Assembly (NCBI GenBank): GCA_019058245.1
Contig: JAHPZJ010000020.1
Coordinates: 40,936 to 104,935, forward strand
Source of the DNA: Promethearchaeota archaeon
Lineage (GTDB): Archaea; Asgardarchaeota; Lokiarchaeia; Sigyniarchaeales; SOKP01
Length of the DNA stretch: 64,000 bases
Direction: 5' to 3'
Shown piece after piece: positions 1 through 64,000 of the stretch (its first letter is position 1; every line of letters starts with the position of its first letter). A model generated the notes under the pieces. It was given only the letters and a program-made list of their open reading frames with translations, was not told where the DNA came from and ran no database searches. A program made the position numbers and the translations under genes.

Positions 1-238
1 CTGAGGGAATATTTACAGAAAATTCATTCACACCCTCAGTGAGACATTCATATGTATATCGTGTATATGCTACTTGCGCCCTGATAACAATATTCCCTTG
101 AAATTCTTCAATAGTTTTCCAATCTAGAGCCATAACATTTGGTTTTCCATTTTTATCCATTGATACCATTAATCCCGTATTTCTTTTGAAATACTCAATA
201 TAATCATAGGGATCAATTTCTTTCCTATTGTTAGACAT
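1..238 (-). CDS. Flavin reductase (DIM6/NTAB-like) family protein, truncated by the window edge
   Basis: Manual translation from ATG at 238: MSNNRKEIDPYDYIEYFKRNTGLMVSMDKNGKPNVMALDW...YTRYTYECLTEGVNEFSVNIPS. 'GKPNVM..W', 'RYTYE' and 'EFSVNIP' fit the family. Not in the ORF track. Confidence 0.75.
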   Translation of the reverse strand, partial: MSNNRKEIDPYDYIEYFKRNTGLMVSMDKNGKPNVMALDWKTIEEFQGNIVIRAQVAYTRYTYECLTEGVNEFSVNIPS

Positions 239-291
239 TTTCTTACATTTACTTTTTAATTCTAATAAAAATTTTCAAAATACTTTAAATA

Positions 292-1128
292 TTATGGAAG
301 ACCCGCTCCAGGTACATCAACTTTAACATATTCTATCTTTCCATTTGTTCTTTCTTGAGTTGAAGTACAAATAAAGAGGATATCTCTATCTTGACCACCT
401 AACATACAAGCAAAAGCATCTGTATTGACGTTAACTTTATCAGTTATTTTACCACCTTCTAGAACACGTACAGCGCTACTATAATTAGGCGTAGCTACCC
501 AAATTGCCCCCTCAGCATCTAAACATATACCATCTGGTGGCAATGATTTGAGATCTGCCCAAACTCTTCGATTCGTTAAAGAACTATCATCATTTATGTC
601 AAAGGCTGTTAGTCGATATGCATAAGTTTCTGCCACTATAAGTGTTTTATCATCTGGGGTAATTATCATTCCATTCGGGAATTTCATATTATCCGCAACA
701 ATCTTGGCATCTCCTTGGGGAGATACAAGAATTACTTCAGCGGGTTCAAATAATTTATTATTAATATAATCAAAACCAAAATTTCCTACATAGGCTCTAC
801 CTTCTTTATCTACAACCATATCATTTATTGGGAATGATATAAGTTTGCTTAAATCGGCTAATTCAGTAAGACCATCTGGATCAAGACGTAGTAAACGACG
901 ATTTTCCATTGAAACTATTAATAAATGTCCATCTGGAAGCCATCCTAACCCAGAAGGGCGATTTGGTATCTCTGTTATTATTTCTGGATTACCATTTAGA
1001 TCAACAGCAGTTACCTTACGTGACCTCATATCAGAAAACCAAAGCCTCTCCTCATGCCAACGAGGACCCTCTGGAAACTTTAATCCTTCTAAAAGTACTT
1101 TTGTCTCTAAATATTCCAATTTTCTCAC
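292..1128 (-). CDS. SMP-30/gluconolactonase/LRE family protein
   Basis: FPEGPRW, PSGLGW, INDMVVD, FPNGM and PDGICLDAEG beta-propeller motifs. Confidence 0.9.
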   Translation of the reverse strand: MRKLEYLETKVLLEGLKFPEGPRWHEERLWFSDMRSRKVTAVDLNGNPEIITEIPNRPSGLGWLPDGHLLIVSMENRRLLRLDPDGLTELADLSKLISFPINDMVVDKEGRAYVGNFGFDYINNKLFEPAEVILVSPQGDAKIVADNMKFPNGMIITPDDKTLIVAETYAYRLTAFDINDDSSLTNRRVWADLKSLPPDGICLDAEGAIWVATPNYSSAVRVLEGGKITDKVNVNTDAFACMLGGQDRDILFICTSTQERTNGKIEYVKVDVPGAGLP

Positions 1129-1431
1129 AAATTTCGATTATGTTTTAAATTTTTTAGTATAAATTATTTTTTCTTATACGCTTAAATATGCATCTTCCTA
1201 ATCATCGTCAGTGGCAATATTTTCAGATCATTCATGGCATCAGACCTCAGGATAACCGATATCAAAATTATCTCCCTCTAAATCACCATATAATATGATT
1301 CTATAATAAAATTAAACTCTATCATCATGTTTACTAATTATTTTGAAATTAATTATATTATTTTACTTATATTCATTTTTAATCGGAAGATTTGTTTAAA
1401 ATATAATAAAATAAGGCAAAAAATAATATAA

Positions 1432-1455
1432 GTATTGCATAAAATTATGCAATAC
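1432..1455. terminator. Perfect 11-bp inverted repeat overlapping the stop codon of 1445..2482; possible terminator or operator
   Basis: GTATTGCATAA-AA-TTATGCAATAC seen directly; function inferred. Confidence 0.3.
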
Positions 1456-2482
1456 AGCTACTTGCATCCCTTAATCTTTTTTCAGCATCATTTACGATCT
1501 CATCAATAATATTTTGAGCATTATTAATTGAATTAATTAAACCAATACTTTGACCCAAAAGAACAGCTCCATCAATTGTATTTCCCTCATAAGTCATTTC
1601 ATAATGCTTTTGATCTTCCATTGCCATTTCAGGGGTAATTTGTGCTTCTAATGACATTTTTTCTTCTTTGCTGGATACAACACTATGATGCAAAGAATAT
1701 TCATTTTTCCAGAGCCGAATTGGACCAAGAACTCCAGTAACCCATATAGTATCATCTGCTTTTGCTGAAGGTGTGATATTTTTATATTTATCATGGAATT
1801 CACTTTCATTTGAAGCGATAAATCTCGATCCCATAGCGATAGCACCAGCACCCATAGCTAGCGCTGAAGCTAAACCCTCTCCAGTAGCAAAACCACCACA
1901 TGCTATTATCGGAACGTTTGAATGTTTTCGTGTAACTTGCTGTAATAGAACTAATGTACTGATTTTTTCATAACTCTGATGTCCTCCTCCTTCCCAACCA
2001 GTAGCAACAACTCCATCAACTCCCGATTCTATACATTTATCAGCAAGCCATAAAGCAGGAGCAACATGAAAATGCTTAATATTAGATCCGCTTTCCTTTA
2101 ATTTTATATAGTTTTTAGTTTTTGGCAATGTTCTAGGGGAGCCAGCACTAGTTAATGCATACACACATTGTTCCTTTATTTTTGGTTTATTCATAATAAA
2201 TTCTGAAATCCCTCGACAGAGCCTTGGTGCATCAAGTTGCAATCTTGAAGTTCTTATATTAAATCCAAAAGGCTTATCTGTGTGTTCTACTACGTATTCC
2301 ATATCCTTCTTCATTTCTTCTAGACTATTTTTTCCAAATAAATTTGTATGGCTTAGAACTCCCAATCCACCAGCCTCTGAAACTGCTACTGTCAATTCTT
2401 TTGTGTAGAAAGGACCCATAGGTGCTGCAATAATTGGATGTTTGATGCCTAATAATTCAGTTATATTTGTTCTTAATACCAT
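1445..2482 (-). CDS. Nitronate monooxygenase / FabK-like FMN-dependent oxidoreductase
   Basis: HPIIAAPMG, AVSEAGGLG, GWEGGGH, PIIACGG, MGSRF, LLGQSIGLI. Confidence 0.9.
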   Translation of the reverse strand: MVLRTNITELLGIKHPIIAAPMGPFYTKELTVAVSEAGGLGVLSHTNLFGKNSLEEMKKDMEYVVEHTDKPFGFNIRTSRLQLDAPRLCRGISEFIMNKPKIKEQCVYALTSAGSPRTLPKTKNYIKLKESGSNIKHFHVAPALWLADKCIESGVDGVVATGWEGGGHQSYEKISTLVLLQQVTRKHSNVPIIACGGFATGEGLASALAMGAGAIAMGSRFIASNESEFHDKYKNITPSAKADDTIWVTGVLGPIRLWKNEYSLHHSVVSSKEEKMSLEAQITPEMAMEDQKHYEMTYEGNTIDGAVLLGQSIGLINSINNAQNIIDEIVNDAEKRLRDASSCIA

Positions 2483-2878
2483 TTTCCTGTACTTTTCTAA
2501 TTCTTATTAAATATATTTCTTACTTGTAATATTGATAAAGAAAAATAAGAAAATAATATAAAATTATCAATTTCGAACCGATAATATAGAAAATTTTTTT
2601 TTGAAAAAATTTCTTACAACAATGTTTTAACGTTATTGAAAGAGATCTTTCAAGATTTATTTAATTTTAATAATATTAGATTATTTAATATAGTTATATA
2701 AATTTAAAAAATTCCCAGATTAATAATCCAAAAGTTTATGGGATTTATTCGAAACGATATTAATAAATAGTAGAAAAATAACTTTAAATATTAGTTTCTT
2801 TTTGATTTTATAGAATAAGTATCAATAATTTAATCTTTTACAATAATTTATTAAATAAATAAAAAAATCTAAAGTACT

Positions 2879-3904
2879 CTAGATGAGGAGATAAAGTTTA
2901 ATATTAAACTAGTTGTTTGTGGTGAAGGAAAAGTTGGGAAAACTTCAATAATAGATGCTTTTTTAGGTAATGAAGTTCCTGAACAATACTTACCAACAAT
3001 CGGTAATGTCACTAATAAAAAAGAATATTTATTAAAGGAGAATGGTAAATCACTTAAAATTTTGATATCGATATGGGATTTAGGTGGTCAAAGATCTTTC
3101 AATCCATTTAATCCTTCAATATATACTAATACAGATATTGCTATTTTAGTTTTTGATTTAACTAGACCAGAAGAGACTTTAAAAAATTTAAAGAGAGAAT
3201 TCTTAAAAAATTTAAATCAAAATTCTGAAGATTTCTTATTACTTTATGTTGGAAATAAAATAGATCTACTTGAAAAAGATAATTCTTTAAAAATGGCAAT
3301 TCAAGAGTTCTTTACTCAAAATGATCATCTAATGCTAACATCCGCCAAAACAGGAGAAAATGTTGCTGATTGTTTTGAATTGTTATTATCAACTTATTTA
3401 AGAAAAGAGGAAATTTTAAATCCAGATCTAATTCTTGATAATCCCTCTAGTGTGTTTCATAATCTCATTGGCAAGGATGAGGAGAAATTAAAAAATAAAC
3501 TTATTAAAATAACTGAGATTGAGTCAGTCCTAGAAAAAATAAAACCGATACCAAAAACAGTAAAAGAAGAGAAAGTTATTGAGGAAGAAGCGAAGGAAGA
3601 TAAAGAAGTAAAATATTATGAATTTCTTAGAAAAGAATTAGATCAAAATGAATTACAAAGATTAGAAGTACTAGATCGTTTTTTAATAAGTTTATCAGAA
3701 TTAGATGATACAATAAAACATATTAAAAAATCAAAAACCACATCCGTGATTGGACTAATTGATGATTTAAAGAAAATTTTAATAAATGCTAAGAAAGAAT
3801 TTAAAAAGAATGCTAATTTAATGATAAAATTAAATTCAGAAGAATTTGAATTAATAAAGGTTATCTCCAAGTTTGATGAAGAACAATCTTTACTAAACCA
3901 ATAA
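2879..3904 (+). CDS. Rab/Ras-like small GTPase with a C-terminal helical extension; true start lies upstream of the ORF-track call and is non-canonical (exact codon uncertain)
   Basis: The frame upstream of 3062 reads DEEIKFNIKLVVCGEGKVGKTSII...YLPTIG (G1, G2), followed by DLGGQ (G3), NKID (G4) and SAK (G5). In-frame TAA at 2870-2872 and no ATG/GTG/TTG before 3062. Confidence 0.8.
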   Translation, partial: LDEEIKFNIKLVVCGEGKVGKTSIIDAFLGNEVPEQYLPTIGNVTNKKEYLLKENGKSLKILISIWDLGGQRSFNPFNPSIYTNTDIAILVFDLTRPEETLKNLKREFLKNLNQNSEDFLLLYVGNKIDLLEKDNSLKMAIQEFFTQNDHLMLTSAKTGENVADCFELLLSTYLRKEEILNPDLILDNPSSVFHNLIGKDEEKLKNKLIKITEIESVLEKIKPIPKTVKEEKVIEEEAKEDKEVKYYEFLRKELDQNELQRLEVLDRFLISLSELDDTIKHIKKSKTTSVIGLIDDLKKILINAKKEFKKNANLMIKLNSEEFELIKVISKFDEEQSLLNQ

Positions 3905-3971
3905 TAATCATGTGTTTAAAGGTTAAAACAAATAAAATTTAACAAACCATTATCATTACAAAGTGTATAAA

Positions 3972-4844
3972 ATGCCCGAAGAAGTATCTCTAAAAGATTT
4001 TCAAAAATTAAAGGATCAATTTAATAAATTTGAACAAAAATTTAGTGATTTATTTAAAAAATCTGAACAAAAATCAACTGACCAATTTAATGATATTGAG
4101 AAGAAATTAACAGTTCAGGTTGATGATATAAAAAAATATTCAACCGAAAATATTAGCAAATTAGAACAAAAAGTAAAGGACGATTATACATCATTAGCTC
4201 AAAATATAGATGATCTAGAAGAAAAAATAGATACAAAAATTGAAACTCTAGCAAATACGGTTGGAAAAGAATTAAATGAAAAGTTTGCAAGTTTAGAACT
4301 AAAAATTGAGGGAATCCATAAATTATTAAATTCCGAAATTGAAAAAAAAATCAAAAATATTGACCAACAATTGAATGTCTATGTAAGTAGTCTCAAAAGC
4401 GATTTAAAAACTATAAATGATGACCTAAAAAAAAATAAGGGAGAATTTTCTACTAGCTTAAAAACTGTAAAAAAAGATATTAAAGCGAAGGAAGAAGGGC
4501 TTTCAGATATGATTAAAAGTTTTGATAAAAAAAATATAGAATTTAAGAAAGAGATTAAACCTGTTATTGAAAACCTTAAAAGACAGCAAGATTTAGTCAA
4601 AATTACTGTTGATATACTGAAAAATCAGATTTATGAGAGTGCTAAAGAATGGATTAATGACGAAATAAAATTAGCTTGTAAGGGTAAAGAAAAAGAAATT
4701 TTGATGAATTTATGGATTGATGAGATGAAAGAAATTATTGCAAACATAGATAAATTAAAGGAAATGCATCCTAAAGAATTAAAACTTCATATAAATGAGA
4801 TTTCAAGCACTATTGAATCATTTAAAGAGAAGTTTATAAAATAA
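3972..4844 (+). CDS. Long coiled-coil/amphipathic helical hypothetical protein
   Basis: K/E/L/I-rich heptad pattern throughout; ATG at 3972 preferred over GTG at 3963. Confidence 0.7.
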   Translation: MPEEVSLKDFQKLKDQFNKFEQKFSDLFKKSEQKSTDQFNDIEKKLTVQVDDIKKYSTENISKLEQKVKDDYTSLAQNIDDLEEKIDTKIETLANTVGKELNEKFASLELKIEGIHKLLNSEIEKKIKNIDQQLNVYVSSLKSDLKTINDDLKKNKGEFSTSLKTVKKDIKAKEEGLSDMIKSFDKKNIEFKKEIKPVIENLKRQQDLVKITVDILKNQIYESAKEWINDEIKLACKGKEKEILMNLWIDEMKEIIANIDKLKEMHPKELKLHINEISSTIESFKEKFIK

Positions 4845-4956
4845 ATCTTTTTTTAACTTATTTTAACAATAAGATAATTTTGAATACTAAGAAAATCTTT
4901 TTTAAACATTTAATTAGAACTTTTTAATTATAAAATAACTTGAAATAATTTCAAAA

Positions 4957-5943
4957 ATGTGTCCTGATATTATATCTTTAGGAGAGTTATTAGTTGATAT
5001 AATACGCACCGAAAAAGATACACCCCATAAAGAAATTGGAGCAATTTATAGAGGTCCCTTTCCAAGTGGAGCACCAGCAAATTATGTTAATTCAGCAGCT
5101 CGAATGGGATCGACTTTTTCATTAAAAACGGGATTTATTGGAGTAATAGGAGATGACGAATTCGGAAAATGTATTATTGAAAAATTACAAAAGGATAATG
5201 TAGATATTTCTCAAATTAGAGTATTAAAAGGATTAACTACTGGAATTGCATTCAATCAATATAATTCAGATGGTTCTCGTAAATTTATCTTTGCAAAGGG
5301 AGCAGCTGGAAAAATATCCCCTGAAGATATTAATATGGATTATATAAAGAATGCAAAAAATCTTCATATTACAGGAAGTGCTCTTTACATTAGTAAAACA
5401 TCCTGTAAAGCATGTTATAAAGCTGTAAATCTAGCAAAATCAATAAATCCAGATATAATAATCTCATTTGATCCAAATTTAAGATTGGAAATGCTTAGTT
5501 TAGAAGAGATACTAAAAATCAGTAAACCTATTTTGGAAACTACAAGTATTTTACTTCCAAGTAAAGAAGAAGCTGAAATGCTTGCAGGAATTAATGATTT
5601 TAAAATTGCATGTCGTAAACTACTTGCAATGGGGCCTAAAATCATTATTTTAAAACAAGGAAGAGAGGGATGTACTATTTTCACCAAAGATAACCAAAAA
5701 GGATTAAAAGTCGAAAGTTTTAAAGTTATTGAAAGAGATCCTACTGGGGCTGGAGATGCTTTTGGGGGTGCATTCATTGTAGGTTTTTTAGCAGGTTGGG
5801 ATTTGGAAAAAGCGGCTTTGTTTGCAAATGCAGTAGGCGCATTAAAAGTTGAAACTATTGGTCCAATGCCTGATACTTCATATGAAGATGTAATAAATTT
5901 CATGAAAATAAAGAAAATTAAAGATGTCAATAAGTTCGGCTAA
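4957..5943 (+). CDS. PfkB/ribokinase-family carbohydrate kinase
   Basis: SGAPAN, GDDEFG, FDPNLR and the DPTGAGDAF signature. Confidence 0.92.
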   Translation: MCPDIISLGELLVDIIRTEKDTPHKEIGAIYRGPFPSGAPANYVNSAARMGSTFSLKTGFIGVIGDDEFGKCIIEKLQKDNVDISQIRVLKGLTTGIAFNQYNSDGSRKFIFAKGAAGKISPEDINMDYIKNAKNLHITGSALYISKTSCKACYKAVNLAKSINPDIIISFDPNLRLEMLSLEEILKISKPILETTSILLPSKEEAEMLAGINDFKIACRKLLAMGPKIIILKQGREGCTIFTKDNQKGLKVESFKVIERDPTGAGDAFGGAFIVGFLAGWDLEKAALFANAVGALKVETIGPMPDTSYEDVINFMKIKKIKDVNKFG

Positions 5944-6850
5944 GTCAATACAAAAAAGGACACTTGAATTCTGTCATAGCATAAAGGACTGGGAAATAAA
6001 TATACGACTATTTGAAAGCATCAATAGATTTCTTAAAAAAGAATATAATTTGATACCAGATAAAGAACGTGTTGGTAAAGGTGTAAAATATATTTCTAAT
6101 CACGTGGCTAAAGGTGTTTTTCAAAACTTATTCAATCAAGAAAAAATTGATAGAGAATTCATTATTGAATTTATAGAAACTGGATTTAATTATGGAGAAA
6201 ATATAGAAAGCCAAATAATTCAGCTTTTTGCATTACATATTATTGCTGAATTCATATCATTATTTCCTAATGATTTTGAGAAAATGCTTCCCTTAATAAA
6301 AAAATACGCTTGTCATAGAAATTGGATCGTTAGAGAGACAATCGCTGATTCAATATTAGCAGGCCTTAAAAAAAAGATGGATATTACTCTCAGTTTTTTA
6401 AATAAATGGGCTAAAAGCAGTAATGAAAATCTCAGAAGACTAGTCTCAGAAAGCCTTAGGCCCCATTCTTCTATAAAATGGCTCAGAGATCCTACAAAAA
6501 ATGATAAAATCTTAGATATTCTTACGATATTAAGAAGTGATCCATCTCTTTATGTAAGGAAATCTGTGGGAAATAATCTTAAAGATCTATCAAAATATAT
6601 GCCTGAAAAAATCCTTAATTTATTAGAATCTTGGATAAAAAAAGCACAGATTATAGTTCATGATGAATTAGCATCTGAACTTGGGCTTAACCAGGTAGAA
6701 AAAAGATTAATATGGACAATGAAGCATGCGATGAGATGGATAAAAAATAAAAATCCAGAATATCACTCCCACCTTGAAAAAATATTGGGGAAAAACTATA
6801 TATTATTTTATGATGAAAAGAAAAATAGATTTGCAAAACCTATAAAATAA
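5924..6850 (+). CDS. DNA alkylation repair (AlkC/AlkD-like HEAT-repeat) protein
   Basis: NWIVRE, WAKSSNENLRRLVSESLRP, DPSLYVRKSVGNNLKDLSK. Confidence 0.75.
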   Translation: MSISSAKSIQKRTLEFCHSIKDWEINIRLFESINRFLKKEYNLIPDKERVGKGVKYISNHVAKGVFQNLFNQEKIDREFIIEFIETGFNYGENIESQIIQLFALHIIAEFISLFPNDFEKMLPLIKKYACHRNWIVRETIADSILAGLKKKMDITLSFLNKWAKSSNENLRRLVSESLRPHSSIKWLRDPTKNDKILDILTILRSDPSLYVRKSVGNNLKDLSKYMPEKILNLLESWIKKAQIIVHDELASELGLNQVEKRLIWTMKHAMRWIKNKNPEYHSHLEKILGKNYILFYDEKKNRFAKPIK

Positions 6851-7157
6851 ATTAAAATGAGGAGAGACTAGAATGTCTGTTCAAACGCGAATCATTGATA
6901 AAGTTTAACCGATATCGTTCAATCCGGTCAAAAGACACAATAACCCTATGTTTGGAAACAAAATGATTCAAAAAATTACAAATTACTACTGAAAACATTT
7001 TCATTTATAAAGTTATCCATTTATTTGGTCCTATTCCATAAAAAAAAAAGAGTAAATATTAACATTTAAATATCTGAACTTTCTCTATTTCTTAAGAACC
7101 AAATATGATGAGCAAAATAATGTTTAATTATATCAACATCTATTTGAACAAAAAAAA

Positions 7158-7185
7158 TTTTGCAATAAAATTAAATATTGCAAAA
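7158..7185. promoter_or_regulatory. 10-bp inverted repeat upstream of 7261; candidate transcription-factor operator
   Basis: TTTTGCAATA-N8-TATTGCAAAA seen directly, in an AT-rich context. Confidence 0.3.
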
Positions 7186-7260
7186 ATTAATTAAATTTTC
7201 ATATTCTAATTCTATATGAGGTATAAATTATCATAATCTTATAATGATAAATCCAATATA

Positions 7261-8715
7261 ATGACGAACGAATTTAAAGGAGAAGAAAAAGAAACAAAAT
7301 CGGAAAAGGAAACTGATAGAGTAGATAAAGAATTCTTATCTAAAGCTAAGAATTCAAGAGATTTGATTGATAAAACATTAAGAAAATTTGAGAATAGTAT
7401 CGAAGATATATCAGAAACTATTACAAACGGAGAAATAGCAACAGAAAAAGAGATTGAAAAGAAAGCAAAAGAAAAATTTGACGAAGAGACAAAAGAAGCA
7501 AGAGAGAAGTTAGAAAATATTTTAAAAAAAATAGATGATAAAGAAAAATATTTAGCTGCAATTGAAGAGACTACTAAACAACTCGAGGAAAAATATAATC
7601 GAAAGACAGAAGAAATGACTAATTTAGAAGAAAGACTAACTATAACTAAAGAAAGCAAAGATAATTTAGAAGAAGAATATATGGAGCTTTTAAAGAATAA
7701 TGAACAATTAGTTAAGGCATATGAAACAAGGCAGGTTGACTTAATTGTACTTACAGATTCAATAAAAGAAAAAGTAGCAAATCAAGATGAATTACGTACT
7801 AAAATTTCAAAACACAATCAAGAAATCCAAGAGAAAGAAGATATCCTGGATAAAATAAGAGAAGAATCGGAGGCATTAGAAAAAAAATTAAGAAGTCAAA
7901 GAGCTGAAAATGAAACTTTAAAAGTAAGTATTAGCAAAAATAAGATTGAATTAGAACATTCCAATTCAGAAATTGAGGCAAAAGAAGAGGAAAAAAACCT
8001 ATTAACTGAACAAGTTGATAAAAAGGAAAGAAGAATTAAAGAGATAGAATCAAAGCTCGAGGAATATAAAGAAGGTTTTCCTGAAATGGAAAAGCAAAGG
8101 GAAACGTATGAAGAACTTCTTTCTAAATATAAATTACAGCTATCAGACAAACAACAACAAATGATAGAGATTGAATCTCGAATACAAGAATTGAATGATA
8201 CAGCAAATTCATTAATAGAACAAATAATTTCAAAAGATAATTTGATTGAAGCAAATGAAAAAAGATTTAATGATTTGAAACTGGATATAGAAACTTCAAA
8301 TAGGGAATATCTTGAACGAGAAGGAAGATTAGAATCTTTAACTGAAAAATTGAAACATGTAGAAGCTGATCATGAAAAATTAAGTAAAGCAAAAGAAGCT
8401 ATTGAAAACAGCACTAATGATTCTAGAGCGATTCTACAAAAACTCAAAATAGAATTAGAAAATCAAGAGAAGGAAATTCGAGATAAGGAAAGTAGAATTC
8501 ATAGATTAGAGGTGTTATCAGCAATCTATAGAGCATCTAAATTTTTTGGTGGTATTTTAATTGGAATTGGAATTTTTTTCATAATATGGTCTGTAGGGAT
8601 ATTTTATAGTTTTATTGATTTCGGTGATGCCACAGATTTTATAATGGGTTCATTATTATTAATAGGAGCCATCTTCTCAATTATCTCAGGCATTTTTCAT
8701 TTGGAAAAGTCTTGA
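7261..8715 (+). CDS. Long coiled-coil protein with two C-terminal transmembrane helices
   Basis: About 420 aa E/K-rich coiled coil followed by FFGGILIGIGIFFIIWSVGIFY and FIMGSLLLIGAIFSIISGIF. Confidence 0.8.
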   Translation: MTNEFKGEEKETKSEKETDRVDKEFLSKAKNSRDLIDKTLRKFENSIEDISETITNGEIATEKEIEKKAKEKFDEETKEAREKLENILKKIDDKEKYLAAIEETTKQLEEKYNRKTEEMTNLEERLTITKESKDNLEEEYMELLKNNEQLVKAYETRQVDLIVLTDSIKEKVANQDELRTKISKHNQEIQEKEDILDKIREESEALEKKLRSQRAENETLKVSISKNKIELEHSNSEIEAKEEEKNLLTEQVDKKERRIKEIESKLEEYKEGFPEMEKQRETYEELLSKYKLQLSDKQQQMIEIESRIQELNDTANSLIEQIISKDNLIEANEKRFNDLKLDIETSNREYLEREGRLESLTEKLKHVEADHEKLSKAKEAIENSTNDSRAILQKLKIELENQEKEIRDKESRIHRLEVLSAIYRASKFFGGILIGIGIFFIIWSVGIFYSFIDFGDATDFIMGSLLLIGAIFSIISGIFHLEKS

Positions 8716-8778
8716 TTTTTCGCATTATTAACCCATCTTTCCATCCTTGAATCTTAAAATAAAAGTTATCTGTTAAAA

Positions 8779-10674
8779 TTGACTCAAAAAGAAGAAAAGA
8801 CAGTTCTCCCTACTAGGACTGTAGGATTAATTATTGGGGTTGTTTATGGAATTGGTGTTGGTATTGGAGGTTCTATATTTATCCTTTTAGGAAGAGCAAT
8901 CCACGCAGCTGAATCTGGTGTTTTAATAAGTCTTATTCTGGGTGGTATTTTAATTTTTATTACAGCTCTGAATTATAGTGAGTTATCAACTAGTTTACCA
9001 GTATCTGGGGGTGCTTATAATTTTAGCAAAGAAGCCCTAGGAGGATTCTTAGCTTTTATAATTGGTTTTTTTTTATGGATTGCAAATATTGCAACCTTTT
9101 CATTTTCTGCTCAAGCCTTTTTTGATATATTTGAAGCTTTTTTCCCCTTTGAGTATGTTCCAATTATATCTATACTAATAACTATTACACTAATTCTTTT
9201 CACTGCTATTGTAGTGTTCAGAACTCATAAATTAGCTTTAAGAACACTTATAACACTAACAGTCATCTTGTTAATAATCTTTGGAATTTTTATTTTTTCA
9301 GGACTTTTTATTGCTCCTATGAGTAATGTAACGGGATACGATCCAAGTTTTTTATTTTCTAATATTAACGTTTTAGCTGTTATAATACAGTTTTCATCAT
9401 TATTTATTTTTTTTACCAGTATTACTTCAAATATTGCCTACTTAAATGCAGATATAAAAAATCCATCAAAAAATATCCCAAAAACTAACATTTTCGCTAT
9501 TTTAATAACCTTACTCATTTATTTAGCCATAACAGTTGTAGTTCTTATTAATATTGGGTCTATAAAGGGGTCTGAAGATTCTCCTATTTTATTGGCAAAA
9601 GTAATGAATAATGTGTTAGGTTTTCCTGGATATATATTAATGGGAATAGCTGCAGCCATCTCAACTTTTATTGCAATGAATGCAGCATTGGGTTCTGCAG
9701 CCGCAGTAATGTTTGCCTTAGCAAGAGATCATTATTTATCAAAAAAATTTTTAAAAGTAAGTAAAAAAACACAAGTTCCTACCTTAGTAATTATAATCAC
9801 AACAGCAATAACTATTCTTTTTACAATTTTAGCTATTATGTTTGCAGACATTGGATTTACTGCTAACATCACTACATTTATTTATTTTTTTGCATTGGCA
9901 TTTGTTAATTTTGCTGCTGTAAGTCTAAGATATAAAAGAAAAGAACTAGATCGTCCTTTTAAAGCACCATTCTTTCCTTATTTACCGGTTATAATTGGAT
10001 CTACCTGTTTAATTTTAGCTTTTGTATTGAGTACAACAAATATCAATGCTGTATTTCTTGGTTTAATTTTTCTATTAATAGGAGTTACGTATTATTTATT
10101 AACAATAGCCGATCGTAATTCTATTACTTTAACCTTAGCGGGTTTAAAATTTTTTGCTATAATTCTAATTGGTGTTTTTATTTGGGTAATAAATAATCTA
10201 AGTATTATAAGTTCCACTATAGATGGATTTACTTCTATTTTTTCTTATGTCTTATTACGAATATTGATATTTTTTTGTATTTTTACCCTAGGGACTATTT
10301 TTTTTGACGTTGTTCCACTCAAAGAAGTAATATATTTTTTTATAAAAAGAGTCACTAAAGCGGAAGTTGCGATTAATATTGGAATCGGGCAGATAATTGA
10401 GTTGAAAAAGAGTAAGGTTAGAATGATTTACTATATAAATAATATTATAGATATTATACAAATTTTTGGTTCAGTTTTTATTTTTACTATCATATCACTG
10501 ATACCATTGGATATTATTTCAATAGAAAGTATTACTTTTGGAAACACTATTGTGTCTCAAAAGACATGTGAATTTATTTTTTTAGCGATTTTAGTTTTTC
10601 TCGCCACAATTCTTTTATTTAGCGGTTCTAATAGTTTATATTTAAATAGAGAAACTAAAACTCTTGGTCTTTAA
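8779..10674 (+). CDS. APC-family amino acid permease with extra C-terminal TM segments
   Basis: GIGGSIF, YSELSTSLPVSGGAY, MFALARD, RPFKAPFFP; many hydrophobic helices. Confidence 0.85.
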   Translation: MTQKEEKTVLPTRTVGLIIGVVYGIGVGIGGSIFILLGRAIHAAESGVLISLILGGILIFITALNYSELSTSLPVSGGAYNFSKEALGGFLAFIIGFFLWIANIATFSFSAQAFFDIFEAFFPFEYVPIISILITITLILFTAIVVFRTHKLALRTLITLTVILLIIFGIFIFSGLFIAPMSNVTGYDPSFLFSNINVLAVIIQFSSLFIFFTSITSNIAYLNADIKNPSKNIPKTNIFAILITLLIYLAITVVVLINIGSIKGSEDSPILLAKVMNNVLGFPGYILMGIAAAISTFIAMNAALGSAAAVMFALARDHYLSKKFLKVSKKTQVPTLVIIITTAITILFTILAIMFADIGFTANITTFIYFFALAFVNFAAVSLRYKRKELDRPFKAPFFPYLPVIIGSTCLILAFVLSTTNINAVFLGLIFLLIGVTYYLLTIADRNSITLTLAGLKFFAIILIGVFIWVINNLSIISSTIDGFTSIFSYVLLRILIFFCIFTLGTIFFDVVPLKEVIYFFIKRVTKAEVAINIGIGQIIELKKSKVRMIYYINNIIDIIQIFGSVFIFTIISLIPLDIISIESITFGNTIVSQKTCEFIFLAILVFLATILLFSGSNSLYLNRETKTLGL

Positions 10675-10690
10675 AGGATTTAAATTTAAA

Positions 10691-11428
10691 ATGTATCTTT
10701 ACCCAAAAATAAATCTCCATATTCATTCGAATTATTCTGATGGAAAACAAACAATCAATCAAATTGTTAAAAGAGCATTGAACTTAGGTTTAGATTATAT
10801 TGCAATTACAGATCATTTTACTAACTCATGGAAATCTTGGGTCTCTACTCTAAGTAATCATGAAATGATCTCGAACTATTTAGTAGAAATATCACAAACT
10901 CAAAGATATTTAAAAAAAAATGATAGACAATTGAAACTTCTAAAAGGAATTGAACTAGATTTAGGAAGTTCTGAACAATTCATTAAAAAATTTATTCAAA
11001 TTGATAAATACGATTTAGTATTATTTGAATATCTTCAAAGTTATGAATCAATTGCGTTTTTGAAAAATATTATTAATTTTTGGAAAAAATCAATAGAAAA
11101 TTTAAATAATTTTCCAATTTTGGGACTCGCACATTTTGATCCGTCTTTTTTTATTTCGGGAAATCTTGATACTTTTATGAATTTTCTGAAAGATTATTAT
11201 ATTTATTTTGAATTCAATTCTAGCTATCCTTCATTTTATTCTCCTCAATACATAATTTTTTTTGAAAAACTTAAAGAGTATAACATCCCAGTTGGAATTG
11301 GGTGTGATTCTCATAATCTTTCCAATTTAAATGATATTGAAGAACCATTTGAAATGATAGTTTATTATAATCTTGAGAATAATCTTGATATTCTAATAAA
11401 AACTCTAAAGACTAAAAAATTAGTTTGA
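10691..11428 (+). CDS. PHP-domain metallophosphoesterase
   Basis: NLHIHSNYSDG, AITDH, GIE, LAH, GCDSH; ATG at 10691 is the likely start. Confidence 0.88.
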   Translation: MYLYPKINLHIHSNYSDGKQTINQIVKRALNLGLDYIAITDHFTNSWKSWVSTLSNHEMISNYLVEISQTQRYLKKNDRQLKLLKGIELDLGSSEQFIKKFIQIDKYDLVLFEYLQSYESIAFLKNIINFWKKSIENLNNFPILGLAHFDPSFFISGNLDTFMNFLKDYYIYFEFNSSYPSFYSPQYIIFFEKLKEYNIPVGIGCDSHNLSNLNDIEEPFEMIVYYNLENNLDILIKTLKTKKLV

Positions 11429-11442
11429 ATTATGAATAACTC

Positions 11443-11844
11443 TTATCTATCATAATTATTTTTATAAATATAATTAAGAAAAAGTTTGAAAGCCTTTTCA
11501 AAAGCAATATCAATAATTATCTCACTTTTGTCTTTTGGGTGATTTAACATAGTTTTCAGTATTTTATTTTCAATAGAAAACATCTCTTTAATAGCATTCA
11601 GTCTTTTTCCAATAGGTAATTCTCTAACATATGCTATAGTCTTATTATTTCTAATTTGCCACTCTCTTATAGCATTCCAAGTTATGGCTTTTGTAATAGA
11701 ATTTGAAAGCATTATATTTTGACTTAAAAATCTCGAGATTTCATTGATAATTTTGGTTTCTTCTATTGTAGGTTTTACTTTTTCATATACTTCTTCAGTG
11801 TCCTTTAAAGCTTCTAAATTAAAATTAATATTATAAGATAACAT
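11443..11844 (-). CDS. Hypothetical protein
   Basis: 133-aa ORF with a purine-rich SD-like sequence upstream; no motif recognised. Confidence 0.55.
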   Translation of the reverse strand: MLSYNINFNLEALKDTEEVYEKVKPTIEETKIINEISRFLSQNIMLSNSITKAITWNAIREWQIRNNKTIAYVRELPIGKRLNAIKEMFSIENKILKTMLNHPKDKSEIIIDIAFEKAFKLFLNYIYKNNYDR

Positions 11845-12199
11845 TGTCCTTAACCTCTGCTAAATAAATTGAGATATCAAAAAATTCTTATATAACCTAA
11901 TTATTGATCAAGAATATATAAGTTTTAATATTGCTTGATATCTTTATTGATACCTAATATATCTTGATTGAGTATCTAAAAATAATTTTATAAAATACAT
12001 GTTTTTTCGGATTTGGAAAATAGGACACTCTCAAAATCTGGAGAATTATAAAAAAATTGAGATTTGATAATTGTAATTTCAGATTTATTTTTGCGAATTC
12101 AAGTATAAATTTTTCCCATTCATTAGAAATAAAGAATACGTTATTTTTATTCAGAAATTAGTTTGTATTATAAAAATCTTTTTAAATTTTTTTTTTTTA

Positions 12200-12961
12200 A
12201 TGTTTTTTATGGATTTAGAAGAAAAAATTGATTTAGCCGCTCAATGGATAGCTGAATCAGAAAGGTTAGTAGTTTTTACAGGTGCTGGATGTTCAACAGC
12301 TAGTGGATTACCTGATTATAGGGGTCCAGATGGCGTTTGGACTAGACGAGATAAGGGACTTCCTCCTCCAAAAAGCCCTCCTTGGGATCAAGTTAAACCT
12401 AATCCTAACCATTATCTAATTGTGGAGTTAATGGAAATGGGAAAGTTAAATTATCTAATATCGCAAAATGTAGATGGACTTCATGCTAAATCAGGGATCC
12501 CTTTTGATATGCTCAGTGAACTCCACGGTAATTTATACTTCATGAAGTGTTTGTCATGTAATAAAAAGATGTTATTCGAAAAAGCAGGTTGGGATAAAGA
12601 AAAATGGGGTAAAGGATATAGAACACTACCAGTTCAAGAGGGACAACCTTCATGTCCTCATTGTGGGGGAAGATTAATATCAAGTATAGTAAATTTCGGA
12701 GATCCCTTACCTTATGATGAACTTGAAGAATCCATAAAACGATCTCAAAAAGCGGATACTTTTTTTGTAATAGGGTCATCCTTAGTAGTTACTCCCGCTG
12801 CAAATATGCCGGGGATTGCAAAACAAAATGGTGCAAAATTAATCATTTTGAATAAAGGTGACACACCTTATGATCATGTAGCGGATATAAAATTTGATAA
12901 TTTGATTGAAGATATTTTACCTCCAATTATGGAAAAAGTAAAGAAACTAATAAAGAATTAG
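12200..12961 (+). CDS. NAD-dependent protein deacylase (sirtuin) with class IV (SIRT6/7)-like motifs
   Basis: GAGCSTASGLPDYRGPDGVWT, ISQNVDGLH, ELHGN, CxxC...CxxC, GSSLVVTPAA; the start may be ATG 12209. Confidence 0.92.
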   Translation: MFFMDLEEKIDLAAQWIAESERLVVFTGAGCSTASGLPDYRGPDGVWTRRDKGLPPPKSPPWDQVKPNPNHYLIVELMEMGKLNYLISQNVDGLHAKSGIPFDMLSELHGNLYFMKCLSCNKKMLFEKAGWDKEKWGKGYRTLPVQEGQPSCPHCGGRLISSIVNFGDPLPYDELEESIKRSQKADTFFVIGSSLVVTPAANMPGIAKQNGAKLIILNKGDTPYDHVADIKFDNLIEDILPPIMEKVKKLIKN

Positions 12962-12979
12962 TAAAATCTTTAGTTATTG

Positions 12980-14620
12980 TTATTTAAGTCTAGCATAAAT
13001 TTCTCTATTATCATTTAATTTCGTTAATAACTTTTTTGCTTCCTTATTTGATAGCGAAAGAGAAATATCACTATTACGGCTTAAAGACCCTGTAAAAATC
13101 AGATGATTATCTGCAAAAATTTCAATATTTTGGCTTGCATATTTCGGATTAGCTTTAATGATGATTTTTTGTTTTTTTACTTCAACATCCAAATGAATTT
13201 TTTTTTCCTTTTTCATTCCACTAGAAGGTACCACTTTTCCCCTTGAAGGGTATTTAGAACTGATAGGATTCACCACAACATCATTTCCAAAATTATAAAT
13301 CTCGAATTCTAAACGATCACTTTCAAAATCTCTAACTTCTACAACAGGTCTAGCTAAATCCTTATCTCTAAAACCATGAGGTACCTTAACAGTCATTCTT
13401 AATATTAAAACACTCGAAATATCTCCACCTTGGATAAAAATTATCGTATCAATAATAGATGAGAGCATTCCAAGCTCGATTCGACCAATAAATCTTTGAA
13501 TGGCATCAATAGCAGATGATGAATGCACCACACCAACCATTCCAACACCAGATAATCGAAAATCAGCATAAACTTCAAAATCTCTTGTTGTTCTTACTTC
13601 GTCAAAAATGGTAAAATCTGGTCTTACTAGTAAAAGTATATCCGCTGAATTTTCGATATTACCCTCAAGTTTTGTATATTGAGTGATTTCGGGTCTAACT
13701 TGTAAGTCTCTCACACTTTCAAGTGTTTTAACCACTTTATCATGTTCTAAATAGAAATTAGCTAATGCGGCAGAAAATGTTGATTTACCTGCACCTGGAG
13801 AACCAGATACTAATATTCCTTCAGCTTTTTCAATTCTTTTTCTGAGCCGACTATCAATAGAATAATCATCTAAGGTTAAACTAACTAAAGGTCTAACAGC
13901 AGTAATTTCAACATCACTAGAGAAGGGAGGACGTGTTATAACGATTCGAAATTCCCTCATTTGAGCAACAACAGCTCCTTCTTTTTCAATTTCAATAAAA
14001 GAATGTTTATCTTCTCTTGTAACTTCTACAATCTCCATTGCTATATCTTCAATCAATTCATTTGAGATTAAGTCTTCTTTAATTTTGTGTAATCTCCAAT
14101 TTCCTGGAGATCCCTTTTTAGCATAAGGAGGATTATTTCGCTTGAGATGAACACTCATAGTCTCATCATCAAAATATTCAAATAATTTTAGAGAAAGCAT
14201 TTCTTCTTCTTTTACTGCTCTTTTTTCCCAAGCAAATAATACTTCTAAACCCTCAAATACACCAACATCTCCTTGTATTCTGTCTGCTGTTATTAGAATC
14301 GCATTATTCTTACGAGCTTCCTCTCTAATCAATGCATCAAGTTCACCACCTTGAGCTAGCTTTATTTCTTCTCTCGTTGGGCGTCTTCCTACAATAAGTA
14401 ATTCAACTTTTTTATCATCATGAAGTTTTCGCAATTCTTTTAATACATTTAGTCCAAAAAATCCAATTTCTTTTTGCACATTTGTTCGATATTCAACTTC
14501 AGCAATAACGATATTACATATGATAATTTCTGGTTTTTCTCCCAATTCTCCATCTTCGATTAAATTAAGGATTTGACCATTAAAAATAATCGATGTATCA
14601 CATAAAAATTTGTCTTGCAT
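12980..14620 (-). CDS. PIN domain + VirB11/PilT-like ATPase (archaeal PINA family)
   Basis: N-terminal PIN (CDTSII, AEVE, GELDALI, ITAD), Walker A GSPGAGKST, RPDFTIFDEVR, GVGMVGVVH. Confidence 0.9.
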   Translation of the reverse strand: MQDKFLCDTSIIFNGQILNLIEDGELGEKPEIIICNIVIAEVEYRTNVQKEIGFFGLNVLKELRKLHDDKKVELLIVGRRPTREEIKLAQGGELDALIREEARKNNAILITADRIQGDVGVFEGLEVLFAWEKRAVKEEEMLSLKLFEYFDDETMSVHLKRNNPPYAKKGSPGNWRLHKIKEDLISNELIEDIAMEIVEVTREDKHSFIEIEKEGAVVAQMREFRIVITRPPFSSDVEITAVRPLVSLTLDDYSIDSRLRKRIEKAEGILVSGSPGAGKSTFSAALANFYLEHDKVVKTLESVRDLQVRPEITQYTKLEGNIENSADILLLVRPDFTIFDEVRTTRDFEVYADFRLSGVGMVGVVHSSSAIDAIQRFIGRIELGMLSSIIDTIIFIQGGDISSVLILRMTVKVPHGFRDKDLARPVVEVRDFESDRLEFEIYNFGNDVVVNPISSKYPSRGKVVPSSGMKKEKKIHLDVEVKKQKIIIKANPKYASQNIEIFADNHLIFTGSLSRNSDISLSLSNKEAKKLLTKLNDNREIYARLK

Positions 14621-14882
14621 GATGTCGTTTATTACTTTTTGATATATATAATAATTATTTGTATAAAGCTTCTATTTGTTAAGGATATATACAATAATGA
14701 AGCTTAATATTTATTATTGGAGTGTATCCAGATGTCTTTTCTTTTCTAAATAAAATTTATAAGAAAAGTAATTTAAATTAAATGATAACCAGTTATATTT
14801 ATCTGTTTATTAGATTACAAAAAATAAGAGCTTTAAATATTCTAAAATTGAAGATTACAATAATATTTTCGTGAATTTAAAT

Positions 14883-17354
14883 ATGAGTCAAGAAATGCTA
14901 TTTGAAAAAGATGGACGCTCTTTGGAAGATTTATTTATCAAAGAAGATAATTATACGTTCTTGGTAGGGGCAGGAGTGTCAATGAATGCTCCTTCTAGTT
15001 TACCATCTGCAGTCAAAATTGTTAATAATCTAATTTCCCTCTGTGCTCCAGAAGAAGAAGTGCAAGAATTGCAAAATCTTGATGATTTGCGCTATGAATG
15101 GTTAGTAGAAGCAATTCAAGAACATATTGATAAAGAGTTTAAGTTTTTAGATTTTTTTGACTATAAAACTACACCTAATTTACTCCATATTTTTTTGGCT
15201 AAACAAATTAAAAAAGGAAATTATGTACTTACTACTAATTTTGATTACATGATAGAATATGCACTCAAGAGAGTTATTCTTGAGAGTGATCACTCAAAAA
15301 TCATTCCAATAATCACTAAAGAAGATTTTATCAAATATCCGGATCCTCAATCGCTTATTGATGAAGGTAAGTATCCTCTATATAAAATTCATGGAGCAAA
15401 AAAGAATTTAATAACTAAAGAAGATACGGCAGATTCCTTGGTGACTACACAGCGAGCTTTAGGAAAACATCGCGTTGAGGGTGAAACCTTTTCTGTAGAA
15501 ACATTTAAAAAACCAGCAATTCATAGTCTACTAAAAAATCGAAGTTTAACAGTAATGGGCTACTCTGGAAGCGATGATTTTGATATAGGACCAATCTTAA
15601 AAGAAATACCTGATCTTAAAAGGCTGATCTGGATCAACCATTCATTCACTGAAATTCCTACTATAATTAAAGTGAATAAAGTAAACGATCCCAAAGTATG
15701 GGAAAATGAACTTAAGGTTGATCAATTCCTTGCTGAAATCCGATCTGACGTGAATTTTGAAGTAATTAAAGTTCAAGGCAATACCCATGACTTAGTGGAG
15801 AAAATTCTATGGCCCTCATTTTTCCCTAATATTCCTATACCTTCACTTAGCACGTCTGGAGATGATATAAAATTTGAAGATTGGATAAAACCTCATTATT
15901 CTTATGTTGATCTTGCACAAAAATATTTATTTGCATGTTATGTTTTCAGTGAATCCCAAAAAAATGATTCATTACAACGTTGCGCTGAGAAGGCTTTAAC
16001 TATTGAGTCAATCAAGTCAAATGAAACTCATAGTGCATATTTACTATCAATGATAGCTCTTGCTCATGTTTCAAAATTTAATTATCAAAAAGCTGCAGAA
16101 TATTACCTGCAAGCCTTAGAAAAATTTAAACAAACAAATAATTATGAAGAAACTGCAAGGATTTTGATAAGTTTAGCCATGATATCTGATGCCATGGGTC
16201 GAGATGACCTTACTCAACAATATGCTGACCAAGTTTTGCCAATTGCTCAAAGAGAATCCATGCATGTTGGCTTAACTAATTTATATACCACATTAGCAAA
16301 TAAATACAATAAACAAAGAGATTTTGATAAGGCAATTATGTACTTAGAAAAATCAAATAAAGAAGCCCAAGAAGCTGGAATCATTATGATAAGAGCAAGA
16401 AATTTACAAGGAATGGGATCAATGTACATGAATAAAGGTGAAATTGACAAAGCTATTTTAAAACTTGAAGAATCACTACGAATTTTTAAAGAATTTAAGA
16501 GTGCGATTCCTGATGCTTATATTAATCTCGCATTGATTTATGACCAGCACAAAAATGATCCAGCAAAAGCAATTGAATATCTTAAGGAAATTATAAAGAT
16601 TGCTCATTCATTTAAGGGTCGCACTTTACTGTCTTTAGTACCCTCACTATATACCATTTCTCGTCTCTATTTAAGATTGAATGATAAAGAAAATGCATTT
16701 AATTATAGTCTACAAGGAATAAAAACATATAAAAATCCCATTATTCAATATAAGGTACAAGAGTTTATCACTAATAACCCTCAACTATTACAAGAAAATA
16801 CAATGGTCTACATGGAATTAAATAAAATTGCTGCAGAGATATATCTAAATGAGAAAAAGGACCATGCAAGTGCTATAAATTGCTTCAGGAATATTATAGA
16901 AGCTGCCGAGAAATTTGGTGGCGATGCTCTCGTAACTGTGCCTCCTACTTGGCTAAATATAGTTCGTATTTATCTACAATCGAATGATCAAGATAATGCT
17001 CTCGAACAATGTATACTAGCATTAAGATTTATGGATAGACCTGATGTAGTTCAAAAAATACAACACATCTCAAAGACAAACATGCAATACAAGATGCAAC
17101 ATGTTCAAACCATAGGGGAATTGTTTGCAATAGCTGCAGAGCTTTATGGGGTAAAGGGTAATAAGGAAATGGCTTCACAATATCAACAATTATACCAACA
17201 AGTTCAGATGAGTATGACACCTATGGGAGGATCACCAATGGACCAGATGTTTACCCAGGCAATGATGAATGCAAGTGGTACAGATGTATTTAAAAATCTC
17301 ACAGGAGATAAGAAGAAAAAGAAAGAGAAAAAAAAGAAAAAAAAGAAGAAATAA
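14883..17354 (+). CDS. SIR2-like (SIR2_2) domain + TPR-repeat protein with a poly-lysine tail
   Basis: LVGAGVS, TTNFD, YKIHG and GYSGSDDFD, then TPR-like repeats; ends KKKKKEKKKKKKKK; ATG 14883 follows GTGA. Confidence 0.85.
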   Translation: MSQEMLFEKDGRSLEDLFIKEDNYTFLVGAGVSMNAPSSLPSAVKIVNNLISLCAPEEEVQELQNLDDLRYEWLVEAIQEHIDKEFKFLDFFDYKTTPNLLHIFLAKQIKKGNYVLTTNFDYMIEYALKRVILESDHSKIIPIITKEDFIKYPDPQSLIDEGKYPLYKIHGAKKNLITKEDTADSLVTTQRALGKHRVEGETFSVETFKKPAIHSLLKNRSLTVMGYSGSDDFDIGPILKEIPDLKRLIWINHSFTEIPTIIKVNKVNDPKVWENELKVDQFLAEIRSDVNFEVIKVQGNTHDLVEKILWPSFFPNIPIPSLSTSGDDIKFEDWIKPHYSYVDLAQKYLFACYVFSESQKNDSLQRCAEKALTIESIKSNETHSAYLLSMIALAHVSKFNYQKAAEYYLQALEKFKQTNNYEETARILISLAMISDAMGRDDLTQQYADQVLPIAQRESMHVGLTNLYTTLANKYNKQRDFDKAIMYLEKSNKEAQEAGIIMIRARNLQGMGSMYMNKGEIDKAILKLEESLRIFKEFKSAIPDAYINLALIYDQHKNDPAKAIEYLKEIIKIAHSFKGRTLLSLVPSLYTISRLYLRLNDKENAFNYSLQGIKTYKNPIIQYKVQEFITNNPQLLQENTMVYMELNKIAAEIYLNEKKDHASAINCFRNIIEAAEKFGGDALVTVPPTWLNIVRIYLQSNDQDNALEQCILALRFMDRPDVVQKIQHISKTNMQYKMQHVQTIGELFAIAAELYGVKGNKEMASQYQQLYQQVQMSMTPMGGSPMDQMFTQAMMNASGTDVFKNLTGDKKKKKEKKKKKKKK

Positions 17355-17764
17355 TTCGATTATGAAAAATCCTGAACTCGCCAAATTGGGTCTTTAAAGT
17401 AATGCTTCCATTGAACTTTATTTAAGTTACATTGAACTGATAGAAAATCCTAAATTTGCAAAATTAATTATTCAAAAAAAGAGTTCTTGCTTTTTTTTAT
17501 CAATATATTTATCTAATAAAAGAAAATCCATTCAAGAAATACATCCTATTCCCAAAATTAGCTATCACGCATTTTAAACTCCAAACTTAATCTATTATTT
17601 TTATTGTGAATTCTCAATAAAATTTCGTTTTAACCTTGAAAGGTAAATTCAGTGTCTGTTTTTAGTTAAAATTCTACTAAAATAAATTATTCAGACAATA
17701 AAAAAATCGAACTTATAAATCAATAAATTAAAAAAAAGGTTTTGATTAGTAAAGAATAGGAGAA

Positions 17765-18844
17765 TTATATCACGTAAGATATTGCTGTCTTTAACGCTTT
17801 TTCAGCGTCTTTAATAACAGTTTCAATTATATCGGTAACACTCTCGATTTGGTTTATAATACCAATGCTCTGTCCTAATAACACAGAACCATTCTGCATA
17901 TCACCTTCATAAGCTGCAAAAGCTGCAATTGAATCTTCTCTTAATTCTTCGGCAAGTTCTTCTTTTGATATTTCAGCCCTGTGATCATCTTTAATCTTTT
18001 CTTCAGCAATTTTTTCTTCTTTAGTCTTTACCAGTCCTTTCTTCATCGCATATTTATTCTTCCAGAGTCTAATGGTCCCTAAAGCCCCTGTTCTTACAAT
18101 AGTATCTTGAGCTTTTGCGGGGGGAACTACATTCTTATAATTTTCATGGAATTCACTGTCTTTAGATGCTATAAATCTCGATCCCATAGCAACTCCTCCT
18201 GCACCAATAGATAAGGCGGCGGCAAGACCATAACCAGTGGCAAATCCACCACACGCAATTTTTGGGATATCTGGATGTTTTTGCTGTACTTGCTGCAGCA
18301 ATACCAAACCTCCAACTTTTTCATATGATTGGTGTCCCCCACCTTCAAATCCAGTTACAACAAGCCCGTCACATCCCGCGGAAACACACTTATCTGCCAA
18401 CCAGAGTGCCGGGGCAACATGGAAGTGCTTAATCTGTGAATTTTCCCTTAGTTTCTGGAAATCCTTATTTTGAGGCATTCTTGATGCTGAACCTGCACTA
18501 GTGAGCGCATAAAGACATTGCTCTCTCAATTTAGGATTTGCCATTATATGCTTTGCAGCTCCGGAAATCAACTCTTCACAATCTGGAGTGAGTCTTGAAG
18601 TCCTTATATTGAATCCAAAAATCCCCTCTGTATGTTCTACAACATAATCAAGATTTTTTTTTAATGCAACTAGGGCACTGTCTTCCCTTCCATCCATAGA
18701 TTGGTTTGCGTGAGAAATCATCCCTAAACCACCCGCCTCTGCGACCGCTACAGCCAATTCGGTTGTTCTAAAAGGCCCCATGGCAGCGTTTGCGATCGGG
18801 TGCTTAATTCCAAACATTTCGGTAATATTAGTTTTAAATGTCAA
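17765..18844 (-). CDS. Nitronate monooxygenase / FabK-like oxidoreductase (paralog of 1445..2482)
   Basis: Same motifs as 1445..2482 and shared blocks such as IKHFHVAPALWLADKC and EGGGHQSYEK; SD AGGTGA 6 nt before TTG. Confidence 0.9.
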   Translation of the reverse strand: MTFKTNITEMFGIKHPIANAAMGPFRTTELAVAVAEAGGLGMISHANQSMDGREDSALVALKKNLDYVVEHTEGIFGFNIRTSRLTPDCEELISGAAKHIMANPKLREQCLYALTSAGSASRMPQNKDFQKLRENSQIKHFHVAPALWLADKCVSAGCDGLVVTGFEGGGHQSYEKVGGLVLLQQVQQKHPDIPKIACGGFATGYGLAAALSIGAGGVAMGSRFIASKDSEFHENYKNVVPPAKAQDTIVRTGALGTIRLWKNKYAMKKGLVKTKEEKIAEEKIKDDHRAEISKEELAEELREDSIAAFAAYEGDMQNGSVLLGQSIGIINQIESVTDIIETVIKDAEKALKTAISYVI

Positions 18845-18891
18845 AAAAGTTCACCTTTTATGATAATTGAATTAGAAACTAAATAAAACTT

Positions 18892-18905
18892 TCATCATTT
18901 GATGA
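18892..18905. promoter_or_regulatory. Palindrome about 50 nt upstream of the 18844 start; candidate operator
   Basis: TCATCA-TT-TGATGA next to a TATA-like segment. Confidence 0.3.
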
Positions 18906-19078
18906 TAAACTATAATCTTTTATTCAAACCTTTTTAAATTATTTTCCTATAGAATGAAATTAATCCAAATGTATTGAAATTTAAGAAAAATTGCCTTTCT
19001 TATATATTTTTCTGAAGTGCTATTCTAAATAGAAAAAATAAATAGAATAAAGCTCGGGATCTATTTTTAAAATCCTCA

Positions 19079-19681
19079 TTATTCAGCACTTTCTTCCCTA
19101 TTCAATATTTGGAATTTTTTCACGCTATAATAGATCGGTTTACTTAATCTATCAACCGTTGCAACTATTAAATCTTTACGTGAACCCATAGCAACTCTTG
19201 ACACCTTATCTAAATCTCTTAATTCAATAGGATCCCCTTCAAATACAGGGAATATTAAAAATTTCGCTGAGTCTTTTTCAAAATCAGCCCCTCTTTTATA
19301 TACTCGGAAATCTATACCATCTCCATAACCTGTCCGAACAATATATCCTCTTTTTCTTAAATCCATATAGATTATATATTTCTGCCATAACCTTTCATCG
19401 AATTTAGTAAAATATGTTAAAAGACTCTCAAAATCATATAATTTCTTATTTGAGTCATTATCTTCCCATAATAATATTCGATTCCTTTCACATAATAATA
19501 AAACTTCAACGGGATCAATGATTAAAACTTCATGATCATCATTCTTTTTTACTTTCGTACCAATATAAGATGTTGAATAAAATTCCTCAAAACCTTTTTT
19601 ATCTGTAATAACTACTTTATCCTTTTCGATTATTCCTTCTACTTGAATTTTCTCGACTTTTTCAGTTGAATCTTCTGTCAT
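19079..19681 (-). CDS. endA: tRNA-intron endonuclease subunit, probably the structural (non-catalytic) one
   Basis: YMDLRKRGYIVRTG..GIDFRVYKRG...RVAMGSRKDLIVA; the catalytic His position reads 'DSAKF'. Confidence 0.85.
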   Translation of the reverse strand: MTEDSTEKVEKIQVEGIIEKDKVVITDKKGFEEFYSTSYIGTKVKKNDDHEVLIIDPVEVLLLCERNRILLWEDNDSNKKLYDFESLLTYFTKFDERLWQKYIIYMDLRKRGYIVRTGYGDGIDFRVYKRGADFEKDSAKFLIFPVFEGDPIELRDLDKVSRVAMGSRKDLIVATVDRLSKPIYYSVKKFQILNREESAE

Positions 19682-19818
19682 ATAACATTAAATATGAATT
19701 TATAATAATTAAAGAATTTATCCTTCAACTTTTCTCTCTTTTAAAATTGAAAGTATTAAAAAAAATCAAAATTAAATGACTGATTTGATAAACTATTTTA
19801 TAGTAATTACTTACAAGT

Positions 19819-22056
19819 CTAATCTTTAATAAGCGGAAGTGAGAAATAAAATGTACTTCCTTTATCTTTACCCTCAGATTCCATCCATATTTCTCCACCA
19901 TGGGATTCTACTATTTTTTTTGAAATATATAGCCCTAGACCAGTACCATCAATTCCTAAATCAAATCCTTGCCCATACCGTTCAATTTTACCAAATTGTT
20001 TAAAAATTCTATCTTTTTCATCTTTTGTAAAACCTATTCCATTATCCTTTATAGATATAATCACAAATTCCTCTGTTAAATCCGTTTTTATATCAATCCA
20101 GCCGCGTGGAGGCGTATATTTTATAGCATTTGACAATAGATTTGAGAGAACCTCATGAATTTCTTCCTTTTCAAATCGAGTTATTATGGATTCATGAATT
20201 TCTAAATTAATTGAATGTTCACGTTTAACTGCCAAAGGATGCAATTCATTTGCGCAGTAATTAATCAAAAACGATAAATTTTCTTTTTCAAGTCTAGGTT
20301 TTAAATCAGGGGATTCTAATCTAGAAGTGTATAGAAGATCATTGATTATTTTTTGTAATCTTGCACATCCTTTATCAATTTCCTCTAAATTAGAAATTAT
20401 CTCAGGCTTTAACTCTTCTGAATGCATAGTTAAAATAAGATCAGTAAAACCTTTGATCGAAACGAGTGGCGTTTTTAATTCATGAGACGCTCTACTTAAA
20501 AATTCAGATTTAATTCTGTTTATTTCTTTTAATTTTTTTTCCAACTTTTTACTTTCAGTTATATCTCTTACAATTGCCCATATTCTATATGGATCGCCCT
20601 GCTCATCAAGTAAAATCCAGAATCTGATACTAACTGGTAAGATATCACCATTCTTAAGTATAAATTCTTTTTCATAAACTTTGCTTTCACCTTCAGAAAA
20701 ATGAGTAAATAACATATTATCTTCATGTTCATACCATTTTGGAGGAGTAATCTGACGATTATGAAGATCTAAAACCTCTTCTCTTGAGTATCCGATCATT
20801 TTAAGAAATGCTTCATTAACCTCAATAAAACGACCTTCCATATCTGTAGAATAAATTCCATCTGTACTTGATTCAAATAAAGTTCTATATTTGTTTTCTG
20901 ATTCTTTCAGTTTCTGTTCTGCAATCTTTTTACTTGTAATATCATTAATATAGGCAAAAGAACCTTTATAATTTTGATTTTCGTCTAAAATAGGAGACGC
21001 TTTTATTTCAGTATAGATGATATCCCCATTCTTTTTTAAAAATTGGAAATCATAAGTTTCTTTAATACCATTTTCTCGTTTTGATCGGTTTCCTTCTATC
21101 AATGGTTCCATTGACTCAGGAATGAAAGAAGGAAGATTTTTACCAATCATCTCATCTTTAGTATAACCCAGCATTTCACATATTCTTTGATTTACAAATA
21201 TGGTAATCTCATTTTCATCTAAAGCCCAAACACCCTCTTGTGCATCTTCAATTAAACTTCTATATTTCTCTTCTGATTTTCTTAATTTTTGCTCAGTTTC
21301 TTTACGTTTAGTAATATCTCTTGAAATTAAGATTGCCCCTCGTGATTCATTTTTATCCAATAAGAATTTTCCTTTAAGCTCAATCCATAAATAATGTCCA
21401 TTCTTGTGTCTCACTCTAAATTCTTCTGACAACTCTCCCTTTAATAATCCTTTTTTCGTGGATGTAGAAACCTTCTTAAGATCATCTGGATGAGTAAAAT
21501 CTCTTGGTTTTTTTCCAAGAATTTCCTCCTTTCTGTATCCTAATAAAGAATAATAAGCTTTTTCATTGACATAAATATGTTTAAAATCTTGGTCTAATAT
21601 AGAAATTAGATCATTACTGTTATTCGCAATTAAATTGAATTTTTTTTCAGTTTCTCTTAAATTTTGTTCTAATTTGTGTTTTTCTGTAACATCAGTAACG
21701 GTTCCCTCTATAAGGATCCTATCATTATCTTCTTCTTTAATTAGATGAGAATTAATTTGAATATAAATTGGTTCACCCTTTGGAGTTCTTATTTTCGCAA
21801 CAAAATCTTTAACATATCCATTTTTTGATAATTCATCATGGTAGCATTTTTGGACTTCAGGATCAGAAAAAAATTGTGATGAATGAGATCCTGTCAGATC
21901 TATTAGAGGATCTATCCCTAAAATCTTATTAATTGCTGTATTATGAATCAGTAACTTCCCCTTAAACAATCCTTTAAAATAACCAATATCTAAATTATTT
22001 ATTATTTCTTGAAATTTATCTTTAGAAATTACCTCTTCTTCATTATTTATATACAA
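19819..22056 (-). CDS. Cytoplasmic multi-PAS sensor histidine kinase
   Basis: About four PAS/PAC units, H-box SHELKTPL, NLLSNAIKY, DNGIG, GTGLGL; SD GAGGAGG before TTG. Confidence 0.95.
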   Translation of the reverse strand: MYINNEEEVISKDKFQEIINNLDIGYFKGLFKGKLLIHNTAINKILGIDPLIDLTGSHSSQFFSDPEVQKCYHDELSKNGYVKDFVAKIRTPKGEPIYIQINSHLIKEEDNDRILIEGTVTDVTEKHKLEQNLRETEKKFNLIANNSNDLISILDQDFKHIYVNEKAYYSLLGYRKEEILGKKPRDFTHPDDLKKVSTSTKKGLLKGELSEEFRVRHKNGHYLWIELKGKFLLDKNESRGAILISRDITKRKETEQKLRKSEEKYRSLIEDAQEGVWALDENEITIFVNQRICEMLGYTKDEMIGKNLPSFIPESMEPLIEGNRSKRENGIKETYDFQFLKKNGDIIYTEIKASPILDENQNYKGSFAYINDITSKKIAEQKLKESENKYRTLFESSTDGIYSTDMEGRFIEVNEAFLKMIGYSREEVLDLHNRQITPPKWYEHEDNMLFTHFSEGESKVYEKEFILKNGDILPVSIRFWILLDEQGDPYRIWAIVRDITESKKLEKKLKEINRIKSEFLSRASHELKTPLVSIKGFTDLILTMHSEELKPEIISNLEEIDKGCARLQKIINDLLYTSRLESPDLKPRLEKENLSFLINYCANELHPLAVKREHSINLEIHESIITRFEKEEIHEVLSNLLSNAIKYTPPRGWIDIKTDLTEEFVIISIKDNGIGFTKDEKDRIFKQFGKIERYGQGFDLGIDGTGLGLYISKKIVESHGGEIWMESEGKDKGSTFYFSLPLIKD

Positions 22057-22202
22057 ATGTCCTCCTCATCCTTAATGTAAGATATCCTTTTATCAATTGG
22101 AATTTATTACTTTTCAATTAATAATAGAGTATTATATTTTAAAGTTTTTCAATTTACCAAATTTTACAATGAGATTATAAAATACCAAATATTTATGTTG
22201 TT

Positions 22203-22772
22203 ATGAAAGAGATGCTTGAGAGACTTTTAATTAAATTAAATGGTGCTACGAAGGTTGTCTTTATGGGGATTGGTGAAGAAAAGCTTAGAGATGACGCAGT
22301 AGGCATACACATAATAAGTGAGCTCTTACCATATTCTAATGAAAAATGTTTATTTATTAATGCTGGAATTGATCCGATGAGCAGAATTGAAGATGTCATA
22401 GATTTTCAAGTATCACATCTTGTTCTTATAGATACATGCACTTTAAATCAACCCCCTGGATCAGTTGCTATAATCGAACGAGAAAATATTCAAGAATTGG
22501 TGCCAATATCTTCCCATACAATACCTATTCATATTGTTATCGACTTATTGCTTGAAAAATTTCCTGATCTAAAAGTTTTTATGATAGGAATTGTACCAGA
22601 AAGTCTTGAAGGATTTACAGAATTAAGTCTCTATAAAGAACATGAATATTCCCTTGAGGAGAGAAGTGAAAATGAAGATCTTCCTTTTTTTAAATTAAAT
22701 CTTACACCAACTATTCAAAAAGTAGCTGATCAACTCATAATTCTCATTAAAAAGATTATCAAGAAAATATAG
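22203..22772 (+). CDS. Hydrogenase maturation protease (HycI-like)
   Basis: MGIGEEKLRDDAVG, LVLID, ISSHTIP, IGIVPES. Confidence 0.85.
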   Translation: MKEMLERLLIKLNGATKVVFMGIGEEKLRDDAVGIHIISELLPYSNEKCLFINAGIDPMSRIEDVIDFQVSHLVLIDTCTLNQPPGSVAIIERENIQELVPISSHTIPIHIVIDLLLEKFPDLKVFMIGIVPESLEGFTELSLYKEHEYSLEERSENEDLPFFKLNLTPTIQKVADQLIILIKKIIKKI

Positions 22773-22776
22773 TAAA

Positions 22777-22977
22777 TTATTCTTTGTTCTCTGAGATATT
22801 TGTAATAAAATCAATTATTAATTCAATAGTTCTTTTGATATTTTCTTGGTCTTTAGGTTTTAAATCGATTTTAAGGTTTTCTAAAAATGCAATGACTTTC
22901 TCTGCTTCTTTAAGCTTTCTTAAATAATCAGATCCTTCCTTATTCAAGGAACCCCCCCATGCCATTAACATCACCAT
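22777..22977 (-). CDS. Small helical hypothetical protein
   Basis: 66-aa ORF filling the intergenic gap, protein-like composition; start uncertain. Confidence 0.55.
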   Translation of the reverse strand: MVMLMAWGGSLNKEGSDYLRKLKEAEKVIAFLENLKIDLKPKDQENIKRTIELIIDFITNISENKE

Positions 22978-23230
22978 TATTATTTATAAATAATTATGAT
23001 AATGCATACGTATAATTCTATTTAAAACTCATAGTTATCTCTAACATTGAAAATAAAAATACTCATCTTATGGTTTAGCAAATAATATGCATTTATATAT
23101 TAGATATGTTCATTAATTAGCAAGGAACTTAGATATATAGACTTGATAAATTATTAAATAAAAGTTTAAAAACAAATTCTTCTATTTTTTAGATGAAAAT
23201 TCTGGACAAGAATATAGTACCCTAATTAAA

Positions 23231-23653
23231 ATGATACAAGAGTTAATGATTATTAATCAAGCCGGTCTAGCTTTATTTTATCATAATTTCATTGATAATG
23301 AAATGATTGAAGGTGATCAATCCTTAGCAGGCTATTTTGATATGATTTGTCGATTTACAAAACAAAGTTTTAAAGAAAGTTTGAAAATCTTAGAATTAGA
23401 CAGTTTTATTTTTTTCTTTTATACTCATAAATCAAATTATCATTTAGTACTTAAATGTGAGAATAAATTATTTGATAAAGAATTATTCGAATCTATTTCT
23501 GAGAAGATTATTGAGGAATTTATAAAAGAATATAAAGCAATACTACAGGATTTTAATGGTGAAATTTCTCATTTTAAACCTTTTTCTAATCAAGTCATTA
23601 AAATCCTCAGAAGTCAATATAAAGGTTTTAGGAATGTCCTTTTTGCTGAATAA
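23231..23653 (+). CDS. Longin/sigma-adaptin-like small domain protein
   Basis: MIQELMIINQAGLALFYHNF...FNGEISHFKPF pattern typical of longin-fold proteins. Confidence 0.65.
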   Translation: MIQELMIINQAGLALFYHNFIDNEMIEGDQSLAGYFDMICRFTKQSFKESLKILELDSFIFFFYTHKSNYHLVLKCENKLFDKELFESISEKIIEEFIKEYKAILQDFNGEISHFKPFSNQVIKILRSQYKGFRNVLFAE

Positions 23654-23837
23654 TCATATTTAAAACCTTTTGTATATACTCCTTTAAATATCACTGATAA
23701 ATAAATTCAAAAAAAAAACTTTAAAAAAAATCTGGTAATAAAATTTGAGAATTTATTAACAGAATGAAATGAAAAGCTATGTTATTTGAAAAGAAAAATT
23801 AAAAAAGAAAAGAGAATAAAAAATAACATCAGTTATC

Positions 23838-24470
23838 ATGAGGATCAAACCAACAGTCAAAATAGACCCAGATGATGTAGTACGGTATTTATTGTATCAA
23901 CAGTTCTATTATGGGGATGATCGTATTTATGGACGTACTAAAGATCGATCTGAGCATATTAAGGGGGCTGGCAAAGCAATAGAAAATTTTTATTCGTTAA
24001 TTACTGAAATGATAAATTTAATCGATAAGGGAAAAATTCGCCAATATCTGGAATTTTTTAATGAAAATATTCATAACGTCCCTATTGATGCCATTTTGAA
24101 TAAATATAGAGAGTATAAAGATGCAATGGGGTCGGAACTTGACCATAAAATTACTTTAAATGTGATTATTGGTGATTGTTTAAGTGAAATTCAAACAAAA
24201 AGTTTTAACGCTACTATTACGAGTTTAATCGAATTCATTATGGAAAAGAAATCCCTAAAGCCCGAAAAAAAATTAGAAGTAAAAAAAAAGATTGAATCAT
24301 TGTATGGAAAAAGCGATCCTAATATTGGAATGATTTATAGCTTAAGTTTTATGGAATTCATAAGTAAAAAGATTCATGATAAATATATCAAAGAAAAATG
24401 TGAAAAATTATTAAAAAAATATTCTAAGCAAGTTCTAAAGGCAATAGAAAAAATTAAGTTTTTAGATTAA
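23838..24470 (+). CDS. Hypothetical protein
   Basis: 210-aa ORF; no motif recognised. Confidence 0.65.
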   Translation: MRIKPTVKIDPDDVVRYLLYQQFYYGDDRIYGRTKDRSEHIKGAGKAIENFYSLITEMINLIDKGKIRQYLEFFNENIHNVPIDAILNKYREYKDAMGSELDHKITLNVIIGDCLSEIQTKSFNATITSLIEFIMEKKSLKPEKKLEVKKKIESLYGKSDPNIGMIYSLSFMEFISKKIHDKYIKEKCEKLLKKYSKQVLKAIEKIKFLD

Positions 24471-24530
24471 TATTTATCAACCAATTTTAATGACTAAACT
24501 AATATTTAAGCAAAAAAAAATATTAAAAAA

Positions 24531-24563
24531 AAAGAGAAAAGAGAAGCCGGCTTTTTTCTCTTT
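24531..24563. terminator. Hairpin between convergent genes; candidate bidirectional terminator
   Basis: AAAGAGAAAA(GAG)AAGCCGGCTTTTTTCTCTTT, about 40 nt past the Ubl stop, flanked by A/T tracts. Confidence 0.45.
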
Positions 24564-24601
24564 AAACCCCGTGATAAATACGTTTCTCATTAATATTTTA
24601 C

Positions 24602-24856
24602 TTAAAATCCACCTGCTTGTGTGGCCATTACTGTGATCACATCTTTTTTTGGATGGATTCCTATCTTTGCAAACTTTAATTGATCAGGCAATACTTTACC
24701 TTTAAAAATGAATTGTATTGCGAGGATTGGATTTAATTTATATTCACGTTGTACAGTTTTTTTGATCTCTGCGATTGAATTATTAGGATCAAGCTCAATA
24801 AGTTTAATTGCTTGATCTGGAGGGACTCCGGTCAGTCTAAATCTATATTGGGTAAT
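24602..24856 (-). CDS. Ubiquitin-like protein (84 aa) ending GG-F; ATT start; absent from the ORF track
   Basis: Manual translation: (M)TQYRFRLTGVPPDQAIKLIELDPNNSIAEIKKTVQREYKLNPILAIQFIFKGKVLPDQLKFAKIGIHPKKDVITVMATQAGGF*. It matches ubiquitin patterns (P..SI..IK..., QxIFxGKxL.D, terminal GG). GTGTGA lies 6 nt before ATT, with in-frame TGA TAA just upstream. Confidence 0.85.
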   Translation of the reverse strand: MTQYRFRLTGVPPDQAIKLIELDPNNSIAEIKKTVQREYKLNPILAIQFIFKGKVLPDQLKFAKIGIHPKKDVITVMATQAGGF

Positions 24857-25013
24857 TTTTTATCACACACTTTTTATTATTTATTCAATTAAATTGGTTA
24901 GATATAAATTATCAAGATGCAATATTAAGGATTTTTGTTCAACATCCCGAACTTTAGTTTAAATATTGAGTAATTCTCTCTTTTTCAACTCTAAACAATT
25001 TTTTGAAGTTTTT

Positions 25014-25211
25014 TTAGAATCGAAATGGCTCTGGAGGGGGACCTGGTCTATCAGGTGGGCCTGGAGGGTGAATTGGTCCGGGTTTAGGTAATGGTGGAGA
25101 AGGAAACCTCCCTATTTTGTGTTCTAAACCTAAAATTCGTTGTTCTATTTTATCCAACCTTTCTTCAATAACCCTTAACCTCTTTAATATGTTGGGGTCT
25201 TCTATTGTCAT
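25014..25211 (-). CDS. Small coiled-coil protein with a proline-rich C-terminus
   Basis: LKRLRVIEERLDKIEQRILGLEHKI followed by PSPPLPKPGPIHPPGPPDRPGPPPEPF; GTGA before ATG. Confidence 0.7.
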   Translation of the reverse strand: MTIEDPNILKRLRVIEERLDKIEQRILGLEHKIGRFPSPPLPKPGPIHPPGPPDRPGPPPEPFRF

Positions 25212-25403
25212 TTTATCACAATAAATTTATTGATTTTTTAATAATTTCCCAATTTCTAACATTGATTTCCTAATTTTTATAATTTTACTTATAGCTAGAA
25301 CGTAAATATACTAAATTTATATATATTTGTTTTTCTGTCTTATTTTAGTCTAAGTCCAGAAAAAAAGTATAATCTTATATATTATTGAATATATAATAGA
25401 ATT

Positions 25404-26516
25404 ATGGAATCGTGGAATATATCCAAAAAATTAAAGACTGAATTATTAAAAAAATCTAGTAATATTGAAGATAATAGTAGGAGAATATTATTTATTCTTA
25501 GAAATTTAGGACCTCAAAGATTTACTAATATAGTTAAATATTCAAATTTAAGCAGATCTACTGTTTCTAAATACCTTAATCTTCATAGAAGAAACAAAAA
25601 TATAGAACAAAGATTAGTAACTGATAAAGTAACAAATAAACAGTATAGAAGTTATGTTATTACAGATAAAGGAATTGAAAAACTTGGAGAAGCTCCTTTA
25701 AAACTTAAAGACGAAATATTTTTTGTTAATGAATTAAAAGAAAATGTTAGGAAACTTGAAGATCTAATAGATTTTTATAAGGAAATAAATGTTGAAGACA
25801 AATTTATAATTCATATTGTAAGGATTATCTCCAAAATAGGAGATAATTTTTTTGAATTACACCAAGATCGAGATCTTTATTTATCTCTCTTTTACATATT
25901 TTATAACTCTATTCTTGGTCAGGGTGCCTTTGCAAAAATTTACTGGCACTTTGATAAATCTAGTTCACAAAAGTTTGAAGGCTATAAATTAAACTTAGAT
26001 CAATATTGTGAAGTTTATAATGTTTCAAGAGAAGCAATTAACTATTTAGCAAGGTCTAAATTGATAAAAAGTGATTATGGTTTTTATTTAATTAAACGTG
26101 AAATGAATGATTTCTTTTTCCATGAAGAAGATTTAATAGGGACTACAACTCTTAGGCTCATTAAAGATAAGTTAATTGACGAAATTATTAATCTTCAAGA
26201 AGGCATTTATGATATGATATATGATCTTGACATTATGGCGGAAGATATTGTTAATCAACTAAAGGAAATGGGTTTAATATGGGATGCTATTCAAGAACAT
26301 TTTCAATTATTAGTATTAAATTTAATAATTAAGAATACCATAGAGATGGGATTTTTAGATATAGAACGAGAAAAATTAATTGAAGGAGTAGCGCAATCTA
26401 AAAAATTACTGCAATCAGAAGAAGGAAGACTGATACAAACAACGATTTTAGAAAGTTCTAACGTTAATTTGAATTATAATATGCTTACATTAGTCCATAT
26501 TGAGAATAGAATTTAA
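25404..26516 (+). CDS. Winged-HTH domain protein (putative regulator)
   Basis: N-terminal ILFILRNLGPQRFTNIVKYSNLSRSTVSKYL...YVITDKG. Confidence 0.75.
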   Translation: MESWNISKKLKTELLKKSSNIEDNSRRILFILRNLGPQRFTNIVKYSNLSRSTVSKYLNLHRRNKNIEQRLVTDKVTNKQYRSYVITDKGIEKLGEAPLKLKDEIFFVNELKENVRKLEDLIDFYKEINVEDKFIIHIVRIISKIGDNFFELHQDRDLYLSLFYIFYNSILGQGAFAKIYWHFDKSSSQKFEGYKLNLDQYCEVYNVSREAINYLARSKLIKSDYGFYLIKREMNDFFFHEEDLIGTTTLRLIKDKLIDEIINLQEGIYDMIYDLDIMAEDIVNQLKEMGLIWDAIQEHFQLLVLNLIIKNTIEMGFLDIEREKLIEGVAQSKKLLQSEEGRLIQTTILESSNVNLNYNMLTLVHIENRI

Positions 26517-26611
26517 TATTATTTTCAAAAATTTTAAAACCATAGGGGTTCCTATATTGAAAAGCAAATTTTTCTTCAAACTTGGTAATATAATCCAGAT
26601 CAATTTGATAC

Positions 26612-28222
26612 ATGTTCAAATATCAAGTACTTATATTCTTAGCTATTTTATTAACTGTTTCTTATAATTCACTTAGATCACAAATTCATAATAAAGAATT
26701 TGAGATCAATAAATATCTTAAATTAAAGCTTGAGAGCGGCAGAACAAATATTTACGTGAAGGGACATATATTTCAACAATGTATGTACTTATTGCTCAAT
26801 ATTCCCGTTGATCGAATAGAAGAATATGATGAAATTGAATCTATTGATGAGGCTGCGGAATCATTAGATAGATCAATGGAAGGAGATCATCATAGGCCAT
26901 TTAGAAGGATATCTCCTGAAGAGGAATTTCAAGGTCATTGTTCTAATATTCAAGCATGGGCAGAAAATGGTTATGATACAAGAATTTTGCATCGAAATCT
27001 TGCTTTTCCATTATTAAAGAGACTAAGTGAAGTTGGTGATCCTATAGCTAGAAAAGTATTTTCCGAGGAAATAGCTATTAGACTTGCCAGTAAGCATCCA
27101 ACTGTTACTCAATATTTAACTCAAAATGGTTATTTAAAATATTTAAGTCCAGATGAGTTTGAGAGTATTCTCGATGATATAAATCCAAATGTTTTAAATG
27201 GACTAATTAACGAACTAAAGCGGTTATTTCAACAAAATCACCAAAGAAATATAATGATTCCAATTAATTACATAGTGAATCAACTAATTGGGAATTTTGG
27301 AATTGAACATATTTCTTTACTCACTTCTAAAATCCTAAAAAATATTCCAAGTAATTTTAGAGAAGTTTTCGTTAAAAATGTCTACTACATTTTAAGATCA
27401 AGAAATAATTTTCCATTGATTAAATATCTTAATAAACACTTTAAATATTTTGATGACTTTAAGTTTGACTATAATTTTATAAAATATGAGGACAAAATTG
27501 TAGGTATCTTTAGAAATAATGAGATATATTTAAATAACCAAAATATTCGAAAAATATCCGGATTAGATGTGATAAACGGAGAATTCGAAGATGTAAAAGA
27601 ATTAGATTTAAGCAATAATCAAATAACTACTCTAGAAGGAATTGAGTTATTTCCAAATATTCGCATACTAAAACTCAATAATAATAAACTAATTGAAATT
27701 GAAGGAGATGAGAATCTCAAAAATTTAGAAATGCTATACTTGAGAAATAATCAAATAAAAGAAATTATAAATCTTGAGAAGTTTAGTAATCTAAATCTCA
27801 TTGATTTATCTGACAATCCAACGATAATAAAAATTCCTGAAGTTCTAAATAAATTAGGAAATTTGAAGACTGTTAGATTATGGAACTGTAATATTAAGAA
27901 TTTTTCTAAGTCTACAGAGAAATTCTTTTGGATGAACCAAAACTATAGATATTTCACAGGTTATAATGAAAATGATAAAAGATTTTATGAAAGTAGATAC
28001 AGAAGAGTAGCCTCATCTGATAATAAACTATATAAACATTTTGTAGAGTGGATACTAAAAATACAAAATCTAATGGATCAATATAAATTTTCTTATCAAG
28101 ATATCAATCAATTTAATGAAGAAACCTCAAAAAATGCAATATGGTCGGGAAGAGTCACCAATGATTTTAAAAAATGGTTAGACGACAAAAAGTACCAAAA
28201 GAAAATTACGTTTTTTTTCTAA
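26612..28222 (+). CDS. Leucine-rich repeat protein
   Basis: LDLSNNQI, LKLNNNKL, LYLRNNQI repeats; N-terminal 'PEEEFQGHCSNIQAW.E..YDTRILHRNLAFPLLK' domain; start uncertain. Confidence 0.85.
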   Translation: MFKYQVLIFLAILLTVSYNSLRSQIHNKEFEINKYLKLKLESGRTNIYVKGHIFQQCMYLLLNIPVDRIEEYDEIESIDEAAESLDRSMEGDHHRPFRRISPEEEFQGHCSNIQAWAENGYDTRILHRNLAFPLLKRLSEVGDPIARKVFSEEIAIRLASKHPTVTQYLTQNGYLKYLSPDEFESILDDINPNVLNGLINELKRLFQQNHQRNIMIPINYIVNQLIGNFGIEHISLLTSKILKNIPSNFREVFVKNVYYILRSRNNFPLIKYLNKHFKYFDDFKFDYNFIKYEDKIVGIFRNNEIYLNNQNIRKISGLDVINGEFEDVKELDLSNNQITTLEGIELFPNIRILKLNNNKLIEIEGDENLKNLEMLYLRNNQIKEIINLEKFSNLNLIDLSDNPTIIKIPEVLNKLGNLKTVRLWNCNIKNFSKSTEKFFWMNQNYRYFTGYNENDKRFYESRYRRVASSDNKLYKHFVEWILKIQNLMDQYKFSYQDINQFNEETSKNAIWSGRVTNDFKKWLDDKKYQKKITFFF

Positions 28223-28317
28223 AAAAGTAATATTATAAGTGCTTATTGACATTCTTGTCAATATACAATGTATATTAAATCATTAAACTTTTTAAAAATA
28301 TTGTTTTTACTTATATA

Positions 28318-29424
28318 ATGACAGAAGTTGATAATTATGAAATTGTAAGACAAAAACTGCAAATTGGAAGAATATTTGCTCCTAAGCATAAAAAAATATA
28401 TAAATTGATGAAGATCTTCTGGAATGAAGATGAAATTAAAATTCTTACACATTTTAAGAAAATTGGTGGAAAAGTCACATTAAAAGAATTGGAAGAGAAA
28501 ACTGGTATTCCAGAACAAGAAATAGAAAAAATCCTAGAAAGATCAGTGACAAATGGAACTATATTTAAGTCTAATTCTGATTATAGATTACTCCCTCTTT
28601 TACCCGGTGTATTTGAATTATATTTCATCAAACGCAAAGATACCGAAGAAAATCAAAAAAAAGCCGCAGAAATATATCGGTTTATTTTTAAAAATCGAGC
28701 ACCAGATTTAGAGGATCCTAAGAGTATACGAAAAGGTTTCCGTCCTTTGCTTCCATATGACTCTGAGGAAAAACTAATAAAAGTCGATGAGTCTTTTGAG
28801 GTTGAGAATCAAGTTCTTCCATTTGAGGTTGTTAAAGATATGATTGATAAAAATGACACTTTTGGGGTAATACCTTGTCAATGTCGGTTGATTGGTGAAT
28901 ATACTGGCGAACCTTGTAAAGTCGCCCCTGCTGAAATGGGATGTTTTGTTGTTGGGGATTCAGCAAAACGGTGGATCTCTGAAGGTGCGGCAAGAAGCCT
29001 AACTAGAGAAGAAGCGATTGAGTTTATTAGAGAAACCGAGAAAAGAGGACTTATCCATAATGCAGTCTCGGATACTAGTAAAAGTACAGCACGGTTTATT
29101 TGTAATTGTTGTAGTTGTCATTGTGGAGTGCTTCATCCAGCAAAATTATATGGCTATAGGGGAGTTGTTGAAACTAATTTTGTTCCTGAATTTGATATGG
29201 ATCTTTGCACTAAATGTGAAACATGTATGAATAAATGTCAAAGTAATGCAATATATCATCTCTGGCCCAGTAAATCGGATTCATCAGACGAGGCAATGAA
29301 AGTTAGAGAAGAATTATGCGTGGGATGTGGAGTTTGTGCTGCGAATTGTCCTAATAATGCAATTAAATTGGTTAAAGTAAAAAATGAACATCCTACTAGA
29401 TTACCATTAAGTTTCTTATTTTGA
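28318..29424 (+). CDS. HTH + 4Fe-4S binding protein
   Basis: PCQCR, ICNCCSCHC, CTKCETCMNKC, CVGCGVCAANCP. Confidence 0.88.
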   Translation: MTEVDNYEIVRQKLQIGRIFAPKHKKIYKLMKIFWNEDEIKILTHFKKIGGKVTLKELEEKTGIPEQEIEKILERSVTNGTIFKSNSDYRLLPLLPGVFELYFIKRKDTEENQKKAAEIYRFIFKNRAPDLEDPKSIRKGFRPLLPYDSEEKLIKVDESFEVENQVLPFEVVKDMIDKNDTFGVIPCQCRLIGEYTGEPCKVAPAEMGCFVVGDSAKRWISEGAARSLTREEAIEFIRETEKRGLIHNAVSDTSKSTARFICNCCSCHCGVLHPAKLYGYRGVVETNFVPEFDMDLCTKCETCMNKCQSNAIYHLWPSKSDSSDEAMKVREELCVGCGVCAANCPNNAIKLVKVKNEHPTRLPLSFLF

Positions 29425-29485
29425 ATTAAAATAAACAGAATAACTAGCTTGTTTTTTTTTTTTTAATTTATCAAATAAGTTGAAA

Positions 29486-30439
29486 TTAAGAATAATTTAA
29501 CATTTTATTAATTGGAATTAAGGCTTTTTTTGCTATATCAGAAGGAACCTTGACCTCAAAAGCTTGGTCATCAAGGTTCTTGAGGATATATTCAATAAGC
29601 TCGAGATTATGCTTTTTCATATTATAACAAATCAACTTGTCTTTAACTGAGTAAAAATTCTTGTTTTGAAAATCTTGAGTTAAGCGTACTCTGAAACCTT
29701 CCTCAGTGCCAATAAGAAACTTGTTTTCATCATTAGAACTATTTTTTACCCTATTATACATTTGTGCAGTTGACCCTACAAAATCTGCTAATTCTCTCAC
29801 AGCTCTAATACATTCTGGATGAACAAGTAATTTTGTATGAGAGTATTTTTTTTTTGCTATTTCTATATCTTCTGGTCTAATTTGTGAGTGCACATAACAA
29901 TGACCTTCTTCGGGCATTTTTATACATTTTATCCCAGATTTTTGTTCTGTATAGTCAGCTAAATTTGCATCGGGACCGAATAAAACTGAGGAAACATTAA
30001 ATTCTTGACTAATTTTTTCGACAATCATAATTGAATTTGATGAAGTGCAACAAATATCAGATTCAGCTTTTACAGCTGCTGTTGAATTAACATATACAAC
30101 AACAGGTAGATCTGGATATTTATTTCTAAATTCCCTAACCATTTCAGGTGTGAGATAAGCCGCCATAGGACAGCAAGATTCATAATTAGGGATTAAGATA
30201 TGTTTATCTTGATTTACAATCGATGCAGTTTCAGCCATAAAATCAACCCCTGCGAATACTATATAATTATTTGCCTTCTTTTTTGCTGTACGAGATAAAC
30301 CAAGTGAATCTCCTACATAATCCGCGATTTCTTGAATTTCTATTGGTTGATAATAATGAGCTAGAATCGTTACATCATTTTCTTTCTTTAAGCCCAAAAT
30401 ATCTTCTTGTAATTGTATTGTATTCATATTAATAGTCAA
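29486..30439 (-). CDS. nadA: Quinolinate synthase
   Basis: ILAHYYQ, VGDSLGL, GVDFMAETA, CPMA, VYVNS, CTSSN, GHCYVH, HPEC, GST, ICYNMK. Confidence 0.95.
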   Translation of the reverse strand: MTINMNTIQLQEDILGLKKENDVTILAHYYQPIEIQEIADYVGDSLGLSRTAKKKANNYIVFAGVDFMAETASIVNQDKHILIPNYESCCPMAAYLTPEMVREFRNKYPDLPVVVYVNSTAAVKAESDICCTSSNSIMIVEKISQEFNVSSVLFGPDANLADYTEQKSGIKCIKMPEEGHCYVHSQIRPEDIEIAKKKYSHTKLLVHPECIRAVRELADFVGSTAQMYNRVKNSSNDENKFLIGTEEGFRVRLTQDFQNKNFYSVKDKLICYNMKKHNLELIEYILKNLDDQAFEVKVPSDIAKKALIPINKMLNYS

Positions 30440-30530
30440 AAAAATAATTACATGTAATATGAATAAAAGTTCAAATTAAAATAAGTTATTTTGTAATAAA
30501 AAAAAAAATAGAAAAAAAAAATTAATAAAG

Positions 30531-40258: not shown

Positions 40259-40996
40259 TTATAGTGAACATATGCAATCCTCATTCTTTACAATATCAAT
40301 AATATTAAACCTTAAATCTATTAGGTTAACCATAAGAAGTTTATTTTCCAAATTAGGAAGTCCTAATGTTGTTTTTATTACTTCTAAGGCTTCTAATGTT
40401 CCTAAGATTCCAGGTGTTACCCCAATCACTGGTAAGGGCCCTATATTGGGAGGTGTTTCCATAGATGAAAAAACACATTGATAACAAGCAGAAACTTTTG
40501 GATTAATAGTTATGATTTGACCATAAAAATCTTTTATTCCCGCAATTACACATTTTATGTTATTCTCCACAGCAATTTTATTAACTAAAAATTTAGTTTT
40601 AAAATTATCACTGCAATCCACAATAAAATCATATTTTTTTTCCTTTAGGTAATTCTTGATGGAATTATCATCAATGTAATCTTTATAGATGTTAATTATG
40701 ACTTCAGAATTGAGTTTTGTTAAAACTTCTTTTGCGGATTTGACTTTTTCTATTCCAATTTGAGTTTCATTATAAAGAATTTGTCGTTGCAGATTAGAGA
40801 TATCTAAAATATCATCATCTATAATAGTAAGTTGATTTATTCCTGCGGCTACAAGGTATAATGCAAATGGACTACCTAAACCTCCACATCCAATTTGAAG
40901 GATATTTAACTTAGAAATTTTTTCTTGTCCTTTCTCTCCAATAAAGGGAGATATTATCTGCCTTGAATATCTTTCCTTTTGTTTTTCAGTTAAGAT
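40259..40996 (-). CDS. ThiF/MoeB/E1-like adenylyltransferase (245 aa), ATC start; the ORF track has only the C-terminal half
   Basis: The upstream frame reads (M)LTEKQKERYSRQI...GQEKI...IGCGGLGS...DDDILDISNLQRQ, continuing to DCSDNF, CYQC and a terminal CxxC. AGGTGA-TAATAA-ATC, with in-frame stops directly before ATC. Confidence 0.88.
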   Translation of the reverse strand: MLTEKQKERYSRQIISPFIGEKGQEKISKLNILQIGCGGLGSPFALYLVAAGINQLTIIDDDILDISNLQRQILYNETQIGIEKVKSAKEVLTKLNSEVIINIYKDYIDDNSIKNYLKEKKYDFIVDCSDNFKTKFLVNKIAVENNIKCVIAGIKDFYGQIITINPKVSACYQCVFSSMETPPNIGPLPVIGVTPGILGTLEALEVIKTTLGLPNLENKLLMVNLIDLRFNIIDIVKNEDCICSL

Positions 40997-41376
40997 TTAT
41001 TATCACCTGTTATGATATTTTTTATATTTTTAATACTTTCTTCAATTTCGATAAAAATTAACCCTAAATTTGTATCATTTTCAATTAAGGAAACATTAAT
41101 CATTTTATCATCTATTCCTACGATTATTAACTTAAAATCCTGATAATCTACTGTCAGATTCTTGATCTGGTTTTGTTCAAAACTTGATGTAACCGTTTCA
41201 ATCGCTTCAAACATGGTTGCAGCTAGAGCTCCAATTTTTCTCTCATCAATATCTCTTGGTAAATTTGATGAGACTAATAAACCGTTTCGATGTACTATGG
41301 CATTACCTATAATTTCATTAAAATTTTTTAATCTCTCTAATTCTTTTGTGAGGTTTTTGATTATTAAGTTATTCAA
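40990..41376 (-). CDS. Roadblock/LC7 (MglB-like) domain protein
   Basis: IIGNAIVHRNGLLVSSNLP..IDERKIGALAATM...NLGLIFIE. Confidence 0.88.
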   Translation of the reverse strand: MNNLIIKNLTKELERLKNFNEIIGNAIVHRNGLLVSSNLPRDIDERKIGALAATMFEAIETVTSSFEQNQIKNLTVDYQDFKLIIVGIDDKMINVSLIENDTNLGLIFIEIEESIKNIKNIITGDNKS

Positions 41377-41493
41377 CTAAGTTCAAATTTAGATTATAAT
41401 TTTCTTATCAATATGATAAAAATACAATTCAATATAAAAAAGTTGAAATTAGAAAATTAAACACTTTTGTTTATTACTTTAGAAGTGATATAC

Positions 41494-41694
41494 TTATCTA
41501 TAAAAAGATTTCTTTCCATTAAAAGCACGGTATCTATTACGCCAACTTGGTTGTCGTAATTTTGCTGTATGCCCAAAACCACAACTAGCACAAAACTTTT
41601 TACGTCGATGATAAGAATGTTTCCCACATCTTCTACAAGTTTTATGAGATGATGCTTTATTTTTTTTTCCCTTACTTGGTGTACCCTTTCCCAT
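41494..41694 (-). CDS. rpl37e: 50S ribosomal protein L37e
   Basis: MGKGTPSKGKKN...CRRCGKHSYH...CASCGFG. Confidence 0.97.
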   Translation of the reverse strand: MGKGTPSKGKKNKASSHKTCRRCGKHSYHRRKKFCASCGFGHTAKLRQPSWRNRYRAFNGKKSFYR

Positions 41695-41714
41695 TTTTAA
41701 CTATCTCCTCTTAT

Positions 41715-42023
41715 TTATATATCTTCAAATTCTTCTCGATACATTAGTTTTTCTTCATCATTATGGGCAAATATAAGTTTTTCCCGATCTTGACCTATGA
41801 ATATTATTGAGGCACCCCGAATCATAACAGTTCCTAAATCCTTACTCCTTTTCCCGCCTCGACCAAAATAAATTTCTTTTGCTTCTTCAACAATTAAATT
41901 CATGTAATTATCAAATTTAACTAACTTCCCTGTTAAGTATGTATTCCATATTTTTAATTTGATTCGAACTTTATCTTTTAAAATAGCTTTACTTAAAGTA
42001 CGAGAAATCGCGGGTTGAGACAT
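41715..42023 (-). CDS. Sm/LSm-like protein (SmAP)
   Basis: Sm1 GKLVKFDNYMNLIV, Sm2 LGTVMIRG; canonical archaeal position upstream of rpl37e. Confidence 0.9.
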   Translation of the reverse strand: MSQPAISRTLSKAILKDKVRIKLKIWNTYLTGKLVKFDNYMNLIVEEAKEIYFGRGGKRSKDLGTVMIRGASIIFIGQDREKLIFAHNDEEKLMYREEFEDI

Positions 42024-42155
42024 TGAAATAAAACATCTTAAAATAATTCTTAATATAAGGATTAAATAGAAGGATTAAATAAATATTTTTTTAAATATTT
42101 AAGAATTTAGAAAAATAAGAGTTTTACATAAAAATTTATTTCACGTGGCATATAT

Positions 42156-43193
42156 ATGGTAAAAATTGCTTATTTTGACGCTTGCATAGAAACTCCAGAA
42201 GAGATTTTGGTTGCTGCAGATATAACTCCTATTAGACTCTTTGGCAATCCAATGATTGGAATTGACGAAGCAAATGAGCATATTCCTCCAAATCATTGTG
42301 TTTGGGCAAGAAATATTCTTCAGCAAGCATTAAAAGGACTTAGTCAAGATATTAAAGGTATTATTGCAACCCATGGATGCGATTGTACCAATCGTGAATT
42401 TGATATTTGGTTAGAGTCTGTAAATTTGGAATTTTTCTATTTCCTAAACGCTCCTTTAAAGCGAGATAATGCAGCTTTAAAATTTTTTATGGATGATATT
42501 AAAGAATTAATCATTCAATTAGAGGATAAATTTAATGTGAATATAACTACCGAAAAAATTAATAGAGCTATAAAAGAAATGAACTATATTAGAGATTTAC
42601 TAAGAGAAATCTCGAAATATAGAGAAAGAATGATTTTATCAAGTTCAATTTTTCATGATCTTGTTAAAAATGTGCAACAAATGGAAAAGGATAAAGCTAA
42701 AGAAATGTTAGAATCAAAACTTAATGAGTTAAAAACAACAAAATCATCTTTAGATAAAAAGATGAAAAAGATTCTATTGACAGGATCAGTAATAGATGAT
42801 ACAGAATTCATTAAATTTCTTGAAAACCTTAAATATCATATAATTATTGATGATCTCTGTATTGGAACAAAATACTTCTGGAATAATGTAGATGAGACAG
42901 ATGATCCTATTAGAGCACTAGCGAAATATCATTTAAATAAACCAATATATTCAACTAAATTTCCATCTTATGAACGATTCAAAACACTCAAAACCTTAGC
43001 TGAACAGTACAATGTTGATGGTATAATAAATATAGCTCAAAAGTTTTGTGAACCCGTTTTATATTCACATCCTTATTTTAGTAAAAAGTTTAGGGAATTA
43101 GGAATTCCCTATTTATTCGTTGAGATGGAATATAATCGTGAATCTTATAGACAATTAACAACCAGGTTTGAAGCATTCGCAGAAATGATTTAA
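42156..43193 (+). CDS. 2-hydroxyacyl-CoA dehydratase / benzoyl-CoA reductase family subunit
   Basis: PEEILVAA, HGCDC, DDLCIG, KFCEP, TRFEAFAEM. Confidence 0.88.
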   Translation: MVKIAYFDACIETPEEILVAADITPIRLFGNPMIGIDEANEHIPPNHCVWARNILQQALKGLSQDIKGIIATHGCDCTNREFDIWLESVNLEFFYFLNAPLKRDNAALKFFMDDIKELIIQLEDKFNVNITTEKINRAIKEMNYIRDLLREISKYRERMILSSSIFHDLVKNVQQMEKDKAKEMLESKLNELKTTKSSLDKKMKKILLTGSVIDDTEFIKFLENLKYHIIIDDLCIGTKYFWNNVDETDDPIRALAKYHLNKPIYSTKFPSYERFKTLKTLAEQYNVDGIINIAQKFCEPVLYSHPYFSKKFRELGIPYLFVEMEYNRESYRQLTTRFEAFAEMI

Positions 43194-43208
43194 AGGAGGA
43201 AAAGAAAA

Positions 43209-44468
43209 ATGTCAAAAGTTAAAACTGATGGTAAGATGTTGAATGCTACAAATAAATTAAAGAATGAAATGGGGAGACATTATTTAGCTATTGAACAAGC
43301 CTATAGAGAGGGTAAACCTACTGCATGGGCTACAGCAGGGACACCTGTGGAATTATTATATGCTATGGACGTACAACCGATGTTACCTGAAAATTCAGCT
43401 ACTGTTTCAGCTGCTTTGAGTAAATCTCAAAATTTTATCGAATTAGCGGAGGATGAAGGATTCTCTTATGATTTATGTTCATATTTTAAGACGAATGTTG
43501 GAGCTGTATTAAGTAATGCAGAGATGAATGTAGGTGGGACTAGAAAACCTACTTTTATGTTATCCAGTGATGTAATTTGTGATACCCATGTTAATTGGTT
43601 TCAAGTTCAAGCGGAAAGATTAAATGTTCCTCATTTTACCATTGATGTTCCACACGTTGTGAGTAATACAACCAATCGACAGAGGGATTATTTCAAAAAA
43701 TATATAGCAGAACAGCTTTGGGAATTGTTAGATTTTATAACTGAATTAACAGGTACGGAATACAACCCAGAAAAAGGATATAAAATTGCACTCAATTCAT
43801 ATGAACTTGGAAAGATATGGCAAGATATTTATGAGTTAAGAAAAAATATCCCTTGTCCTGTTTCTACCAGAGACACGTTTGGAGGTTTATTTCCACTATT
43901 CACTATGCCTGGTTTAAAATCTCCGATCAGATTATATAAAAAAATGTATGAAGAAGCGAAAGAACGTGTTGATAATGGAATAGGGGCGCTAAAACAAGAA
44001 GATTTTAGATTAGCATTCATGGGAATTCCCTTTTGGTATAATCTTCGTTTTTTTTCAAATTTAGAAAAATGGAATGCTATTATAGTTTTTGAAACCTATG
44101 TTTATGCATTTAGTAAATTTGCTAATCCAAATATAACAAAGGAAATAGTGATCAATTATCCTATAGAAACGATGGCTGAATTAGCTTTAAGTTTTTGGTA
44201 CATTTATGATCTGAAAACAAGATTCGAAAAACTTAAAGAAACAGTGAAGGATTGGAAAATAGATGGCATTATAATGCATGATAACCTTTCATGTCGTCCT
44301 AATGCCTGTGGAATGTATGATTTAAAACGAAAATTAATGGAAGAATCCGATATTCCTTCACTTGTTATAACAAGCGATATGAATGATCCACGTAAAATGA
44401 ATGAGACTCAAGTACTCAATCAAATTGAAAGTTTTATGGAAATTCTCCGAAAAAGAAAAAAAAGATGA
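43209..44468 (+). CDS. 2-hydroxyacyl-CoA dehydratase / benzoyl-CoA reductase family subunit
   Basis: PVELLYAMD, LPEN, DLCSY, VICD...WF, SCRP, SDMNDPR, IESFME. Confidence 0.88.
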   Translation: MSKVKTDGKMLNATNKLKNEMGRHYLAIEQAYREGKPTAWATAGTPVELLYAMDVQPMLPENSATVSAALSKSQNFIELAEDEGFSYDLCSYFKTNVGAVLSNAEMNVGGTRKPTFMLSSDVICDTHVNWFQVQAERLNVPHFTIDVPHVVSNTTNRQRDYFKKYIAEQLWELLDFITELTGTEYNPEKGYKIALNSYELGKIWQDIYELRKNIPCPVSTRDTFGGLFPLFTMPGLKSPIRLYKKMYEEAKERVDNGIGALKQEDFRLAFMGIPFWYNLRFFSNLEKWNAIIVFETYVYAFSKFANPNITKEIVINYPIETMAELALSFWYIYDLKTRFEKLKETVKDWKIDGIIMHDNLSCRPNACGMYDLKRKLMEESDIPSLVITSDMNDPRKMNETQVLNQIESFMEILRKRKKR

Positions 44469-44472
44469 TTAT

Positions 44473-44817
44473 TCAATTAGCAATTTTTACGTGAGCATTA
44501 GGAGTAACTATTAAATAATTTTCACCAAGTCTTCCCATACTCCCCCCATTTTCTCTCAAAAATGATTTTAATTCTTCTATACCTTTTTTAAGTTCTGAAA
44601 GATCAACAGTTTCAAGAATTTCCTTCGCATTTATAATCAATATTTTTCTCTTTAATAATTGGTTTTTAATATCTTCTATTTGATTAAGATTAGTAAAATC
44701 ATATTTTCTTACTATAAAATTTTGAAGTAATGAAGAATATTCTTTAGAAAAACCCATTGTTTCTTGTGGTGTGCCTAAAAGCTCATAATCTTCCTTTTTT
44801 CCCCATAGTCTACCCAT
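44473..44817 (-). CDS. sepF: Cell division protein SepF (archaeal type)
   Basis: ELKKGIEELKSFLRENGGSMGRLGENYLIVTP C-terminal signature; likely start ATG 44817. Confidence 0.75.
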   Translation of the reverse strand: MGRLWGKKEDYELLGTPQETMGFSKEYSSLLQNFIVRKYDFTNLNQIEDIKNQLLKRKILIINAKEILETVDLSELKKGIEELKSFLRENGGSMGRLGENYLIVTPNAHVKIAN

Positions 44818-44990
44818 ATATGCTACCACACATTTTTTATAATATTCGTCTAAAGTTCTTCTATCCTGTGTATAATTAATCTCTAAGAAACATAAATAGA
44901 AGAAATATTGGGATGTATATCGGGATAATACATAGAACACCTTGCATTTTAGGAAAAGTTTTTATTATTATATTTACCATTTTTTTAAAT

Positions 44991-45527
44991 ATGGAATTAG
45001 TGAAAAATGATTTCATAGATTTTATAAAAAAAAGGAAAAGTATTAGGAGCTTTATTTATCAAAAAATTGATAAACAAACAATAATTAATATTTTGGAATG
45101 TGCTCAATGGGCCCCATCTGGAAATAATAGCCAACCATGGCGAGTTTGTGTGGTAACCCATCCCACTGTTAAAAGAATGCTTTCAGAGCTTTCTAAATAT
45201 GGTGGTATTATTGAAGAAGCTTATGTTAATTTAGTTATATTTCTGGATCTTGAAAGGGGATATGATAGAGTTAAAGATATACAAGCAATTGGAGCTTTTA
45301 TGCAAAATATTCTTTTGGGTATATATGCACAGGAAGACTTAGGGGGCGTTTGGATTGGAGAAATTTTAAATCAGAAAGAAGAAGTTAATGAGATATTTAA
45401 ATTTCCTACAGATAAGTTTGAATTGATGGGACTTATTGTTTTTGGACACATCGATGAAGCAAGAGAAAAAGCACACGCAAAAGAAAGGAATAGACGTCCT
45501 TTAGATGATTTTATTGATTGGTATTAA
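44991..45527 (+). CDS. Nitroreductase family protein
   Basis: IKKRKSIRSF, WAPSGNNSQPW, MQNILL, LGGVWIG; ATG 44991. Confidence 0.92.
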   Translation: MELVKNDFIDFIKKRKSIRSFIYQKIDKQTIINILECAQWAPSGNNSQPWRVCVVTHPTVKRMLSELSKYGGIIEEAYVNLVIFLDLERGYDRVKDIQAIGAFMQNILLGIYAQEDLGGVWIGEILNQKEEVNEIFKFPTDKFELMGLIVFGHIDEAREKAHAKERNRRPLDDFIDWY

Positions 45528-45548
45528 TTGTACATTTAAACGATAATT

Positions 45549-46880
45549 TTATTTCTCCTTCCTTGTTACTTTAATATCTATAGTTTCGCTAAGATAAGGA
45601 TTTAGAAGCTTAATTCCTATTATAAAGAAAAGTATTAAAGACCATTCAACTATAATTGATATTATAAAAGGCGCTTGAGGACTGATTGATTCCCACATAA
45701 TTCCACCTATCAATGGGCCTATAATCATTCCGAGTGATTCAAAAAGGGTAATAAAGCCAAAAATCTTTCCACGATGTTTAATAGAGACCCGACTTAAAAA
45801 ATTCACAAAAACGAAACTAACAGTTAGCATTATTGTATTATCAATGATAAGTAAAATAGCAAAAATCCATAAATTTCCAGAATTTATAATTAACCATGTT
45901 ACTACACCTCCTAAGAAACTTGCTATCGCAATAGTCAGAAAAGTATTCAATTTATCTGCTAATGTTCCCAATTTGGGAGCAAGTAAAGCACCGAGTAATG
46001 ATGTTGGCAAGTAGAACCATGCCACTAATTCTGCATTTCTATTAATATTTTCAAGTACATAAGTCTGAATATATGGACGGTATAATCCAGAATTAATTGA
46101 GGATAAAAGAAATCCCGTGAATAATAAAAAAATTCCTAAAAAGTATAATAAATTTATTGGTTTTTTTGAAGATTTCTTAATGTTTTCTAATACAGGTTTA
46201 ATTGTTCCATTAATTTCTTCCTGTGGATATTCAAATTTTTGATTTTCATCTACTTTTCTTGAAAATTGAATACCCGCATAAATATTAGAGAATCCAAATA
46301 AAGGAATCGCTCCATAAATTAAAAAAGTATTATTTGGAGCTAAATAATTTGATAAGCTAAAAACTGAAAATCCAATTATTGTTCCAAGTAACATACCAAT
46401 ACCTAAAAAAAATCTCCTCTTTCCAAAAGCAGAAGATCGATGATATTTCGAAGATTTTTCTGAGATTATAGCATCTAACGGAGGCCAGAAAATATAGGCT
46501 CCGAAACCTAAAAGAAACGCACTTATATACATACCTATTAGAGACTGTAAAATTATAGATATATATAATACAAAATATGAAAAACCTCTTCCAAATGAAC
46601 CAATCATAACTAAAATTCGCTTAGAAAAGCGATCTGTCAAATATCCAATGAAACTTGAACTAATTAATCCTCCAAATGTAATAGCCGAAAAGAATAGTCC
46701 TACATTATAAGCAGGATATCCTAAAACTAAATAAATATAATAATTCATTATAAACTCTATGAAAAAGAAACCAAGAGAATTCCATAAAACAATAAATATT
46801 ACTGAGTTGAAATCTGAAGTGAATTTGTGATGATCTGGAACTATTAACTTTTTTCTTTTTTTCAAAATTAAACTCATAAT
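45549..46880 (-). CDS. MFS transporter
   Basis: GYLTDRFSKR motif A, LGTLADK, IIGPLIGG; about 12 TM helices. Confidence 0.9.
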   Translation of the reverse strand: MMSLILKKRKKLIVPDHHKFTSDFNSVIFIVLWNSLGFFFIEFIMNYYIYLVLGYPAYNVGLFFSAITFGGLISSSFIGYLTDRFSKRILVMIGSFGRGFSYFVLYISIILQSLIGMYISAFLLGFGAYIFWPPLDAIISEKSSKYHRSSAFGKRRFFLGIGMLLGTIIGFSVFSLSNYLAPNNTFLIYGAIPLFGFSNIYAGIQFSRKVDENQKFEYPQEEINGTIKPVLENIKKSSKKPINLLYFLGIFLLFTGFLLSSINSGLYRPYIQTYVLENINRNAELVAWFYLPTSLLGALLAPKLGTLADKLNTFLTIAIASFLGGVVTWLIINSGNLWIFAILLIIDNTIMLTVSFVFVNFLSRVSIKHRGKIFGFITLFESLGMIIGPLIGGIMWESISPQAPFIISIIVEWSLILFFIIGIKLLNPYLSETIDIKVTRKEK

Positions 46881-47095
46881 ATTAATAAGATAAATAGTCA
46901 ATAGCAAAAAAAGCTTGTTAATAATCTGATCTTGTGATAAATTTATCTAATGCTATTTTTATTATATACTTCCTATTTTCTTCACTTCAAATGTTGGAAA
47001 AGCGTCCCACATATTCATTTACATATATTCTAACAATTATTTAGAAAATATCATAATAATAGGATAATCTTATAATTAATAAAATAGTCTTTGTG

Positions 47096-47749
47096 TCATA
47101 ACCAAAAGTGGATTATTGGTGAAAAAGTTTCTCCCAACCAATAGAAAAATCTTATCCAATAAATATAAGTAAATCCTAAATATAAAAACGCATAAAGTAT
47201 GGCAAAAATAAATCCGAAGATAACATCAATCGGGAAATGGACACCGAGTATTAATCTTGTAATTGCCATTAAAATATCCAATAGGATAAAAATAGATAGA
47301 ATAACCCAAAAAAATTGAGAAAAATAATATGCAAAAACAAACCCAAAAAATAACAAAAATGTTACATGACCAGAGGGAAATGATTGTTTTTCGGATTCTT
47401 TCATTATGTACGGAATTCTGATGAAATCATCATGTTTTTTCACCCCATTTTCTTTAAGCGTAATGAATGGGCGGTTTCTCTTTATTATTTTGTAGCGAAT
47501 AAGACTATGGATTATAACGCTTTGTTCAAAACCTCCTGTAAAGAATACTAATAAGTAATAATCTTTTGTAATATATCCATAAATAAACCAACTTAACCAA
47601 ACAATCCCCCAAAAATATAATGAACCGAAAAAACCATACACAATAGCAAATTTTTTAGTTCTCCTACTAAAATCACTTTCATAGACACTTAAAAAAGCTC
47701 TTTTATCCCAAGCTTCTAATTTTTCAAGATATTCTGATAAACTTGACAT
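47096..47749 (-). CDS. PAP2-family membrane phosphatase
   Basis: KRNRP, SFPSGH, TRLILGVHFPIDV. Confidence 0.92.
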   Translation of the reverse strand: MSSLSEYLEKLEAWDKRAFLSVYESDFSRRTKKFAIVYGFFGSLYFWGIVWLSWFIYGYITKDYYLLVFFTGGFEQSVIIHSLIRYKIIKRNRPFITLKENGVKKHDDFIRIPYIMKESEKQSFPSGHVTFLLFFGFVFAYYFSQFFWVILSIFILLDILMAITRLILGVHFPIDVIFGFIFAILYAFLYLGFTYIYWIRFFYWLGETFSPIIHFWL

Positions 47750-48107
47750 TTTTAAATTGTTAATCTTATTTGAGGCAGGATTTAGATAAAGATCATAATT
47801 TGATATTTATAGTTTTTGCTACTCCTAATCTTATTGGAAGATTTTATTATTCATAATCTTATTAGTATTATTTTTAAAGTTAATGCGAATTTGAAAAACA
47901 ATAAAAAGCAAATGAGTAATAGAAAGATCATTCATAAAATATCATAAGTCAATAAAATGCTGATTTTTTAATTTTAAAGATTTCATAATGTCTTTAGATA
48001 TTCAACCGCTAGGTAGAATCAACAATACATATATATATGAGTATTTATTTAATAAAAATAAAGTTAATTCATCTTTCTAAAAATTTAATTATTTCAAGGT
48101 GATATTA

Positions 48108-48620
48108 ATGATTGAAAATTCTGGGTTTTCTGATGAAAATTTAAGAAAAATTGCCGCACAAAAAGTGAGTTATAGGTTTTCTGTTAAGATGCATGTTATT
48201 ATTTATATTACAATTAACTTATTACTTATTCTAATAAATGTTCTTTATACACCTTTATTTTATTGGTTTATTTTTCCATTATTTTCGTGGTTAATAGGAG
48301 TTAGTATGCACGTTACAGGTTATATTTTATATGCACGAGGAGTTTATCCAATGGCTAAGCGAGGGGTGATTTTACATATTGTGTCCTTTATTTCTGTAAT
48401 ATTATTTTTATATATTATAAATATTTTTACTCTAGAGGGCCTTTATTGGGCGAATTTTCCTGCAATTTTCTGGGGTATAGCTGTTATTATACATTTAGTT
48501 TTATATTTACAATTTTTTAGTAAAAAAGTTGAAAAAACCGGAAAACAATTATCAAAAAAAGAGCGAGCGATTGAAAAAGAATTAGAAAAGATGAGAAAAA
48601 AACAACGTAGAAATATTTAG
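48108..48620 (+). CDS. 2TM-domain membrane protein
   Basis: Two copies of H...Y/F...IN...W..FP...W.I...H; ends AIEKELEKM; AGGTGA 5 nt before ATG. Confidence 0.78.
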   Translation: MIENSGFSDENLRKIAAQKVSYRFSVKMHVIIYITINLLLILINVLYTPLFYWFIFPLFSWLIGVSMHVTGYILYARGVYPMAKRGVILHIVSFISVILFLYIINIFTLEGLYWANFPAIFWGIAVIIHLVLYLQFFSKKVEKTGKQLSKKERAIEKELEKMRKKQRRNI

Positions 48621-48632
48621 ATTAGGTATAAA

Positions 48633-49250
48633 ATGTGGTTGGGCAAATTTCTGAATCTTGAGGATGACATTGAAGAACTCAGTTCTTTGATAAAGAAAGA
48701 ATTACTTAAAAGCCTTCAAAAGAATAAACTTACTCCACTTGAATTTACTATTATTGAGACTATTTTTAATAGTCAACAACTTTCAGGGTATGATTTAATT
48801 AAAAATTTGAATAGACATTTTGCAGGAACGTGGGAAGCACGTTCTGGAACAGTATACCCAATATTAAGAAAATTAGAAAAAGATGGATTTTTAAAAGCTA
48901 AGCAAGTAAAAAGTCCAATAGGACCTTTAAGAAAAGTATATTCTCTAACTGAAGTAGGAGAACAATTATTAAAATATAAGGTAAATAAAAATTATTATGA
49001 ACAACTCAAATTTGTTGAAAATTTTCTAGTTGAACTTTCTTCTATTTTTATACATTCTTTCCCGGATCAAGAAAAAAGCAAAAAAATTATAGATATACAG
49101 CATGCTCTTGGTGAAACTTTTAAAAATGTTATGCAAAATATTCCTCCGACTTTAGATTTTAAAATTATGTGTACTAAATGTGGATCTGAAATAGGTCGAG
49201 AAGTTGCTTACTGCCCAAACTGTGGAGAATCCTTATTCCAGGAGAATTAA
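48633..49250 (+). CDS. PadR-family regulator with a C-terminal zinc ribbon
   Basis: SGYDLIK, GTVYPILRKLEKDG, RKVYSLTEVG; CTKCG...CPNCG. Confidence 0.9.
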   Translation: MWLGKFLNLEDDIEELSSLIKKELLKSLQKNKLTPLEFTIIETIFNSQQLSGYDLIKNLNRHFAGTWEARSGTVYPILRKLEKDGFLKAKQVKSPIGPLRKVYSLTEVGEQLLKYKVNKNYYEQLKFVENFLVELSSIFIHSFPDQEKSKKIIDIQHALGETFKNVMQNIPPTLDFKIMCTKCGSEIGREVAYCPNCGESLFQEN

Positions 49251-49349
49251 GATGATAAGTAAGTATAACTTTTTAAAAAAAATTTAAGTTCTATACATCT
49301 TATTATGATTTAATTAGTAATTAAGGATTTATCATAAATAGTGATTTTT

Positions 49350-50903
49350 TTGAAAGAGATTATTGAACCTCAAAAAAAAATTGAAGTAATGGATGAAGTA
49401 GACGTTATTGTGGTTGGTGCTGGACCAGCAGGTATAGGTGCCGCCATTGCTTCTGGAAGAAATGGCGCTAAAACTCTTTTAGTAGAAAGATTTGGAAGCA
49501 TGGGAGGGTTACAAGTACAAGGAAATAATCCTATATTTTCTTTTGTCGATCCAGAGTTGCATGGTGGGATTATGCAAGAAATTCTTAGGCGCCTAAAGGA
49601 AGGTGGAGGTCTAAAAAATGTGGATGATGTTCCTAGAAGTGTGAAAAACAGGTTGAAAGATCTAATAATTAAAGCTGTTGGGGTAGAGAATCTTCCTAAA
49701 CGATTGGTTGAAACAGAAGTAGGTTATTGGGGAATTTGGGGCATTTGTTTTGATATGGAGCATTACAAATTTCTTCTTGAAACCATGATGGAAGAGGCTG
49801 GTGTTAAGATCTTATATCATACTTTTGCGGCTGAGGTTATAAGGGAAGATAATTTACTTAAAGGAATTTTCATTGAATCCAAGGAAGGAAGGAAAGCAAT
49901 TTTAGCGAAAGTTATAATAGATACTTCAGGAGAAGGAGATATCATATGGAAATCAGGAGCAGCAAGCATGGGTGATCAGGGAATCCCCATTGGACGAAAT
50001 AAGGGTAGAGCTGGAGGTTATTTAAATGCATTTTTCATTGGTGGAGTAGATATCGAAAAATTCAGAGCCTTTAAAAGAGAAAATCGTAAAGAATGGGGTC
50101 AAATGTATTCTGGCAAAAATCTGATTAAGAAAGCGAAAGAAGAAGGTGCTTACATTAGAGGTGAAGCTGTTGTTCTTTCTGAAATTCAAGATGTATATAA
50201 TGCGGGACGGATATATGTAATGAATGCTATCCATAAAATTAAACCTGGTGCAAAGAGTTGGGAGGTTGAGGAGTTGACTAATTGCGAATTTGATCTTAGA
50301 AAGCAAGTATGGGCCGTCTATAAAATGCTTAAGGATAATGTACCGGGTTTTGAGAATTCTTATATTGAAAGTACACCTAACCTGCCATGTACAGGGATTG
50401 GACATAAATTAATGGGTGATTATATCCTAACAGTAGGAGATATGCGTAAAGGTAAAGCATTTGAGGACTCTGTTGCAATAAATAATATGCCTCCGGATAT
50501 CTATGAGGTAGTTGGGAGATTTGCTTATGATATCTTACCTCATGATGTTCCATATCGATGTTTAGTTTCTAAAGATATCGATAATCTTATGGCAGCAGGT
50601 ACTACACTTTCATGCGGAACCTTTGCTGGTGGTGGATTAAGATATTGTACACCTAGTATATGTCAAGGTCAAGCTGCAGGTACAGCTGCTGCGCTAGCTG
50701 CAATTAATAATATAACTCCAAAAGAGTTGGACATTAAATTACTACAGGATACTCTTCGTAAACAAGGAGCACGAGTTACCATCAAAGATTTATCAGAAGA
50801 AGTCCTCGCGCCATATCATGCAATAAAAAAGATGAATATTGTATTTTCGAGGTCTGATGCTCCAGTAATGGGTGCTACTGAAGAGGAAATAGAAAAAAAT
50901 TAA
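49350..50903 (+). CDS. FAD-dependent oxidoreductase
   Basis: DVIVVGAGPAG, IIDTSGEGD, VPYRCLV...NLMAAG, GQAAGTAAA; TTG 49350 lies 5 nt after GTGA. Confidence 0.9.
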   Translation: MKEIIEPQKKIEVMDEVDVIVVGAGPAGIGAAIASGRNGAKTLLVERFGSMGGLQVQGNNPIFSFVDPELHGGIMQEILRRLKEGGGLKNVDDVPRSVKNRLKDLIIKAVGVENLPKRLVETEVGYWGIWGICFDMEHYKFLLETMMEEAGVKILYHTFAAEVIREDNLLKGIFIESKEGRKAILAKVIIDTSGEGDIIWKSGAASMGDQGIPIGRNKGRAGGYLNAFFIGGVDIEKFRAFKRENRKEWGQMYSGKNLIKKAKEEGAYIRGEAVVLSEIQDVYNAGRIYVMNAIHKIKPGAKSWEVEELTNCEFDLRKQVWAVYKMLKDNVPGFENSYIESTPNLPCTGIGHKLMGDYILTVGDMRKGKAFEDSVAINNMPPDIYEVVGRFAYDILPHDVPYRCLVSKDIDNLMAAGTTLSCGTFAGGGLRYCTPSICQGQAAGTAAALAAINNITPKELDIKLLQDTLRKQGARVTIKDLSEEVLAPYHAIKKMNIVFSRSDAPVMGATEEEIEKN

Positions 50904-51127
50904 TTAAAAAGAAATTGAACCCCATATAGTTCTATTTATTTATTCATTTTTTTTTGCTATATCTTTCTTTTTTCTAAATTAGAGATTTGAATACTTGATT
51001 TATTAGTGTATCCTCTGTTTAAAGACTAATTAGAAAATTGCTTTAATATATCCAAAAATATAATAGCATAAGAACTATTATAAACTATATATTAAATAAT
51101 CTTTTAATAGGGGATATAAAATAAACA

Positions 51128-51853
51128 ATGAAAGTTATAGCAATCAATAGTAGTCCAAATATGGATAAAGGTAATACCGCCTTAATCCTTAAACCCTTTC
51201 TTAAAGGTATGCAAGAAGTCGGAGCGGAGGTTGAACTATTTTATACTAAAAAACTTAATATTAATCCATGTCAAGGTGAATTTAATTGCTGGTACAAGTC
51301 TCCAGGCAAATGTTTCCAAAAAGACGACATGCAAATACTCTTACCAAAAATTCTTAAGGCAGATGTTCTTGTATTTGCCACTCCCCTCTATTGTGATGGA
51401 ATCAATGGGGCTATGAAAAATCTCTGGGATAGATTGATCCCAGCAGTTTTACCATATTTTGAGCTACGTGATGGTCACTGTAGACATCCATTACGTGAAG
51501 AAATTAAACCAGTAAAGGTTGTTTTGGTATCCAATTGTGGATTCTGGGAATTAGATAATTTTGATCCAATGCTAGCCCACATAAAAGCATTTTGCAAAAA
51601 TGCTCAATGGGAATTTGCAGGTGCATTACTGAGACCACATGGACCTGTTTTAAGAGCTATGATGGAGATGGGATTAAATGTAAATGTAATTTTAGACGCA
51701 GCGAAAGAAGCTGGACGTCAGCTTATGGAAGACGGCAGAATATCTCTAGAAACACTAAAATCTATCAGTAATCAGCTTATACCTTTGGAAATGTTTTTGC
51801 AAAATGTCAATAAATATATTGATAAACGAATTAACGCATTAAAGGCTAAGTGA
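51128..51853 (+). CDS. Flavodoxin-family / iron-sulfur flavoprotein-like FMN reductase
   Basis: INSSP...GNT, PCQGEFNCW...GKC..KDDM, ATPLY. Confidence 0.88.
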   Translation: MKVIAINSSPNMDKGNTALILKPFLKGMQEVGAEVELFYTKKLNINPCQGEFNCWYKSPGKCFQKDDMQILLPKILKADVLVFATPLYCDGINGAMKNLWDRLIPAVLPYFELRDGHCRHPLREEIKPVKVVLVSNCGFWELDNFDPMLAHIKAFCKNAQWEFAGALLRPHGPVLRAMMEMGLNVNVILDAAKEAGRQLMEDGRISLETLKSISNQLIPLEMFLQNVNKYIDKRINALKAK

Positions 51854-51949
51854 CAGAAGGATTTTGTGTAATGTTCAGATTCCCCTTCATAACACATCTT
51901 ATTGAATCTAATTTTTTTTTATTAGTTGATGTAATACAAGAGTTGAATC

Positions 51950-52328
51950 ACCAGCAATTATAAGCGGACAATTACAACTAATAAAGCCATTCCTATTTCC
52001 GCAGTGAGCAGATTAGTGGTTAATTATATAATTCATTACTTAATGCTGAGACTAATTCCCACCGTTTCTTACTAACCCATTTATGAGGATTATCAAGAGA
52101 AATTGTACGTGTAATATATAAATATCCATCCTCCTCTTGAGCTTTACCAATCCTTTCAATTAATCTATCTGTATAATCCTCGAGCTGAGGATCAAAGTTT
52201 ATAATTAATGAATGAACGACGCCTTCAATGATTTTATAAACATCTGACTCATCAAACGTAAAAATAGGTTTCTTTCCATCATTTAGTAATCCTGCTGCTC
52301 TACTAAAATTAGAAATAAACTCGTAATT
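51950..52328 (-). pseudogene. Remnant of a GH127 (beta-L-arabinofuranosidase-like) gene
   Basis: Start-less frame 52328..52020: ..NFSRAAG..FDESDVYKIIEG..DPQLE..D.LI..I.KAQEEDGYL..RW..SNELYN*. Disrupted 'PL..RK*EW' and frameshifted 'SCNCPLIIA' follow, resembling the later NPL..R..W..CxCCP motif. Confidence 0.75.
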
Positions 52329-52427
52329 CTATGTACCTAATACATTTTATTAGCATTATAGATTCTCATATAATAAGTGAAAATTATTTTTAAAAAGGTT
52401 CCATTTAGAAAGGCTATAAAGCTATTA

Positions 52428-53021
52428 TTAAATTTTTCTGTGTTTTTTCAGGATATAAATTATCATTGCAATACCTATTATAACAACACAAGGAATAACA
52501 ATTGCTATGAAGATGAGAATGAATCTATCTATTATAGGGGACTTGGTTTTCTCTGCTATGATCTTTATTTGTACTAATGTATCTCCGTTATAGCATGTCC
52601 CTCTTCCATCATCATCGGAATTATCGAGATACAAATAAACAGCGGATGTACCTTCACGCGGACTAGGCTTTAAACTATATTCAAACGAGAATTGTTGGAT
52701 ACCAATTTTGGTTCCTACTGGTATATCTATTTCGTTTGAAGCACCACCGTCTCCGAATAAGAAAACATCGATAGTTGTATTACTAATAATTGTAATATTT
52801 AAAAGAAAATAATAATCCAAGAGATCATTGATTGGTAGTATTGACCAATACCGATTATCTAATGTTCTTGTGGAATTCCATTCAATATTCTTATTTAAAT
52901 GAAGAGTATCCCTGTAAAACCAAAATACATTTGGAAAAGGATCGGCTTTAGCTTCTTTACATCCTAATGGCAAAAAAATTAAGAATACTAAGATTACTGT
53001 TAAGATTTTGATTTTTTTCAT
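52428..53021 (-). CDS. Secreted/membrane-anchored hypothetical protein
   Basis: Signal-peptide-like MKKIKILTVILVFLIFLPLGC.., C-terminal TM helix plus KKHRK; ATG 53021 likely. Confidence 0.7.
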   Translation of the reverse strand: MKKIKILTVILVFLIFLPLGCKEAKADPFPNVFWFYRDTLHLNKNIEWNSTRTLDNRYWSILPINDLLDYYFLLNITIISNTTIDVFLFGDGGASNEIDIPVGTKIGIQQFSFEYSLKPSPREGTSAVYLYLDNSDDDGRGTCYNGDTLVQIKIIAEKTKSPIIDRFILIFIAIVIPCVVIIGIAMIIYILKKHRKI

Positions 53022-53254
53022 TGAAAATACCTTGGGATTCATGTTTTTATATCCCAAATCATATTTAAATATTTTCCTCATCGAAAGATAAAGAACTAAG
53101 CTACATAGTGGATTTTGATATTTAATAATTTTTTTAGGATTATTATTTATAACGACGTAATTAATTTTGAAAAAATGCACCGAGATTTAATTTCTTTCTC
53201 AAAGTGTAAATTACTGGTTAAAAACCTAATCTAATAGATTTTTAAAAGATTTAC

Positions 53255-54535
53255 TCACTCAATATAGATACCATATTTTCTGAATATCTTTTTAAGTTCT
53301 TCGTCTGCAAGATGTTTTAGAATATCCTCCATAGGGGCAATTATCTCATCTGTTTTGGTAGTTCGATTTTTACTAATCCTCCCTCCTTTTACTTCTAATG
53401 CCGTTTGAGCCCAACTAAATTCATCATTAAATGTAAAGAGGACATCCTTATATGCACCCTCCGTTCCACCGTCTCTAGCCAATGGTTTTTGTTCAATTGG
53501 CACCTCTGGGTCTTGTAAATAACACCAATCAAGGATTACCCATTCCAATTTCCTTTTGGAATCAGTTCTATCAGCAAGATAAAGACAATAAGCATGCCCT
53601 CCTACTTCAGTATTTGATGGAGCAAAAATAGGATCAGCTATCACTTCTGCTGCAGCTACTTTTACTCGCCAACTAGGGATACCCGCATTAATTAATAAAG
53701 AAGCAATCAAAATTGCCCCATCCTCACAATCTCCGACCTCTGCTTGTATACTCTCGAAAGGGAATAACCAAAATTCAGGAACTTCAGCAGTTAAATCATC
53801 GAATTTATATTTCAAGAAATTACAAACGAAATTCTGAATAACAAAAGCAGTTTTATTAGGAGTTTCTCTCCTTAATCCTACATGGGTTATAACATGCCAT
53901 AATATTGCATCATTTTTTTTAATGAATGCTTTAACATCTACGTCAATTTGTTTTTTATATGCTTCTGCCCGGAGTGCTCTCCCTGTATAGATTATCGGAG
54001 CAGTCTCCCACTTATTATTCCAATAATCTGGACCGTATTCTCCATAATCTCCTTTAAATTCTTCTATAGGCTTATAATCAATTGTTGGTATAGGTGATGA
54101 TGCGGGTTCTTTTTTTTTCTCTGATTTTTTTGCAGGTTTTTTCTCTGGAATTCCTGAAATAGCTTTAGCATCTTTAATCCAATTTTCAATATCTTTTGGG
54201 GGAGGCATTTTTGTAAGCACTTTAGGATTAGCTTTTTTTAATTGCTTTAATTTTTCTAGTGTGCTTTTTGGATTTCTGCGTGCAAATTCCTTTACAGAAT
54301 CTATACCAATAAGGTTCAAAGCATTGGCAATTTCAGGATTTACACCTTGAATCTGCATCAATTCTGCGTGTTCTTGCCAGGTATCAAGAGTTTTTACAGC
54401 AACACCTATTGTTCTAGCAAGTTTTCTAATTTGACTTTTTGTAAGTGGAATTAATTCTTCAGTACTAGATATTCCCTCTTTTTCTAAAAGTTTAGCATGG
54501 TTCTCTTCCAAACCAATAATCTCTGTTAACTTCAA
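53255..54535 (-). CDS. DUF4332-like HhH domain + transglutaminase-like cysteine peptidase
   Basis: N-terminal LTEIIGL..HAKLLEKEGI / LMQIQGV; C-terminal GDCEDGAILIASLL, GGHAY, ILDW (Cys-His-Asp). Confidence 0.8.
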   Translation of the reverse strand: MKLTEIIGLEENHAKLLEKEGISSTEELIPLTKSQIRKLARTIGVAVKTLDTWQEHAELMQIQGVNPEIANALNLIGIDSVKEFARRNPKSTLEKLKQLKKANPKVLTKMPPPKDIENWIKDAKAISGIPEKKPAKKSEKKKEPASSPIPTIDYKPIEEFKGDYGEYGPDYWNNKWETAPIIYTGRALRAEAYKKQIDVDVKAFIKKNDAILWHVITHVGLRRETPNKTAFVIQNFVCNFLKYKFDDLTAEVPEFWLFPFESIQAEVGDCEDGAILIASLLINAGIPSWRVKVAAAEVIADPIFAPSNTEVGGHAYCLYLADRTDSKRKLEWVILDWCYLQDPEVPIEQKPLARDGGTEGAYKDVLFTFNDEFSWAQTALEVKGGRISKNRTTKTDEIIAPMEDILKHLADEELKKIFRKYGIYIE

Positions 54536-54670
54536 AACTTTTTTTCCTTTTTTTTAATTTAATTGAATTTGATTAGTAAAAATATTATTTCTTTAGTTTA
54601 AATTCTTTTTCTATAAGAAATAAATATAGAGATTATATGTATTTGATAAAATGAGTCTTAAAGATGTATT

Positions 54671-55369
54671 TCAATTAAATTGGAATTTTATTTTTTCAAG
54701 TTGGATTGGTATTAAGACTTTCTTATCTATTAATTCATAGATTAAGCTAGAAGCTTCTTCATTACTTAATGTAAAGGAATTACTTATTTCAGTAAATAAT
54801 TTATCAAGTAAAATTTGACCTTTTGCTTTATGAGAAAGAACCTTAGCAATCTGAAAGATTTCTTTTGATTTTAGAGACATATTTTTTCCTCTTGGAGAAC
54901 TTATTTTAAAAGGATAAATCAAATACAAATGAAAAACATCCTCAATTATGTTGTTTAAAGTCCGTTTTGAGTAAGGATCCTTTCGAAAGATTGATATATC
55001 TCCATTGAATTTTGAATATAACTCTTTTATTTCTCTTTCATATAAATTTTCAAACAAATTACAAAAAGCCTTCAAAATTCCTCTTGTAAATACTATGGGT
55101 TTGTATTTTAGTATTAAAGTAATCCATACTAATTTTCCTGCTCGTGTGATTAGATATTTTCCTTCAAGAGTTGCCTGTTCAGTATAACCTTCTTCTAGTG
55201 GCAATTCTAAAATTTTATAATGAACGGAATTTCGGAATATATCAAGTATCTCTGGGTTTAAATCTCCTATAGCTTTATAATAAATAATCTCCTCCGATTC
55301 TTTATGGATCATAATAACATATTCAATTGATACAGCTAAAGAAAGATACTCAGAAATTAAAATCCACAC
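54671..55369 (-). CDS. Hypothetical protein (longin-like N-terminus, possible wHTH-like C-terminus)
   Basis: YVIMIHKESEEIIYYK...FNGDISIF pattern resembling 23231; C-terminal 'IYELIDKKVLIP'. Confidence 0.55.
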   Translation of the reverse strand: MWILISEYLSLAVSIEYVIMIHKESEEIIYYKAIGDLNPEILDIFRNSVHYKILELPLEEGYTEQATLEGKYLITRAGKLVWITLILKYKPIVFTRGILKAFCNLFENLYEREIKELYSKFNGDISIFRKDPYSKRTLNNIIEDVFHLYLIYPFKISSPRGKNMSLKSKEIFQIAKVLSHKAKGQILLDKLFTEISNSFTLSNEEASSLIYELIDKKVLIPIQLEKIKFQFN

Positions 55370-55587
55370 TTATCACTGTGATTTCTATATAAATTGAATA
55401 GAACAGTTATTATTTATAACTTTCCTCTATTGATAAAACAATAAAATCAATTTTATTCAAAAATGATTTTATAGCTCTTATAAAAATTAAAAAATAATAT
55501 TGATAGAAATTAATTTTATCTACTTATTATTTATTTAAGAATTTCGAATATTAGGAGATTTTCATAATTTATAATAAATATTTAGTG

Positions 55588-55754
55588 TGGAGGGGGTGGG
55601 AGTTTCATGTACTCAGAAATTCTGCGCACAATTTGAACCCACGAAGACCTTTGTCACGGGATCTTAAGTCCAGCACCTTTAGTCTTGACCCACTAAAGAA
55701 CATTACATGGCTTCTTTTGACGTAGTCATATTGACCATACTCGGTAACCCCTCC
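55588..55754 (-). tRNA. trnL-TAA: tRNA-Leu(UAA) with two non-canonical introns (55679..55730 at 21/22; 55602..55631 at 59/60)
   Basis: The spliced sequence GGAGGGG TT ACCG AGTATGGTCAA AGGT G CTGGA CTTAAGA TCCCG TGACAAAGGTCTTC GTGGG TTCAAAT CCCAC CCCCTCC A (85 nt) folds as a class II cloverleaf; anticodon at 55664-55666; CCA not encoded. Confidence 0.92.
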
Positions 55755-56028
55755 ATGTAGAAATCAGATTTTTTCTTAAAATCTGTGTAATTCTAAGCTT
55801 TTAAGGGCAATAATAAATCAAAGTTATAATTTTAATTTAAATTTTTTCTTACGTTTAATTATATAAGGGATTAAATTTGTATTAATGGTTAGATAACACA
55901 TAATATATAAAAACAAAAAGAAATAAATAAAAGAAAGATATTAAAAATATAAAATAACTTATATTGAATAAACGCTACATATAAAATTACTTCAATATAA
56001 TCAAAATACAAATTTGATGGTATAAAAC

Positions 56029-56406
56029 ATGCCCGTTGGTATACTAGTAATTCGCTGGGATAATGAAATTGGTCCAATTAATGAAGGGTTTTATCCAGAT
56101 ACGTTAAAAATAACAAACAATTTGCTTACTCAAGTATATTCCAGTCATCGTTACCAAAGTCTTAAACCGGGATTCGCATCTATAGCTCTCAAAAACAATA
56201 AAGTTGTATCCTTTTTCTCTGGGGTAGGACAAGATTTTATTTCTGTAGAAAATTATGTTGTCGCACTTTTACTTAGAAGAGATGAAAAACCAGGAAGATA
56301 TCGTGAGATATTAAAAACCATTGCAGCAGAAATATTGGAAAAAATTCAAGATGGCAAGTTTAAAGATATATTACCAAACTTATATGAACAATTAGCTAAA
56401 GTTTAG
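56029..56406 (+). CDS. Small hypothetical protein, possibly uDENN/longin-like
   Basis: ILVIRWDNEIGPINEGFYP resembles the 'FD...GP....YP' start of uDENN/longin domains. Confidence 0.6.
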   Translation: MPVGILVIRWDNEIGPINEGFYPDTLKITNNLLTQVYSSHRYQSLKPGFASIALKNNKVVSFFSGVGQDFISVENYVVALLLRRDEKPGRYREILKTIAAEILEKIQDGKFKDILPNLYEQLAKV

Positions 56407-56496
56407 AGCTTTTTAACTAGAATTTTAACGTTTTTTATTGTAAAATGATATTTGAAATTAAAGAGATTAATATTTAAATAAAATAAAAGAATTTAC

Positions 56497-57495
56497 TTAC
56501 TCTTCTCTTTTAACTATTATTTTTCCTCTATCATCTGTTTCGATAAGGTCAATTTCTTCTAGTTGAGCAACATGCTTTTTTACAGTTACAATAGGAATAC
56601 CTAAAGCATTTTTGAGATCTTCCAGGTTAATCCCACCAACTTCTTCAACTATTAAAAATGTTTTAAAGAGGGGTTCTTTTTCCATTAATGGATGCAATTT
56701 ATCAAAAAAGTTGATTTTATCTATATTATCTTTCTGTAAATTCTTGATTTTCTTAAGTTCTTTATTCAACCGCTCAATTTCTTCATTAGCATCTCTATTT
56801 TTATCCCCTAATTCTTCTACTTTACTGACTAATTCATCAAATTTTGCTTTCATACTTTCGAGTCTTGAAGTTGCATCCTTTGCAGTTAAAGATTTTTCTG
56901 TTGAAGTCAATTTACTGTCCATTAAAATTGTATCAAGTTTGCTAACCTCTGCTTTTAATTCTTGTGTTTCATTTCGATGTTTTTCTTCCATTTCTTTAAT
57001 CATTTTAACCTGTTCTTCTTTGAATTTATCCGTAAATGCTTCTAATTCTTGTATTTTATTTTCTTGATTTTTAAGCGCTTCATTTTTTAGGATTAATTCT
57101 GAATTTTTTTCAGCTAATTCTGTTCTTAAATTGCCCATGGTTTCATAAGCTTCTTCTAATTTTTTTTGTGTAGGTTCTATTTGTTTTTTTATTAATTCCA
57201 TCTCCCTTTTAGATTGGGCTATCTCGCCTTTTGCATATTCTAGTTCAATATCTCTTTCATTTAGGAGTTGTCGTTGCTCTCCTATCAGTTCTTTTAACTC
57301 AAGTACATCTGCGGGTACATCACTCATTTGCGAAATTTTTACTTTTTGCTGCTCAATAATGACCTCTTGATCAGAAATTATTTTTTTTTGACGTTCCACT
57401 AATGCTGTAAATTTATCAATTTTCGCCTGAAATGTAGCTATTTCCTTCTCACTCGATTCAATACCATCTAAAGCTTTTTTCAAGTCATTCGGCAT
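56497..57495 (-). CDS. Coiled-coil protein with a C-terminal winged-HTH
   Basis: About 260 aa coiled coil, then INLEDLKNALGIPIVTVKKHVAQLEEIDLIE. Confidence 0.75.
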   Translation of the reverse strand: MPNDLKKALDGIESSEKEIATFQAKIDKFTALVERQKKIISDQEVIIEQQKVKISQMSDVPADVLELKELIGEQRQLLNERDIELEYAKGEIAQSKREMELIKKQIEPTQKKLEEAYETMGNLRTELAEKNSELILKNEALKNQENKIQELEAFTDKFKEEQVKMIKEMEEKHRNETQELKAEVSKLDTILMDSKLTSTEKSLTAKDATSRLESMKAKFDELVSKVEELGDKNRDANEEIERLNKELKKIKNLQKDNIDKINFFDKLHPLMEKEPLFKTFLIVEEVGGINLEDLKNALGIPIVTVKKHVAQLEEIDLIETDDRGKIIVKREE

Positions 57496-57755
57496 AAAAA
57501 TTAATTCCTTATTTTAATTAAAAATAGATTTTATGATATTTAGATTGATAAAATTTTTAATAATTTTTTTACAAAAAACTTATATCTATTAAGATAGCTT
57601 AGTTTTAAATAATTTTCGAAATAAAAAGCAATAAAGTTTCTTAAAATAATACAATAATTTTGATAAATCAAATTTTATTCATTGTAGGAAATAATACTAA
57701 AAAGTGAAAGTGTTATGGAAATTAATAAATTTCTCTAATAATTTTAAATAATATC

Positions 57756-58955
57756 ATGGTATTGATATCTCCGTTAAAACCTTATATTCCTATTAATCCT
57801 AAAGAATTTTGTACAAAACCTTATGATGTTATAAGTAAAAAAGAGGAGCTGGAACTAAAAAAAAATTCAAATTCATTAATACATCTTATTTTACCAGATG
57901 GAGAGGGTGATGAAATATATCAAAATGCTGCTATTACTTATAATAATTTTAAAGAAAATAGAATCATAGAAAGGGAAGAAAAACCAAGTATTTTCATATA
58001 TCGACAGGAATCAGTAGATTTTAGTCATCAAGGAATAATAATGGGGGTTGCTCTTCAGGATTATGAAGATGGAAATATAGTAAAACATGAAAATACGAGA
58101 GAAAAACCACTTAAAGATCGTACTAATCACATTGTTGCATCAAATGTTACAGCAGGCTTAGTTTGGACTGTTTTTCAACTTGATAATGAAATAAACGCTT
58201 TAATTGAAACCATAAAAAAAAAAGACCCAAAATTTGACTTTAATAAATATGGATATCGTCATATATTATGGCAAGAAACTGATCTAAAAGTAATACAAGA
58301 ATTAAAAGAACTATTTAAAAATAAAAAGATTTACATCGCAGATGGGCATCACAGAGCTGCTAGTGCAGCAGAATATCGTAAAAAAAAGTTAAAAGAATTC
58401 GCTGTAAATGAAGATTTTAAAGCACCTTGGCAATATTTATTATGCTATGTAGCGTCAGATAATCAAATTCGTATATTATCATATAATCGCGTCATCAGAA
58501 GACTATCTTTAGAACAAAAAGATTTTTTAAAGAAGTTGGAAAAAGATTTTAAAGTCATTCCTATAGAACAGGCATTTAATCCAAAGAAAAAAAATGAAAT
58601 ATCAATTTGTTTGAAAGGTAATTGGTATAAGCTTAATGTAAAAAATAAGAAATTCAAAACGAAACCAGAAAGCTTAGATGTTTCAATTCTTCAAAAACTC
58701 ATCTTAGAACCAATTTTAGGGATTAGTGATCCTCGTTCTGATGAAAATATTTTCTTTGTAGGAGGTATACAAGATCCTAAAGAAATGGAAAAATACGTAA
58801 TAGAGAAAGGAAATGATTTACTTATTAATTTATATCCTGTAGATATTAAAGATTTAGAATTAATCGCAGATGAAGGTGAAATTATGCCCCCAAAAAGCAC
58901 ATATTTCTCACCAAAGCTTTTGTCTGGATTATTATTGCATGATCTAAGAAGTTAA
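57756..58955 (+). CDS. DUF1015 family protein
   Basis: PYDVI, KHENT, YIADGHHR, YNRV, MPPKSTYFSPKL. Confidence 0.9.
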   Translation: MVLISPLKPYIPINPKEFCTKPYDVISKKEELELKKNSNSLIHLILPDGEGDEIYQNAAITYNNFKENRIIEREEKPSIFIYRQESVDFSHQGIIMGVALQDYEDGNIVKHENTREKPLKDRTNHIVASNVTAGLVWTVFQLDNEINALIETIKKKDPKFDFNKYGYRHILWQETDLKVIQELKELFKNKKIYIADGHHRAASAAEYRKKKLKEFAVNEDFKAPWQYLLCYVASDNQIRILSYNRVIRRLSLEQKDFLKKLEKDFKVIPIEQAFNPKKKNEISICLKGNWYKLNVKNKKFKTKPESLDVSILQKLILEPILGISDPRSDENIFFVGGIQDPKEMEKYVIEKGNDLLINLYPVDIKDLELIADEGEIMPPKSTYFSPKLLSGLLLHDLRS

Positions 58956-59141
58956 AAGTGAAAGTTAAATTCAGAATATAATCAAGAGAAATATTAATAG
59001 GAACGAATTTATTTTTGGATAGAGAATTATAGAATAGTATTTATAAAAATCTTATTTCCTACTATTTGTTTTTTAAATTGAAATCGACTTTTTTATGATT
59101 TATCTTCTACGATTTAGGAGAAAATTAAATAAAATATGAAT

Positions 59142-60074
59142 TTATTTCTTTTTTAAAAAATTTGAGATTTTTTGTGCAATTATAGTGGCTGCAGCAGTTT
59201 GACTTTCAATAGTTTGACTAGCTATATGAGGTGTAAGAATGAGATTTTCATTCCAATCAATTAAATCTTGATCATCAAGAGGTTCTTTTCGATAAACATC
59301 AAGAGCAGCACCAGCAATATCTCTATTTTTTAAGGCTTTTAATAAAGCTTTATTATCAATTAGGTTACCTCTTGCTGTGTTTATAATTATAGCATCTTTT
59401 CTCATTATTTTTATCCTTTCTTCATTTATTATATTTTCAGTTTGGGGTGAAGAAGGGAGATGTAGTGAGATAATTTGAGCACTGGTTAATAATTCATCAA
59501 TGGTGGGATAGATTAAACAACCAATATCCTTAGCTTCCTCAATAGCAACTTGTCCTTTACTAAATCTAGAATATACTCCAACACTCATTCCCAAGGCAAT
59601 TGTAATTTTTGCTAAATATTTCGCAGTATTTCCAAAACCTACTAATCCAAGTTTTTTTCCTTCTAAAGTATACCCTAAGCACTCATTTTTATTCCATTGC
59701 CCCTCATGGGTCGTACGATCAGCATAAGATATTCTTCTTGCTAAAGTTAGCATTAAACCTAATGTTAATTCTCCAACTGAAACAGCTGGCGCTTCTGGTG
59801 TATTAAAGATTTCTATATTCAATTCAGCAGCTTTTTTTTGATCAATATTATCTAATCCCACTCCAGCCCTCCCAATCACTTTTAAATTCTTGGCGTTTTC
59901 TAATACATCCGCTGTTAATTTTGTTCTTGAACGTACTACAACAGCATTATAGTCCCCAATTTTCTGTTTCAATTCTTCTTTAGTAATCATAAAATTTTTT
60001 GTAACTTCAAAGTCATTATCTTCAAATATTTTAATGCCTATCTCTTCCATTTTATCAGTAATTAATATTTTCAT
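59142..60074 (-). CDS. serA: D-3-phosphoglycerate dehydrogenase-like 2-hydroxyacid dehydrogenase (no ACT domain)
   Basis: VVRSRTK, GRAGVGLDNID, GLVGFGN, INTARG, ALDVY..EP, TPHIA; adjacent to a class V aminotransferase and DUF1015. Confidence 0.8.
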   Translation of the reverse strand: MKILITDKMEEIGIKIFEDNDFEVTKNFMITKEELKQKIGDYNAVVVRSRTKLTADVLENAKNLKVIGRAGVGLDNIDQKKAAELNIEIFNTPEAPAVSVGELTLGLMLTLARRISYADRTTHEGQWNKNECLGYTLEGKKLGLVGFGNTAKYLAKITIALGMSVGVYSRFSKGQVAIEEAKDIGCLIYPTIDELLTSAQIISLHLPSSPQTENIINEERIKIMRKDAIIINTARGNLIDNKALLKALKNRDIAGAALDVYRKEPLDDQDLIDWNENLILTPHIASQTIESQTAAATIIAQKISNFLKKK

Positions 60075-60250
60075 ATATATCACAAAGATGAATTTAGTTA
60101 TATCATTCCATTTTTTGGTCTTAATTTTTCAATGAGTTTTTCTTAATTAAAAAATAAACCAATCAATTTTAAGGATTTTTATAATATAATAAAAATACTG
60201 AAAATAATGAAAAAAATTAATAAACAAAATATTTTATAGATATTTCTTGG

Positions 60251-61366
60251 TTATTTTAGTTCTTTAATAATATCTGCTAGTACTTTTAGCATCTTATCTA
60301 TATCTTTAATTTGAATTTCTCCCATATGACCAATTCTAAATGTTTTATTTGCAAGTTGTCCATAACCATTAACAATTCGATATCCTTTATCTAAAAGCAT
60401 GGAAACCATTTTTGGAATATCTAGATTTAATGAATTTTTTATAGTGGAAACTGTATTTGATTCATAATTTTTCTCAGGGAACATTTCAAGATCATTTTCA
60501 TGAACCCATTTTCGAGTTTGTTTTGCAAGTCGTTCATGTCTTTCAAATCTCTTCTCTAAACCTTCCTCATTCAATATAAAATCTAATTGAGCTGTTAAAC
60601 CTCTTATTTGTGGTATAGGTGGCGTAGTTGGAGTCTGATATTTGGCAACATGGCTCTTTTTCATAGTAATCAAATCAAAGTATAGTCCTCTATTTTTCAC
60701 ATTCTCCGCTTTTTCAAAAGCAGCAGTGGAAACAGAACAAACCGCAAGTCCTGGTGGCAAAGCAAAGCATTTTTGAACAGATGCTAAAGCAATATCAATT
60801 CCTAATTTATCAACTTCTAATTTCACCCCAGCCATTGATGAAGTAGCATCTACACATAATAAAGCTCCTGAATCTTTGATTATTGGAGCTAATTCTTCAA
60901 TAGGGTTATATACACCAGTTGAAGTTTCATTAGCTTGAATAAATACAACTGAATATTTATCTTTGCTTAAAGCTTCTTGAGAAAACTCAGAAGTTATTGC
61001 TTTACCCCATTCAACTCCTTCTTTAATAGATGTTTTACCATTTGATACTCCTATCTCATACCATCGATCTCCAAAAGCTCCAATTGAAAAAAATAATCCT
61101 TTTTCATCCTCTTCAACGAGATTTCTCACACAAGCTTCCATTATACCTGTTGCACTTGATGTAAAAATTAAACACTCATTTTTTGTATATAATAACTTTT
61201 GAAGTCCTTCTGCCGCCATTTGATGCATTTCTGAGTAGGCTTTAGATCTATGAGTATCATTTGGCTTAGCTATTTCCTTTAGGACTCTTTCAGGAACATA
61301 TACAGGACCTGGAGTAAATAACTTAAGCTGTGAACCTTTTTCTTTATTAAAATGAACATCTGTCAT
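60251..61366 (-). CDS. Class V PLP aminotransferase (serine-pyruvate/phosphoserine aminotransferase-like)
   Basis: FTPGP, HRS, NETSTG, VDATSS, SVQKCFALPPG, FRIGHMG. Confidence 0.9.
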   Translation of the reverse strand: MTDVHFNKEKGSQLKLFTPGPVYVPERVLKEIAKPNDTHRSKAYSEMHQMAAEGLQKLLYTKNECLIFTSSATGIMEACVRNLVEEDEKGLFFSIGAFGDRWYEIGVSNGKTSIKEGVEWGKAITSEFSQEALSKDKYSVVFIQANETSTGVYNPIEELAPIIKDSGALLCVDATSSMAGVKLEVDKLGIDIALASVQKCFALPPGLAVCSVSTAAFEKAENVKNRGLYFDLITMKKSHVAKYQTPTTPPIPQIRGLTAQLDFILNEEGLEKRFERHERLAKQTRKWVHENDLEMFPEKNYESNTVSTIKNSLNLDIPKMVSMLLDKGYRIVNGYGQLANKTFRIGHMGEIQIKDIDKMLKVLADIIKELK

Positions 61367-61559
61367 AATAGGAATATTTTTTAGTCTAGTTTAAAAATTT
61401 TAATTTAGTAAACTAAATTAAGAAAGAGGATTAGATATAATTTTTGTTTTTTTAAATGTATTTTTGGATTCTAAGTTCTAAAAGATCTATCATAGAACGA
61501 CCATTTTATTATAATTAATGAATAAATATGTATTATAAAGATGTACCGTTGGAAATAAA

Positions 61560-62228
61560 TTAATCTATCTGCATTTTCCTTAATACAACGTTTCCATCTA
61601 CTTCTATATATATGAAATAGTCAGAGATAATGTAGAAAAAGAGCTTATAATTTGTTTTATGAAAAAGAGATACACCATACTCACTCAAATATAATGCAGC
61701 TCTACTTAAAACATTCATAAATAATAGTATAGAATATATAATAATATTTATTAAAAAAACGTTCATTACAGAGAATAAGATAAAAAAACATATAGTAATT
61801 GTTGTTAAACCTATTAAAATATTAATGATTCTATACTTAATTGAATATATCTCAATTAACATTCCTTTAATAATCCCGGCACATCCAACAACAAATATTG
61901 GAAATGTAATTATCGAAATTATGATATATGAAGTAATATTGGGCAGTGATAATATAAAAGTTATAAATATAACTGAGAATATAATATAAATAATACCCCT
62001 TATTATCATATCACCATTTACATGACCATCATGCTTTCTTTTATTAAAAGCATTGACAATTTTTATAGTACCCATAATCCCTAAAGACGCTAAAGGATAA
62101 ATTATAACACTTACTAATGCTGCTAATCTGAAAATTAATGCGAAGAGTAAAAAACCAACTATCAGTGATATAAGAATATAATCATCGGCCTTTATCTTAT
62201 TTTTACTCATTAAATCTTCAATCGACAT
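61560..62228 (-). CDS. Hypothetical membrane protein
   Basis: About six hydrophobic helices. Confidence 0.7.
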   Translation of the reverse strand: MSIEDLMSKNKIKADDYILISLIVGFLLFALIFRLAALVSVIIYPLASLGIMGTIKIVNAFNKRKHDGHVNGDMIIRGIIYIIFSVIFITFILSLPNITSYIIISIITFPIFVVGCAGIIKGMLIEIYSIKYRIINILIGLTTITICFFILFSVMNVFLINIIIYSILLFMNVLSRAALYLSEYGVSLFHKTNYKLFFYIISDYFIYIEVDGNVVLRKMQID

Positions 62229-62298
62229 GAATCCCTATTTTAAACAGAAAAATTTGTTTTACTTTATTAGTAATAAAATTATTTTCTTTATTTTTAAT

Positions 62299-62326
62299 TA
62301 TCATGTTAAAATATTCTAACATGATA
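62299..62326. promoter_or_regulatory. Near-perfect 28-bp palindrome between tandem genes (terminator or operator)
   Basis: TATCATGTTA-AAATATTC-TAACATGATA. Confidence 0.35.
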
Positions 62327-62351
62327 TAATCTCAATAATAATTAGAATCCT

Positions 62352-63290
62352 CTATAAAAACAAAATTATATAATTACCAATAATAATGAGAATAACAGCG
62401 ATTATGAATCTCTTACGGAACTTTTCTTTTAAAATAAGAATTGAAAGTATTTGTTGAACCATTGGCGTATTAATTGTAAACACTGATGTTAATATCAATC
62501 CATTGATCTCAGCTGCTTTTATATATAAAGCATCTGCAAAACCTAAAGATAAGATTCCAGCAATTCCTATATAAATAAAATATTTTAAATTTTTACGATT
62601 TTCTTTTTTAAAACCTGAATAATATTCACGCTGAAATATTCCTAATATTGCTATTGCGATCATTCCAAAACATATTCTTAAAAAATTAGAGATAAACACA
62701 TCTCCAGAAATAATTCTTGCTTGATTTAATGAGACATATGCTAATGCCCAAAAAAATGCAGTTCCAATTGCTAATAAGACACCTATTATTAAATTTTCTG
62801 ATACTTTTTCCCTTAGACTTCTTTCAGTATCTACTTTTTCAGATTTATCTTTGGAACTTAAGATAAAAACACTTGAAAATATTAAAGCACTACCTATTAA
62901 GATGGAGTAGGTGATTTCTTCATTAAGAAACAAGATTGAGAAAAAAATCACAAAAATTAGTGAAGTTTGGACGAGAGGATAAGTCCGTGAGACATCTATT
63001 TTTTTTAACGACATATAATATAATAAATCTCCAATTGTAACACTCAAACCTGATATAGCACAAGCTATTAAATAAGAAACCAATTCTCTATTGGAGAAAT
63101 TTTCTAAAATAATATAATTTCCAAAAATTAAAGAGAATATAAAGGTTCCTAGGCTAGTACAACACAATCTGAAAAATAAATTACCTTTCGGCTGTGTCTT
63201 TTCCAAACCTCTTTTATATACAAGTGAAGCTATAGCCCAAGTGAATATAACATCAAAGACTAAAATATACCAAAGTAGTAAATCAGCCAT
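62352..63290 (-). CDS. EamA/DMT family transporter
   Basis: Two 5-TM repeats: SLKKIDVSRTYPL...ILFLNEEI and P...ILSILILKEK. Confidence 0.88.
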   Translation of the reverse strand: MADLLLWYILVFDVIFTWAIASLVYKRGLEKTQPKGNLFFRLCCTSLGTFIFSLIFGNYIILENFSNRELVSYLIACAISGLSVTIGDLLYYMSLKKIDVSRTYPLVQTSLIFVIFFSILFLNEEITYSILIGSALIFSSVFILSSKDKSEKVDTERSLREKVSENLIIGVLLAIGTAFFWALAYVSLNQARIISGDVFISNFLRICFGMIAIAILGIFQREYYSGFKKENRKNLKYFIYIGIAGILSLGFADALYIKAAEINGLILTSVFTINTPMVQQILSILILKEKFRKRFIIAVILIIIGNYIILFL

Positions 63291-63455
63291 TTAAAAAATT
63301 TATATTTAAAATTATTTTAAAAGTATTGTTTTTAACCAAATATATATGATTTAATTCAAGATTTCATATTAATATCTTTTTAATATAGACATCGTTATCA
63401 AAAATTAATAAAAAATTAAAAAAAATTATAAAAACAAGAGTTCTTTAATGAAATT

Positions 63456-64000
63456 ATGAGAAAAGAAGATTTTTTAAAGCCAATGGCTTCTGAATTTATG
63501 AAAAAATCTGAAATTAAAGTATCAAAAAATTATCAGATCGATGCTCAGACAGTAAAAACTGGTACTACAACAGTTGGATTAACATGCAAGGATACTATTG
63601 TTTTAGGAACAGATAAAAGAGCTTCAATGGCATACTTTGTGGCAAGTAAAACAGCTGAAAAACTCCATATGATCCAGAATCACCTTTGGATGACAATTGC
63701 TGGAGGTGTCGCGGACGCATTATACTTGGTGGATATTTTACGGGCTGAAACCACAATATATCAATTAGCACATGATGGGAAACCTATATTAATAAAATCA
63801 GCTGCCAAATTATTGTCAAATATCTTATATCAAAATAAAATGTTTCCTTTTGAAGTAGGACTCATTTTAGGTGGTGTTACAGAAGATGAAGGTCCTGTTC
63901 TTTTCGACATTAGTGCTTATGGTTCTATACTACCAGAGAAATACTGTGCTGTGGGAAGTGGTCAAAATTTCTCATATGGTGTTCTTGAAGCAAGATATAA
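63456..64000 (+). CDS. psmB: 20S proteasome beta subunit, truncated by the window edge
   Basis: Manual translation: 36-aa propeptide ending KTG, then TTTVGLTCKDTIVLGTDKRASM...TIAGGVADA...AVGSG. Confidence 0.95.
   Translation, partial: MRKEDFLKPMASEFMKKSEIKVSKNYQIDAQTVKTGTTTVGLTCKDTIVLGTDKRASMAYFVASKTAEKLHMIQNHLWMTIAGGVADALYLVDILRAETTIYQLAHDGKPILIKSAAKLLSNILYQNKMFPFEVGLILGGVTEDEGPVLFDISAYGSILPEKYCAVGSGQNFSYGVLEARY

Follow-up and report, generated by a model that had tools for sequence, protein, structure and literature searches.

The Ubl-B gene and its ATT start

The window analysed here is a stretch of 64,000 nucleotides of contig JAHPZJ010000020.1 from a Promethearchaeota archaeon (assembly GCA_019058245.1), and it carries on its minus strand a short gene for a ubiquitin-type protein. 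The features referred to in this work, all on the minus strand, are as follows.

24602..24856, minus strand: ubiquitin gene of Lokiarchaeia, 84 aa, called Ubl-B here; orthologue of Lokiarch_37670
24854..24856, minus strand: ATT start codon of Ubl-B
24863..24866, minus strand: GTGA, putative Shine-Dalgarno-like site, 6 nt before the ATT
24902..24908, minus strand: putative TATA-box-like TTTATAT, about 46 nt 5′ of the start, found by eye
24695..24709, minus strand: Ile50-Phe-Lys-Gly53-Lys54, in which Ile50, Gly53 and Lys54 align with Ile44, Gly47 and Lys48 of ubiquitin
24632..24634, minus strand: Thr75 codon, an insert site in relatives, empty in this copy
24605..24613, minus strand: Gly82-Gly83 and the one-residue cap Phe84
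24520..24573, minus strand: conserved 3′ element CACGGGGTT followed by a hairpin-like sequence and a U-run; probable terminator region
40259..40996, minus strand: MoeB/ThiF-type adenylase starting with ATC; unlikely to be the E1 of Ubl-B
19079..19681, minus strand: gene for a tRNA-splicing endonuclease, an enzyme of the type expected to cut the relatives' inserts

The frame of Ubl-B is intact, comprising 84 codons followed by TAA, and the protein ends in QAGG-F. Because TGA and TAA stand in frame two and three codons 5′ of the ATT (24860-24865), a start at ATG, GTG or TTG is impossible. The lack of a standard start also explains why the gene is missing from the ORF track, as the frame emerges only when table starts are allowed. 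At the start-codon position of 92 distinct orthologous genes we found ATG (46), ATT (36), ACG (5), ATA (2), TTG (2) and GTG (1). The GTGA motif recurs 5′ of the orthologues with a modal spacing of 6 nt to the start codon, and translation of Ubl-B is predicted to begin at the ATT behind this site. A preliminary description, made from the letters of the window alone, had reported the ATT start and the absence from the ORF track, and the upstream stops and the shared ATT bear out both. Its word ‘unannotated’ is right for the ORF track of the window but not for the ATG-starting orthologues, which are named ‘ubiquitin-like protein’ in NCBI.

Codon differences between Ubl-B and 91 orthologues amount to 3535 synonymous and 364 non-synonymous changes (about 10:1). 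Ubl-B is under strong purifying selection, and it is a real gene with an obligate ATT start. Having no standard start codon, it could be taken for a shadow ORF or for a pseudogene that has lost its ATG. The conservation pattern, as read from the sequences, contradicts and refutes this reading, to which we assign practically no chance: an ATT is common to 36 of the 92 orthologues, synonymous changes greatly outnumber the others, and 23 other long ORFs of the same genome, the ThiF gene starting at 40996 among them, have likewise only GTGA and an ATT, ATA, ATC, ACG or CTG. Across this genome (G000), ATA (31 versus 12 expected) and ATC (9 versus 3 expected) are enriched behind GTGA, as are ATG, TTG and GTG, with ATT weakly so (20 versus 14.5 expected).

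No E2, E3/RING or JAB gene was identified beside Ubl-B, in the window or in the relatives' neighbourhoods examined, as the preliminary description had said of the window. Of 106 distinct regions downstream of the gene, 25 contain the CACGGGGTT element, and most of these belong to the same genus. A functional cluster with the genes at 23231-23653, 23838-24470 and 25014-25226 was considered and rejected; all three have no Pfam matches, and the longin-like and 210-aa neighbours of Ubl-B are lost beyond close kin. The gene at 25014-25226 (minus strand), which also starts with ATT, encodes a 70-aa coiled-coil and polyproline protein that a large part of the family retains 5′ of the ubiquitin gene. 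We also set aside a functional link between Ubl-B and the tRNA-splicing endonuclease gene; synteny spans the whole block, and we claim no such link because the two are neighbours by general synteny only.

Ubl-B is a ubiquitin-type protein of Lokiarchaeia

Residues 2-83 of Ubl-B are identical at 80 of 82 positions (98%) to Lokiarch_37670, which is labelled Ub and described as the ubiquitin of Lokiarchaeum sp. GC14_75 (Hatano et al. 2022, PMC9192718; Supplementary Data 1). On this sequence match, the gene is to be regarded as the already published Lokiarchaeum ubiquitin, and our finding as a rediscovery rather than an undescribed modifier. The two proteins differ in Ser27 and Glu30 of Ubl-B, which are Ala and Asp in Lokiarch_37670, and in the cap, F versus ISIIH, though both have GG followed by a short cap; the start in the window's genome is ATT. 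The suggestion that Ubl-B might be a separate modifier thus holds in that it is no part of the operon system described below, but not in the sense of an undescribed protein.

Ubl-B matches the Pfam ubiquitin family PF00240 with 36.8 bits (cut-off 25.4), while the SUMO/Rad60-SLD family PF11976 stays below its cut-off (15.2 versus 23.8 bits). An AF2 model (pLDDT 92.8) has beta-grasp topology, the fold that a structure prediction had been expected to give, and matches folds of the ubiquitin family best, with a TM of about 0.75 to ubiquitin and Z up to 11.5. Ubiquitin-type matches fill the profile and fold match lists, from which ThiS, Urm1 and Ufm1 are absent. Ubiquitin, NEDD8, SUMO, ISG15 and Dsk2 are tied as fold matches at about 15-25% identity (NEDD8 18%). 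The preliminary placement nearer ubiquitin and NEDD8 than ThiS, MoaD or SAMP is therefore supported as far as a ubiquitin-type protein is concerned; the eukaryotic Ubls being tied, nothing is specific to NEDD8. Ubl-B is not ubiquitin or NEDD8 proper, given its low identity and its tail, MATQAGG instead of the LRLRGG of ubiquitin or the LALRGG of NEDD8.

Among 68 orthologues, Ile50, Gly53 and Lys54 are invariant. Matches to Ubl-B were found in 88 of 99 genomes of the class, mostly as one copy and with 61-100% identity; outside the class nothing exceeded 25-32% identity among the matches found, and the close relatives, where named, are Lokiarchaeota/Promethearchaeota. On these searches, Ubl-B is the ubiquitin that nearly all Lokiarchaeia have, in most cases as a single copy. 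Our Ubl tree was used only for the distinctness of groups, since it is built on 85 columns and leaves many forks open; it contains no NEDD8, SUMO, UFM1 or URM1 sequences, and a mis-picked row (L186) was disregarded. Domains resembling Ubl-B at 39-51% identity also occur inside proteins of 400-2200 aa (G138, G186:C234, G267:C31, G305:C5, G310:C13, G335:C132).

The C-terminal GG and its cap

The GG expected to be conserved in orthologues is so: G82 is invariant and G83 is kept in at least 90% of the 68 orthologues. What follows GG varies, with no residue in 22 of the 92 orthologous genes, I in 25, F in 15, V in 8 and, in the others, residues including L, K and N as well as short tails. The Phe cap does not characterize the family, and about a quarter of orthologues stop at GG. 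Because GG is kept while the residues beyond it vary freely or are missing, the pattern is that of a cleaved pro-peptide. A need for a processing protease, proposed from the GG-F end, can accordingly be upheld for the allele of the window and not for the family. Caldiarchaeum pro-ubiquitin is matured by Rpn11 (PMC5654768), and an intact JAMM motif, HxH-x7-S-xx-D, is present in several proteins of the window's own genome. The genome's JAMM proteins include one at C20:3612-5201, three on C24 and one at C8:26.3 kb. A JAMM/MPN+ protease would thus be a candidate for removing Phe84, whereas alleles ending at GG would skip trimming.

Alternatively, Ubl-B could act mainly non-covalently, like Hub1 or a UBL adaptor, with a vestigial GG. 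The sole published experiment is indeed a non-covalent signal, the yeast two-hybrid interaction of Loki ubiquitin with a UEV/Vps23 protein (Hatano et al. 2022, PMC9192718); related domains lie inside long proteins, and some distant relatives have no GG. The cleaved pro-peptide pattern of the tail argues against such a role, which we consider very unlikely.

In the tail of Ubl-B, Thr79 and Ala81 occupy the positions of ubiquitin Arg72 and Arg74, and the tryptic remnant on a target, as calculated from sequence, would be 12 residues, Asp72 to Gly83, rather than GG. Proteomics with standard K-GG antibodies would for this reason overlook Ubl-B conjugates, so that diGly proteomics, put forward earlier as a check, is unsuited to the purpose.

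Which E1 and E2 serve Ubl-B

The relatives of the window's genome in Lokiarchaeia have two separate E1/E2 sets. Set A is an operon of RING, Ubl-A (ending in STAG), E1-A, E2-A and JAB, and E1-A adjoins its own Ubl-A wherever it is present in the genomes examined. Set B consists of E1-B and E2-B, with no Ubl gene nearby. E1-B is 530-570 aa long (414-446 aa in deep lineages) and has GxGxxG, CxxC, a catalytic Cys (AACT) and a UFD; E2-B has about 170 aa. E1-B was found in 91 of 99 class genomes and in 36 of 39 same-genus genomes searched; it forms one clade (96/99 support). E1-A, E1-B, E2 and UEV genes were not found in the window's own assembly, which is 76% complete.

In eight of eight genomes without E1-A (four genera, two of the genomes single-contig), Ubl-B is the sole PF00240 match, at 74-95% identity, and E1-B and E2-B are both retained; the absence of Ubl-A was the criterion by which these genomes were chosen, they amount to only 3-4 independent losses, and one of the set (G129) retains a weak Ubl-A-like match. 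PF00240 can miss divergent Ubls. In the deep-branching G240, G253, G254 and G256, a UEV homologue lies directly 5′ of E1-B, with 36-40% identity over its C-terminal two thirds, and in G254 E1-B has E2-B and a JAB gene behind it. Searches of 16 genomes with Ubl-B turned up a UEV gene in all but 6. No demonstration of conjugation by the Ubl-B family was found in the accessible literature. From co-retention and gene neighbourhood, we infer that Ubl-B most likely uses E1-B and E2-B. No report of this pairing was found in the literature within our search, beyond which most subscription papers lay.

Conjugation of Ubl-B by the operon's E1-A and E2-A, or by either E1 unspecifically, is unlikely in our estimate. 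It would account for G305, which has two Ubl-B copies and E1-A/E2-A and in which E1-B/E2-B were not found, and it draws on the sister relationship of the E1-A and E1-B clades (91/81 support). The eight genomes that retain Ubl-B without E1-A speak against it, as does the Ubl-A gene that E1-A has beside it.

Quite unlikely, too, is activation without an E2 by a small ThiF, either of the MoeB type or of a small, patchy clade that we call E1-D (about 280 aa), which would make Ubl-B a SAMP/Urm1-like tag or a sulfur carrier. E1-D genes lie at L032/L047:7320-8273, L036:1160-1999 and L150:11286-12140; E1-D is a neighbour of the ubiquitin gene in two loci and, in G254, of the E1-B/E2-B/JAB cluster. In favour of a small ThiF, G144 has an E1-D gene directly 3′ of Ubl-B, read in the same direction, L036 has one at a distance of three genes, and the ThiFs found in the window's own assembly are of the MoeB type only. 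No ThiF gene placed for G207, G177, G147 or G213 is an E1-D, however, and none was found in the 76%-complete assembly of the window; and the sequence and fold of Ubl-B are of the ubiquitin type, with invariant equivalents of Ile44, Gly47 and Lys48. The ThiF of the window (40259-40996), which the preliminary description had offered as an E1-like activator, is a poor candidate and was rejected as the E1 of Ubl-B: it has no catalytic-Cys motif and no C-terminal UFD, and it groups with MoeB-type ThiFs. We retain E1-B and E2-B as the preferred pair.

Other modules were seen in relatives. G177 and G210 (L138:882-3335, L141:847-3378) have a third one, of JAB-like, E1 (294 aa) and E2-like genes and a convergent Ubl ending in VIGGS or VVGG. 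By eye, an E1 in L140:1483-2328 (G207) and L137 resembles UBA5 of the UFM1 system, and a run of three kinds of gene at L142:756-3498 (G213), JAB, long E1-like and nucleotidyltransferase-like, resembles a CBASS-type defence operon.

Putative mini-introns in the ubiquitin genes of relatives

The frame of the window's Ubl-B is uninterrupted and has no insert. Some orthologues carry bulge-helix-bulge (BHB) inserts of 29-32 nt. Four sites are affected, with as many as three inserts in one gene, and several of the inserts block the GG tail. An insert inside the Thr75 codon extends about a dozen homologues in the databases to 93-95 aa or makes them stop early. Inserts at this codon are found at the following places.

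L033:4214-4258
L036:4214-4259
L058:428-472
L061:1480-1524
L065:12934-12978
L075:1504-1548
L076:1504-1548
L077:1506-1550

The Thr75 inserts comprise 13 distinct alleles of 30-31 nt, and six of them contain a stop, with which the GG tail is lost if no splicing takes place. All 13 have a perfect 4-bp central helix in BHB register, against 0.31 expected from shuffles, and covariation is 0.376 versus 0.218 shuffled and at most 0.16 when slid; the alleles are related and so are not 13 independent events. Two 3-nt bulges accompany the helix at frame-restoring junctions, and removal of the inserts in silico regains both the frame and the GG tail. The pattern of the Thr75 insert had 3 true matches among 151 genomes, i.e. 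a minority; further matches in L063, L064, L067, L068 and L074 lie in other genes, have no helix and were discarded as chance. Structure is more relaxed at the other sites, Asp14/Gln15, Lys61 and Gln80, with inserts as follows.

L058 and L065: ubiquitin gene of 255 nt, three inserts each
L073:505-535
L038: about 3385-3415

We infer that these inserts are tRNA-type mini-introns that would be spliced out. A search for RNA data with one allele, the stop-bearing L061, listed no data set containing it, which counts neither for nor against splicing. BHB introns in Asgard protein genes were unreported in the literature we could search, most subscription papers being beyond it. As a separate observation, E1-B genes with internal stops occur at G323:C87, G303:C78, G265:C16, G030:C178, G019:C52 and G159:C108, and E2-B is split at G135:C79; these are probably the same kind of mini-intron.

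A working model and its consequences

Taken together, we propose, with a probability of roughly 0.7, a pathway in which Ubl-B would be translated from its ATT, trimmed by a JAMM protease, conjugated through E1-B and E2-B and read by UEV. The free Gly83 would be adenylated and passed as a thioester via the unlinked E1-B and then E2-B to target lysines. Where UEV/Vps23-type receptors are present they may read the Ile50 patch, whose part is suggested by its ubiquitin equivalents, binding being known from the two-hybrid result with the orthologue. This pathway would run parallel to the operon of RING, Ubl-A, E1-A, E2-A and JAB. The broader reading, to which we give somewhat better than an even chance, is that Lokiarchaeia have two ubiquitin-type cascades, a stand-alone ubiquitin with unlinked E1-B/E2-B tied to UEV and the operonic Ubl-A, and that part of the family needs tRNA-endonuclease splicing of the ubiquitin mRNA before a GG-ended protein can be made.

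As the gene was already known, what is new is the indirect assignment of E1 and E2 and the mini-introns in the ubiquitin genes of some relatives. The ‘Loki ubiquitin’ of the literature is not that of the Loki E1/E2/RING/JAB operon, and reconstitution therefore probably needs the other E1/E2 pair. Since ATT, ACG and ATA starts and mini-introns lead gene callers to miss or truncate Ubl-B, its apparent absence from genomes in Asgard surveys cannot be relied on. If one archaeon indeed runs two cascades in parallel, this would bear on the pre-eukaryotic split of ubiquitin and its sister modifiers.

Comparison with known systems

The operonic counterpart to Ubl-B in its own lineage is Ubl-A, which also matches PF00240 but is 15-23% identical to Ubl-B, has an acidic N-terminal tail and a STAG end, often occurs in 3-5 copies and has been lost in several lineages. 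It is Ubl-A, and not Ubl-B, that sits in the archaeal type of cluster of Ubl, E1, E2, RING and JAB. The window's own genome has a stand-alone Ubl-A copy at G000:C13:155762-156097 (L079), with the acidic N-tail and STAG rather than GG.

With the ubiquitin of Caldiarchaeum subterraneum (PMC5654768), encoded with Rpn11, E1, E2 and RING, Ubl-B has the ubiquitin fold in common (6fnn, TM 0.75). Like this protein and the canonical Asgard ubiquitins, it has the hydrophobic patch residue and a pro-form that would need JAMM cleavage; unlike the Caldiarchaeum and ...RTEGG proteins, it is not operonic and has no Arg before the GG tail. The ...RTEGG ubiquitins of deep Lokiarchaeia, which with Heimdall AB125 represent the canonical Asgard ubiquitin, are 13-29% identical to Ubl-B and form a separate clade. 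Both kinds occur together in G240, G253 and G254. The genomes searched from the two main families yielded no ...RTEGG ubiquitin. In deep lineages it lies near an E1 (L165, L166, L172, L174, L180, L183), with a PF00240 domain at the C-terminus in G240 and G256.

Archaeal mRNAs with BHB introns are those of cbf5 in Crenarchaeota and HVO_1309 (review PMC10485636), the only spliced archaeal mRNAs named in the searchable literature. The relatives' inserts have the same short length, 4-bp central helix and two 3-nt bulges, but the host gene is a ubiquitin, there are four sites with up to three inserts, splicing is predicted, and the window's copy is intron-free.

Eukaryotic ubiquitin, NEDD8 and SUMO resemble Ubl-B in fold (Z 10-11.5), in the equivalents of Ile44, Gly47 and Lys48, in a capped GG precursor and in a gene unlinked to its own E1 and E2. 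Eukaryotic ubiquitin itself is 24-26% identical and has Arg72 and Arg74 where Ubl-B has Thr79 and Ala81, and the structural model points to no preference of Ubl-B for any single eukaryotic Ubl.
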